Made by a program: the position numbers and the translations under genes. From Perkinsela sp. CCAP 1560/9 (lineage: Eukaryota; Protista; Euglenozoa: Kinetoplastea): 55,264 bases of DNA. The stretch is from positions 1-55,264 of the forward strand of contig CBFFSA010000051.1 of the NCBI GenBank assembly GCA_965644495.1. Reading direction: 5' to 3'. The notes beneath the pieces are model-generated. The model ran no database searches and was not told the origin of the DNA. It saw only the letters and a program-made list of their open reading frames with translations. Within the stretch, counting starts at the first letter, position 1; each line of letters starts with the position of its first letter. This document shows positions 1 to 55,264 of this stretch, piece after piece.

Positions 1-498
1 AATAATTTTTCCAAAATGGTTTCCCCTATTGTATTTTGATAGTTTGGGACCTACACTAGCTTTCTACGCAGTTGTTTTCGCAAGGTATCACTTCTTCGAA
101 CTGTGGTGCGCCCCCCAAAATGACCCATTTTTGACTAAAAAAGGTGAAAAAGTATTTTTCGGACCTAAAGGGGCATTTTTGTGTCGAAAAAATGGTATGG
201 TTGGAGTCGCATTCTCTACCCAATACGTTCGGTAGGCTTTCATTCATGCCTGCGAGTGATTTCCCACGCGCAAATGTCGGATTTAGTGCTCTGAGAGCAA
301 AAATATGCGAAAATGACCCCATTTGTACCCGAAATTTGGCTATTTTTGGCTATAATCTTTCCGTTTTCCAGGCTAAATTTTCTTTTTTAGGCTCTTCGTT
401 AAACGCGGCGGTAGTTTTCAACGCGAAGCGCGCAGCATGAGTGACTTCTAAGTTGAAAGCAACCACCGCGTTTAACGAAGAGCCTAAAAAAGAAAATT
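1..498 (+). mobile_element. Non-autonomous Helitron2-like (HINE-like) repeat, subfamily A, 3' part with terminal ~100-bp hairpin H
   Basis: Near-identical to the reverse complement of 40153-40640. Ends in hairpin TTAGGCTCTTCGTTAAACGCGG...CCGCGTTTAACGAAGAGCCTAA (387-487; arms extend to 376-498). Confidence 0.8.
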
Positions 499-658
499 AT
501 ACCTCCTAGGTATAATAACCCGGACGGTGGTTTAGTAAAACTTTTTTATTATTTTACAATATAAGTTTTACTAATTTTTGCGAGCACTGTATAATAGAGT
601 ACACATGTGTTTCGCTGCATGTACAGCATATTTACAAATCTAATATTTTTTGTAATGA

Positions 659-1489
659 ATGTTCTCATCATGTACTTTTTTTTCTTTGTTCGGGCTTCAC
701 ACAGTTCATAACGCTGACGTCCCTGCGCGACGAGTATTAGCGGGAAAGGTGCGAGCGACGAATTTCCCGCAAGAATATCAACTTTCACGATTTATTGAGG
801 ATGTAAAAAATCCGCATTCTCTATGGAATTCTTCAAATCATGCCTGCGATTGGAAGGGTGTGACTTGTCAGGACGATCTACAAGTCACGGGAATCGATTG
901 GCGTGATATGGATCTTAAAGGGTCTCTCCATTGGGATTGGCTACCGTATTCTTTGCTATCCTTTAGCGGAACACACAATAAGCTCTCGGGAGAGGTGGTG
1001 CTCAATACGTTGCCCCCACATCTTTCCTACTTTGACGCAACTAAGAATTTCTTTAGCGGCAAGCTAGATTTGTGTCATTTCACGCACTCATTGCAACATT
1101 TTTTGATAAATACTAATAAGTTGGAAGGCTCTCTGGACCTTACTCAGTTACCGCCTCATTTGGAACATTTGGGAATTTCGCGGAACAAGTTTTCTGGTGC
1201 CGTTCGTTTTGATCGCCTGCCTCCAAGTTTACTTTATTTTGACTTATCGCACAACACATTTACGGGGCCTCTCCACGTACAGAACTTACCTTCGAAACTT
1301 CAAGCATTCTTCTGTAATAACAATTGTTTCAGTGGCTTAGTGTTGATTGACAATCTTCCGACACAGCTAGAGCATTTCACTATGAATATGAACTTCAGAC
1401 TTTTTGGTCGAATTGACAAGTCCATTCTTCCTGCGACTTTGCTGAATTTTAATATAGCTAACACAAAGATTTTTTTGACAAGGCAGTAA
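659..1489 (+). CDS. Short leucine-rich repeat protein (LRRNT cap + LxGxLDLxxLP repeats)
   Basis: W-x6-C-x-W-x-GV-x-C cap followed by LxxNxLxGxlDLxxLP repeats. Confidence 0.9.
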   Translation: MFSSCTFFSLFGLHTVHNADVPARRVLAGKVRATNFPQEYQLSRFIEDVKNPHSLWNSSNHACDWKGVTCQDDLQVTGIDWRDMDLKGSLHWDWLPYSLLSFSGTHNKLSGEVVLNTLPPHLSYFDATKNFFSGKLDLCHFTHSLQHFLINTNKLEGSLDLTQLPPHLEHLGISRNKFSGAVRFDRLPPSLLYFDLSHNTFTGPLHVQNLPSKLQAFFCNNNCFSGLVLIDNLPTQLEHFTMNMNFRLFGRIDKSILPATLLNFNIANTKIFLTRQ

Positions 1490-1630
1490 GAGATTCTTGT
1501 TTTGTTTCAAAACGAAATTACCGTACGTACCCCCTGACTGTACACGACGAAAACTGAAAAATCTGGTTTTTCGGGGGGTTTCAGGGCGTGTGCAAAGTGA
1601 GGGAGTGTGCAAAGTCATGAAGTAGCACTA

Positions 1631-1913
1631 CCGTATACCCCCCCAGTAACAGAGATTTGGCCATTTTTGGGCTGATCCCCAGTAACAAGGATTTGGCCCG
1701 GGAGGGTGGTTGGAGGGGGGGGGGATATTTGGGAGGGTGGAGGTGGCTGGGCAGGGTGAGGGTGGTTGCGCGCGAGCGAGTGGCGTATTTGCGGGGTTGA
1801 CTGGGCAGAAAATTAACGCAATCATGAACAAAAAAGATGAACCAAAACCCGCCCAGTAACAAGGATTTGGCCATGTTGGTCCAAAATCAATTCTATTACT
1901 GGGGGGTATACGG
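1631..1913. mobile_element. TIR MITE (Tc1/mariner-pogo-like), TA-flanked
   Basis: TA|CCGTATACCCCCC(C)AGTAA ... TTACTGGGGGGTATACGG|TA. Internal repeats CCCAGTAACAAGGATTTGGCC. Relative at 34928-35397. Confidence 0.8.
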
Positions 1914-2385
1914 TAAATACTTAGAGGGGTGACTCCTATCCAGGCGCTTCTAGGCGCTTCCAGTGAACTTCTATGGAGTTCAGACTTGGTAATTTGAGGA
2001 CAAGCAACATAAACCCCCCTATGGGGGGACATGGGGGGGGCACACCTTTTTTATTTTCTGAAATATTGTCCAAGGAAGTGACAGATTGGGCCGCGGCTAT
2101 CATTCTGGTGAGGTAATAAGACATTTTGCACTGCGTCAGCAAGAGATGAATGGCGTAAATTGTTGTTGTTTTTGTTGGTAACAAGAGCGCCTGCAATACC
2201 CTCATGCAAGCGCCTCAAATACCACTCCGGTTCTCGGGCTCCGCCCGAGTACGGGGAGGCAAGACTCTCCTAGATTTTTTTCTATCCTAGTTATAGACAT
2301 TTATAGGCTAGTTGTAGGCATCTGGGAATTTCTCTAACTTTACACAGAAGACACTTATACTCTCATTTTTTTCTATTAACCCTCT

Positions 2386-3141
2386 ATGTTATTACTCCCT
2401 ACTTGTGCTCAAGACTTCTCTTCACGGGCAGGACGTATTCAGCACGCTGTTCTACCCCCGGAGATACAACTTGGGCGGTTGGTTCGTAATATTTCGAATC
2501 CTCATTCCACGTGGCTGCGGAGCTCACCGCCTGAGGAGTGGAATGGTGTATTTATCGGCAACGGCATCATTGAAGTACTGCGATGGAGGGGCATGAATCT
2601 CAAAGGTACAATTCCTTGGGAATATCTCCCCGCTTATCTAGTGACACTTTCTTTGCTGGAAAACGAACTAGAGGGTACCCTTAGCACTTCTTGTCTTCCT
2701 TCTTCACTTTTGGCGCTGCAACTTGGTTGCAACCAGTTTGCTGGAAGCCCAGATCTTGCAACTCTCCCTGCTTCCTTAATTACGCTTGGTCTCCATCAGA
2801 ACAAGTTCTCTGGGAAGCTAGATCTGGAAGTTCTGCCACGTGAGCTGCGCTACGCCACTTTTGAGCGTAATTCCTACCATGGGGAACTTTGTCTCACGTC
2901 CTTGCTACCAAGTACACTGCGTGAACTGGACGTGAGTCGATGTTATTTTTCCGGTTTTCTAGATTTGCGAGATCTTCAGCCCATGAGGATGGTGAGGATG
3001 AGAAGGAACTATTTCACGCGTGTTATTCCAGCCTCATCTGATCTTCCTTTTTATGTACACTACGAATGGCAATATTCGGTGGTGGAGCTGCCATCAAAAT
3101 TCTGGCTCACCAGCTCACTTCTGGACTACTACAAGGACTAA
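2386..3141 (+). CDS. Short leucine-rich repeat protein
   Basis: Same LRR consensus and N-terminal R..RI....LPPE motif as paralogues. Confidence 0.88.
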   Translation: MLLLPTCAQDFSSRAGRIQHAVLPPEIQLGRLVRNISNPHSTWLRSSPPEEWNGVFIGNGIIEVLRWRGMNLKGTIPWEYLPAYLVTLSLLENELEGTLSTSCLPSSLLALQLGCNQFAGSPDLATLPASLITLGLHQNKFSGKLDLEVLPRELRYATFERNSYHGELCLTSLLPSTLRELDVSRCYFSGFLDLRDLQPMRMVRMRRNYFTRVIPASSDLPFYVHYEWQYSVVELPSKFWLTSSLLDYYKD

Positions 3142-3775
3142 GTTCCACTACAAGGACTTAGTTCTAAAATAGAAGATCGTAATTAACTGAACTGTTTTGT
3201 TGTTCATAATCGAAATTAATTTTAATGTTTCTTTTATCAAAACTTTGCCTTGATATTGTCAAGATAACGTGCAGTAATTTATTTCCGAAAAAAGGTCAAA
3301 AGGGACTTTTTTCCCCAAAAAGCTTTTAACTTCGTATTTTATTTAATAAACTGTACCAAAGAAGAAAATTTATGACCTTTACCTTGGTTCTGGTTCTGAG
3401 CCTGGAAAAAGATTTTAAATTCTTTAAACAGTGGATTACAAGAAGTCCCTAATTCACATAGTGCGGTACAGGCTTCTATCACCACGTCATCCAAGATTCC
3501 CAATTACAAAACGTGATGCAGTCAGACATTTTACAGCTTATGCAAAGAAAAATGATAGAGCGGAGTCGTGTGAGCAACAAAAATATGATGCTTAATCACT
3601 CGCTTAGGTAATACAGAAAATGTGTCTGCGAAACTACCACGAAACAAAATCAAGTTTTTTTTCACCCGAAAAAAGTTACAGCAGTGCTTTTTAGTTCGTA
3701 AAAAGCAATTTTTTACTAAAACGTTTTATTTTTTTCAAAGCAGAACACCATTTTTTTACTTCTCTGTCACAAAAC

Positions 3776-6700
3776 ATGTTTAATTATTCTACCGTGTCTC
3801 ACTTCTACTGGGCGCAGTTAAAACATTCTTCGGCGCTTCGAGATTCTATTCTGAATCCTGATTACATCAGGTTTGCTCATTTTATTAAGGCGCAGTGGTG
3901 CACACCTCAAAAACCGGCATGGACCGACAACGCTTCTCGTCGCGAGACCATTTCCGTATCCAGCCCTTCCGACAACGTAGTTTTGGGTGAATACCCAACA
4001 GCAACGGAGATGGAAATTGATCAAGCCGTAAAAGCTGCTGAGTTGAGCCGTATAAAATGGAGAAGGGTCTCCGCGCAACATCGTTTCACTCGCTTGCTTT
4101 ACGTCTGCGAGGCTTTAGGGAGGAAGGACGTACTACAGCGACTGGCTCGAACGGAGGCGCTCCAAACAGGCATTCCGCTACGGATAATATCCGCTCAATT
4201 GCGCAACTTGCTACAGCAGTTTACTTCAAGTCTACACGACTGTATGCGAAACCGACATCAGTCATTACATGACTCTCACAAGGATGTTACAACTACCAAA
4301 AAATGCTTTATGACGAATTGCACGTGTTGTTTATTTTCGGAGAACGTTTTAACGTGTGACGAAGGAAACAGCACTTCTCTCGCTTTTCCCACTCCTGCAC
4401 AATTTATTGACCGAAAATCTCATCGTCAACATCTTCAGAAAATGTGCGACGACGTGTCAAATAGTTCTGGGCGCACACCCGGGGTCGTTGCTGTTTTCGG
4501 CACGCCTGTTTCTCCATTATTTTACGGCCTGTGGAGTGTGTTAAATATTTTGGCACGTGGGGACACAGTGGTATGGAAACCTCACGAGAGTGTTCCACTT
4601 AGCGCCTTGGCGTTGGCCCATTCCCTATCACATGTTCCTTTTTCTGACCGCGGGATCACTCCACAAAAACTTGGCACCAATACCACAAAAAACTCTGATG
4701 AAGCAGAGCATCTATTTACGGATGCGGGCGGAATTTCTCTCGCGTTACCTGTTGGCTCAATTAATGTAATCCTTGGCAGAGGCAAGGGATGCGTTGGCGA
4801 GTCATTATCGCGACATTTTTTGGTCCAAAGTGTACGTGTTGCGAACGAGGCCAATCCTGCTGCAGAGTTTAAAACATGTAGGGTTACCGATTCTAGTACA
4901 AATTCCACCCCATCGAAGGGCTTAGAGACATCATCACCGACCTACCTTACCGGGTATTTCGACACCCCTACCGTAACCCATCGTATCTGGCCCGATCTCA
5001 CACGTCTACCTGAAAAACACAGCTCCTCTTCCGACCCCGTCGTTCGTTTCTTTTCTCAGTGCTTTCACAAGATGTCAACCAAGAATCAAGAACCCACCAA
5101 CTCCCCTTCCCCTCTTTCCTTCAAAGAATACACCAACATGGCACTTCAAATCGCCCACTCCCACTGTTTCCTCCCCATGGGATACAGCCTCCCCCATTGT
5201 TCTATGATTCTACTCCCCTCCTCCCCGTATCGGTTTCACCGAACCTCGGGAGCCTCCCCAAAATCTTTCTCAGAGGCGCCCTCTCAAGGGTCCTCGAACT
5301 CCTTGTTAAAGGATGCCCTCCCAAGACCTCACTCAGAGGCTCACTCTCGGGGGACCTCAAAACCTCTCTTAGAGAAATCCCCCTCAAAAGAGGATTCCCT
5401 ATCACAGGCGCTCTCTCAGGGAACCTCGAAACCCCTATCAAAGGATTCTCCTCCAAAAACTCTCTCACAGAGCATTCCCCCAAACCCTCTCTCACAGGGT
5501 ACTCCCCCAAGCCCTCTCTCACAGAGTATTCCCCTCTCCAAACTCAATCCTCCATCACAGGATTCCCCCTGTCCCTCCCCTACCTCTTCTTCCCCTACCT
5601 CTTCTTCCCCTACCTCTTCTTCCCCTATCTCCCCTACCTCTTCCTCCCCTATCTCCCCTACCTCTTCCTCCCCTACCTCTTCTTCCCCTATCTCCCCTAC
5701 CTCTTCCTCCCCTACCTCTTCTTCCCCTATCTCCCCTACCTCTTCCTCCCCTATATCTTCTCCCCCTATCTCTTCCTCCCCTAACTCTTCCCCTATATCC
5801 CCTAGCTCCTCCCCTACCTCTTCTTCCCCTAACTCCTCCCCTACCTCTTCTCCCCCTACCTCCTCTTCCCCTATCTCCCCTACCTCTTCCTCCCCTATCT
5901 CCCCTACCTCTTCCTCCCCTACCTCTTCTTCCCCTATCTCCCCTACCTCTTCCTCCCCTATATCTTCTCCCCCTATCTCTTCCTCCCCTAACTCTTCCCC
6001 TATATCCCCTAGCTCCTCCCCTATCTCCCCTACCTCTTCCCCTATATCCCCTAGCTCCTCCCCTACCTCTTCTTCCCCTAACTCCTCCCCTACCTCTTCT
6101 CCCCCTACCTCCTCTTCCCCTATCTCCCCTACCTCTTCCTCCCCTATCTCCCCTACCTCTTCCTCCCCTATCTCCCCTACCTCTTCCTCCCCTACCTCTT
6201 CTTCCCCTATCTCCCCTACCTCTTCCTCCCCTACCTCTTCTTCCCCTATCTCCCCTACCTCTTCCTCCCCTATATCTTCTCCCCCTATCTCTTCCTCCCC
6301 TAACTCTTCCCCTATATCCCCTAGCTCCTCCCCTACCTCTTCTTCCCCTAACTCCTCCCCTACCTCTTCTCCCCCTACCTCCTCTTCCCCTATCTCCCCT
6401 ACCTCTTCCTCCCCTATCTCCCCTACCTCTTCCTCCCCTACCTCTTCTTCCCCTATCTCCCCTACCTCTTCCTCCCCTATATCTTCTCCCCCTATCTCTT
6501 CCTCCCCTAACTCTTCCCCTATATCCCCTAGCTCCTCCCCTATCTCCCCTACCTCTTCCCCTATATCCCCTAGCTCCTCCCCTACCTCTTCTTCCCCTAA
6601 CTCCTCCCCTACCTCTTCTCCCCCTACCTCCTCTTCCCCTATCTCCCCTACCTCTCCTCCCCCCATCCACCCCCTCCTCCACGCCCTCACCCACGCCCTA

Positions 6701-7300
6701 CGCCCCGGACACGCCCTCGACCCCCACACCGCCCTCGGCCCCCTGCGACGTCCCCAGGACGCCGTAACCTGCCTGGCCTACCTCAGGGCGTGCCAGCAGT
6801 CCCGCGGGTGGGACCTCGTCGCCGGGGGGTTCACCGTGGCCCTCCCCGGGGGGTGCTACCTGGCCCCCGCGGTGGTGTACCGGCACGTGGAGGTAGAGGG
6901 GGGGCGGGAGGGGGAGGGGGAGGAGAGGGGCAACGAGGTAGAGGGGAAAGACCGCTCCCGCAAGGGAGGGTTGGGGGAGGGGGAGGGGAAAAGGGATGAA
7001 AAGAAGATAAAGGAGAGGAAGAATAAGGGTGTCGAGTGGATAGGCTCGGGAGAAGGGGGAGGAGAGGGGGGAACGAGGGGGATGGAGGGGGGAGAGGGAA
7101 AAGAGGGGGGGGATAAGGGGGTGGTGTGTTCCAACACTATGGAGGAGGCTATGGTACGTCTGTACCGCTCCTTGGAGAAGTTGATAGAGGACTGTCCCCG
7201 GGGTCCGATTCTTCATGTAGTGAGTGTCGGGGATGGAAGAGGGGGCAAGAATGAGTGCGGTGAGGCGTTCAAGGAGAAGGGGGGAAGGGGATGTGCCTGA
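3776..7300 (+). CDS. Divergent aldehyde-dehydrogenase-fold protein with long Ser/Pro/Thr low-complexity insertion
   Basis: ALDH landmarks: EIDQAVKAA, PGVVAV, LARGDTVVWKPHESVPLSA, LPVGSINVILGRG, LGPL, LVAGG..GCYLAPAVV, GPILHV. PWN, FTGS and ELGGK motifs not found. Confidence 0.7.
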   Translation: MFNYSTVSHFYWAQLKHSSALRDSILNPDYIRFAHFIKAQWCTPQKPAWTDNASRRETISVSSPSDNVVLGEYPTATEMEIDQAVKAAELSRIKWRRVSAQHRFTRLLYVCEALGRKDVLQRLARTEALQTGIPLRIISAQLRNLLQQFTSSLHDCMRNRHQSLHDSHKDVTTTKKCFMTNCTCCLFSENVLTCDEGNSTSLAFPTPAQFIDRKSHRQHLQKMCDDVSNSSGRTPGVVAVFGTPVSPLFYGLWSVLNILARGDTVVWKPHESVPLSALALAHSLSHVPFSDRGITPQKLGTNTTKNSDEAEHLFTDAGGISLALPVGSINVILGRGKGCVGESLSRHFLVQSVRVANEANPAAEFKTCRVTDSSTNSTPSKGLETSSPTYLTGYFDTPTVTHRIWPDLTRLPEKHSSSSDPVVRFFSQCFHKMSTKNQEPTNSPSPLSFKEYTNMALQIAHSHCFLPMGYSLPHCSMILLPSSPYRFHRTSGASPKSFSEAPSQGSSNSLLKDALPRPHSEAHSRGTSKPLLEKSPSKEDSLSQALSQGTSKPLSKDSPPKTLSQSIPPNPLSQGTPPSPLSQSIPLSKLNPPSQDSPCPSPTSSSPTSSSPTSSSPISPTSSSPISPTSSSPTSSSPISPTSSSPTSSSPISPTSSSPISSPPISSSPNSSPISPSSSPTSSSPNSSPTSSPPTSSSPISPTSSSPISPTSSSPTSSSPISPTSSSPISSPPISSSPNSSPISPSSSPISPTSSPISPSSSPTSSSPNSSPTSSPPTSSSPISPTSSSPISPTSSSPISPTSSSPTSSSPISPTSSSPTSSSPISPTSSSPISSPPISSSPNSSPISPSSSPTSSSPNSSPTSSPPTSSSPISPTSSSPISPTSSSPTSSSPISPTSSSPISSPPISSSPNSSPISPSSSPISPTSSPISPSSSPTSSSPNSSPTSSPPTSSSPISPTSPPPIHPLLHALTHALRPGHALDPHTALGPLRRPQDAVTCLAYLRACQQSRGWDLVAGGFTVALPGGCYLAPAVVYRHVEVEGGREGEGEERGNEVEGKDRSRKGGLGEGEGKRDEKKIKERKNKGVEWIGSGEGGGEGGTRGMEGGEGKEGGDKGVVCSNTMEEAMVRLYRSLEKLIEDCPRGPILHVVSVGDGRGGKNECGEAFKEKGGRGCA
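5572..6665 (+). repeat. Polypyrimidine minisatellite (15-nt and 9-nt units encoding SPTSS/SPI) with higher-order repeats
   Basis: CCCCTACCTCTTC(T/C)T units; longer blocks recur; reading frame preserved. Confidence 0.95.
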
Positions 7301-7821
7301 CGTAATGTCTTTTTTTGATAGGATACCATGGAACTACAGTGGTGGTCAGCGACATGTACGCCCCCCTACAGGTTTTGTGGTTTATCCCACTTTAAAAATT
7401 TTCTGTATACCACCGTTTTTCGACCCAATCGTTCCGAATCCGCGTACTTTTCCCACTGGTGAAATCCTGTATCATACACGCTGTACCTAAACTCAAGATT
7501 AAACAGCCAAAAACGCGAAATGTTTTTACAGACTACGATTCATGTGACCCCCCCTTTAAATTTCGCCCAGTTTCACCCGACAAAACCAAATGACTCCAAG
7601 CACTATGTTTTCCAAATCATCGTCACCAAAAAAAGATATGCGGTCGTAGCTCGTCTTTAAGAATCCCTCACAATGAACGCGGGCAACGTGATTTACGGTA
7701 GAACCGCCCACCATTAAAATTTTGAGCTTGAGAAGTCGGTCTTCCCCCAAGTTACTGGACTGGTAGTCCATGAGCTCTTTGGCCATGACATAGCCATCAT
7801 ACACCTTGTGTCTTGTGAAAA

Positions 7822-7849
7822 ATAAAGATACAGTTTCTGTACCTTGTTG
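7822..7849 (+). other. Spliced-leader (mini-exon) 3' segment at the 5' end of the retrotransposon
   Basis: ATAAAGATACAGTTTCTGTACCTTGTTG, compare the T. cruzi SL 3' end GATACAGTTTCTGTACTATATTG. Identical to 11800-11827. Lies 40 nt upstream of ATG 7890. Confidence 0.85.
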
Positions 7850-7889
7850 AATTATTTTTCAATTTTGTACTAAACGTATCTTCCGGAGC

Positions 7890-9560
7890 ATGGCCTCCAA
7901 TGACCCCTTACCTGCTCCTGTCGCGCACGACGATCTCTCTCGAGGATCTGTCAGAGCGAGGCGACACAGTCAAGCGTTTCACTTTAGCAGAAGTCGCGCA
8001 GTATCTATGAAGCTGCGCTTATCAGAAAGCACACTCTGGTCTTACTTTCCTGACACACATGCAGCAGCTGTTTTCCTTACCGAAAAGAGTTTATTCTCGA
8101 GCGTACACACGGCTGAAGCTTCCCTCGGTAAGACCCTCCGAACAGGAGCCAAAAGAGATGATGGCTTAGTCATCGAGAAATGCAACCTGCAAGAAGTTAT
8201 CGATCATGAAGCATGTGACTACGTGGAGTACCGAGAAATACAGGACCCCCATCGAATCGCGAGCTGGGCCTCAGCGTACAGCGACGAACACTTGGATCTT
8301 TGTTCTCACTATGCCTCCGCTCAGACATTTGGAAAGGCAGTTCTGAAGAAACTAAATGGGTGCAACGTACCCGGTCTATCCCATCTTTCAGTACGACATA
8401 TAGCCCCTGTTAACCAAACGGAGAACCAGTCTTGGAACCGATGTTCAATCACATTCGACGCCCCTTACAAAATCAGAGCCGATGATCACTCCCTACCACT
8501 CCTCAACAAACCCGACAAAACTCCCATGCCCTGTGCCCATCGATGCCGCAATAAAGCAACATGCCTACATCCATGCTGCAAAATTATCGACACGACACCT
8601 GCCACCGCAGACCCAACCTTAACAGACGATGTACCTTTCACCCAACCAATGACGACATTCAACCCAAGCACTCCTGTCATGAATCCTGAAAGACGTCCCT
8701 GTCGGCACACATGTCGAGACAAACAGGCATGTGGACATATATGCTGCAAAGTGGGAGTACTCGTTGAACAGAGTACGTCTACGCACACACATCATGAGGC
8801 GCCATCCAGAGCGGGAGTTCCTCATAACCACTTCCCTCCTCCCTTAGTTAACACCCGTAACCACCCCGCTACGCCGTCTGCAGGAATAGAGAGCCCGGGG
8901 TCCGGCGATTCTCGTGCACCCCCATCACCAATACCAACCAATCCTGAGCACGTGAACCTGCGCAACTCGACATCCAACATCCAGTACCGTCCGTGCCTAC
9001 ACCAGTGTAGTGACAAAACGATGTGTAAACATCAATGTTGCAAAACTGGGGTTCGTGTCTCCCCAGAGGAGGCAACGAACTCGAGATGGTCACTAAGGGG
9101 TCTTCTTCCCTGGCCTAACCAAAGTTCCAGTGCCCCGATAACGACGAGGGCCTCGTCAACGGAGAGAAATATCACAGCTGAGACCCTTCGAGACGACGGA
9201 AATAGGCAAAGACAAATCCAGCAAATGGAACACCCAACAAGTAATACAGGACGCGAAACCGGGCTCCCAGAAAGCATACCTCAAAGTACCAGTAGCGGAG
9301 TACTGCAAGGAGAACGACGCCGTCCATGTGCGCATAAATGCAATGACAAGACACAATGCAAGCACGATTGCTGTAAAAAGGGGGTGCTTCTTAAAGCTGG
9401 AGAGATGGTGTGCTCTGCGCTACTATGGACAGCGCGTGGACTCGCTGGTATCCCAGACAACCCTCCGATAGCGCGCGATGCTCCCGTGACAGTCAACTGT
9501 TCGAACCGAATCAACAGAGTCCACGAGAAGGATAAATCACACTCGGGTGAATCCCGGTGA
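7890..9560 (+). pseudogene. N-terminal part of the retrotransposon ORF with four C-x-H-x-C-x-[DN]-K-x2-C-x-H-x-C-C-K zinc fingers
   Basis: CAHRCRNKATCLHPCCK, CRHTCRDKQACGHICCK, CLHQCSDKTMCKHQCCK, CAHKCNDKTQCKHDCCK. Appears to continue by frameshifts into the 9547 and 9761 frames. Confidence 0.8.
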
Positions 9561-9760
9561 ATTCCCAGTGTATGTAATTCCTAAGTCTCCCGAACAGCAA
9601 CAGGTGCAGGAAACCCCGGAAGTTCCCCTTCCATTACCTCTACCAGCCCCCGATACCTCCCTAGCAACACTGCTCCCAGAAACAGTCCTCCGAGCAACGG
9701 CTCCCGATACGACACCTGCGCCAGAATACCAAACAATACTTCAGAGAGTCGCACGAGCTC

Positions 9761-11207
9761 ATGAAGTTACCGAGAGTTCTACACCTACGCCCTCTGAGCT
9801 TGACATTCTGTTGCGGACATCACGCACTATTGCGGGGGGCCGCGCACTGGTGCGCTTCAATGACCAGCAGTGGAGCCAGGTATTATCAAAGATTGAGGTG
9901 CGCTGTAGGGAGTTCCTGCGACCTGCAACGAACGCGGACGATGCACTGCTTAAAGCGGATATACTATCGGCCATACTGTCGGTGTCTGTCTTCGAAATCG
10001 CTCAAGAGATTGACCCTAGGCGAGGTTTCATGCTCCGTACAAACATGGGCCACGCAAAACGCGGATTGCCCACTGGCCATAGACAGAACACAAAAACAGC
10101 TTGTTGCACACATTCGCCAACTAAAACGTTCACTTGCCTTCATGCATGGCGCAGAGCGCAACAAGCAGAGAGGGATGATCAAGCAAGCAGAAAAGGCGCT
10201 GAAGTTCTACGAAGAAGAAGCCACTCTTCAGAAACAAGAAATCGAACGCAGATGGGCCCTCACCCGTTTCCAGCGAAATCCCTGGACAGCCGCTGGTATG
10301 TGTCTGGACAGCCATGAGGAAGAGGCGCATGAACACGGTACAACCTTCCCAACAGCGTCCATGAGTGAAATCGAAACCTTCTTTGCGGAGTCTATGTCTA
10401 AACCCGAGACCAACTATACCATCCCATCCGACGAGTTCCTTGGCCCACGCCCGCTAGAATCCATGAATTGGACAGAAATTGATGCCGGTACTATTGCTGC
10501 TGCATTGGTCTCGAAACGGGCAGGCGCCGCTCCGGGATCAGACACCGTGACGAATGCACTTCTGAAACATTGCTCAAGCATCTACACCTATATCGCACAA
10601 ATTTTTAATGATGTCCTTCAATTCGGTATCTGCCCACTTACGTGGAAAACTGCTGTAACCCGACCGATACATAAAGGTGGCGATCCTAAGCGCATCGAAA
10701 ATTGGAGGCCAATTAGCCTCACCAGCTGCCTTGGAAATCTCTTTCACTCCATTATTGGACACCGAATCCTTCAACACGCCCTGGAGACGAATGCGATCGA
10801 CACAACTATCCAGAAAGGCTTTCTGCCTGGTATGAATGGAACGGTAGAGCACACTCAAGCCCTATGTGAACTCATTGAGCACCAACGAAGCCATAAACGG
10901 CAATACTGTCTTTCCCAGTTCGACATTAAAAACGCATTCGGATCGATCCCTCATAATATTCTCTTCCAGTCTCTCCGTTGGGCCCGCGTCCCCTCACCCA
11001 TCACCTAATACATTGAAAACCTTTACCATAAGGCCTCTCTCCAAATCAAATGCAGTGAAGGACTCACCAAACCAATCGAAGTCGGACGGGGCGTACTACA
11101 AGGTGACACTCTCTCCCCAGTACTATTCAACCTCTCAATGGAGTTGGTGCTGCGTTTTGTCCGGTCTAGCTGTCCAAAATACGGTATTACATGGAACGAC
11201 GACGAGG
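9761..11207 (+). pseudogene. Reverse transcriptase domain (premature TAA at 11006-11008; YADD region lost)
   Basis: Reading through the TAA gives YIENLYHKASLQIKCSEGLTKPIEVGRGVLQGDTLSPVLFNLSME, then an abrupt junction to a repeat at 11208. Confidence 0.85.
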
Positions 11208-11720
11208 TGTCGTTTTTTGAAATTTTCAAAATCTTGATTTTCGAAATCGAGCGCAGGGAAGTGGTAGAGTAGGCCGCGGAGATGACTTTCCACCCCCCAC
11301 CTGGGGGTACCCCCCTGGTACGCGCGGAAGGGGTCCGACAAGGTCAAAAATTCCGAAATTTTTGGGATGACTAAAAAAAATATTTTTTGATCCAAAAAGA
11401 AGCAAAAATATTATTTTTCAAAATCGACTACTAAACCGTATTTGGAAAGTTTCGGACCTCAGCTACCATTTTACGACGTTTTTGTCGACAGATTCGACTC
11501 CTGCCCCTACTGGTAAGGCATCCAAAACAGCCCAAATTGGGTGTAAAATTTCGCAATTTTTGCCGAAAAACCGAGCTGTTTCCCCCAAAAAAGTAGATTA
11601 TTCATGATCTTTTGGCGATTTTTCTTTTTTAGGCTCTTCGTTAAACGCGGTGGTAGTTTTCAACGCGAAGCGCGCAGCATGAGTGACTTCTAAGTTGAAA
11701 ACGAAGAGCCTAAAAAAGAA
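11208..11720 (+). mobile_element. HINE-like repeat, subfamily B, 5'-truncated, inserted in the RT
   Basis: Homologous to 28660-29181. Ends in hairpin H with an internal deletion (GTTGAAAACGAAGAGCC). Confidence 0.85.
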
Positions 11721-11799
11721 ATGGCAGAATTCGAAACTCATTTGGTAAACTTGTTATGTAAACTTTACCCTTATTGGTGAAAGTGAAGTATAAAGAAGT

Positions 11800-12050
11800 A
11801 TAAAGATACAGTTTCTGTACCTTGTTGTTCATCCTTTCTTTCCCCGGCAACGGGCATATTCTTACTGTAATTATATGCTCGTTGCCGGCCGGCACTAAGA
11901 CCGGCATAAAGCACCTAAGAATATGAAACTTGTTGAAGGAAATGGAGGTGCAGCAAGAAACGCCACAGAAGGTACGACGCACTAGGGCCCATGGTGCGCG
12001 GCCGGGTGCATAGGAGCGCGAAGCAAATGATTAGTACAAAAAAGGCTAAA
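11800..12050 (+). mobile_element. SL-headed short element ('spliced' head form); 3' end uncertain
   Basis: SL 3' segment joined directly to TTCATCCTTTCTTTCCCCGGCAACGGGCAT, the same head as the 21180 copy. Stem CCGGCAACGGGCAT/ATGCTCGTTGCCGG. Confidence 0.7.
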
Positions 12051-12058
12051 TTTGCAGG

Positions 12059-13471
12059 ATGCAACATATGGCAATGACTACAGACTCAGGTTACATGACT
12101 CGCCGCCCGCAGATATTGGTCGATGGCGCCCAAATCCCCCACATTTGCGACCAAGGCAGCACATTCTTAGGAATGACACTCGCCCCGGGAGCCCAACAAG
12201 GGAACATTCTCTTCCAAAAGTTGCGGGCCCGCATACGCACGTGGTTACGAAATATATCTAACAGCGCCCACGAACTACCTGCCCGTTTATGGATCTACAA
12301 CAATGGTATTATCTCCCGTCTTCGATACTGCTTTGTTGTGCACGCGTGTCTTAGTTTTAATCACGTCCTGCGCCTTCAAAGGTATGCAACGAATGCGATT
12401 CGGAAATGGCTAAATCTCGCAAAAACGGCTACCAGCGAGCTCTTATACTCCCAACACGGTTGGAACCTCACCAGCCTATCCAAACTTTGGCTCCTCTGTG
12501 CAGCAGAAACGGCGAAACAGATGGAAAAATCCCGCGACCCCGCGGTTCTGCATGCATTGCGCGTCAGGATACGGAGGGAAGAAAACAAACGGTCATCTGG
12601 ACATGTACGCCCACCTTCCGAAATCTACAGCACAGATAGAAGTGAAGTACGAAGAATGATTGGCGAGGAATATGAGAGACACCTCTCCCAAGCAGTACAG
12701 CGCCGTACCTCTGTTGCCGGTCAATGGTTCCGCATAGCAACCGAAGAAGACTTAGCTAAGGACTTTGCCGCAGCACTTTGTGATTTGAAAAGCGAGAGCC
12801 TCTCGCGTTTCACAGCCTCCGTCCTGACACAAACTCCCTTGCCGACACGAGTAGCACTCCGCAAATGGGGAATGTCGAGTCACGTAAACGACGAATGTCC
12901 CATATGTGAAACAGAGCGGCAAAGCACCCGGCACGTTCTCTCTGGCTGCGCGAAATCCTTAGAGCAAGGGAGATACACCCTGCGACACAATATGATCTTA
13001 CTAGCCCTCGCAAACGCTGTAGCGACCTCTCCGTCGACGAATGCGTTCCATTTCGATCTTCCACAGTTTTCCACTGTCCCGACTTGGCTCACGGAATTAG
13101 ATACAGAGCTCAGACCGGACGGGTGGGTAAGGCTGCATAATGGTGAGGAATACATAATAGAGCTAACTTCTCCATGGGAGGAGAACTTTTCACACGCCCA
13201 CGACCGCAAAGTTGCGAAATACTCCAGGTTGTATCATACAAGGAAACTACAACACCCACGCACGTTTCTCTTGGTGTTCGAGGTGGGTGCCAGGGGGAAA
13301 CTTGCTAGCTCCATTCGACCGCTCAACTCTCTTTTTATGGGAGAAAAACATATTGTTTCTGAGTGTCGGAAGGAAATGACGAGAAGTGCCCTGCGTGGCA
13401 GCTTCATCATATTCCAAAAACGCGACTCAAAGACCTGGAACAATGAAACACAGTTTGCTGAGGTCGCCTAA
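12059..13471 (+). pseudogene. RT thumb, CCHC knuckle and RLE (PD-(D/E)xK) endonuclease of the HERO-like element
   Basis: TFLG, IRKWLNL, CPICETERQSTRHVLSGC, RHN, RPDGW, ELTSPWEE, VFEVGARG. Confidence 0.9.
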
Positions 13472-13605
13472 AGGTGAATGGATACCACACGTTCTGTGCG
13501 TGTGTTCTGGACATTTTATTTTCCTGTATCCATTCATAACCAATCTCTGCACTATAAGTGTATGACAAATAAATAAATAAATAAATAAAAAATAGGATGG
13601 AGAAG

Positions 13606-14019
13606 TCCGGGCATAGTTGGCAGACGGTGGGCCTTACAACCTGCAGGTTGGGGGTTCGATTCCCGCTATCGGCAAAACTCGCAACCTGACGGCCTCACTA
13701 CAAAGGGAAAGCGATCAGGAGTGCCTTCAATGCCCACACCCAACACCGCTCCCCTGGAGGACCGACCCGGAACCGCAGAGCTGAACCAGGCTCCAGCGTA
13801 GCCGCTAAATTGCGAGCTGCTTACGCAAAGGAGGCTTGAGACACAACGTACACAATGCAACGCGGTTGGACGCCCGTCCTGGTAGTTGGGTAGCCGTGCT
13901 CGGGCCGCAAGGCGTCGAGTGCCGTCTGGGAAGGGGGTAACAGGACAATGAAGGTCGGTGACCTGAGACTCTACCCCAACGGTTGGCGCTGCAGAGCCCT
14001 CCGTGTCTTCTTCTTCTTC
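13606..14019 (+). mobile_element. tRNA-derived SINE (copy 1)
   Basis: A-box GGGCATAGTTGG, B-box GGTTCGATTCC (13653-13663), (TTC)4 tail, TSD GGAGAAG (13599-13605 / 14020-14026). Confidence 0.8.
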
Positions 14020-14279
14020 GGAGAAGGTACTCGTGACGTTCCACGTAAAGTACTACGATCAATACGTGCTCAGTTTTTACACGGTCAATTCCTGCTTCAC
14101 TAGGAGTTCTTTGATGATTCTAAAAGCCTATAAAATTATAAAAACTGTTAAAACAAATATCAATGTCGAAAGGATACGCCAACAAGGACTAAATTGTGAT
14201 GCTTTTAAAAATGAGTTATCCCTGATTCGAAGAACTTGAAAATTTTTTTATCGAAATATTATTACCATCTTTCAATCTT

Positions 14280-14885
14280 ATGTCTTTACCTGTTCCTTTT
14301 CACTTCGCTCTCTTTTCTGCAAGAGACGCTCCTCGGACTCGCCCTTCCAAGGTGAGCAGCGCTATACAACCTCCAGCGTTTCTTCTGGAACGATTCCTCG
14401 CCCATCTTGGAAACGCGTCTGCCTCATGGAATACTCACACCCCGGTTTGTACGTGGGAAGGGGTGATATGTGATAAAACGGAACACGTACAAACAGTAGA
14501 ACTAGGGGCTCACAGTTTATCCGGATCTCCAGCATGGGGATTTCTACCAGAGTCATTATCTATCTTGAATCTTTCTCATAACAAGTTAAGCGGAACAGTA
14601 GACTTCGATAGTTTTCCTATGCAGTTAACAAAATTAGATTTGGGTCAAAATAGCTTCACAGGACATGTGACATTTTTAAGCTTGCCACAGACATTACGAT
14701 ATCTCGACCTTTCACACAATGAATTTACTGGGTGCGATGCTTTGACGACGATCCGTGTAGGCTTACGAGAAATGTACATTAACCACAATCTTCAACTTAT
14801 TGGTTTTGTTGATGTACCAAAACTTCCAAAAAGTTTGGTGCATCGTTCATGGCAACATACCCAAATTGAGGCGAAATGGATCTAG
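14280..14885 (+). CDS. Short leucine-rich repeat protein
   Basis: WNTHTPVCTWEGVIC cap; LSHNKLSG, LGQNSFTG repeats. Confidence 0.9.
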   Translation: MSLPVPFHFALFSARDAPRTRPSKVSSAIQPPAFLLERFLAHLGNASASWNTHTPVCTWEGVICDKTEHVQTVELGAHSLSGSPAWGFLPESLSILNLSHNKLSGTVDFDSFPMQLTKLDLGQNSFTGHVTFLSLPQTLRYLDLSHNEFTGCDALTTIRVGLREMYINHNLQLIGFVDVPKLPKSLVHRSWQHTQIEAKWI

Positions 14886-15213
14886 AATGCACATGAAGAA
14901 ATATTGTGATCAAAGTATATTTTTTCGACGATAAGTTTTGTATACATGGAAACTTTTTTCACCTATTCTTCTTATTTATCTCCTCAGTTTCCTGATAATT
15001 TGTGTCTATAGAATTGGTGAGTTGCTTATTTTAAAGATGAAACGCTAGAACAGCTCGTAGTCTCAGTCACTGCTGTATGGCATACAATAAATGTATGGCG
15101 TACAATAAATAATCAACGTTTTTGACAGTTATTTGTATCTTAGCTTACGACAAGAGCTGGAAAAATGTAAGGTCGATCCAATAGCGGAAATCTACTGCAT
15201 TCGATTGTACATT

Positions 15214-15876
15214 ATGAAGCTTTGTTTGGTGGAGATATTTTTAACTTTTGTTACCCGTGAACTCAGCTTAGTACCTATGTCCGACTGCGCCGCCACACAT
15301 TCTGGTCATAAAGTACGGAGCATAATGCTTCCTGTGGAAATTCAAATCTCTCTATTCTTTCGAAATGTTAGTAATCCAGATTCAACGTGGAAGGAAACAA
15401 ATCCGCTTCACGCGTGGAATGGCATGTCCCTGGATAGAGAGGATGGATCTTTCCACGAACTTAATGCAAATTATAGGCGTCTGAGGGGCACATTGAGCTG
15501 GGAAAACCTCCCGCGGGAGATTAAGCAGATTCAGTTACAAGGGAATCATTTTGAGGGGCACGTAGACTGTTCCTATCTTCCTTTGAACTCATCGTTAATC
15601 TATTTGAATCATAATCATTTTACAGGCTCTATAGATTTGACATCCCTTCCTGCTTTACTGGTATACTTTTGCCTTAATTCGAATTATTTCAGTGGGGAAC
15701 TCAATTTCAATCATCTGCCCTTAGGCTTGCAATGGCTGTGGCTTCATCGAAACCAATTCACAGGCATAGTACAGCTTGATAATATTCCGAAAACAATGAC
15801 AGAGATACTTCTCAAAGAAAATAAATTCATCGGTGTGTTAGATCTGCGTGTTCTTCCAAATTGTTTGACGTTCTAA
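15214..15876 (+). CDS. Short leucine-rich repeat protein
   Basis: LNHNHFTGSIDLTSLP repeats. First ATG at 15214 (track ORF from 15133). Confidence 0.88.
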   Translation: MKLCLVEIFLTFVTRELSLVPMSDCAATHSGHKVRSIMLPVEIQISLFFRNVSNPDSTWKETNPLHAWNGMSLDREDGSFHELNANYRRLRGTLSWENLPREIKQIQLQGNHFEGHVDCSYLPLNSSLIYLNHNHFTGSIDLTSLPALLVYFCLNSNYFSGELNFNHLPLGLQWLWLHRNQFTGIVQLDNIPKTMTEILLKENKFIGVLDLRVLPNCLTF

Positions 15877-16217
15877 TAATTCATTCAGCGAAATAATCGG
15901 CGAGCACAACAGTATGAAGACTTGAGCACTCCTTAAAGTGGTATTCGTACCACATACAGTACTCTCCTTACATACAGTATCACTGGTGTCGACTTAACGG
16001 CACTATACAAAGTGCCGTTAAGTAGGAGCACTCAAATTTTCAAAGATATTTACAAAAAATAATTTGAGGGAGCAAAAGTCCCTTTTGACCGAGTTTACCC
16101 GTAGTGAACCGTAGTGATTCACTACGGGTAAATTCCGGGGCATGTTAAGTCGTACCCCAGTTTAGGACTCTATCATTGAATGATTATGCTTCGCTAATTT
16201 CTTGTAAACTTAATCTA

Positions 16218-16775
16218 ATGGCCTCAGTTCCGATCTCTGATGAATCTATTCAAGCCCCTTCTTCCCCTTATTACCGTATTCGACCGCATACGTACCACAG
16301 TTTTAAGCCTTCTCGCCCAGTAGCAGTTAGCAGCAACTACAATGCGCATAGAGACTCCTGTCCTGCACAACGTCAGAATGAGCAGCCATCACTTTTGTGT
16401 GACATGCGTCGTCTTATTGCCGGCGAATATTATTACTGCGACACCGCGGAAAGGGAGGAAGGACGGACCCTTTCAGGTCCCTCGGAGGATACAATTTTGA
16501 TCCAAGTTGCAAGTGTGGATGTACGTCAAGGTAGGGTGCGTGTGCGTCCATGCTACAAAGTTCGGGCGACACCTCGCGGTGCTGAAAGCAAGTTCCACGA
16601 CTATACCAGATCAGAGTCTACCTCACCTGTAGTAGAAGTACACTCCGAGACATTTACGGTGCCTTCTTCTGCTCTACTGCGAACGCCTCGTCCATGTGTT
16701 CTAGACGCGTTACAAGTTCGAGACACTTTTGTTGATGCATATGGTTGCTTTGATAGCAAGTGGATGTCTATTTAG
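16218..16775 (+). CDS. Hypothetical protein
   Basis: 185-codon ATG ORF co-oriented with neighbours; no motif recognised. Confidence 0.55.
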   Translation: MASVPISDESIQAPSSPYYRIRPHTYHSFKPSRPVAVSSNYNAHRDSCPAQRQNEQPSLLCDMRRLIAGEYYYCDTAEREEGRTLSGPSEDTILIQVASVDVRQGRVRVRPCYKVRATPRGAESKFHDYTRSESTSPVVEVHSETFTVPSSALLRTPRPCVLDALQVRDTFVDAYGCFDSKWMSI

Positions 16776-16939
16776 TTATCAAAGAATGTATTGATTTTTT
16801 TTGTTCTTTTGAAGACAGTTGCAGTAGTGTATAGGATAACTGTATTTCACCCATAGCACTATTTGTGCACTGCATGTGAAATACGTACACCTACATTTTG
16901 AGCCTATTATTGGTCTTTTTTCACCATTACTCTCCAGCA

Positions 16940-17407
16940 ATGCCCCATGTACCCTGTACCCCCGCGGGTCTTACTTCTACCCCACGTCGTATACACCTCG
17001 CCTTTCCTTCCATTCTCCTATTCAGCCTCCTCGCCGTGTCCCACATCCGCACCTCCCAACCTTACAACGCCCCACAAACCACCCCCACCACCATCCCCGA
17101 TCTCGATCTCACTGACCCCTTCACCGGACCCGATCTCTTCTCCATCCACGCCCAATGTGCGGCATTCCTCCGACGTGATTTCGTCTCCCCCGAAAAAAAG
17201 ATCGCCTCGATGCAAGATTCTTCATCTTCTAAAAAATGTCCCTTTTCTTCTTCTTCTTCTTCTTCCCCGAAAAAAATCCTAAACCCACCCTCCTCAACCT
17301 TAACCCATGATCCCTCTTCACAAGAAGCCTCCTCTTTTTTCCACCACCCTACCACCACAACCCCCTCGGCCTCCTTCGTCCCCTCCCCTCTCCCTTTTCA
17401 ACAACAA

Positions 17408-17442
<35 letters not shown>

Positions 17443-19336
17443 AACCCTAACACAAAAGAGGAAACAAAAACTACAAAGACAACGACACCAACAAACGACT
17501 TCTTCCTCTTCTTCCCCCCCGCCCGGCCCCCTGCTGGTTCTCCCCGGGCTGCTGGGCTCCGTGCTGGAGGAGAAGCGGACCGCCGCGACGGGTCTCCCCT
17601 TCGAGTGCGCCCGCACCCTGGACTGGACCATCGCCTGGGTCAACGTGCGCTCCATGACCCTCTCGTACCGGTGCTGGTCCCGGACCATGCGGCTGGTGGT
17701 GAGGAGGGGGGAGGGGGAAGATAGGGAAAGAAATGAAAATAAAGGAAATGAAAATAAAGATAAGGAAAAGGAAAATAAAAGTTATGAAAATAAAGAAAAG
17801 GAAGATAAAGAAAAAGAAAGGAATAAAAGCAATGAAAATAAAAGTCATGAAAAGGAAAATAAAGGCAACGAAAATATAAGTCATGAAAAGGAAAACAAAG
17901 GTAACCCCCACACTTTTAGTTTTAGGGCTGAGTTTCCCCCGGGGGTTGAGGTTCGCCCTCATCAAGATACCGTCCATGCGGTGCGGTGTCTTGATCCCTC
18001 CAATGGGGCCTCCTGTGATGCGACAAAATATTTTCATGATTTTTTTGTGGCCATCACGGACCCGAAGGAGATGCAGCAGACCTTTGGGAGGGGTACGGTG
18101 CGGGTGTGGGAGAACCCGACGTGTTATGCGGTAGAGGCGACGGGGAGTCCGGTGGTTCCGGTACGGGTGAACTACACGGAGGCGTTGAATGTGACGGAGG
18201 GATTACAGAACGCGCAGGGAAGACCAGGGCTCAAGAAAAAAACAAACGGCACGGAGAGTAAGGAAAAGAAGGAAAGTAACCGGTATGGGGCGAAAACACG
18301 AACGCTGCCTCCGATTCCCGCGTATCAACTTCGTCCGTATACGGTGAAACATAATTTAGATGTGGTGCCGTATGATTTTCGTCTTGGGGTCGCGGATAAG
18401 TACAAGCATTTTGGTCCCGGGAACGCCTATGGGGGGTATTTTATCGAGGTCAAGCAGCGTGTGGAGCAAATGTACAGAGATAATGGAAACGCAAAGGTGA
18501 CGCTTTGTGGGCACAGTCTCGGAGGTACCCTGGCGGTTCTGTTTTTAAACACCTATGTGGATCAGAAATGGAAGGATACGTACATTGCTCGGCTGATCTC
18601 GGTCGCCGCCCCCTATGCGGGGACAATGAATGCGCTACAAGCGGCCGTGGTAGGGGAGAACGTAGGCTCCCCGCTTCCGTTGTGGACGCTACAACCGTTG
18701 ATCGCGACCTGGCCAGGTATGTACATGCTGTTTCCCATGTTACACAACGCCACAGCGCACATTTGGTCTCCCGATCGTGTACTGATGCGTATCGGAACCG
18801 AGACCGCACGAGCAAAAACATTACTTCAAAAATCTTCCGAAAAATCAAATTCAAAACCAGATACCAACTCCCAATCCTTAAAATCACCCCACAAAGGGTG
18901 CATTATGAATTTCTCCGACAAACCCACCCAGCCCCTCCGGGAGTACACCGTACGGGACCTCCCCCAGCTCGTGCGGGACATGCCCCACATGGAGGACATC
19001 TACGGTGACCTCCTCGAGAGCCTCCCCGCGAGTGCTAACTATTACTCCCCCCCGGGGGTCCCTGTGGATTGTATCTACAGCAACGGGGTACGCACCACGG
19101 ACCGTATTGAGATTGACAGCACGGCGGACAGTGACCGGTACAACCCGCGGCTGCACACGACCCAGGAGGGGGATGGCACTGTGACCTTTGGCAGCCTGCA
19201 GCTGTGTAGCCGCTGGGGGGGCGAACAGCGGCAGGAGGTCAAAACGTTCTTTTTCCCCGGGATTGACCATGTAGAGATCATGGCGGGTCACCCGGAGGTG
19301 TGGCGGTTGATTTATCAACGTGTGAATGGGGCGTAG
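16940..19336 (+). CDS. LCAT / group XV phospholipase A2-family acyltransferase with low-complexity insertions
   Basis: LLVLPGLLGSVLE, PYDFR, GHSLGG nucleophile, GDGTV, DHVEI; N-terminal hydrophobic segment; polyQ and E/N/K tracts. Confidence 0.9.
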
Positions 19337-19599
19337 GGGGTGGAAAAAGGAAGTGCGGTGTGTGAGACCCCCGGGGGAATACGGTGTAGTGGCGCTGTGT
19401 ATGAACTCTTCATACTATGAAGTGTGGAGTTGTGAATTCAAGGACTCCGCCCGTTGTTTTGTAGAATATGTGTAGGATAGGTGTGGTTCGTTGTCTGGAT
19501 TTTGTGCAGCTACTACAAAATTGTACTCAGGAGTTTCTTTGTTTGTCTTAAATCTATTATTGCTATTTAAAAAGGGCTTTTACTAAACACTCTTTTAAA

Positions 19600-20211
19600 A
19601 TGTGTGCTCCACTCTTTGCGATGATGGTTCACGGTAGTGATGCAGAACGTGCAAAAGTACGCCCCGGTCGTATTCGGGGTTCATTTCTTTCTCAGGAATT
19701 TCTAATGGCTCAACTTGTTGCGAAGTTTGAACTACTCGACGACGACTCGTGGAAAGAGGACGTTCCGGTATGTAAATGGTATGGAGTTGATTGTAATGAT
19801 GATGGCAAAATAATCGAGATAAATTGGGATCACGTTCTCTCGTACGGAGAGTTTGATTTCTCACTTTTACCCGCCACGTTGATTCGCCTAAGTCTTTCGA
19901 AAATGTTTGATGATGATCTTTTTACTGGGTGTCCCGACTTTACTCTTCTTCCAAACGACATGCATTATTTGGACATTTCCGGAAACGCGTTTTCTGGGAC
20001 ACCAGACTTCACACGATGTCCTGCTGGATTAACCTACGTGGATCTCTCAGATAATTGTTTTTCTGGTGAAATATCTCTAGGTCGTCTTCCCAGTACTATA
20101 AAAACAGTATCGCTTGCTTACAATGGCAGCCTTTCTGGACATGTGTCTCGTTTTTTAGCTGCCCGAATAATGAGCGTGAACATTGAAAGCACGAAGATAA
20201 CAATAATTTGA
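19600..20211 (+). CDS. Short leucine-rich repeat protein
   Basis: PVCKWYGVDC cap; LDISGNAFSGTPDF repeats. Confidence 0.9.
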   Translation: MCAPLFAMMVHGSDAERAKVRPGRIRGSFLSQEFLMAQLVAKFELLDDDSWKEDVPVCKWYGVDCNDDGKIIEINWDHVLSYGEFDFSLLPATLIRLSLSKMFDDDLFTGCPDFTLLPNDMHYLDISGNAFSGTPDFTRCPAGLTYVDLSDNCFSGEISLGRLPSTIKTVSLAYNGSLSGHVSRFLAARIMSVNIESTKITII

Positions 20212-20249
20212 TATTGCGATAAGAGGAAGAATGCTGATAGACGCATCTA

Positions 20250-21604
20250 AACGGGGGTGCGGATTATTATTGCATTTTGGATTATTATTGCATTTCGGTT
20301 TATTATTGCACTTTCGGATTATTATTGCATTTTACACATTATTATTGCACTTTCGGATTATTCTTGTATTTCGGATTATTATTGCATTTCACTTTTCGGA
20401 TGGATAATTTATTTAAAGAAGGGGCTATTCGGCATCGGGAACAAGCCTCTGATTTTGTATAAACGGTGGACACAGACGGAGAATGTGTATCACTGAAAGG
20501 GGACGAAGGTGCCGTAGATGAACTTGGAGTCGAAGAAGATATGAGCAATCTCGATACCTACTCTATCCGTGAAGGGTTGCTTCGTTAAGAAAGCAGCGAC
20601 CTAGAGAAAATGAGTGACCTTGAGGAAGGATCCATAGATCATTGTTTATTCATGCACTTAGAGTGCAGAGATTTGCCTCACATTGTCCTTACCCGCATAC
20701 GACGGGTGGATCACGTGAGGATTTGCCCTCGCTGGAGGAGAATGGGTGCAGAGAGCTGACGTCCCAGGTGCAGAGAACTCGGTTGTCATGTGCAGGTGCA
20801 GAGAGCCGGTTGCGTAATCTCCATATTACAGTTTCGGGGGCAATCCGGGTGCAGAGAGCTGTGACAGAGCCGAGGTGCGGAGAGCTGGGCGACCGTCAGG
20901 TGCGGAGAGCCGTAAACGCGGGCAGCGAGGGACACGTCTAGTGGTCCTCAAGGGAGGCCACCGTGACTCCTAGCCCTCTCGGAGAGGTAAGGGTCGCGAG
21001 GAAAGAAGCCGAGAGAGGGAAGCACTCACTCCAGGGGAGTGAATCGGGGAGGGGTGAAGGGATGAAGGAGCGTCCTCTGCTTCAGCGATAAAGAGGGACA
21101 GTTCCAGCCTTAGCGCCGGCCAGAAACGGGCATGAAAATACAGTAAGGGTATGCCCGTTGCCGGGGAAAGAAAGGATGAACTAAGGTTAAGTACCAACAA
21201 GGTACAGAAGCTGTATCTTTTTGATAGCGTGCATTATCCAGGAATCCCACTTAAACCTTGTATACCTCAGAATGAGATCGCCTCTGATAGTGCAAGCACA
21301 CCCGATGTCATTGGACATAAACGACGTCATGTCAAGGATAACTACCGTGCATGCAGGCCCAAATCAGAAAATAAAGATCGCGGATACCGTGTGGACGTGC
21401 CAGCAGAAGTAAATCGTTGCGTTTATTCTTCAAGAGGGGCATTTTTACTTTTGCTTTTTGCGGGGAGAACATGTGACAATGCAACAATAATGTGCTTGCG
21501 GATTATTATTGCATTTCGACCACTTGCGGATTATTATTGCACTGCAATAGCTTATTGCACTACAATAGGCCTATTGCAGTGCAACAATAATCCGCACCCC
21601 GGTT
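20250..21604. mobile_element. TA-flanked TIR element with subterminal GGATTATTATTGCA repeat arrays (host of the SL-headed SINE)
   Basis: TA|AACGGGGGTGCGGATTATTATTGCA ... TGCAACAATAATCCGCACCCCGGTT|TA. Confidence 0.8.
20645..21230 (-). mobile_element. SL-RNA-headed non-autonomous retroelement (SINE-like partner of the HERO-like LINE)
   Basis: Minus strand starts ACGCTATCAAAAAGATACAGCTTCTGTACCTTGTTG|GTACTTAACCTTAG|TTCATCC. Ends AATCTCTGCACTCTAAGTGCATGA-ATAAA, 22/24 identical to the LINE 3' end 13542-13565. Confidence 0.8.
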
Positions 21605-21837
21605 TACATTAAAAGTCACATTTCTGATAATCACGAAGAATGAGAATTGGGCGATCAACCTGCAACTAAAAAAATGGGAGTACAATTTCAAAAGTCAAAA
21701 AAGGTTCGATTAGCGTTAGCATAAAATGCCCAAAAAAAAATCAATAAACGAGCCCTCCTTCCTTATTTTTATGCTTCTCCTGGTGGATCAACTCGTTCTT
21801 TAATTTTGTGCTTTGCGGTTTACACTCTTACTTTTTC

Positions 21838-22572
21838 ATGATTCCAAGCGCTTGTTTCTCAGACACTTCACGAACATGCCACCCGTCACGTGCTGCGAAG
21901 GTTAATTTGGTGAATCTCCCTCAAGAACATGCGCTTGCAAGATTTATCTCCGATTTGTTGAATACTGCACGCTCCTGGAGCACGCGCACCCCAGCCTGTA
22001 GTTGGGAAGGTGTACGCTGCGATGACGATGGCAAAGTGAGTGATATTTATTGGGATAGACGCGTTTTGTCGGGCGTATTGCATTTCATTGACCTTCCAAG
22101 TTCATTGGTTACATTTAGCGTAGAAACGAATACCATTTCCGGAGAAGTCGCACTGAATAAGTTACCTTTTGATCTTCACTCATTCAACCTTCACAACAAC
22201 AAATTTTATGGGTCTTTGGATTTAATTTCTCTTCCACAGCACATGGAACGCTTGTGTTTAAGCAATAATGAATTTACTGGTCATGTGTGCTTAAATCAAC
22301 TTCCTACACCACTGGAGTACCTCGCACTTGCCTCGAATTCTCTCACGGGTCCTGTAGATTTGACTTCCCTTCCGGACAATATGCAATATTTGAGTATACG
22401 GGACAACCGCTTTTCGGGAGTCATAGATTTATCCAGCCTTCCAGAATCATTGACATGTTTCTATTTATTTAACAACCAGGATCTCTCTGGTCATATCAAA
22501 CACTCTCAGATCCCGACATCCATTTGTAACAGTTTTACTGTGAAGAATACGCTAATTACTCTCACTCATTAA
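21838..22572 (+). CDS. Short leucine-rich repeat protein
   Basis: PACSWEGVRC cap; LxxNxFxGxlDLxxLP repeats. ATG at 21838. Confidence 0.9.
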   Translation: MIPSACFSDTSRTCHPSRAAKVNLVNLPQEHALARFISDLLNTARSWSTRTPACSWEGVRCDDDGKVSDIYWDRRVLSGVLHFIDLPSSLVTFSVETNTISGEVALNKLPFDLHSFNLHNNKFYGSLDLISLPQHMERLCLSNNEFTGHVCLNQLPTPLEYLALASNSLTGPVDLTSLPDNMQYLSIRDNRFSGVIDLSSLPESLTCFYLFNNQDLSGHIKHSQIPTSICNSFTVKNTLITLTH

Positions 22573-22877
22573 TGTCTTTTTAGCTAAAAGTTCTTCACCT
22601 TTATGCTGCTTGTCTGACTCCGATATTGCACATTGAGCAACCATGAAATATTGAAGCATTGAGTACCCTCATTGTCTTTTCGCCAAGTAATTTGAAAATA
22701 TAAACGTTAAATCTAAAGGTAACACAAATCTAAAAGTAAATACAAATTTTCTTTTCTATATCCTACTCACGCTGTGTTTTTCATCTCTTTTCGATCGTTT
22801 ATACTCTCTTCCCCCACCATCTCAACCCTCCCCACCCCACCACCCTGTTGCCCCATCTCTCCAAAAATGCATCCTCT

Positions 22878-24512
22878 ATGACATCCCCCGTCCATCTTCG
22901 CATCGCCCGTAGCGCCTCCCCTGCCTTCCTCCCTGCGATCTCGGAATGCGTTTCTCAACTTTCTTCTTCTTCTTCTCTCTCATCTCCTCGTATCGCGAAT
23001 CTCTACTTCTCTCCCCATTGCTGCTGTACCCCTGTGCTATGGCGACAATTTTTAAACAAGTTACTCTCCCAGCCCTGGGCCTCATCCCTGGAGCTTGTGC
23101 TCGCGACTGAAACCCTTGCCGGGCCTTTATTTAGAGAGCAAACAAGAGTAGAATACAAAGATAAGATGGTAAAAAAAGATAAAAAGGTAAAGAAGGTAGA
23201 AAACGTAAAAGAGGATAAAAAGGGAGAAGAAGATAAAAAGAGAGAAGATAAAAACCTAGAAAAAGATAGAAATCTAGCAGAAGATAAAAAGGATAACGCC
23301 ACCTTGTCACTTCTTACGCTACCTCCTGGTATACGAATTCTCCCGCTTTTTCTCCCCATAGAGTCGGCCTGCTTTCATTCCTCCGGAGTCCTAACGCTTC
23401 CCTCTGTGCTCCACACTCATTTTTCTTCCTTGAAACAACAAAAAAATATAGCACTGTGTCATTTAGATCAAGTGTTAGAGAGTGAGAGAGTGTTACCGGG
23501 GCTACGTCGGTTTCTTCCGCAAAAAGATTTGATTGGTGGCGCGGGGGTGGGGCAAACCTATTTGTGGCAAAGAAACAACGAAGGTTTTCCGGTGTTCGGG
23601 AAAGCAATGCAAAAAGGGGTGAAAAAAAGAGGGGAAAAAAAGAGTGTGCCAAAACAAAAAGTGCTTTTTCATGTCACAGAACAAAGTCAACGCGCAGCGC
23701 TCTCCGGATTTGTGTTGCTCTCCTCTCAGGTGGTTCGTTACTCCGAGGATTGTTCCAAGAACATAAAGATGTTAGAACCCTCTTCTCATTCTTTGGCCGA
23801 TCTTGAGAAGCATAACCTTACCCGGGAGGTTACCCCATCATGGGAAGCCTCTCGGCCGCTGTCCCAAATTATTACCGGAATGGAGACCGCGGGCTCTCCA
23901 CTGGTCGTCACCGGGGTGACCAATCGCATTATTCACTCCCTAAACGACATGGATCCGTTATCCGCCATAATGCAAACAACAGCGCAATACCCCTCCTTGG
24001 GCCAGTCCCTTCTTTTTGGGAAAATCTCTCCTCTTTTACCTTCTTCCCCGCAACGCAAGGGTGAGAAGAGAACTGATTCTTCTTTTCCTTCTTCCTATCC
24101 TTCTAATTTTTCCTCATCCTATTCCTCACGCTTTCCTCCCTCCCTGCCTCCTGAATTTTACCCGATTTCCGCTCGCGTCACCTCACAAGGCTTACTGGAG
24201 TTAATCCAACCGGTCCAGCCACTCGACCAGTTGGTGATTCTTCACGTCGGGGCCTCAATACAAGAGGACCACCTCTCCAGTTTGTATCCGAAACATAAAA
24301 GTAAATTTCGATCGCCTGGAAAAGATAAAATGTCTTTTCCGATTTGGGCTTTTTCTTCAGAGTCCCAAATGAGTACACCACAACGAACGATCTGGGAACA
24401 CTGGAGAGATCGAGGCGCCTCGGTCTGTGGGGGACATTTTCGACAGCAAATTTATGCCGGGAGAGAGTTCCAGGAGAGTGTTTCCTGGGGAGAGCTTTTT
24501 CGGTTGGTTTGA
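22878..24512 (+). CDS. Hypothetical protein, divergent FIST-domain-like
   Basis: LIGGAG and GMETAGSPLVVTGVTNRIIHSLNDMDPL resemble FIST motifs; K/E-rich insertion. Confidence 0.5.
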   Translation: MTSPVHLRIARSASPAFLPAISECVSQLSSSSSLSSPRIANLYFSPHCCCTPVLWRQFLNKLLSQPWASSLELVLATETLAGPLFREQTRVEYKDKMVKKDKKVKKVENVKEDKKGEEDKKREDKNLEKDRNLAEDKKDNATLSLLTLPPGIRILPLFLPIESACFHSSGVLTLPSVLHTHFSSLKQQKNIALCHLDQVLESERVLPGLRRFLPQKDLIGGAGVGQTYLWQRNNEGFPVFGKAMQKGVKKRGEKKSVPKQKVLFHVTEQSQRAALSGFVLLSSQVVRYSEDCSKNIKMLEPSSHSLADLEKHNLTREVTPSWEASRPLSQIITGMETAGSPLVVTGVTNRIIHSLNDMDPLSAIMQTTAQYPSLGQSLLFGKISPLLPSSPQRKGEKRTDSSFPSSYPSNFSSSYSSRFPPSLPPEFYPISARVTSQGLLELIQPVQPLDQLVILHVGASIQEDHLSSLYPKHKSKFRSPGKDKMSFPIWAFSSESQMSTPQRTIWEHWRDRGASVCGGHFRQQIYAGREFQESVSWGELFRLV

Positions 24513-24828
24513 GCCAGGAGACCAGAGGCAGCAGGGGGCATGCCGTTTTGAAGAACTGCGAAAATAAAAATGAAAAACTGACCGCAACGACGGTTGGCTC
24601 GGTGTGTCACCTTTTTTTTTGCTTTCATTTTCTTGTGTATTGCTCTTTCTCAACCTTTTTATTCAAACCTGTATTCACAAAAGAAAAAATAAGAAGTCTT
24701 ACAAACAAGTCTTACAAACAAGTCTTACAAAGGTATAAAATTAAGATATTTTTTAAGATTTTATTGAAACAGCCAAGCCGTTCTCAAAGTTCTCTTTCAC
24801 ATTTCCGTCTTCTCACTGTGTCTGTTAC

Positions 24829-25479
24829 ATGTTTCTACACGCCGCGCACTGCACAGATCACCCCCGCCGGGCTTCCAAGCAACGCGTGTCGGTATCCCAA
24901 GAATATCGTCTTTGTCGTTTCATTGAAGGTCTGGACCGCATCCACCACACCTGGAACATACAAACCCCTGCCTGTGAGTGGCGGGGGGTACGTTGTGATC
25001 ACAAAAAACATGTCACCGAAATACAGTGGTCTTCTCTGTCCCTTACGGGGCTTCTACACTGGCAGCATCTCCTGCCTGGCCTCAAACTCCTCGATTTAAG
25101 CTCGGCTAAGTTTCTAAAAGAAGATGGGGAGTGGGTGGTTCGACCTACGAGACTACGCAAACCGATGGACTTCTCTCTTCTTCCCAATAGCTTAAATGTC
25201 GTGGTGTCACAAAATGCAGAAATGAGAGGGCATTTGGATCTTACGTATCTCCCGACATTTTTAAAACAGTTGGATGTCAGCTGTAATCACTATGAGGGAA
25301 CGCCGGACTTCACACGCCTTCCGAATTTAGTGGAGGAATTGCTTTTGCAAGGGAATGCGTTGAGTGGGCGACCGGATTTTTCGAAACTGCCGGATTCGCT
25401 TACGATGCTGAACCTTGCGGGGAATTCCATTGTGCTTGGCAGAGGTTTCTCTTTGCCCGGGTGTGTTTTGTTAGATTGA
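24829..25479 (+). CDS. Short leucine-rich repeat protein
   Basis: PACEWRGVRC cap; LDVSCNHYEGTPDF, LQGNALSGRPDF. Confidence 0.9.
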   Translation: MFLHAAHCTDHPRRASKQRVSVSQEYRLCRFIEGLDRIHHTWNIQTPACEWRGVRCDHKKHVTEIQWSSLSLTGLLHWQHLLPGLKLLDLSSAKFLKEDGEWVVRPTRLRKPMDFSLLPNSLNVVVSQNAEMRGHLDLTYLPTFLKQLDVSCNHYEGTPDFTRLPNLVEELLLQGNALSGRPDFSKLPDSLTMLNLAGNSIVLGRGFSLPGCVLLD

Positions 25480-25842
25480 TTGATTTTTTTGGTTGGATAA
25501 ATGGAATAAATGGATCATTGGTCGTCTGAACTGGGCTATTTTTTCTTGCAAACGGCTGGTGAAAATGCATCCTACTTTTTTATTTCTATATCCAAATAGA
25601 AAATACACTGGTTTAAAATACATTGGTTGTTTGCAATAGCCGAATGCTATTCAGCTTCATGGCACATCATTTGAGAGAAATTTCCTTGAAATATTTTTTA
25701 TGAATGAGCAAAATCATTTTTCTACAAACGAATTTATTTTTGGATGTGGATCAAATAATTAATACTTTGAGCTTTTGCTTGTTGTCTTTCAGATGCCTTT
25801 TACGACCGAATAGCTCGAGTTCTGCTAAACTATACATAATTC

Positions 25843-26448
25843 ATGTCGCAGGATTCCATAGATAAAACACTTCATATCCTCCCGTTTGGCGTACCGCACA
25901 ATTTTCGTTGTGGAGAGTCTTCTGTTTTTCATGAATTATTTCCTACCGTACCGACTCCTGCTACATCTACGTCCGTCGCGAATACGAATTCCATGTCCGG
26001 CAATTCTCTCGAAACAATTTTTCGTGGACGCTCCTTGAAAGGTTCCATTATCCGCACGAAGAACAACTTTCCCAACTTAAAGAAAGAGTCGGTCGAACAA
26101 GACGTCAACACAAGAAACCCAACAAATTCCAGTGAGACATCTGAGAGTGCAGCTCTGAAAGACGTCAACATCACTACGAACGCAGGTTTCTACCTCGCAG
26201 AGGAAATAAAAGATGGCACCACCTTTCGAATACCATTTGTTTCCCGCGTTACGGAGGATCAGAAAAAGAAATGTTCTGATACTGAACAAGAAAAAAGCAC
26301 CTCAGAAACTGATTCACAACCTCTCACCGAGTTTTCTAATGTAATTTTATGGGATCACGATCGTGTACCATCAACTGATGCGCAACGGTTCGTAATGTCT
26401 GTAAATACATGGGGCGCGATGGCACGTATTATTCACGGGAAAGAATAA
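25843..26448 (+). CDS. RNASEH2C: Ribonuclease H2 subunit C
   Basis: LHILPF, FRGRSLKG, FSNVILWDHD..P, W...ARIIH C-terminus. Confidence 0.8.
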   Translation: MSQDSIDKTLHILPFGVPHNFRCGESSVFHELFPTVPTPATSTSVANTNSMSGNSLETIFRGRSLKGSIIRTKNNFPNLKKESVEQDVNTRNPTNSSETSESAALKDVNITTNAGFYLAEEIKDGTTFRIPFVSRVTEDQKKKCSDTEQEKSTSETDSQPLTEFSNVILWDHDRVPSTDAQRFVMSVNTWGAMARIIHGKE

Positions 26449-26632
26449 GTCATCCTGCACCTTTCTTCATTTTTTTATCTTTGAGTGTCAAATTTGTGAC
26501 TCAAAAAAATAAGTTCTTGTTTTCAGGGTTTTTTATGCCTTTTTACTATATTTCTTTTTTAATTGCCAAAAGGCATATTTTATTGGTCAAGCAATTTGAA
26601 ATATGCAGAGGTAGCACTCTTCTTCCCCACCA

Positions 26633-28306
26633 ATGCTTTGGATAGTCATAGCATTTCTCCCGCTCTTTTTCTTTCTACTTGGAGTTCTTCGTCTTACTTT
26701 CTGGTGGTATACCCTCTTTCAACGTTCTTCAGACAAACCGGACAACATCGAACTCAAAAACAAACCCAACCGTATTAAACAAAAATCTCCCTCATCCGAT
26801 GCCACTATTCAAGAATCCTCTCCTCTCTGGGTGGGCATTTTCCACCCCCATGCTCATGCCGGAGGAGGAGGCGAACGCGTACTTTGGGTCCTTTTACACT
26901 CGTTATTACACGCTACACAGCTAGATAACACGTGGCTCTATTCCTGTCTTCCTGTTTTTGATCCCACACGTCCGCTTTTCATTGCACTCTACGTCAGTTC
27001 GGAGATCCCTTCTCTTCATCTTTTACTGGAAACCGTTCGCCAGCAGTTTGACATCCATATTCCTCTAGATAACGCAACCCAAAGGCTTAAATTGATCGCT
27101 CTTCCCAATGTTCATGAAATCGACCCCTCGCGGTACCCTTCCCTCACCCTACTCCGTCAAGCCCTCGGTTCGGTTCGTCTCGTCGCTCGCGGACTCCAGG
27201 AATTCGTCCCCGAACTTTTTCTAGACACCACGGGGGTTCCTTTTGCCTATCCCCTGGTGCATTCGTTCGGGTGTCGGATTCTTGCCTATGTCCACTACCC
27301 CACCCTGTCCCACGATATGATGGACAAAATTACAAAAACAAGTGCAAATTACAATCACGCTCCTTTTATTGCCCACTCAACTTTCCTTACGTTTCTGAAA
27401 AAAGTGTATTACCGTTTTTTGATGCGTCTTTACTTGTTTTGTGGAAATTGTGTCACCCTTGTCCTTGTGAATTCACATTGGACAAAAAACCACATGGTTG
27501 AAATGTGGAAAAGAGACCCTTCGAGGGTACATCTGATCTATCCACCTACCCCGATCGAACCGTTGGTGAAGCTTTCTCTAATCGATACTCACGAAAACGC
27601 TTCTTTGCTTCAAAAGAATTCAAATTCGTTGTCTTGTCTCTCGCCCTCCTCCTCACGTGGCCGTGTGACCCGAAACAAACGAAATGCTTTTCAAATCCTC
27701 TCGGTGGGTCAATTTCGTCCAGAAAAAAATCATGCACTTCAGCTCCGTATTCTCTCGGGACTGATTCCTCAATTTCCTCATCTGAAATTAATTCTTCTTG
27801 GTGGGACTCGAAATGAGTTGGATAGGAAACGGGTGCAGGATTTACAGGAAATCGCTCGTTTGCTGAAAATCGAGGCCCATGTCGAATGGGATTTAAATGT
27901 CCATTTTTCACAGCTTTTGTTTCGTCTACAGACCAGTGCGATTGGGCTGCACACCATGGTCGAGGAACATTTCGGAATTAGCCTCGTGGAGTACATGGCT
28001 GCTGGATGTGTGGTTGTCGCCCATGACAGCGGGGGTCCGAGAAGTGATATTGTAAAACCCTGTAGTCGGATTATGAGGAGAGATTTGGATCATGCGGAAA
28101 AAAGGAGAAGGGAAGAAGAAATAACGCAGTCGGTGGGGTTTTTGGCAAAAACAGAGGAGGATTATGTAGAAACGTTGACGCACGTGTTGAAGTTAACGCC
28201 TGGGGAACAGCTTCAAATACGGATAAACGCGAGAGAGGCGTGTCAGCGTTTCTCGCAAGGCGAATTTGCGAAAAGTCTACACTCGTTGGTAAATGTGGAA
28301 AGGTAA
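26633..28306 (+). CDS. ALG11: GDP-Man:Man3GlcNAc2-PP-Dol alpha-1,2-mannosyltransferase
   Basis: GIFHPHAHAGGGGERVLW, YVHYPTLS, SVGQFRPEKNH, GLHTMVEEHFGISLVEYMAAG, HDSGGP; N-terminal TM. Confidence 0.96.
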   Translation: MLWIVIAFLPLFFFLLGVLRLTFWWYTLFQRSSDKPDNIELKNKPNRIKQKSPSSDATIQESSPLWVGIFHPHAHAGGGGERVLWVLLHSLLHATQLDNTWLYSCLPVFDPTRPLFIALYVSSEIPSLHLLLETVRQQFDIHIPLDNATQRLKLIALPNVHEIDPSRYPSLTLLRQALGSVRLVARGLQEFVPELFLDTTGVPFAYPLVHSFGCRILAYVHYPTLSHDMMDKITKTSANYNHAPFIAHSTFLTFLKKVYYRFLMRLYLFCGNCVTLVLVNSHWTKNHMVEMWKRDPSRVHLIYPPTPIEPLVKLSLIDTHENASLLQKNSNSLSCLSPSSSRGRVTRNKRNAFQILSVGQFRPEKNHALQLRILSGLIPQFPHLKLILLGGTRNELDRKRVQDLQEIARLLKIEAHVEWDLNVHFSQLLFRLQTSAIGLHTMVEEHFGISLVEYMAAGCVVVAHDSGGPRSDIVKPCSRIMRRDLDHAEKRRREEEITQSVGFLAKTEEDYVETLTHVLKLTPGEQLQIRINAREACQRFSQGEFAKSLHSLVNVER

Positions 28307-28468
28307 CACAGTTAAAGTTTTTGCTTTTATCCATACTGAAGAGAAAGATTAGTTTTGGCAAAATCTTCTGGTTGTGAAATGAATCAATCTTTCCCCTGAC
28401 TGTGCTATTTCCACGAGCTCACCTCAAAACGATGTTTACCAACATTACGTATGCGTCTATTATCGACA

Positions 28469-29181
28469 TTGCGGTGGTTGTATAACTACCGCTCTACCCT
28501 CGATTATTGCGAACAAAGTGAACAAAAAAAGTGAAAATATAAAGAGGAACACAGTAATATAATAGAAGAAAAATATAAAAGGGGGCCCCGGTGGTCCAAA
28601 ACTGAAAAAAAAAATCAAAAAAATGGGGGGTCTAGGGGGGGTCCAGGGGGGGGGCATACGTCGTTTTTTGAAATTTTTAAAATCTTGATTTTCGAGATCG
28701 AGCGCAAGGAAGTGGTAGAGTAGGCCGCAGCGATGACTCTCCACCCCCCCACCTGGGGGTACCCCCCCCCCTGGTAAGCGCGGGAGGGGTCTGACAAGGT
28801 CAAAATTTCCGAAATTTTTGGGATGACCAAAAAAAAAAGAAATTGACCCAAAAAAAGTAAAAATATTATTTTTCCAAAATCGACTCCTAGAACGTATTCG
28901 GAGGGTTTGGGACCTCAGCTACCATTCTACGATGTTTTTGTCGACAGATTCGACTCCTGCCACTACTGCTAAGGCATCCAAAACGGCTCAAATTCGGTGT
29001 GAAATTTTGCAATTTTTGCCGAAAAATCGAGCTTTTGCACCCCAAAAAGTAGATTATTCATGATCATTTGGAGATTTTTTTTAGGCTCTTCGTCAAACGC
29101 GGCGGTAATTTTCAACGCGAAGCGCGCAGCATGAGTCACTTCTACGTTGAAAACAACCACCGCGTTTAACGAAGAGCCTAA
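28469..29181 (+). mobile_element. Full-length HINE-like element (5' module C, body B, hairpin H)
   Basis: Starts TTGCGGTGGTTGTATAACTACCGC (imperfect hairpin); ends with hairpin H containing the complement CAACCACCGC. Confidence 0.85.
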
Positions 29182-29355
29182 TGCTTAATCTTCTTCCTGA
29201 TAAACTCCGCTATATCCCTGTATGAAATCTTGTAGCTCAAACATCAAATGATAAAACCAATGTTATTCTATGAACTCGAATCTTCGATGAATTCATACAT
29301 GTATATTCTGTATCTCAAGCACGAAGGTTTGGTCATGTAATATTTTACTCACCTC

Positions 29356-30111
29356 ATGCCTTCTCCTGTTATTGCGGCTTCCCTACTTCGTCTCCCTGAC
29401 AGCCTACCGCTATGCTCATTAGACAACACACCAACGGTACAAGAGCACACATGCATCCAAGAGCTACAAAGAAGACATCCAGAACTATGGCATCCATCGA
29501 AACTGCAAGAATCTGCACCTACGTTTTGTACAGAAGAACTTTTATCGGGTGTTTTACATGCTTTGTTGGATAGTCCTCGACAACCTGTAGTTTTTATTCT
29601 CCTTTTTCGGAAAGAAATTTCACTTCCTGTGGGAAGCACTCGTGAGCTGTTGCTTCAAATGGCTGCTCATTTTTCGACTCGTTTCTCTTCTGACTCAATT
29701 CGCGAGGCGAACACTCCTTACGCCTTCGGTAGTTTTTCTGCAGATCTCAAACAGCAAACTTACAATTTTGAGTCTCGTTTAGCTCTTGGCGTCGAGAAAC
29801 GCAGTATTCCTGCAGTGGATACCATCCGATCTTCGGAGGAAACATCCATGACTTCCGGGGCACATGGAGAGGTTGCGATTAAATTGGGTGAGGTAGAATC
29901 TCTGCTACGTTCCAATTTAAACGACATGGTACTTCGCGGAGAGACGCTGGAGACAATGTCGCACTACAGCGCGGAACTTAAGGAACACAGCGCGAAGTTT
30001 CGTCACCGTGCCGTGAAGCTGAATCGTCCGAACTGGAGAGCTCGTGCCGTATCTGCACTTTCTGTTCTATTTTTCATTTTTCTCCTGTACTGGCGGTTTA
30101 TTGGTTTGTAA
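29356..30111 (+). CDS. R-SNARE (synaptobrevin/VAMP7-like, probable longin N-terminus)
   Basis: LGEVESLLRSNLNDMVLRGETLETM..S.EL...SAKF SNARE coil with zero-layer R, plus C-terminal TM. Confidence 0.85.
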   Translation: MPSPVIAASLLRLPDSLPLCSLDNTPTVQEHTCIQELQRRHPELWHPSKLQESAPTFCTEELLSGVLHALLDSPRQPVVFILLFRKEISLPVGSTRELLLQMAAHFSTRFSSDSIREANTPYAFGSFSADLKQQTYNFESRLALGVEKRSIPAVDTIRSSEETSMTSGAHGEVAIKLGEVESLLRSNLNDMVLRGETLETMSHYSAELKEHSAKFRHRAVKLNRPNWRARAVSALSVLFFIFLLYWRFIGL

Positions 30112-30324
30112 TCTTGTGCATAATTCTCTGATCGCAATTGAGTGGGGAAACGAATAATTTTGAGGTTCGACGAAAAGTTATCAGAATATTTACTTGTCTA
30201 AAAAAGTACCATGTTTCTTTTTTTGATCGCAAATAATAGGCACGTCCTCACCAAACTGTACAAACTCATTCTTTATCCTTATTCTAACTTCTTTTTCCCA
30301 AACCAATCACTTTCTCCCACCCCA

Positions 30325-32352
30325 ATGCAGGCTTTCCGTCGCAATTCCAACACTTTCCGCTTCATAAAAAAGCCCACAAACACCCTTTCTTATCTTCCCC
30401 TCTTTTCGTCTGCCCCACTACGACAGCTTCACACCTCCCCCCTTACCTCCGCTCGCCTACGTCACCCTCCCAGCAGCAGCAAAGAGCCTCTTTCCTCAAC
30501 GTCTCCCCCTCCTTCCAATTCCCTTGCTGCATTTTCTTCTTCCCACCCCCAAGCCTCCCCCCTCCACACCTTCCTCGACTCCTCTCGTTGTGAAAGCGCT
30601 ATCCAGGAAATCCACAGCGAAGTCTCCACCTTATGGCAAAACGTTTTACAGCCCACCGATCCTCTAGGGTTATTCACGAGCTCCATTTCATCTTCATCTT
30701 CTTCCTTATCTTCTTTTTCACCTTTTTATAAATCTTCAAATTCTTCTTTATCTTCCTCTTCTTTATCCTTAGCCTCAAAACCACAAAACCAAAATTTCGA
30801 AAACAAATTCGAAAACACAAATTCCTCCACCCCACGGCTTCCCACCGTGATGTTCCTCGGGAACCACAGTAGTGGGAAATCAACCCTAATCAACTCGGTC
30901 CTTGGGGAGGAGGTCCAGACCACAGGCGTCGCCCCCACCGATGATGGGTTTACGGTTTTGCTCAAAGGGGAGAGCGATATGGATGAGGACGGCCCCACGG
31001 CGCTGTCGAATCCGAAATACGATTTAGAGGGTTTGAGAGGGTTTGGACAAGGTTTCTTTTCCCACCTGAAAGTTAAAACACGAAAGTTGGGGCCAGGGTG
31101 CTGGCTTCCTCCAAAGGTGATGTTGATTGATACCCCGGGGATGATTGATACCCCGGATCGGGAACAGGGGAGGGAAAATGGAATGAAAATGGAGAAAACG
31201 GTAAGAAAAGGAGAAAATGAATGGTTTGCTGAGAATTCGGCGATTGTGGGGACAACACCCATCGCGTCCTCACCGATTCCACGACGTTTTGAACGTGGGT
31301 ATGATTTTCTCAGCACCGTGCGATGGTTTGCGACCCGTTGTGATTTGATTTTGCTGTTGTTTGATCCGAGTAATCCAGGAACCACCGGAGAGACACTGGA
31401 TGTGCTCAACCACAGCTTACGAGGGATGGAGCATAAATTCCTCATAGTGTTTAACAAGGTGGATGTGTTTACTAAAGTACAGGATTTGGCTCGGTGCTAC
31501 GGTGCGCTTTGTTGGAATTTGGCAAAAGTGATTGAGCGAAAAGATTTGCCTCGAATCCACACAATGTATACCCCCGGTGCAGCGCGGGAATTTCGGCAAC
31601 GAGAACCGTACCGTGAGCGGACGGGTGCTGCTCTCAGTGCTGAAAACACTTCTTCTTTTTCGCAGGAACCATTTGCGAGCGATGAGGAGAACCCCGGTTC
31701 GGATTCTCACACCCTTTTACGTGATTTTCGTCATACTCGACATGAGGTGCTTCGTGAAATACAGTACGCGCCGCTTCGTCACGTGGATCACTTAATCTCA
31801 GATTTAGATGTAGCCACCCGGCGGTTGCAAATGTCGACGGTGTTGTTAAACGCGCTTCGGAGACAGTACACACACAGTCGGATGAAAACGTATATTTTAG
31901 TTTTCTTGTTATGTTTATGGACACCGTTGCTGGGCTGGGTACTCTGGCCAGGTCTGGGATGGAGTATGTTTTTTGTAGCTCTTGGAGCTAGCAGCGTGTT
32001 GTGTAGCACCGCACTCGCGGCTTTTCTTCTCTATCGGCTGCGACAACAATTAGGAAGCCTCGCCGGTGCAAATTTGGATCGAATCTTTCGCACAGAGTTC
32101 GCGGGACGGCTGCGAAAAAGTCCGTACCCGGCAGATTGTGCGGATTTGTGGTCCGAGGTAAGGCCAAAGCTGCGGAACGCGTTAGGAGAGAATCCCGATC
32201 GCGTGCTCTCTACGATAGGTGTGGTGCCCCGATTTCGGCTCAGTGCACTAAGTGGCATCCTGCAGGACGCCATTCCTCGACTACGCAAACAAGCACATGA
32301 GTTAAAGACAACGTGTGAACGCGGGAGTCCGTCGAACGCCTTACAGGAGTAA
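30325..32352 (+). CDS. EHD/sarcalumenin-like dynamin-family P-loop NTPase with C-terminal TM helices
   Basis: GNHSSGKST, PTDDGFT, LIDTPG, FNKVD; two hydrophobic helices; R/S-rich presequence-like N-terminus (start 30211 also possible). Confidence 0.88.
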   Translation: MQAFRRNSNTFRFIKKPTNTLSYLPLFSSAPLRQLHTSPLTSARLRHPPSSSKEPLSSTSPPPSNSLAAFSSSHPQASPLHTFLDSSRCESAIQEIHSEVSTLWQNVLQPTDPLGLFTSSISSSSSSLSSFSPFYKSSNSSLSSSSLSLASKPQNQNFENKFENTNSSTPRLPTVMFLGNHSSGKSTLINSVLGEEVQTTGVAPTDDGFTVLLKGESDMDEDGPTALSNPKYDLEGLRGFGQGFFSHLKVKTRKLGPGCWLPPKVMLIDTPGMIDTPDREQGRENGMKMEKTVRKGENEWFAENSAIVGTTPIASSPIPRRFERGYDFLSTVRWFATRCDLILLLFDPSNPGTTGETLDVLNHSLRGMEHKFLIVFNKVDVFTKVQDLARCYGALCWNLAKVIERKDLPRIHTMYTPGAAREFRQREPYRERTGAALSAENTSSFSQEPFASDEENPGSDSHTLLRDFRHTRHEVLREIQYAPLRHVDHLISDLDVATRRLQMSTVLLNALRRQYTHSRMKTYILVFLLCLWTPLLGWVLWPGLGWSMFFVALGASSVLCSTALAAFLLYRLRQQLGSLAGANLDRIFRTEFAGRLRKSPYPADCADLWSEVRPKLRNALGENPDRVLSTIGVVPRFRLSALSGILQDAIPRLRKQAHELKTTCERGSPSNALQE

Positions 32353-32547
32353 CAGGTGACACGATTTGTAGCAACATTTTCCGTATTTTTTGTACATCAT
32401 TTTCTTCTTTTTGTATAGAAAACACGCCATTTCTCTACTCTTATCCTTTCCCTTTTCTCTCTTTTTCCCTTTTTCACCCACTCCTTCCCTCTCTACCTCT
32501 ATCTCTCTTCCTAACCCTCACCCTTCCCTTTCTCCCCACCCTCCCCC

Positions 32548-34518
32548 ATGCCTCTCCCCCACCCTCGCTTCACCCTCCGACGCCTTCACCCCCTCACCCC
32601 CTCACCTCCTTCTTCTTTTTCCCCTTTTTCTTTTTCCCCCCTTTCTCTTTTACTCTTTTCCCCTTCTTCTTCTTCGTCTTCTCTTTTCACCCAACCCACC
32701 CGTCCCGTCCACCTCCGTCCCCGCAAAGTCCGACGCGACAAAATGGAAAAAAAAGGGTGCAAAAACGACGGCGGGGCGCACATCGACGAATTTGAAAGCA
32801 CACTGTACAAAAGCGCGCGGGATGTGAAGACCGATCTCGACGCGCGTCTCTCCCCCACGGCGCCGCTCTCCCCCGCCGCGGCACAGCTCAAATTTGCCGC
32901 CATGGCCCAAACCCTCCCGGCCGCGCTCTACGCGCTTCGTATGTTCCCCTTAGTGGATGTTGTGATTTTGATCTGTCGAAACGGACTGCTGCCGGGCCGG
33001 GACACCGAGGGGGCGTTAGCCCAGTGGCTGTCCATCCCGGACCGGTTGCTCTCCGAGGAGGTGATGGAACTCCGGATGGGGGGGGAGCGCTGGGGGGTGC
33101 TGGCGGCCCTGCTGACGGAGCGGTTAAGACGGTGGGATGGACAGGGCGTGCTGCCGGTCTCAAGGACGCTACGGGCGTTTGGGATGGAGAAGAGGGGAGT
33201 GGAGGAAAAAGGAAAAGGAGGGGGTGTGGAGAGGGTGGAGGGGGGGGTGGAGGTTTCGAGGATGACGCCTTGGGGGTCGTTTTTGCGGAATGCTGTGCTT
33301 TATGTGAATACGGATCGTGCACATCGTCGGCAGTTGGCGCAGGTGATTCAAGCGATACGAAATGGGGAGGTACCGCAGGAGAATCCGCTTCCTGGGGACT
33401 TTGCGGAGCGTAGTACCCGTCTTGCTCACCTTCTGCTTTCTGCGGCGCGCGAATTTGGTGAGAACACGCTGGCGGATTTCGCGATTGATTTGCTGCGCGA
33501 GCACAGCCCGCAGATTAGCTATGCCGTGAACAAGGAGCTAATGTATGTGAATTACACCGCTCGGCGACGTTGGATGGATCAAGAGCTGCGGAACAGTGGT
33601 GAGATTCGAACCATGGCACAGCGGTTGTTGTATCGCTACGTGCCGGCGGTAGATAAGGACAGAGCGGCGGCTCGCGTAGGCAAGCGTGCGTCGTCGTCGG
33701 TTATTTCGGCTCCGGCTTCTGTATCTGTCTCGGAGAAACAACAAGCCTCTGTACCCTCCACAGCGTGTTCGTTTGATGCCGCAGAGGAGTCAGAATTGGG
33801 GGAGGAGTTGGAGGAAGCCACCAATACAAATGCAGTATATGTCCCGGATGAGTTAACCATCGGTGGTCATAGAAAATGTCTATCACAGGACATCGAAGAG
33901 AAAGAGTCTCTTCTTACAGGCAGAAATAAATCCATACAGAGTCGAGACAAGGAGATGGAGGAGGATCCGTTTCTTGTGTCCCACTTGGAGCGTTCTGCGT
34001 CTTCTGAGTACTTTAGTGCGGCGTGCGCCACAGAGAGTAGCTACCCTAGTCGTCCGATTGCTTTGGTGATGGAGCAGCAGCGCGAGCTTCAAGGTGAGGA
34101 TCTGGAAGATGTCCGCCTTGAAGATATCGCAGGTGAGTTCTCCGAAGGTACAATGCAGCAGCTCGTTGAGCGTACCCGTAGTCGCTACCGCCGAAGACGA
34201 GGAGCCCAAGATGTTTGCAGTCCTGAAGAAATTGAAGTTCAAAATCAAGATTGTCAAGGTACGAACGCAATGCCTTCTGCTGCGCATATCGCAAAATCGT
34301 TATGTGAATCCGTAGAACACGCCATGCCTCCCTCAAAATATAAGGCCAAGAAATGCAGAGCAAAAAATAATGATCGCGCTTCTTCCAAACCATCGGAAGA
34401 TTCATGTTTTAACTCTTCATTGGAGCAAAAGTCGAGTACCGCACAGCACAGTGATAAAAAATTTAACGTAAAACTTAAGGCTCGGGCTACAAGAACTCAA
34501 AAAGCCTTTCTTAAATAA
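32548..34518 (+). CDS. Hypothetical protein (possibly mitochondrial)
   Basis: 656-aa ORF with R/L/S-rich N-terminus; no family recognised. Confidence 0.7.
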   Translation: MPLPHPRFTLRRLHPLTPSPPSSFSPFSFSPLSLLLFSPSSSSSSLFTQPTRPVHLRPRKVRRDKMEKKGCKNDGGAHIDEFESTLYKSARDVKTDLDARLSPTAPLSPAAAQLKFAAMAQTLPAALYALRMFPLVDVVILICRNGLLPGRDTEGALAQWLSIPDRLLSEEVMELRMGGERWGVLAALLTERLRRWDGQGVLPVSRTLRAFGMEKRGVEEKGKGGGVERVEGGVEVSRMTPWGSFLRNAVLYVNTDRAHRRQLAQVIQAIRNGEVPQENPLPGDFAERSTRLAHLLLSAAREFGENTLADFAIDLLREHSPQISYAVNKELMYVNYTARRRWMDQELRNSGEIRTMAQRLLYRYVPAVDKDRAAARVGKRASSSVISAPASVSVSEKQQASVPSTACSFDAAEESELGEELEEATNTNAVYVPDELTIGGHRKCLSQDIEEKESLLTGRNKSIQSRDKEMEEDPFLVSHLERSASSEYFSAACATESSYPSRPIALVMEQQRELQGEDLEDVRLEDIAGEFSEGTMQQLVERTRSRYRRRRGAQDVCSPEEIEVQNQDCQGTNAMPSAAHIAKSLCESVEHAMPPSKYKAKKCRAKNNDRASSKPSEDSCFNSSLEQKSSTAQHSDKKFNVKLKARATRTQKAFLK

Positions 34519-34860
34519 CCTAACGGGGTTTGCCATTCGAACAATGGGGTTCCACTTGTGATTGAAACTCTGCATTCAATGTAAACTAGTATTATGTTTC
34601 GTTCCGTTTTTTTTATTCCGGAAGCACTTATTATTCCGAAAACATACTTACGATTCCGTTTTTTTATTTCACCTTTCGGATTTTGTATGAAAAATTATCT
34701 CTGCCAATGGAGGGGGTGCAGATAGTACTTGGGGATCACTGCCTAACGGTAGCAACCAATGGTGACCGCTGACGACCGATGGCGAACGCTGTAGGTATTT
34801 TTTTGAGGCTCGAATGATCGACCAATAACAACCCCGTGAAAAAATTTACTAAACCCGGTT

Positions 34861-35397
34861 ACAGTGTGCGCCCAGTTGGTAAAGTCCCAAAAAACGGTTT
34901 TCCCAAATGGTAAAGCTTTTTTTAGTACCGTATACCCCCCCCAGTAAGAGAATGGGTTTTGATTCGAAATGGCCAAATTTCTCTTACTGGGGGGTACAGT
35001 GCGCCCAGTTAGTAAAGTCCCAAAAAGCAGTTTTCCCAAATAGTAAAGTTTTTTTTAGTAGTTACCTTTTTTTAGAGTTTTTCTCTTTTTCGAGGATTTT
35101 CGTCTACCGCAGACCCCCCCGTAATAGATCCCCCCAGTAACAAGTATTTGACCCTTTTTCGGCTGACCCCCAGTAACAAGGATTTGGCTCGGGAGGGTCG
35201 TTGGACGGGGGGGTGTTTGGGCGGGGTGAGGGCGATTGCGAGGGAGCGAATGGCGTGGTTGCGGGGTTGGGTGGGCTGAAAATCAACGCACTCATGAACA
35301 AAAAAGGTCCTTTCTCACCCAAAAAGCATACCCCCCCAGCAACAAGGATTTGGCCATTTTGACCCAAAATCGATTCTATTACTGGGGGGGTATACGG
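34861..35397. mobile_element. Nested/rearranged copies of the CCGTATACCCCCCAGTAA MITE plus a ~65-bp direct repeat
   Basis: TIR at 34928 and 35379-35397; homologous to 1631-1913; direct repeat 34861-34927 / 34997-35060. Confidence 0.7.
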
Positions 35398-36547
35398 TCA
35401 AAGAATTTGATTTCATTTCATCTACTTTTTTTAAATTAAACCATGTTCCAGGATAGTATACCCATGCCCACTTAGTACACCTAATAGGTACAGTAAACGT
35501 CACTATTCTGAGAGTCGCTAAAAATGAGAATTGGGCTGTCAACGTACAACTGGCTAAAATGAGAATGTACCTTGAAAAATGAGAATGGAGCTTCGGTCAT
35601 GTGTCAAAGTTCAATTCAATTTTACACTCAAAAATGAGAATTGAAAAAAAGCGCCTTCGTGCTCCATACCTTTTGGTTCATTGAACCAAATCTATTTTGG
35701 GCTGGTTCAATGGTTAACTGAACCAAATACTGAACCAATTGAACCACTTTTGCAGGGTGGATACGATGGCATATCATACAGCTATTCTGAACTAGAAGAT
35801 TGCAATAACGGGGACAGAATGAGTGAATTATTCATAAGTTATTCGTTTTATCGCTTTGAGACCAACGCAGGACATATTGTCACTCACACGAAGGGCAGTT
35901 GGTCGGCCTGTAACATGACTATGAAAATAAGCATAAGAATAGTTTATACTTGTTTTAGACATATAATTTATAAGAAAGATTAATAATGGCATGATTATAA
36001 TAATTCCAACGACGTATACTTATCGAGTATGGTATATACGTATCGATTATGGTAAGCGCAGCTATGCTCTTGCGCATCTATGAAATATACTTTAAATTGC
36101 GATGCAATATACAAAGATACTTTTCTTTGTGTATACCAATCATGTTCCTTAATGTGTAGTGGAAAAGAGCGCACCCTTTGAAATACGTATTACATAAAAT
36201 ATAATTTACTTAGAATATAGTTATACTATAGAAATGCTTCAGAACGTCACGTGCAAGTAAGCCTATGTCATTCTCTAAATCCTCCGATGTTCTGGGGGCA
36301 CCTTTGCCCATGGCTTCGATGGGAATATTCGCGGAAGACGGTGGCGCCATTCCTCCATTTTTCCAATGACGAACGAAAGCGACGGAGAGCGGAATATTTG
36401 TTGATGCTATTATGGAAGGCACGATATGATGCCAATATTCATGGACTGATACTTTCTTTGAACTTGTTTTGTTATCGGCTATTAATCCCAAGCATGACCG
36501 ATTTATGTGCATATTATACTGGGATTCACAATGCGAATGAAAAATAC

Positions 36548-36606
36548 AGTTGTATAGTGTATAATTGTATAGTGTATAGTTGTATAGTGTATAGTTGTAT
36601 AGTGTA
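36548..36606 (+). repeat. (TGTATAGTGTATAGT)n microsatellite
   Basis: Directly visible tandem units. Confidence 0.9.
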
Positions 36607-36714
36607 ATTTTTTTACAGGAGACTTTCGACAAAAATTGGGTTCTAAAATTACCTCCCGCCCAATATTTTGACTCAAAAACAAATTGAAAAATCTTAAAAC
36701 TGTTTCAATAAACT

Positions 36715-37248
36715 AACTTTGCGCCAAAGTCCTGACCCTAGATGATGCGTTTCCATCACTTATTTCACCTGACGACATTTTCTAAGAGCGAAATGTTTGT
36801 TGCAATATGGCTGGAACGGCACTAAGATCTTGACTCCCTTCACAATCGCACGGCCTAATCGTCCAGCCTTTCGTGTGGGCAAAGTCAGGTTGTGGAATCT
36901 TTCCATTCCCACATGCTGCAAAGTCTTCGAGAGGCGGGATTGGATATCGAAGTACGCATGCTTCGGAAGGCAATGGAAATTTCGCTTTTTCCCAGGAGCC
37001 CCGTCTTACTAGAGAACGGTAGGTTTCTGAGTCCCTTATTTGGTGACCCACAAGGCGCGCTCGATCAATGCGATGGATTGTATTGTTATGTAGCGCATTA
37101 TGGTACAGAGATTCAAGAGGATAACAGATCCCGTCCTCATCAACTACTGCGGGGTCGCACGTTTCTCATCTTCGCTGCCGATATCACCATGGATGACGTA
37201 CATCACCATGGACGACAGTCACTGGGTTGTTGTGTCGCCACAATTTAG
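36715..37248 (+). pseudogene. Highly decayed non-LTR reverse transcriptase fragment
   Basis: AKVLT..FPSLISPD, then HSHMLQSLREAG...GDPQG...LIFAADIT, in RT motif order. Confidence 0.4.
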
Positions 37249-37740
37249 AGAAATGGATTTGAATGATTGAGGCGCTCGGCACTGACAAGTGTCAAGCCAA
37301 CGCCAAGTAAACCTCGATCTTGGCTGTCACGAAACGTCACGCGCCGTCACGAAGCATCACGAAACGTCACGCGCTGACTGCACAGACTCCTTAGAAGTCA
37401 CTCATTCTGCGCGCTTCGCGTTGAAAACTACCTCCGCGTTTAACGAAGAGCCTAAAAAAGAAATCATTGAGGGAGATACTACTCCCTCGCTACCGTAGGT
37501 TACACCCCCGCTAAAAAGTATTATTCACAAAAATGGCCGACACAAAAAGTATTGTATTTATTAGTATCGATCATTTTTTTGTGTTTTGACCAGAAACGCA
37601 GGAAATTAGGGCACGCAGGGAAGCCATTGAAAGATCAGACGCTCGTCGTAAAGAAACGCTTGGAATGCCGCGGAAAGCTAAGGCAAGATTTGAGCAGGCT
37701 CGGAATGGTTCCTCTCTCGCACTATTTTAGCGTTGAGTAA

Positions 37741-38060
37741 TTGCGGTGGTTGTATAACTACCTCTCTACCTTCGATTATTGAAAATAAAAGTGAACAAAA
37801 ACAGTGAAAATATGAGAAACACAGTAATATAATAGAAGAAAAGAATTGCGGTGATCGTATAACTACCGCTCTACCCTCGATTATTGAAAATAAAAGTGAA
37901 CAAAAACAGTGAAAATATGAGAAACACAGTAATATAATAGAAGAAAAGAATTGCGGTGATCGTATAACTACCGCTCTATCCTCGATTATTGAAAAAAAAG
38001 TGAACAAAAACAGTGAAAATATAAAGACGAACACAGTAATATAATAAAGGAAAAAAATAT
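37741..38060 (+). repeat. Three tandem 105-bp copies of the HINE 5' module C
   Basis: Units start TTGCGGTG at 37741, 37846, 37951. Confidence 0.9.
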
Positions 38061-38084
38061 ACTGGTGAAACATTAATTTCTTTT

Positions 38085-39033
38085 TTAGGCTCTTCGTTAA
38101 ACGCGGTGGTTGTTTTCAACTTAGAAGTCACTCAAGTTGCGCTCTTCGCGTTGAAAACTACCACCGCGTTTAACGAAGAGCCTAAACGAAGAGCCCCCTT
38201 TTATAAATTTTTCTTCTATTATATTACTGTGTTCCTCTTCATATATTCACTGTTTTTGTTCACTTTTTTTTCAATAATCGAGGATAGAGCGGTAGTTATA
38301 CTACCACCGCAATTAAGAATCACTGTTTTTATTCACTTTTTTTTCAAATTCTTTTTTAGGTTCCTCGTTAAACGCAGTAGTCGTTTTCAACTTAGAAGTC
38401 ACTCATGCTGTGCGCTTCGCGTTGAAAACTACCACCGCGTTTAACGAAGTGCCTAAAAAAGAAAAATCGCGAAAAGATCATGAATAATCTATTTTTTGGG
38501 GTAAAAAAGCTCGATTTTTCAGCGATTATTGCGAAATTTTAACCCGAATTTGGGCCTTTTTTGATGCCTTACCAGTATGGGTAGGAGGCGAATCTGTCGA
38601 AAAAAACATCGTAGACTGGTAACTGGGGCCCCAAACTCCTAAAACACATTTTAGAGTCGATTTTGGAAAAATATTATTTTTACTTTTTTTTGGGTCAAAA
38701 AACTTTTTTGGGTCGCCCCAAAAATTTCGGAAATTTTGACCTTGTCGGACCCCTCCTGCGCGTACCAGGGGGGGGAAGTTATCGCCGCGGCATACTCTAC
38801 CACTTCCCTGCGCTCGATTTCGAAAAGCAAAAAAATTTCGCGACGTATGCCCCCCCCCACATGGACCCCCCATTTTTTGAATTTTTTTTTTCAGTTTTGG
38901 ACCACCGGGGCCCCCTTTTATAAATTTTTCTTCTATTATAAATATTACTATGTTTCTCTTTATATTTTCACTGTTTTTGTTCACTTTTTTTTCAATAATC
39001 GAGTGTAGAGCGGTAGTTTTACAAACACCGCAA
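38085..39033 (-). mobile_element. Two head-to-tail HINE-like copies (C-H 38085-38312; C-B-H 38356-39033)
   Basis: Reverse-complement matches to 28469-29181. Confidence 0.85.
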
Positions 39034-39399
39034 TAACATTACTGTGCCCCCCCCCCACTTATAGTCCCGTGGGGTACCCAACCACTTACAGGGGTGAAAA
39101 CTTCAATCTGGGGGGGTCTAAAATTTGCAAAAACTTTTCCGTTTCGGAAATTTATAGCGCATTCGAGAGCTCTCGCAGAGTTGTATGTCTTTGCACTGGT
39201 AGCTTTTAACATATCAAATTAGAATTACAAATACCGAATAGGCAAAAAAAGCGAATTGTCACTTAAACATAGTTGGTAGTCTACGTAGAATTCTACGCGT
39301 TCTACGTAGAAATTCTACGCAGAGACTTGGAATTTTCTTAACTAGATAGCAGTCATTAGTTTTTGATCGAGTGATTAGGATTTAGTCTCAAATTATCTT

Positions 39400-39600
39400 T
39401 CTAAATCCAGGCTCAAGTGGACGAGGGAGATACTAAAGGCACCTTTGGAAAACCACCTCGAAACTGGAACGGTATCACCCGTTAAAGACTCTTTTGCCAC
39501 ATCAGAATGCTCTACAAACCGGGAGATACCGTTCCAGTTTCGAGGTGGTTTTCCAAAGGTGACTTTGGTATCCCCCTCATCCACTTTAGCCTGGATTAGA
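39400..39600. mobile_element. Fold-back MITE with ~80-bp arms
   Basis: ATCCAGGCT..CACCTTTGGAAAACCACCTCGAAACTGGAACGGTATC mirrored by GATACCGTTCCAGTTTCGAGGTGGTTTTCCAAAGGTG..AGCCTGGAT. Confidence 0.85.
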
Positions 39601-40152
39601 TAGCCATCGGAACATGCTCCCTAAGACCCCTTACAGCTTCCCACGCGAGGAAGTCGTCGTCGCCGCGGCAAAAAGACAGAAGGGTCCGCCTTCTTCCTTT
39701 TTGCCTTGCGCCTCCTCCTTCCTCTACGGCCTTGCGTGTCACACACTTCCAGGTAAATTTTGAACTTTGTAGGTGTATTACCAGAACAGGGTGGAGAAAT
39801 ATCGAATGAAACCAAAGCGTATACACGTATATCAGGCCCCAAACTCTCAAAAAAAGGTCTAGGAGTTGATTTGGGAAAAATATTTTTTTTCACTTTCACC
39901 CACAAATTTTTAGTTTTTTTTTAAAACATTTCAAAAATTGCTATGATCACCCAGGTGGGGAGGTGGGGGGGGCAGGGGGTACCCATCGGAATTGTTGAAA
40001 AACTAGTAATCTTGTCACTCAATTCGATTCATACGTCTTTGTAAATATTTTTTTCGAAAACTCACCTGAAACGATATCGGGCACGAAATCGGGCCACAAA
40101 TCGGGCACGACCAATTAACCTACGGTAGCGAGGGAGTAGTATCTCCATCAAT

Positions 40153-42035
40153 TTAGGCTCTTCGTTAAACGCGGTGGTTGTTTTCAACTTAGAAGTCACT
40201 TATGCTGCGCTCTTCGCGTTGAAACCTACCACCGCGTTTAACGAAGAGCCTAAAAAAGAAAATTTGGCCTGGAAAACGGAAAGATTATGGCCAAAAATAG
40301 CCGAATTTCGGGTAAAAATGGGGTGATTTTCGCGTACTTTTGCTCTCAGAGCACTAAATCCGACATTTGCGCGTGGGAAATCACTCGTAGGCATGAATGA
40401 AAGCCTACCGAACGTATTGGGTAGAGAATACGACTCCAACCATACCATTCTTTCGACCCAAAAATGCCCCTTTAGGTCCGAAAAATACTTTTTCACCTTT
40501 TTCGGTCAAAAATGGGTCATTTTGAGGGGCGCACCACGGTTCGAAGAAGTGATACCTTGCGAAAACAACTGCGGAGAAAGCTAGTGTAGGTCCCAAACTA
40601 AAAAAATACAATAGGGGAAACGTTTTTGGAAAAATATTTTTTTTGCCATTTTTTTCGCCAAGTTGAAATTTTTTTCAAATTTTTTTTTCCGAAAAAAATC
40701 CGAACGTGGCGGACCCGTCCTGCGGATACGCGGGGGGGTCACCCCCGGGTAGGGGGGTGGAAAATGCGCGCCAAGACCCCGGCTACCCTTTCTGCGGTTT
40801 TTTTTCGAAAACTAATTTTTTCGAAAAAATTAGCTCGGCCATGACCCTCCCCCCTGGACGACCCCCCCTGGACCCCCCCATGGACCCCCCCCTGGACGCC
40901 CCCCCTGGACCCCCCCCATGGACCCCCCCCCCATGGACCCCCCATTTTTTCAATTTTTATTTCAGTTTTGGACCACCGGAGCCCCCTTTTATATTTTTTT
41001 CTTCTATTATATTACTGTGCTCCTCTTTATGTTTTCACTGTTTTTGTTCACTGTTTTTTTTCGAAACAACTAATTTTTTCGAAAAAATTAGCTCGGCCAT
41101 GACCCTCCCCCCTGGACGACCCCCCCTGGACCCCCCCCCTGGACCCCCCATTTTTTTCAAATTTTTTTTTCAGTTTTGGTCCACCGGAGCCCCCTTTTAT
41201 ATTTTTTTCTTCTATTATATTACTGTGTTCCCCTTTATATTTTCACTGTTTTTGTTCACTTTTTTTTCAATAATCGAGTGTAGAGCGGTAGTTTTACAAC
41301 CACCGCAATAATCGAGGGTAGAGCGGTAGTTTTACAACCACCGCAATAATTTTCTTTTTTAGGATCTTCGTTAAACGCGGTTTTTGTTTTCAACTTAGAA
41401 GTCACTCATGCTGCGCGCTTCGCGTTGAAAACTACCACCGCGTTTTACGAAGAGCCTAAAAAAAAATTGATCAGGGACGCGGAAGAAAACGGAAGGATTT
41501 AAGCCAAAAATAGCCGATTTTTAGGTAAAAATGGGGTGATTTTTGTATATAGAGCACTAAAGATGACATTTGCGTGTGGGAAATGACTCGTAGGCATGCA
41601 TTCGAGGCTACAGAACGTATTGGGTAGAGAATGCGACTCCAACCACACGATTCGTACGACCCAAAAAGACCTCTTGGGGTCCAAAAATTACTTTTTCGCA
41701 TTTTTTGATCAAAAATGGGACATTTTAGGAGGCGTACCACGGCTTCAAGAAGCGACACCTCGCAAAACCAATGACGTAAAAAGCTAGAATAGGTCCCAAA
41801 CTATAAAAATACAATAGGCGAAACAACTTTGGAAAAATATTCTTTTTACCAATTTTTTCGTCAAGTTGAAAATTTTTTCAATTGTTTTTTTCCGAAAAAA
41901 TCGGAACTTGGACCCGTCTTGCGGATACGAGGGGGGGTCACCCCCGGGTAAGGTATGCCCCCCCCCATGGACCCCCCATTCTTTTCAATTTTTGTTTTCA
42001 ATTTTGGACCACCGGATCCCCCTTTTATATTTTTT
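40153..42035 (-). mobile_element. Two head-to-tail HINE-like copies of subfamily A (40153-41346; 41359-42035)
   Basis: H at 40153-40253 and 41359-41460; A body matches 1-375; C module partly duplicated. Confidence 0.85.
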
Positions 42036-42742
42036 TCCTTTACCGCGTTTAACGAAGAGCCTAGAAAAGAAAAATTTGACAGGAGAGTAAAAGAAACCAG
42101 AGGGATAATTCTGGATTTGGTCCAAAAAGAGCCGATAGTTGGGCAAAAATAGGGTTGTTTTTGCATATTTCCGCTCACATGTGTTTTCCTTCGGTTCGCA
42201 CGATTTTGAATGAAGCAGGGTGGAGACCCTTTTTTTGAAAGGCACTTGAATTCACCCCGGCTTTTGAAGGGGGGGCTTTACCTCGTGGATTTACTTCTTC
42301 GTTTTGATTCATTTGGTTTACGCCAGGGGTGCAGTTAATGCCATGTCGGAACGCTTTTCTGACAGTACGTTGGGTATGCACTAATTGAGTCATCAAAAGC
42401 ATATTTGTTGAATGATCAGGCTAAAAATAGAAGAAGTGATGACTGCGAATGTAGATCTGCTATGTAAATGTAAACATTTTCTTAACAAATTTAGTTTCAA
42501 TTGTATTTATTTGAGTTTAGAAAATGCGAAGTTACAAATACTTACAGAGGGTTTCCGAGACACAAAGTAATACCACAGAAAAACTTTGATGCGATGAATC
42601 GTAAAAAGAAACGGTGCTGTGGACGAATTTAAGCCGAAAATTTCTCGAAAGAAAAGTGTTTTCTTTCCTTCTCCAACCTTCGAATCATGACTTCAAAATT
42701 TTAAACCAACTTTCACTTCCAAACGTCTTCTTACACACTTAT

Positions 42743-43411
42743 TCAGAAATTTAAGTATCTGTTTCTCTTCTTTTTCCCTTTGAAGTAAACGCTCGATGCG
42801 CGCTTCGCTTCTTCCGTAGTGCTAAAACACACGTGCGCCAGTCCCTTTTTTGATACGATTGTTATGCAATCGATTTCACCATACGAAGCGTAATGCTTGG
42901 TAAGGTCTTCTTTATTCGTAGAGGAGGGAAGGTGTTCTATTGTGATTGAGCGCTCGTCACGCTCTTCGCGCGCAGAGCGCAAAACGTGTAGAGATTCTAA
43001 GTAATCATCTCTTTTGCACTTTGTATCTCTTTCCTTGTCGGAAATGTCGTTACCATTGGTTGATTGATTCTCCGCCGAGTCCAGGGTAAATTCAAAGAAA
43101 GTTTTCAAAAAAATCAAGCTGAGTCTAGAAACATTCAACTTAAAAAGCAATACATGAACGTAGAAGTCTTGTTTTTGAAGGGCCTGCCCGGAGGGCCCTT
43201 CGAGAGGGTGCAGACCCGCTGCCGCGGTGGGTGCTTTTGAAGCAAACAAGCTTCTGAAATTTCGATAAAAAAAATTGAAAGCAATTTTGACGGAGCGTAA
43301 TTCTGCAGCTACGATGGAGACATTTTTTTTTGTTAGAGGGCGCGTGAGCGTTGGGGTCACTCGCACTTCTTCTGCCGAAGCTGAAGACGCCGGGCTTGTG
43401 ACCGGTATCAA
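42743..43411 (-). pseudogene. RRM-containing ORF at the 3' end of the Helitron
   Basis: SITIEHLPSSTNKEDLTKHYASYGEI..KKGLAHVCFSTTEEAKRA matches RNP2/RNP1-like motifs. Confidence 0.65.
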
Positions 43412-43465
43412 GCGTGCTTCCCCCCTAGAGAGGTCTTCCTAAGAAGATCGTTTCAATCTAATTTC

Positions 43466-44523
43466 TTAGAATTGATAAGTCAAATCGGTAAGCCGATTTG
43501 CTTTTTCCATGGCCGGAAATTTAGGCCTCTGGTAACCTGAAGTCAGGTGTGTTCCTGGGCGATCTGTGCCCATGCCAGGGAGCACTCGAATATCATCGAG
43601 GCATTGTGCCCTGGATATTGCTACTGTGAGCTTGGCGAGTTCCGGTCTCTTGGACCACGCCTTATCATTCAAGTCAAGAATAACACCGTTCTTCACGGTG
43701 ATACCTTGTACTTTGTGATACGTATAGGCAAATCCCAATTCCACTTGAAAGTTTCCTTGGGAAGCCTTATCATGGTGCTGCGTCTTTTTGGCGTAAAATT
43801 CTACACCTGACCCCTTCTCAATGCATTGCATAAAAGAAGGGGCTTACACCATCAATAGTGTCGTATGACAAATCGTTTGACACAAGGTCTCTCATTTCAA
43901 TCACTGTCCCATTCGCAATTTTCATGGTATAAGGAGCAATGTTCTCGGTGATTACACCGGGTGCTCCTTTTACAAATATAGAAAATGCTTCAGGGTGTGT
44001 GTCAATGAGTTTACCTTGGACGTTATCGCCTGTCCATGCGAACAATGGGCAATTGTGACGTCTGGCAAAATTTCTTGCCATTGCGACATTAATCTTGTGC
44101 CGTTCAACATTTGTTCCAACAATGACAATTGCATTGCGGAACTTTTCTTAGTCCTCAGAGGTAAGAGGTTTTACCAATTGGATGAACTTCTTCAACCCCT
44201 CATTGGGAGCTTTTCGAAGAAGACGCAAGATATCTGAAAATACAGTATCTTGTCGTGCTCGCATTTGCTGTTTGAGTGCAAACACATACCTGACTTGAAA
44301 AATATTCTCAAAAATGGGATTATTACCAGGAGAGCTATCTTCTATGGTAAGAGACGCTCCTTGTACTGGTCTCAGCTGATAAAAATCTCCAACAAAGAGC
44401 ATGTTGATGCCTCCATAGGGAAGCTGCTCATTTCCTTTGATTTGCTGCAGCCTAGTGTTGATACAGGAAAGGAAACACTTGCTGATCATTGACACTGCGT
44501 CGACTATGATTAATCGACATTTC
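43466..44523 (-). pseudogene. Pif1-family helicase C-terminal part (frameshifts/stops)
   Basis: IIVDAVSMIS, PYGGINMLFVGDFYQLRPV, LKQQMR, IANGT, LGFAYTYHKVQGITV, VAISRA. Confidence 0.9.
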
Positions 44524-47500
44524 TCATACCTTTGTTAGTAGAAGGCTACTGCTTGAAAGATGTTTCAAATTTCTTGCAGTAGCCCCTATCGGTATGCAGA
44601 GGGAAGCGTGTATTGTGCAACAGTGCAGTACTGATGCGGCGATCCCAGTGGGCGACATTCCAATACATTGGCTTCCCAGTTCTTGCATTATGAAACGGAA
44701 AACTAGACTTTTCCCGGTTCCGGAGCCACCGAGCAGAAACATACATTTCCGCTCGGGGTCTAGTTTCCCGTTTAGTAAATCTTCAATTTGATTTACGCAC
44801 TGTTTCTGTGCTTGCAACAGTTCAATGGAACTGTTGTCTTCGCGCAATATGTAGCTGCGATCAAACTCGTATTGATTACTGCGAGCCAGTGGACGATCCT
44901 CATTAAAATGAGCTCTGTCCACTGGTGCACTTGGCTCAGATTGAGCCGAAGTTGCAAATCGTTCGTTTTGGATCATTTCAGCATAGCGCTCTCGCGCATT
45001 TATGACTGAAATATTGGACCTCGTCCTTGTCATTTTCGATGCAAGATCAACATTTTCTTCAGAGGAGTTCTCAGTAGAACCTCCTAACGCGGCCGTTAAA
45101 GCTCGCGTTTGTAGTTCGCAGTATGCATTCTGCTGAACCAATCGCTCTTCATTAACCACTGCAGTGTTCTGCTGTGCTTCAAGAGCATCTTGAAGATGAG
45201 GTTCAACCTCTCGCACTTCAAGCTCATTTTCGTACGCAATGTTGCGTGCTAATCTTGCTTCTTCCAGAGTGCAAGCATCTTTGCGTCGATACAAATCTGC
45301 CGCGTTCTCTGTATTCTTCGAAGCATGTAAAAGCCGAAGAAAGTTGCACATTATGTCATACTTTCCAGGCGTATTTATTTTCGCTTCATTGAGAAGCTTT
45401 TCAAACCCTTCTAGGGTCATTTCATGGCTCGGTGAGCCTTTCGTCCATGGGGAAAACAATGCCACCATGTGTTTCGCTACTCGAAGATGGATTCGAGCTC
45501 GTGCCCCAGGTTCTTTTGAAGAACTCAATATGGGAAAACCTGGTATAGCTGGCACAGTGTGCAAAGAGCGCAACTGTTGCTCAACAATATCTCCAGGCTC
45601 AAAATCGGGGAGGCCTTCAATGTCCTCAAAGGCGTATCTCCCATTAGCACGACGTCCGCGACGACGTCTTCGATTTGTCCCTGACTCAAAATCTGAATCA
45701 TGACCGGGCTCTTCTTGAGCTAGTTCAGCTCTTTTCTTCTTTACGCTGACAATGCCTGCATAGGAATACAGGTCAAGGTCTTGAAGATCTTCGCCCCTGT
45801 GCATGTAACTCACATGGAGTGGTGCAAGAACTGCACAATCATGTTCGTTGATCATTAGAGGAGCCTCTAAGATACCGTTGTCGAACTCCATATCAGAGTC
45901 TTGTGACGAATCATCGTCACTGATTTCTAGATCTCTGTGATCTGAATCACTTGAGATATTTGCCAGGAACTTCATTACACGGTTCATATTGATCCATGTG
46001 AAGTTATGGCTCATATACTCGGAGGATTGGCCGAGACAAAAGGCAGTTGCTATTTCGATTGAAACTTCTATCTTTCGATGTGTCATGTTCGACAATTTCT
46101 GTAGAATTAAGCGTGCCATCGGAATGTCAGTTTGCACTCTGTGCTCTGAATTCAGAACCATTTGAAGGTGGTCATTGGCTGCGCGAAGTGCTGGTACAAT
46201 GTACACAGGTGGACCAATGTCCTTGCTCATATATTTTATGAGATATTGCATAATTTTTATGCCGGGACCTTCGCTCCCAATGAAAACAACACATGTATTG
46301 CATCTTACGCAAGCAATGTGTGTTTCATTGTACGGAACGGTGATGGATCCCCGTTTAGTGTGTTGTGTCGGGTCCTGGTTATTGCGAAGAAGCACAATCA
46401 GAGACCTTTCATCAAGTACTGGCCAAATGGTATCATTTTTAAGCGGCCGTGTTGGAGCCTTGGGCCGGAATTCCGGTTGTCCGGATTCATCCATCTGAAC
46501 CTCAACCTCTCTAACTTCCGTTTCATTTTCATGAAGTACGGATGGAATGCCATATCGGCATTTCTTCTTGATAATGTTTCCTTTCATTTTGAAACACATG
46601 GGTTTGTGACCAACGTGCTGCTGAACATCAACAGCACATTCGGCCACATGTTCCCTGAAATAATCATCCTTTTCATCAGGAATGATATGTAGACCTCCGC
46701 GATACATCTTTGAGTAGTCGAGCGTTGCAGGGCCGTAGAGCTCCTTACTGATCCTTTGCGCCCGCTCGGGCAGATCAGCGCGCATCGTCGTACCCAAAGA
46801 CTTCGCGAGACCATCGTGCTCCTTCACAATGTGAATTAATTCGGAGACGTAATGTGGACTAAGATTGTTCCATAGCACACTATGAAAGTGTAGCGCACCT
46901 CTTTTCTGGCATTTTACAACACCAAAAAATGCTCGAGGGCGACCAAAGAGGCCTTCAAGAACGTCACGTTCCTTCTTTACCTCATCTACATTCGACATTC
47001 CGTACAATTCGGTAAGAAGAGTACGGATTTGCCGTTCGAAAATGCTAGTGGATCTGACAGGATTCCCTTGCACAAGCTCACATCGCTTGAGAAGGTTGGC
47101 CCCCATTTCCTGCATTTTTTCGCTCTCATCATTTGTGATGATTCTTAGAGCTAGAACGTTATCGTTCATGTTTGGACTCACTGTGACCCAGTAACTTGGC
47201 AGTCCGTATCGCCTGTATAAGGCGTAGATCTGGCCTTGTGATGCCTTTCGCTTTGCTGGCGAAAAGGGTATCGTTTTTGCGCATACTTGCACAAATGGCA
47301 GAAACTTTGTTTCCAGAAGTTTCGCCTCGGAACTGTTTGGGTTCCTTATAGCCTGTTGTACAATGTGATAGAAAGCATCAGCATTGCAAAAATTCATGAG
47401 GCTTCTGTGCATATCTTTGTTATGCTTCAGATTTTGCACTACTGCTGATGAGACTGCACGGCGCCGAAGCACATCGTAGCAGTAAAATATGAATCCAGTA

Positions 47501-47886
47501 TTCTTTGCAAATCGGGAATCCGATTGCTCTAGAATTTCCTTGATTTCATATAGTTCAAACGTTGAACCCTTAAAAGGGTACTTTTGCATCAGCGTCGGAA
47601 ATGCTCCGAGCAAGATGTTTTCCATGTCGGTATACTCATTGAGTAAACCTTCTTTTTGTTTCAGTTGCATCGCCACGGCATGCGTAATTTGCGCACCCGC
47701 CGGCGCATTGCTTACAGGGCTGTGATCAGTTACAAAAGATCGTGTGATTTCACCGCGAGGATCGCGATGTAACGTATCGGAAGCCACTTCTTGGGTGACC
47801 ATACTGTTGATGGCGTTTTCACCCTCCTGGGAAACAGATCTATCCCAAAGATGTGAGACAACGTCTCCAATGTTTCTCGGTAACAA
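44524..47886 (-). pseudogene. Helitron Rep (HUH endonuclease) plus helicase N-terminus
   Basis: AFPTL, DSRFAKN..FIFY, YGLPSYWVTVSP, VKCQKRGALHFH, VPYN, YLIKYMSK, LFSPW, GGSGTGKS, TIHASL. Confidence 0.92.
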
Positions 47887-49387
47887 CGTTGATCTTTCCT
47901 TCCTCTTTCAGTTGAGCATACACGTGGTTATGCTCACAGAGGAAGTTTACCCAGGTGTTCAGGGTCTCTGATTTCACGCCGAATATGCCACTCAGCTGTG
48001 CAGAACATAGTCTTTGACTACGTTTCGTTCTCCGTTCGTTTGCTATCCAAACAATTTGGATGTTCTTAATCGCGCCCTCGAGATCAGGAACTCTTTCAAG
48101 TTGCAAGAGCTCAAGGGTTTCGCGTGCTGTAGCCGTCACGTGTCCAGTGAACTTCTTGTCTGGCCTTAAGGATGCGGCATATGCGCCACCTTTCCTATGT
48201 ACACTGATGATTGTGCAGTGTAAAAACACCTTTTGAAGAAGGATCTCTTCTACCAGCGTGGGTACTGGAAGGTGATTTGTAGAAGGTTGTTCTACTGGAC
48301 CGCGGGGAATTCTCCCTTTTTTGTCCATTATTCTTTGATCCCTTGCACAAAGTTGCGCTTCGGGATTCGGAAGGTCACTTTCGAGAAGAATAACTTTACA
48401 AGAATCACAACTTGTGATACGTTGGTCGTCGTTCATTCTCTTTTTGTACCTTTTCATGCACTCTTCTTGAGCTTCCGTACTGACTGAAAAATCTTCCAAA
48501 GGAAGACGATCAATGTAGGAAGTCTCATAGAAGTATTTTAGTGCGTCTTTTGGATTGCGCTCAATGTCGAAACGTGTTCGACGTGAGCCATCTCCATTGA
48601 CTTCGTATGTGTCAAAATTGACAATACATTTCGCGATGCAACATCGTTCAAGCCAGTACCGAAGTTCATTGGCTGAAGATTCTTTGCATATTTCGTTTGT
48701 GTGAAAGATGGTATTTTCACACACCTGCATGATAGCATATGCTGCACTGTCAATAGTGCTAGCATTCGTCACATTCGTGACAGTTGCTTGATTCAAAATT
48801 GAAACAATTTCATTTTCAAGAGAGGGACTCTTAATAAACGTATAAACGTTCTTTTCACCCTTCTTTTTCAAGGAAACAATGACCCATATGGGTCCCGATG
48901 ATTCATCTGTTTCCAAGTATGTAAATATGTGTAAACCCACACGGTTCCTTGAAGTGAACTTGTCACATTCATTGAATGGACATACTTTCACAGGAAATCG
49001 TCGTGTGTTAATGGTTTTACATAATACATTTTCCACAAAGTAGAGAATCTCTACTGATTTTAGTGGATGATCTAGCCTTGTGAATGCTTCTTTGGTACGC
49101 TTTTCTTGTGGATACAAAGTGAGGGGTATAACCCCCACTTCGCCTTTTTCCAGTGAAGCTTCGAGCCACTTCCAGAGTGATAAAAGTTTATCACGTTCTG
49201 TCAGTTTCGGCCAATCACGGTCTTGCGTGATAGTGTAGGCTATCGCTCCCAGGGAGAGCTCACCTTCATCGTTTCCTACTAAAGGAACTGGCGTAGTAGC
49301 CATGCTTCCAATATTGTAGACTGTTCGAATTGCCGCTATCTGTGTTTCCATAGAAGCTGCGCAATTGTATGTGAACACTCGTCGTTT
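47840..49387 (-). pseudogene. Helitron polyprotein middle part (protease-like segment and DUF6570-like pre-Rep domain)
   Basis: PTLVEEILL..FTGHVTA..IQIVWI..WVNFLCEHNHVY matches the pre-Rep region of Helitron2/Helentron proteins. Confidence 0.7.
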
Positions 49388-49772
49388 CCAAATCCAAAAA
49401 ATCCAAATCATTCCGGATTGCTCCGGATGGTCACTGGCAAGCCAGACCCTTCACAGACAGATTTGGAAGTTCCGAGGCCGACGTCCTCTACCAGTTTCCG
49501 CTTGTCCAAGGCGGCACCAACGTGCTGTTACCAACACGCTGCGTCGACGAACTGTACGTCAACACGGCTTGCCCAAGAGGTGTAAGCCGGGTAAGGGAGC
49601 TGGTTCCCTGACGGGAGGGTCCGGGACGGTCCTCCGAGTACTGGGCCTAGTCGGTTATCAGCCCAGCCTCTTAGAGTGAGGCCGCCGGGAATATTGCGAT
49701 GAGCGGGTTTGAACTCGCCGTCTGAGCACCATGTGCTTCAAACTTTGAATTCTTGCCACTCCGCCACCTCCG
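49388..49772 (-). mobile_element. tRNA-derived SINE (copy 2) inserted in the Helitron ORF
   Basis: A-box TGGCGGAGTGG, B-box GAGTTCAAACC, 3' hairpin TCCGGA-GCAA-TCCGGA, (GGATTT)n tail, 10-bp TSD CTCGTCGTTT (49378-49387 / 49773-49782). Confidence 0.88.
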
Positions 49773-51770
49773 CTCGTCGTTTAGTCAGACATACCATGGC
49801 GAGGCAATCGCCATTCCCTTTAACGTAAACGACGTTATGTCCATCATGATGTCTCTGAATAGAGCATCTTTTATCTCCATCGCTTTGGAGGGTTTCATCA
49901 CAAACAATGTGTGAATTGATGAGAATATTCGCAATCAGTTGAAAAGATGTGAGTGTTAGCGTGGAGCATTGCTTCACACGTTCCAGATCATCATCCTGCG
50001 ATACTGCATGAGCTCTATTGCGCTCAGCTTGTGTGATCCGAAGTCGAAAAGCCCGAGCTTCAGCATGCCGCGGATGGCGGTAAAAATGCTTTTGAAGCCC
50101 CTTAAACGTGAACATTTGTTCGGTAGCGCACAAAGTGCACTTGAACTTGTTCTGTTCGCAGTGGGGGGCAAATTCGATCCAGTCGACTTTTGTTTGAACA
50201 TAACGTGTATGCTCACTTGATACCAAATGATATTGATCTGCTGGGATAATACCCGTTGTTCCTTGAATCTGTGCGAAATACGCACATACTTCGCACAGAG
50301 GAACATTCATATCAGTTTGGAGCACCTGTGAAGGGTGTCCCATACTGAGTATGTGTCGCATCATAGATTTGACACTTAGTTTGCGCATGGCGTGCAGTGC
50401 GCATACATACGATCCATTAGAGAAACTTACGTGAAGCTCCCATTTCGGATGTAGATACGCCATTTCCCGATGTTTCAGAGAATTCGCGTGATTAGTATCC
50501 ACCATGACTGGCGGGAAATCTTGCAAGATAGAAAAGTAATTGCAAGGAATACATAAATGCATTCCTTCGCAATGTTGTGCTACATGCTTCATTATAGCCT
50601 CTTTTTCAAGAGGTGTTTCAGAACACCCAGGCAGTTTGCACTGGTATATGTTTTCCGTTTCAAGGACGTTTTCTTCCCAAAATGCGTACCACTGCTTGCG
50701 CTCAGAGCACTTCGCAGGATTGTGCTTCTTGTGGGGCATATCCCCAGCATCAAAGAATGAGCAAGCTTCACAGCTTTGTTCACCTGTTTTCATATGCTTT
50801 TTTTCGACGTGCTTTCTTGCAGCGCCGAGGCTCATCACTTCACCGGAACAAGCGTCCGCAACACACTTGTAACCGGATTCTGTCCCTGCGCTTGCGTGAG
50901 CTATGGGAAGCTCGTGCCATAGTTCGAACAGTTGCTGTTCGTGTTCGTGGCTGATACTCGAAATATGCTCTCGAGTTTTCAAGATAGGACGCTGTCCATG
51001 CATACTCGAAAAAAAGGAGCATGTTTCACAAATGTCGTGATCTCTGCGCCCATGTTCCAAAACATGTTTGCGCATGTAGTAGTACATAAACGTGTACGAC
51101 GAAGGGTTTACTTTACCCCGTGATTCTGCACATTTTGTGCACCGAAAGCCTGCAGACATGGTACCTTGCACCTCAAGGTCCATCCACACGTCGTACATCT
51201 CCTTCTCGGTTTTGTGATTCGCACTCGAGAGATGCTCTCGAGTACGTCTTATGGGGGGTATCCTTGCAACGCCTCGAAGAAGGAGCACTCTTTGCAATGG
51301 GAATGATCCCCGCGCCCATGTTCGAAAACATGTTTGCGCATGTCATCATACTTGAAAGTACGATGTTTAGGGTTTTGATCGCCCTGTGTTGTGGCACATT
51401 TCGTGCACCGAAAGCCTGCAGACATGGTACCTTGCACCTCAAGGTCCATCCACATGTCGTACATCTCCTTCTCGGTTTTGTGATTCGCACTCGAGAGATG
51501 CTCTCGAGTACGTCTTATGGGGGGTATCCCTTGCAACGCCTCGAAGAAGGAGCACTCTTTGCAATGGGAATGATCCCCGCGCCCATGTTCGAAAACATGT
51601 TTGCGCATGTCATCATACTTGAAAGTACGATGTTTAGGGTTTTGATCGCCCTGTGTTGTGGCACATTTCGTGCACCGAAAGCCTGCAGACATGGTGCCTT
51701 GCACCTCAAGGTCCACCCACATGTCGTACATCTCCTTCTCGGTTTTGTGATTCGCACTCGAGAGATGCTC
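49773..51770 (-). pseudogene. Helitron polyprotein N-terminus: tandem C2H2/CCHH zinc-finger repeats and OTU-like motif
   Basis: Repeated C-x2-C..KH..H..C-x2-C..H units; 267-bp near-perfect tandem duplication; 1-nt frameshift near 51262; VYVKGNGDCL. Confidence 0.75.
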
Positions 51771-51990
51771 TCGAAACGAATGGCTAGTATAGGTCCCAAA
51801 CTCTCAAAATACAATAGCGAAAAAAAAATTGAAAAAATATTTTTTTTACCATTTTTTCCGCCAAGTTGAATTTTTTCTCAAATTTTTTTTTTTGAAAAAA
51901 TCTAAACTTGGCGAACCCGTCCTTCGGATACGCGGGGGGATCACCCCCGGGTAAGGGGGTGGAAAATGCGCGCCAAGACCACGGCTACGT

Positions 51991-54900
51991 GTTCACCATG
52001 GGTGCATATTTGGCTAGAGGTTACCGATTTAAGTTTGCGCTGCATTTTGCTGCCATTAGAATCACCGTTGGTATGGTTTTTGCGCTTGTCTTCTGCATGA
52101 GGAATCTCGCCGTAGAATCTCAAAGCCTTTTCTCCCTTGCTTATTTTACTTGCTTGTTTAGCCACCCAGTCTGCCATATAATTATGTGGATTTTCGTTAT
52201 GCGCTTTAACTTTTACGCAGTAGAAGCGCTTTGTCCATCTTAGCGAAATATATGTTTCTTGCAATTTCTGAAGTATAGCGCCTCCCTCAAATGATTTAAA
52301 TCCTATGAATCTGAACCTATGGATAGCTCCATGAAAGAAATCCCAAACATACTCAGAATCCGTGTGCAAAATGACATCTCCGTCGTAGGACAATGCGATG
52401 AGAAGAGCCTCGTGCGCGGCAAAGGATTCTATTTCCTGAATAGATTGAGAGAATTCATGAGGAGGTTTTAACCCAAGAGATATAGAGGGCCCGCGGCGGG
52501 GCAGACTACCCTACAACCTGTGTGAGTTTCATCCTTTTTAACGATTCGTGCTCCATCTGTATAAATGTGTGTTTCATTTGGCCCGATTGGAAATGGTTGC
52601 CGCCCTTCTTCAATGTATTGTAGGGTTTCGTAGCACCCCTTGTTTACCCCCTTTACCAAAAGATTTTCCCATAGTTTTGAGGTTGTTTTAGTGTACGAGG
52701 GTCTGGGTTCAAGCTGATTTTGAAGATTTTCAAGTTTCTTGCACCATTGAGACCGATTTTGACCAAGTTTTAGAATCTCAGATACGTCAGAATGTAACTC
52801 TTTTGCACATTTTTCTGATAGCGAGGGCTTGGAACTCTCATCATTCGTTCTCCATAGTACGGCAGTTACGAATGGAGTAGGGTGACGAATAAGGTGGCCT
52901 ACTAGCGAGGCACGTTGCAATTGTATCACAGTATTGGGCTTTAGGTCAGTGGGGTAAAGAGAGTCTACTCTGCAATGCGCCTCTTTCGAGCACTTGACTC
53001 CCAACATGACCCTCCTCATTCTGTTCATTTGGACTTCCACTTCATGTAGCTCTATCTTATTTAAATTCCAAGTCCCTGGATTATAATAGACCACTGATTG
53101 AACGAGAGACTTAAAGATGTGTAATTTGCTTTTTGGTGATATAGTAGAACTCCATATGGCTTTGAGTTTGTGCATTATTGCCCAACCTAATCGTACACTT
53201 TCTTGTGAGTTTGAGCTGCGATCCTCCTCGTTCTGAGTGCTACCCAAGTAGCGATAATATGTAACTTTTGGTATTTTTTTTTTGTTTGACTTTTGGTATA
53301 TCGCCGAGTGTCACTACTTGCAAAGGTCTTCCATCATCCTTAACTTTACCTAGTGTCATCCGTGCCGTTTTGTTTGGTCCGACATTTATTTTCAAATTAG
53401 CTTTTTCTGCGGAAGTTTTAAGTTTGTGCAACATTGTGCTTAGCTCCTCCTTGGGTTCGGAGAAGAAAACTATATCATCAGCATAATTTATATCAGATAC
53501 ACGCAGTTCCTTTAGGCCTCTGCTCCTAGTTCCTGAGCTATGTGTAACAAGCCCTAAGCGATTTATGTCGATAGATTCAACTAAAATACGATCAAGAACC
53601 ATAATAAACAGGTATGGGGCCAGAACGTCACCTTGAAGAGTCCCCTGTAAAAGTGGAAATGAGTCTGTATTACCGTATGGTGTTTTCACGTGCGATTTGA
53701 GATTTTGATAAATACACATGACCGTAGAACTGAGATTTTCGGGAATATCGAAAGCACGTAATGTCTCTTTTATCGCAGCGAATGATAATGAAGGAAAGGC
53801 TTGTTGAAAGTCGACGAAACAGACGAACACCCCAGCCCCTCGGCGTGATTTTTCCATTATTTCTAAAAACGTTGCCTGAGCGCCAGCTGTTGAGCGGTTT
53901 GGTCGAAAGCCGAATTGATTCCCGCGAAGCGAACTTTCCACTGCTGGTTGTATTCTGTCTAAATTGATTCGATTCAAAATCTTCACTACATGATTCACAA
54001 GACAGATTGGTCTCCAATTTGTGAGTGAGCGCAAGTTACCTTTCTTTGGCAACGGGACCTGCAATATCGATTTCCAAGATTCATCCGCTTTTCCGGTTTT
54101 TCGTACTTCGTTCATTATATCCAGGAGATCATTACGCAAGTCTTGATCAGCTGAAATAGCACGTAGAGCTTCAATCGGGATATGATCATCGCCTGTAGCT
54201 TTTCCTGACTTAATCTTTACCATCGCAGCAGTTAGTTCCTCCACTCGAAATTCACCATCATCAATTTTTGCCAGTCGTTTTGGTGCAGTAGGTAAACTTA
54301 TTGCTTCATGACCTTTGTAAGCACTACCCCCTACCATGCTGAAATGATTCTTCACTATATTAAGGCTGCTGTTTACAGTAGTTGAAACTAGCGGAAAATC
54401 TTGCTTCTTGTCCCCTACAATTTTTCGAATTGTTCTGTACGCGGATTTTGGAGTTGATTTAAGCTCTTTTTCCAGGGCGTCGCACTCATTTATAATAGAG
54501 GAGCCTAGCTTTTCAGAGAATTCTTTTCATGCAGTAGCAAACATAGTTTTATTACCCACAATCTTCAGCAGAGACTTCATGTCAAATCCGGATAGATCTG
54601 TTTCAGCATCAATGCGAATTTCTTTTGCGTTACTAGTTTTCTTAGGCAGACTAGATGCGGCCACTCTAACAGCAGAAGAGGGTCTTGTCCAAGATATTTC
54701 GCTGGCCTTATCTATTTCCATTTTTGGCGCGTTTTCGGACTTCTGATCCTCCGACCGAATTCTTTTTGGCACAGATTTTAAAGATTCCTTTACTTTCGAA
54801 ACAAACTTATTTCGGATTTCATCATTTTTCAATGCCTCCCAAAAAGGCTTTTGTTGAGACAGTTTTTGATTTTTCCATCGAAAATTGAAGTTCGATGTCA

Positions 54901-55264
54901 AAGCACAATGTCTGGTAGGTATGGGTGCGATGTGGCATTTCGTGGATCGTATAGAAGAGAAAAACCTTTTGTTAACAACGATGTGGTCAAGTTGCTTGGT
55001 CATTCCCTCTGGATGCCGACGCGTTTTAGGAAATATATACGTCCATTTTCTTCTTTCACAACAGCCTTCATGTACAGATTGAGCTCCAAGCGAGCATAGT
55101 AGCTTTAGTAACTGTTTTGCACGCTTTGTATAACATTTTCTCCCCCCTGGGTTGAGTAGCGGCGAATTTAGATCTCCACTAATGATTCTTACCATACTAT
55201 CATCGCCATAACATGCATCGAATAAGTCTTCGTCAAAATTTTGTTGCGTCGATTTGTTAGCTTT
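51991..55264 (-). mobile_element. APE-RT-RNase H non-LTR retrotransposon (RTE/RTEX-like), frameshifted, runs off the window
   Basis: APE GDLNS, QLDHIVV; RT WRPICL, FVDFQQAF, QGDVLAPYLF, YADDI; RNase H IYTDGA, HTDSEY, VKAH...N..AD..AK. Confidence 0.9.

What the first reader, a model, noticed from the sequence alone, without database searches (positions are those of the whole stretch)
7822..21230. Spliced-leader-capped LINE/SINE system: an RLE retrotransposon and a non-coding partner both start with the SL exon and share a 3' hairpin
Seen: the HERO-like LINE begins with an SL 3' segment (7822-7849) 40 nt before its ATG and ends AATCTCTGCACTATAAGTGTATGA+(TAAA)n. A 586-bp non-coding element (21230->20645, minus) begins with an almost complete SL exon and ends AATCTCTGCACTCTAAGTGCATGA+ATAAA. 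That is 22/24 identical, with the TGCACT/AGTG(C/T)A stem kept. Established: SINEs borrow the 3' tail of their partner LINE, and the known kinetoplastid RLE elements (SLACS, CZAR, CRE) insert INTO SL genes rather than carrying an SL head at dispersed sites. Inference: a dispersed retroelement family is capped by host trans-splicing, and an SL-derived SINE class is mobilised by it. I know of no described equivalent in kinetoplastids.
Basis: partly seen in the sequence, partly recalled or inferred. Interest (0 to 1): 0.92.

Follow-up and report, generated by a model that had tools for sequence, protein, structure and literature searches.

The report
Retrotransposon pair headed by spliced leader
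In this kinetoplastid-type genome an R2-like jumping gene and a short non-coding partner both start with a DNA copy of the cell's own spliced leader and end in the same small hairpin, so both were copied back from leader-carrying RNA by the same enzyme; I found no report of this for this group, though the scan has met it elsewhere in this genome.

Summary
The motif is the host spliced leader (SL): 8 SL RNA genes read ...CTTTAACGATAAAGATACAGTTTCTGTACCTTGTTG|GTATGAG.

- **The LINE.** Window 7822-13565 is a dead copy of a dispersed R2-type (RT + CCHC + restriction-like endonuclease) LINE. Its first 28 nt are SL nt 11-38, joined at the exon end to the 5'UTR.
- **The SINE.** It runs 21220->20642 (579 bp), not 21230->20645. 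It belongs to a family of more than 40 copies.
- **The shared tail.** Its ATCTC-hairpin-TGA tail matches the LINE's (22/24), and the stem covaries across 15 LINE and SINE tails.
- **The SL stays canonical.** In 16 independent LINE copies the SL 20-mer has 2/320 mismatches, while the adjacent 160 nt are only 74% alike.
- **Leader addition recurs.** The evidence is SL|TTCATCC junctions behind a PPT-AG at several places in the SINE tree, 13 stacked relic SLs, and heads starting at nt 9-23 within one young burst.

Insertion into SL genes (CRE/SLACS style) is rejected. "HERO-like" could not be tested. No acceptor AG was found at the main junctions, so how these are kept is open. No read data were available. 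Earlier scan notes report the same phenomenon on other pieces of this genome.

The parts
7822..7849 (+). SL head of the LINE: 28 nt equal to SL nt 11-38, ending exactly at the SL exon's 3' end
   Evidence: SL genes; the empty-site flank homology stops at 7820.
7850..7889 (+). LINE 5'UTR (AATTATTTTTCAATTTTGTACTAAAC...GGAGC), pyrimidine-rich with a TACTAAC-like motif conserved across subfamilies
7890..11227 (+). LINE coding region, first part. It is broken into frames 3 (7890-9509), 1 (9676-10065) and 2 (10070-11227). It holds four CxHxCx5CxHxCC knuckles and then the RT.
   Evidence: tblastn against the 1561-aa relative P0151; Pfam RVT_1.
11228..12052 (+). Nested insertion that replaces about 36 codons. 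It holds an abundant ~495-bp repeat (11209-11702) and a second SL head (11800-11827) joined directly to the 5' part of the SINE (TTCATCC...).
   Evidence: The twin copy C1:3745578-3745699 has 122 bp here.
12053..13471 (+). LINE coding region, last part: RT thumb, CCHC zinc knuckle and PD..E..K restriction-like endonuclease
   Evidence: invariant C41 C44 H53 C58 R70 H71 P114 D115 E129 K145; model pLDDT 87.7; the top 7 PDB matches are all R2.
13542..13565 (+). LINE 3' box and hairpin: AATCTC-TGCACT-ATA-AGTGTA-TGA
13566..13592 (+). A/T-rich tail CAAA(TAAA)n
20642..21220 (-). SINE-A copy, 579 bp, non-coding
   Evidence: Family of 45 matches among 207 candidates; ends from the alignment and from empty site C12:274945-274948.
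21195..21220 (-). SL head of the SINE: 26 nt equal to SL nt 13-38, with one private T>C change
21181..21194 (-). GTACTTAACCTTAG: a 14-nt pyrimidine-rich segment ending in AG. It is missing from the short-junction copies (SL|TTCATCC), such as the one at 11828.
20745..20909 (-). Six internal copies of CTCTC(T/C)GCACC, the 5' half of the tail box
   Evidence: 6 matches against 0.19 expected, all inside the SINE.
20650..20673 (-). SINE 3' box and hairpin AATCTC-TGCACT-CTA-AGTGCA-TGA, followed by ATAAACAA (20649->20642)
   Evidence: (59 genomic hits, control 0).

Best explanation
The LINE is a dispersed non-LTR retrotransposon of the R2 superclade, with a single long ORF carrying RT, a CCHC knuckle and a PD-(D/E)xK endonuclease. 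Its RNA, made inside the host's long transcripts, carries the host spliced leader at its 5' end.

Its reverse transcriptase starts at a nick in the target. It starts on a conserved 3' signal, ATCTC plus a 5-7 bp hairpin plus TGA plus a short A/T-rich tail. It then copies the RNA towards the cap, usually stopping 8-22 nt short. New DNA copies therefore begin with the 3' 16-30 nt of the SL, fused at the exon boundary to the element.

The 579-bp SINE has no coding capacity. It carries the same 3' signal and also bears an SL, so the same enzyme copies it in trans.

- **Shown:** identity of the SL; position of the junction; dispersed insertions with empty sites; the R2-type enzyme; the covarying hairpin shared by LINE and SINE; repeated, independent re-addition of SL to transcripts of SL-headed DNA copies.
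- **Inferred:** that the spliceosome adds the SL; that the hairpin is what the RT recognises; that this LINE subfamily is the SINE's driver.
- **Open:** how the main junctions (SL|AATTATTT in the LINE, SL|GTAC in the SINE) are kept, since no copy has an AG acceptor there.
For: **The SL is the host's.** Eight SL RNA genes have the exon followed by GTATGAG, one as a tandem pair beside a 5S gene.

**The heads are dispersed and the junction is exact.**
- 521 genomic SL hits, control 0.
- Upstream flanks are all different, and the body follows directly after ...CCTTGTTG.
- Empty paralogous sites exist for the SINE and for the LINE.

**The enzyme is R2-type.**
- RVT_1.
- Best solved relatives are R2Bm and R2Tg, E 1e-34.
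- CCHC, RH and PD..E..K are invariant in 21 relatives.
- The C-terminal model has pLDDT 87.7, and its top 7 PDB matches are R2 with probability 1.00.

**The tail is shared and structured.**
- 22/24 identity between LINE and SINE.
- Across 15 tails from at least 6 LINE lineages and 2 SINE families, ATCTC and TGA are invariant.
- 5 of 6 stem pairs show compensatory change. 93% of cells pair, against 72% in shuffles; 0/500 shuffles reach the covariation score or the % paired, and 22/500 reach the count of pairs changed on both sides.

**The SL does not drift with the element.** In 16 independent LINE heads the SL 20-mer has 2/320 mismatches. The next 160 nt average 73.6% identity.

**SL addition recurs.**
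- Short junctions SL|TT(C/A)ATCC, directly behind CTTTTTCCTTAG, sit at two to three separate places in the SINE tree.
- There are 11 + 2 stacked forms, with a new SL joined after CAG or AAAG of an older DNA-borne SL; control 0. One of them, L047, is identical in body to a normal copy.
- Within one young SINE burst (branch lengths 0-0.008) heads start anywhere from nt 9 to 23.
- A sister SINE family has a head reaching CTTTAACG.

**Copies with long ORFs are SL-headed too.** Two hold the full ORF (L091, L092); in the other four the gene call starts downstream of the head.
Against:
- No copy with AG directly before AATTATTTT...GTAC or before GTACTTTTTCCTTAG was found in the 21 Mb searched. All 37 copies of the latter are preceded by (G)TT[GC]. 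The expected splice acceptor for the principal junctions is therefore missing.
- Three other junction variants (L066, L071, L035) follow AA, not AG, in their long-form relatives.
- Only 3 LINE copies in this assembly carry the SINE-A type stem. No LINE with the SINE-B stem was seen.
- The hairpins are short, and folding z-scores are weak for 4 of the 5 tails folded.
- TSDs are mostly absent, so integration details are not established.
Confidence: 0.8

Rival explanations
1. Few-master inheritance. The SL was captured once or rarely per lineage and is now simply part of the element's DNA. A handful of source copies with a full-length DNA-borne SL supply all RNAs, for instance copies sitting behind an SL-gene-type promoter or another fixed start. 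On this view ongoing trans-splicing is a side-show.
For: No AG acceptor is found at the main junctions in 21 Mb. The SINE keeps G|GTA after the SL, as the SL gene does. SLACS-type relatives are known to use the SL gene promoter (from memory; PMC12278014 covers only their insertion site in SL genes). Five copies of another family share an identical upstream stack of SL pieces, so DNA-borne SL can be inherited (L013-L017).
Against: The SL 20-mer shows no subfamily-specific variants across lineages that differ by 26% next door. About a quarter of the young SINE copies (3 short junctions and 1 stacked, of 16) demonstrably come from re-spliced transcripts of SL-headed copies. Only two loci carry the gene-type upstream sequence CCCTTGTTAACTTT, and both are true SL genes. 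Among full-length heads none had an SL-gene upstream followed by an element body.
Confidence: 0.15
2. The SL is added by the reverse transcriptase, not the spliceosome. The RT jumps from the element RNA onto an SL-bearing RNA or onto the free SL exon, either within the homologous DNA-borne SL stretch or end to end.
For: This would explain junctions with no AG. It would also explain heads longer than most DNA copies, and the 5'-piece-plus-full-SL stacks and the poly(A)|SL joints seen in other families. End-to-end template jumping is a known property of R2 RT (from memory).
Against: Every junction ends exactly at the last exon base and never includes intron bases. The free SL exon is a rare intermediate. 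The best-documented new junction lies right behind a polypyrimidine tract plus AG, as a spliceosomal acceptor would. The stacked relics begin right after internal AGs.
Confidence: 0.07
3. The SINE's head comes from an SL RNA gene (exon plus the start of the intron). It would then be an SL-RNA-derived SINE rather than a trans-spliced RNA.
For: All three SINE families read ...TTG|GTAC, keeping the exon|GTA boundary of the gene. The chance of this is about 1/64.
Against: Beyond GTA there is no similarity between the SINE 5' module and the SL intron: local alignment score 14 against 13.4 +/- 2 in shuffles. There is no Rfam match. The same body also occurs with the SL joined 8 or 14-15 nt further in.
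Confidence: 0.08
4. CRE/SLACS/NeSL-style site-specific insertion: the SL next to the elements is target DNA from SL genes.
For: The kinetoplastid RLE elements known so far insert in SL genes (PMC12278014). The heads often start near SL nt 11, close to the CRE insertion point.
Against: The SL lies 5' of the element and ends at the exon's last base. There is no SL 5' part or promoter upstream, no intron downstream, and every copy has a different flank. The empty sites are not SL genes.
Confidence: 0.01

Closest known systems
CRE clade (SLACS, CZAR, CRE1/2) of kinetoplastids
   Same: A single-ORF non-LTR element with RT, a zinc knuckle and a restriction-like endonuclease in a kinetoplastid-type host, whose biology is tied to the spliced leader (PMC12278014).
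   Different: CRE elements sit inside SL RNA genes at a fixed position and end in poly(A). These are dispersed: in LRR genes, other repeats and a (GT)n tract. They carry the SL as their own 5' head, joined at the exon end, and finish in a box-hairpin plus a short A/T tail. Phylogenetic relation was not testable.
R2 elements (Bombyx, zebra finch; solved structures 8gh6, 9dou)
   Same: They are the best sequence and fold matches. R2 RT recognises a structured 3'UTR, and the 5' end of R2 RNA is cut out of a host co-transcript.
   Different: R2 targets 28S rDNA and frees its 5' end with an HDV-like ribozyme. Here the 5' end is the host SL and the targets are many. The N-terminal region has CxHxCx5CxHxCC knuckles. 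No C2H2 or Myb domain came up in Pfam.
Stringent LINE/SINE pairs sharing a 3' stem-loop (eel UnaL2/UnaSINE1, Kajikawa and Okada 2002; from memory)
   Same: The SINE and its partner LINE share only the terminal stem-loop and a short repeat tail, which the RT is thought to recognise.
   Different: The SINE head is not a tRNA, 5S or 7SL Pol III gene but the host SL. The tail box is also repeated six times inside the SINE.
Relic DinoSL retrogenes of dinoflagellates (PMC6050394, PMC7245778, PMC5585692)
   Same: DNA-encoded SL at the 5' end of retro-copies, and stacked relic SLs that begin after an internal AG, showing re-use of SL-headed copies.
   Different: In dinoflagellates it is described for host genes. 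Here whole retrotransposon lineages and their SINEs carry it as a constant terminus, in Euglenozoa.
L1Tc/ingi with Pr77 (trypanosomatids; PMC1874656, PMC3185411)
   Same: A kinetoplastid LINE and its short partners (NARTc/RIME) share a conserved 5' module that solves the 5'-end problem within polycistronic transcription.
   Different: Pr77 is an internal promoter plus ribozyme that gives unspliced RNA, and the endonuclease is APE-type with a poly(A) tail. Here the 5' module is the SL itself.

Membership tests
RLE-type (R2-superclade) non-LTR retrotransposon | Reverse transcriptase domain of the non-LTR type | tested here: met
   RVT_1 E 1.9e-33 in the 1561-aa relative and 5e-10 in the window piece. 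R2 proteins are the best PDB sequence hits.
RLE-type (R2-superclade) non-LTR retrotransposon | CCHC knuckle followed by a PD-(D/E)xK endonuclease C-terminal to the RT, with no APE domain | tested here: met
   Invariant C,C,H,C,RH,PD,E,K columns. The model's top 7 PDB matches are R2. No PF03372 in P0151, P0157 or P0170.
CRE clade (SLACS/CZAR/CRE) | Insertion at one fixed position inside SL RNA genes | tested here: not met
   Flanks are unrelated to SL genes, and the empty sites are other repeats.
CRE clade (SLACS/CZAR/CRE) | Poly(A) 3' end | tested here: not met
   Tails are hairpin plus TGA plus (TAAA)n, (AT)n or TAAAACA.
CRE clade (SLACS/CZAR/CRE) | RT groups with the CRE references in a phylogeny | not testable with these tools
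   No named CRE, HERO, NeSL or R4 sequences could be obtained. The searches returned unnamed proteins or R2-labelled ones.
HERO clade | RT groups with the HERO references in a phylogeny | not testable with these tools
Same reason.
SINE mobilised through its partner LINE's 3' end | Short, non-coding, multi-copy, with defined ends and insertion polymorphism or an empty site | tested here: met
SINE mobilised through its partner LINE's 3' end | 3' end shared with an autonomous LINE of the same genome | tested here: met
   22/24 with the window LINE. The same box-hairpin frame appears in all LINE lineages sampled.
SINE mobilised through its partner LINE's 3' end | Head derived from a Pol III gene (tRNA, 7SL, 5S) with an internal promoter | tested here: not met
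   No tRNA and no Rfam hit. The head is the SL. In this respect it works like a SINE but is not a classical one.
SINE mobilised through its partner LINE's 3' end | Demonstrated trans-mobilisation by the LINE protein | not testable with these tools
   Needs an experiment.
SL-relic retro-copies (dinoflagellate type) | DNA-encoded SL at the 5' end, joined at the exon's last base, outside SL genes | tested here: met
SL-relic retro-copies (dinoflagellate type) | Stacked relics: a new SL followed by an older SL truncated after an internal AG | tested here: met
   11 cases of CCTTGTTG|TTTCTG... and 2 of CCTTGTTG|ATACAG..., controls 0.

The most novel reading that the evidence does not exclude
The SL head is not a passive scar. 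It is an obligatory 5' module that these R2-type elements keep canonical without any splice acceptor at the junction. It might be renewed by switching of the RT onto cellular SL-bearing RNAs within the DNA-borne SL stretch, or by source copies captured behind SL-gene promoters. Either would be a new way for a non-LTR element to define and renew its 5' end in a genome that lacks gene promoters. The SINE would exploit both ends of the system, the SL head and the hairpin tail.
Probability: 0.25. Interest if true: 0.85.

Novelty: new variant of a known kind. Interest (0 to 1): 0.66.

Why it matters
Non-LTR elements must make an RNA with exact ends from inside someone else's transcript. R2 does this with a ribozyme, L1Tc/ingi with Pr77, and SLACS with the SL gene promoter. 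Here a whole clade of R2-type elements and their SINEs appears to use the host's trans-splicing for that job, and the copies record it in DNA.

This gives a natural marker of retrotransposition through mature RNA in a kinetoplastid-type genome. It also gives a clean LINE/SINE pair with a covarying 3' recognition hairpin, and a concrete puzzle to test: how is the leader kept when the acceptor is lost on insertion?

The SINE family is very young, with near-identical copies, and often lands in LRR genes. It may therefore still be shaping surface-gene families.

Tried and rejected
- **Read evidence.** Nothing about transcripts is shown.
- **Genome letters.** Later genome work used coordinates and printed matches only.
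- **RNA families.** Rfam gave no match for the SINE. ARAGORN found no tRNA in the window.
- **SL intron against SINE 5' module.** No similarity.
- **Source copies with an acceptor.**
  - AG|GTACTTTTTCCTTAGTT: none.
  - AG|AATTATTTT(N)CAATTTTGTAC: none.
  - All 37 copies of the SINE junction word are preceded by the SL end.
- **Internal LINE acceptor.** Copies spliced just before the ATG (SL|CATG...): none.
- **SL-gene upstream sequence before an element.** Only the two true genes carry it.
- **TSDs.** Absent in most SINE copies; one of 12-14 bp.
- **A 14-nt GT..AG cis-intron.** This was considered as the origin of the short junction. It was thought unlikely because of its size. Trans-splicing at the same AG gives the same product, and sequence alone cannot tell the two apart.
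- **SL versus body polymorphism in the SINE alone.** Underpowered (Fisher p = 0.56); the first five columns of the SL block are flank in the 5'-truncated copies. The LINE heads gave the clear result.
- **Literature.** A full-text search for the SL string gave no paper. Searches for SL-headed retrotransposons in kinetoplastids found only the dinoflagellate retrogene work and CRE/Pr77 papers.
- **Clade assignment.** Cluster look-ups gave no names or organism, so neither the clade (HERO/CRE/NeSL/R4) nor the species was established.

Full report
**What is in the window**

Positions 7822-7849 read ATAAAGATACAGTTTCTGTACCTTGTTG. A 40-nt leader and the ATG at 7890 follow. The same 23-mer core occurs at 11805-11827 (+) and, with one change, at 21217->21195 (-). 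Shuffles gave none.

The 24-nt tail AATCTCTGCACT(A/C)TAAGTG(T/C)ATGA occurs at 13542-13565 (+) and 20673->20650 (-), again with none in shuffles.

**Is it the host's spliced leader?**

In the 21-Mb assembly that holds the window, the 23-mer occurs 521 times with up to one mismatch. The reversed control occurs 0 times.

Eight places continue ...CCTTGTTG|GTATGAGAAG, and all eight read AACGATAAAG upstream. One is a 297-bp tandem pair. There the exon is followed by two stem-loops and a T-run, and a 5S rRNA gene lies about 0.5 kb away. This is the anatomy of SL RNA genes.

The exon is ...CTTTAACGATAAAGATACAGTTTCTGTACCTTGTTG. Its first one to three bases differ between genes (TAA or GAG before CTTTAACG), so my numbering (38 nt from AACTTT) is provisional.

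**The LINE**

The copy at 7822-13565 is dead. Against a 1561-aa relative it runs in frame 3 (7890-9509), frame 1 (9676-10065) and frame 2 (10070-11227). A nested insertion follows at 11228-12052, and the frame then resumes (12053-13471).

A second copy, at C1:3742176-3747212, is 98.6% identical over the first 2 kb. It has different flanks, and it differs by a 9-bp and a 2-bp indel. It has 122 bp where the window has 842 bp. Paralogous sites on C3 and C2 lack the LINE and the neighbouring tRNA-like SINE, with 18 nt between the flanks.

Relatives with long ORFs were fetched from a second public assembly. They encode a single protein of about 1500-1600 aa.

- Pfam finds RVT_1.
- The best solved relatives are R2 proteins, E 1e-34.
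- In an alignment of 21 C-terminal regions, C41, C44, H53, C58, R70, H71, P114, D115, E129 and K145 are invariant.
- A model of that region has pLDDT 87.7. Its seven best PDB matches are all R2, with probability 1.00.

It is therefore an R2-superclade element with a restriction-like endonuclease. Whether it is HERO-, CRE- or NeSL-like could not be tested, because no named references were obtainable.

**The SINE**

The minus-strand element is one of a family: 45 matches among 207 candidates, 84-95% identical. Copies align from AAAGATACAG to ...GCATGA(T/A)AAA(A)CA.

A paralogue of the surrounding sequence on C12 lacks the element, with 2 nt between the flanks. This places the ends at 21220 and 20642, 579 bp.

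The body has no ORF of 100 aa or more on its own strand and no Rfam or tRNA match. It holds six internal copies of CTCTC(T/C)GCACC, the first half of the tail box, against 0.19 expected.

**The shared 3' signal**

I collected tails from the window LINE, from six further LINE lineages and from two SINE families. All read ATCTC, then a hairpin, then TGA, then a short A/T-rich run. The stems differ:

- TGCACT/AGTGCA
- TGCAGT/ACTGCA
- TGTAGAA/TTCTACA
- TGCGC/GCGCA
- TAGTGA/TCACTA

On 15 tails, 5 of 6 pairs show changes on both sides. 93% of cells pair, against 72% in shuffles. For percent paired and covariation score, 0 of 500 shuffles reach the observed value; 22 of 500 reach the count of pairs changed on both sides. 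Slid controls give at most 66%. The hairpin appears in every minimum-energy fold, although it is too short for strong z-scores.

The SINE-A stem matches only the window's LINE subfamily, which has three copies here. This is the pattern of a stringent LINE/SINE pair. That the RT reads the hairpin is inference.

**Why the SL head came through RNA, and more than once**

1. The junction is always the last exon base. It is never intron and never SL-gene upstream sequence, and every copy has a different flank.
2. In 16 independent LINE heads from several subfamilies, the 160 nt after the SL are on average 73.6% identical (minimum 56.5%). The SL 20-mer has 2 mismatches in 320 positions, both private. 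A neutrally inherited segment would have diverged.
3. Most SINE copies read SL|GTACTTTTTCCTTAG|TTCATCC. A few read SL|TTCATCC or SL|TTAATCC, the SL being joined right behind that pyrimidine tract and AG.
   - They carry the diagnostic bases of different subfamilies and sit at two to three separate places in the tree.
   - The head at 11800-11827 in the window is of this kind.
4. Eleven places read ...CCTTGTTG|TTTCTGTACCTTG and two read ...CCTTGTTG|ATACAG.... Each is a new SL joined after an AG inside an older, DNA-borne SL; controls gave 0. One such SINE copy, L047, is identical in body to a normal copy. SL-headed DNA copies are therefore themselves transcribed, spliced again and reinserted, as with relic DinoSL in dinoflagellates (PMC7245778).
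5. Within one burst of near-identical SINE copies, heads begin anywhere from nt 9 to nt 23. A sister SINE family has a head reaching CTTTAACG. So the template RNA carried more SL than most DNA copies do.

**What remains unexplained**

After insertion the SL replaces whatever acceptor preceded the element. I found no copy with AG before AATTATTTT...GTAC or before GTACTTTTTCCTTAG. All 37 copies of the latter are preceded by the SL end. This covers only the 21 Mb reachable here; scan notes count over 300 pieces for this genome.

Three minor junction variants follow AA, not AG, in their long-form relatives.

The principal junctions must therefore be kept in one of three ways. Source loci may lie outside this sample. 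Sources may have a DNA-borne full SL and a fixed start. Or the RT may switch onto SL-bearing RNAs. Earlier notes of this scan left the same point open. My additions are:

- about a quarter of the young SINE copies demonstrably result from re-splicing;
- head length is re-sampled at each insertion;
- no acceptor-bearing source exists in this part of the genome.

**Comparison with what is known**

- Kinetoplastid RLE elements described so far (CRE, SLACS, CZAR) sit in SL genes at a fixed site and end in poly(A) (PMC12278014). Both features were tested here and not met.
- L1Tc/ingi use the Pr77 promoter and ribozyme (PMC1874656, PMC3185411).
- SL relics on retro-copies are established for dinoflagellate host genes (PMC6050394, PMC5585692).
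- LINE/SINE pairs sharing a 3' stem-loop are known from vertebrates (from memory).

Full-text searches found no report of retrotransposons or SINEs headed by the SL in kinetoplastids or diplonemids. I rate it a new variant of known kinds. The scan's own earlier notes describe the same phenomenon on other pieces of this genome. I re-tested it independently here.

Noticed in passing
window 13599-14026: A tRNA-like sequence (T-arm GGTTCGATTCC) lies a few bases after the LINE tail. ARAGORN calls no tRNA. It is absent together with the LINE from the paralogous sites on C3 and C2. Other first-reader notes call it a tRNA-SINE.
   Followed up: partly
window 11209-11702 and 28660-29154: A very abundant ~495-bp repeat (885 candidates genome-wide, 83-91% identical) that ends in a ~40-bp palindrome. 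One copy is nested in the LINE. At C14:217648-218340 the same repeat is followed by the same SL plus SINE-5' fragment at 95% identity.
   Followed up: partly
window 53288-54328 (-): A second, distant RT-coding stretch, 24% identical to the LINE relatives.
   Followed up: no
L008-L017, L078-L090; G000:C30:274-11698; G000:C1:2477645-2492945: Other SL-headed families carry an almost full-length SL and are preceded directly by poly(A) runs or by partial SL pieces. Some form head-to-tail arrays with periods of about 2.28 kb and 5.09 kb. They look like concatenated cDNAs.
   Followed up: no
G000, 144 places; e.g. L078-L090: Unrelated element bodies begin with the same AATTATTT(T)(T)C directly after the SL, in 144 exact cases. 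SL|GTAC occurs in 94. The shared motif is unexplained.
   Followed up: partly
L008-L030, L078-L086: In near-full-length dispersed SL heads the base before CTTTAACG is T in 13 of 22. The SL genes seen have A or G there. It may be another SL gene variant or a misreading at a modified cap-proximal base.
   Followed up: partly
L002 (G000:C1:659819-662841): The SL RNA gene pair lies next to a 5S rRNA gene (99 bits). Each 297-bp unit also holds a tRNA-like stretch on the other strand.
   Followed up: partly
L095 (ENA ERZ24900291 ctg3877l): A more distant SL-headed LINE lineage (42% aa identity) has (GT)n on both sides. This suggests a microsatellite target.
   Followed up: no
flanks of L045, L047, L056, L058, L091, L092: Many SINE and LINE copies lie in leucine-rich-repeat coding sequence, and several SINE copies sit directly behind another element's tail. 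This agrees with an earlier scan note on LRR targets. I made no statistical test.
   Followed up: no
window 7866-7889 and LINE heads in L061-L077, L091-L094: The LINE 5'UTR keeps a TTTGTACTAAC motif (it looks like a branch point), then pyrimidines and an AG just before the ATG. No genomic copy with the SL joined at that AG was found.
   Followed up: partly
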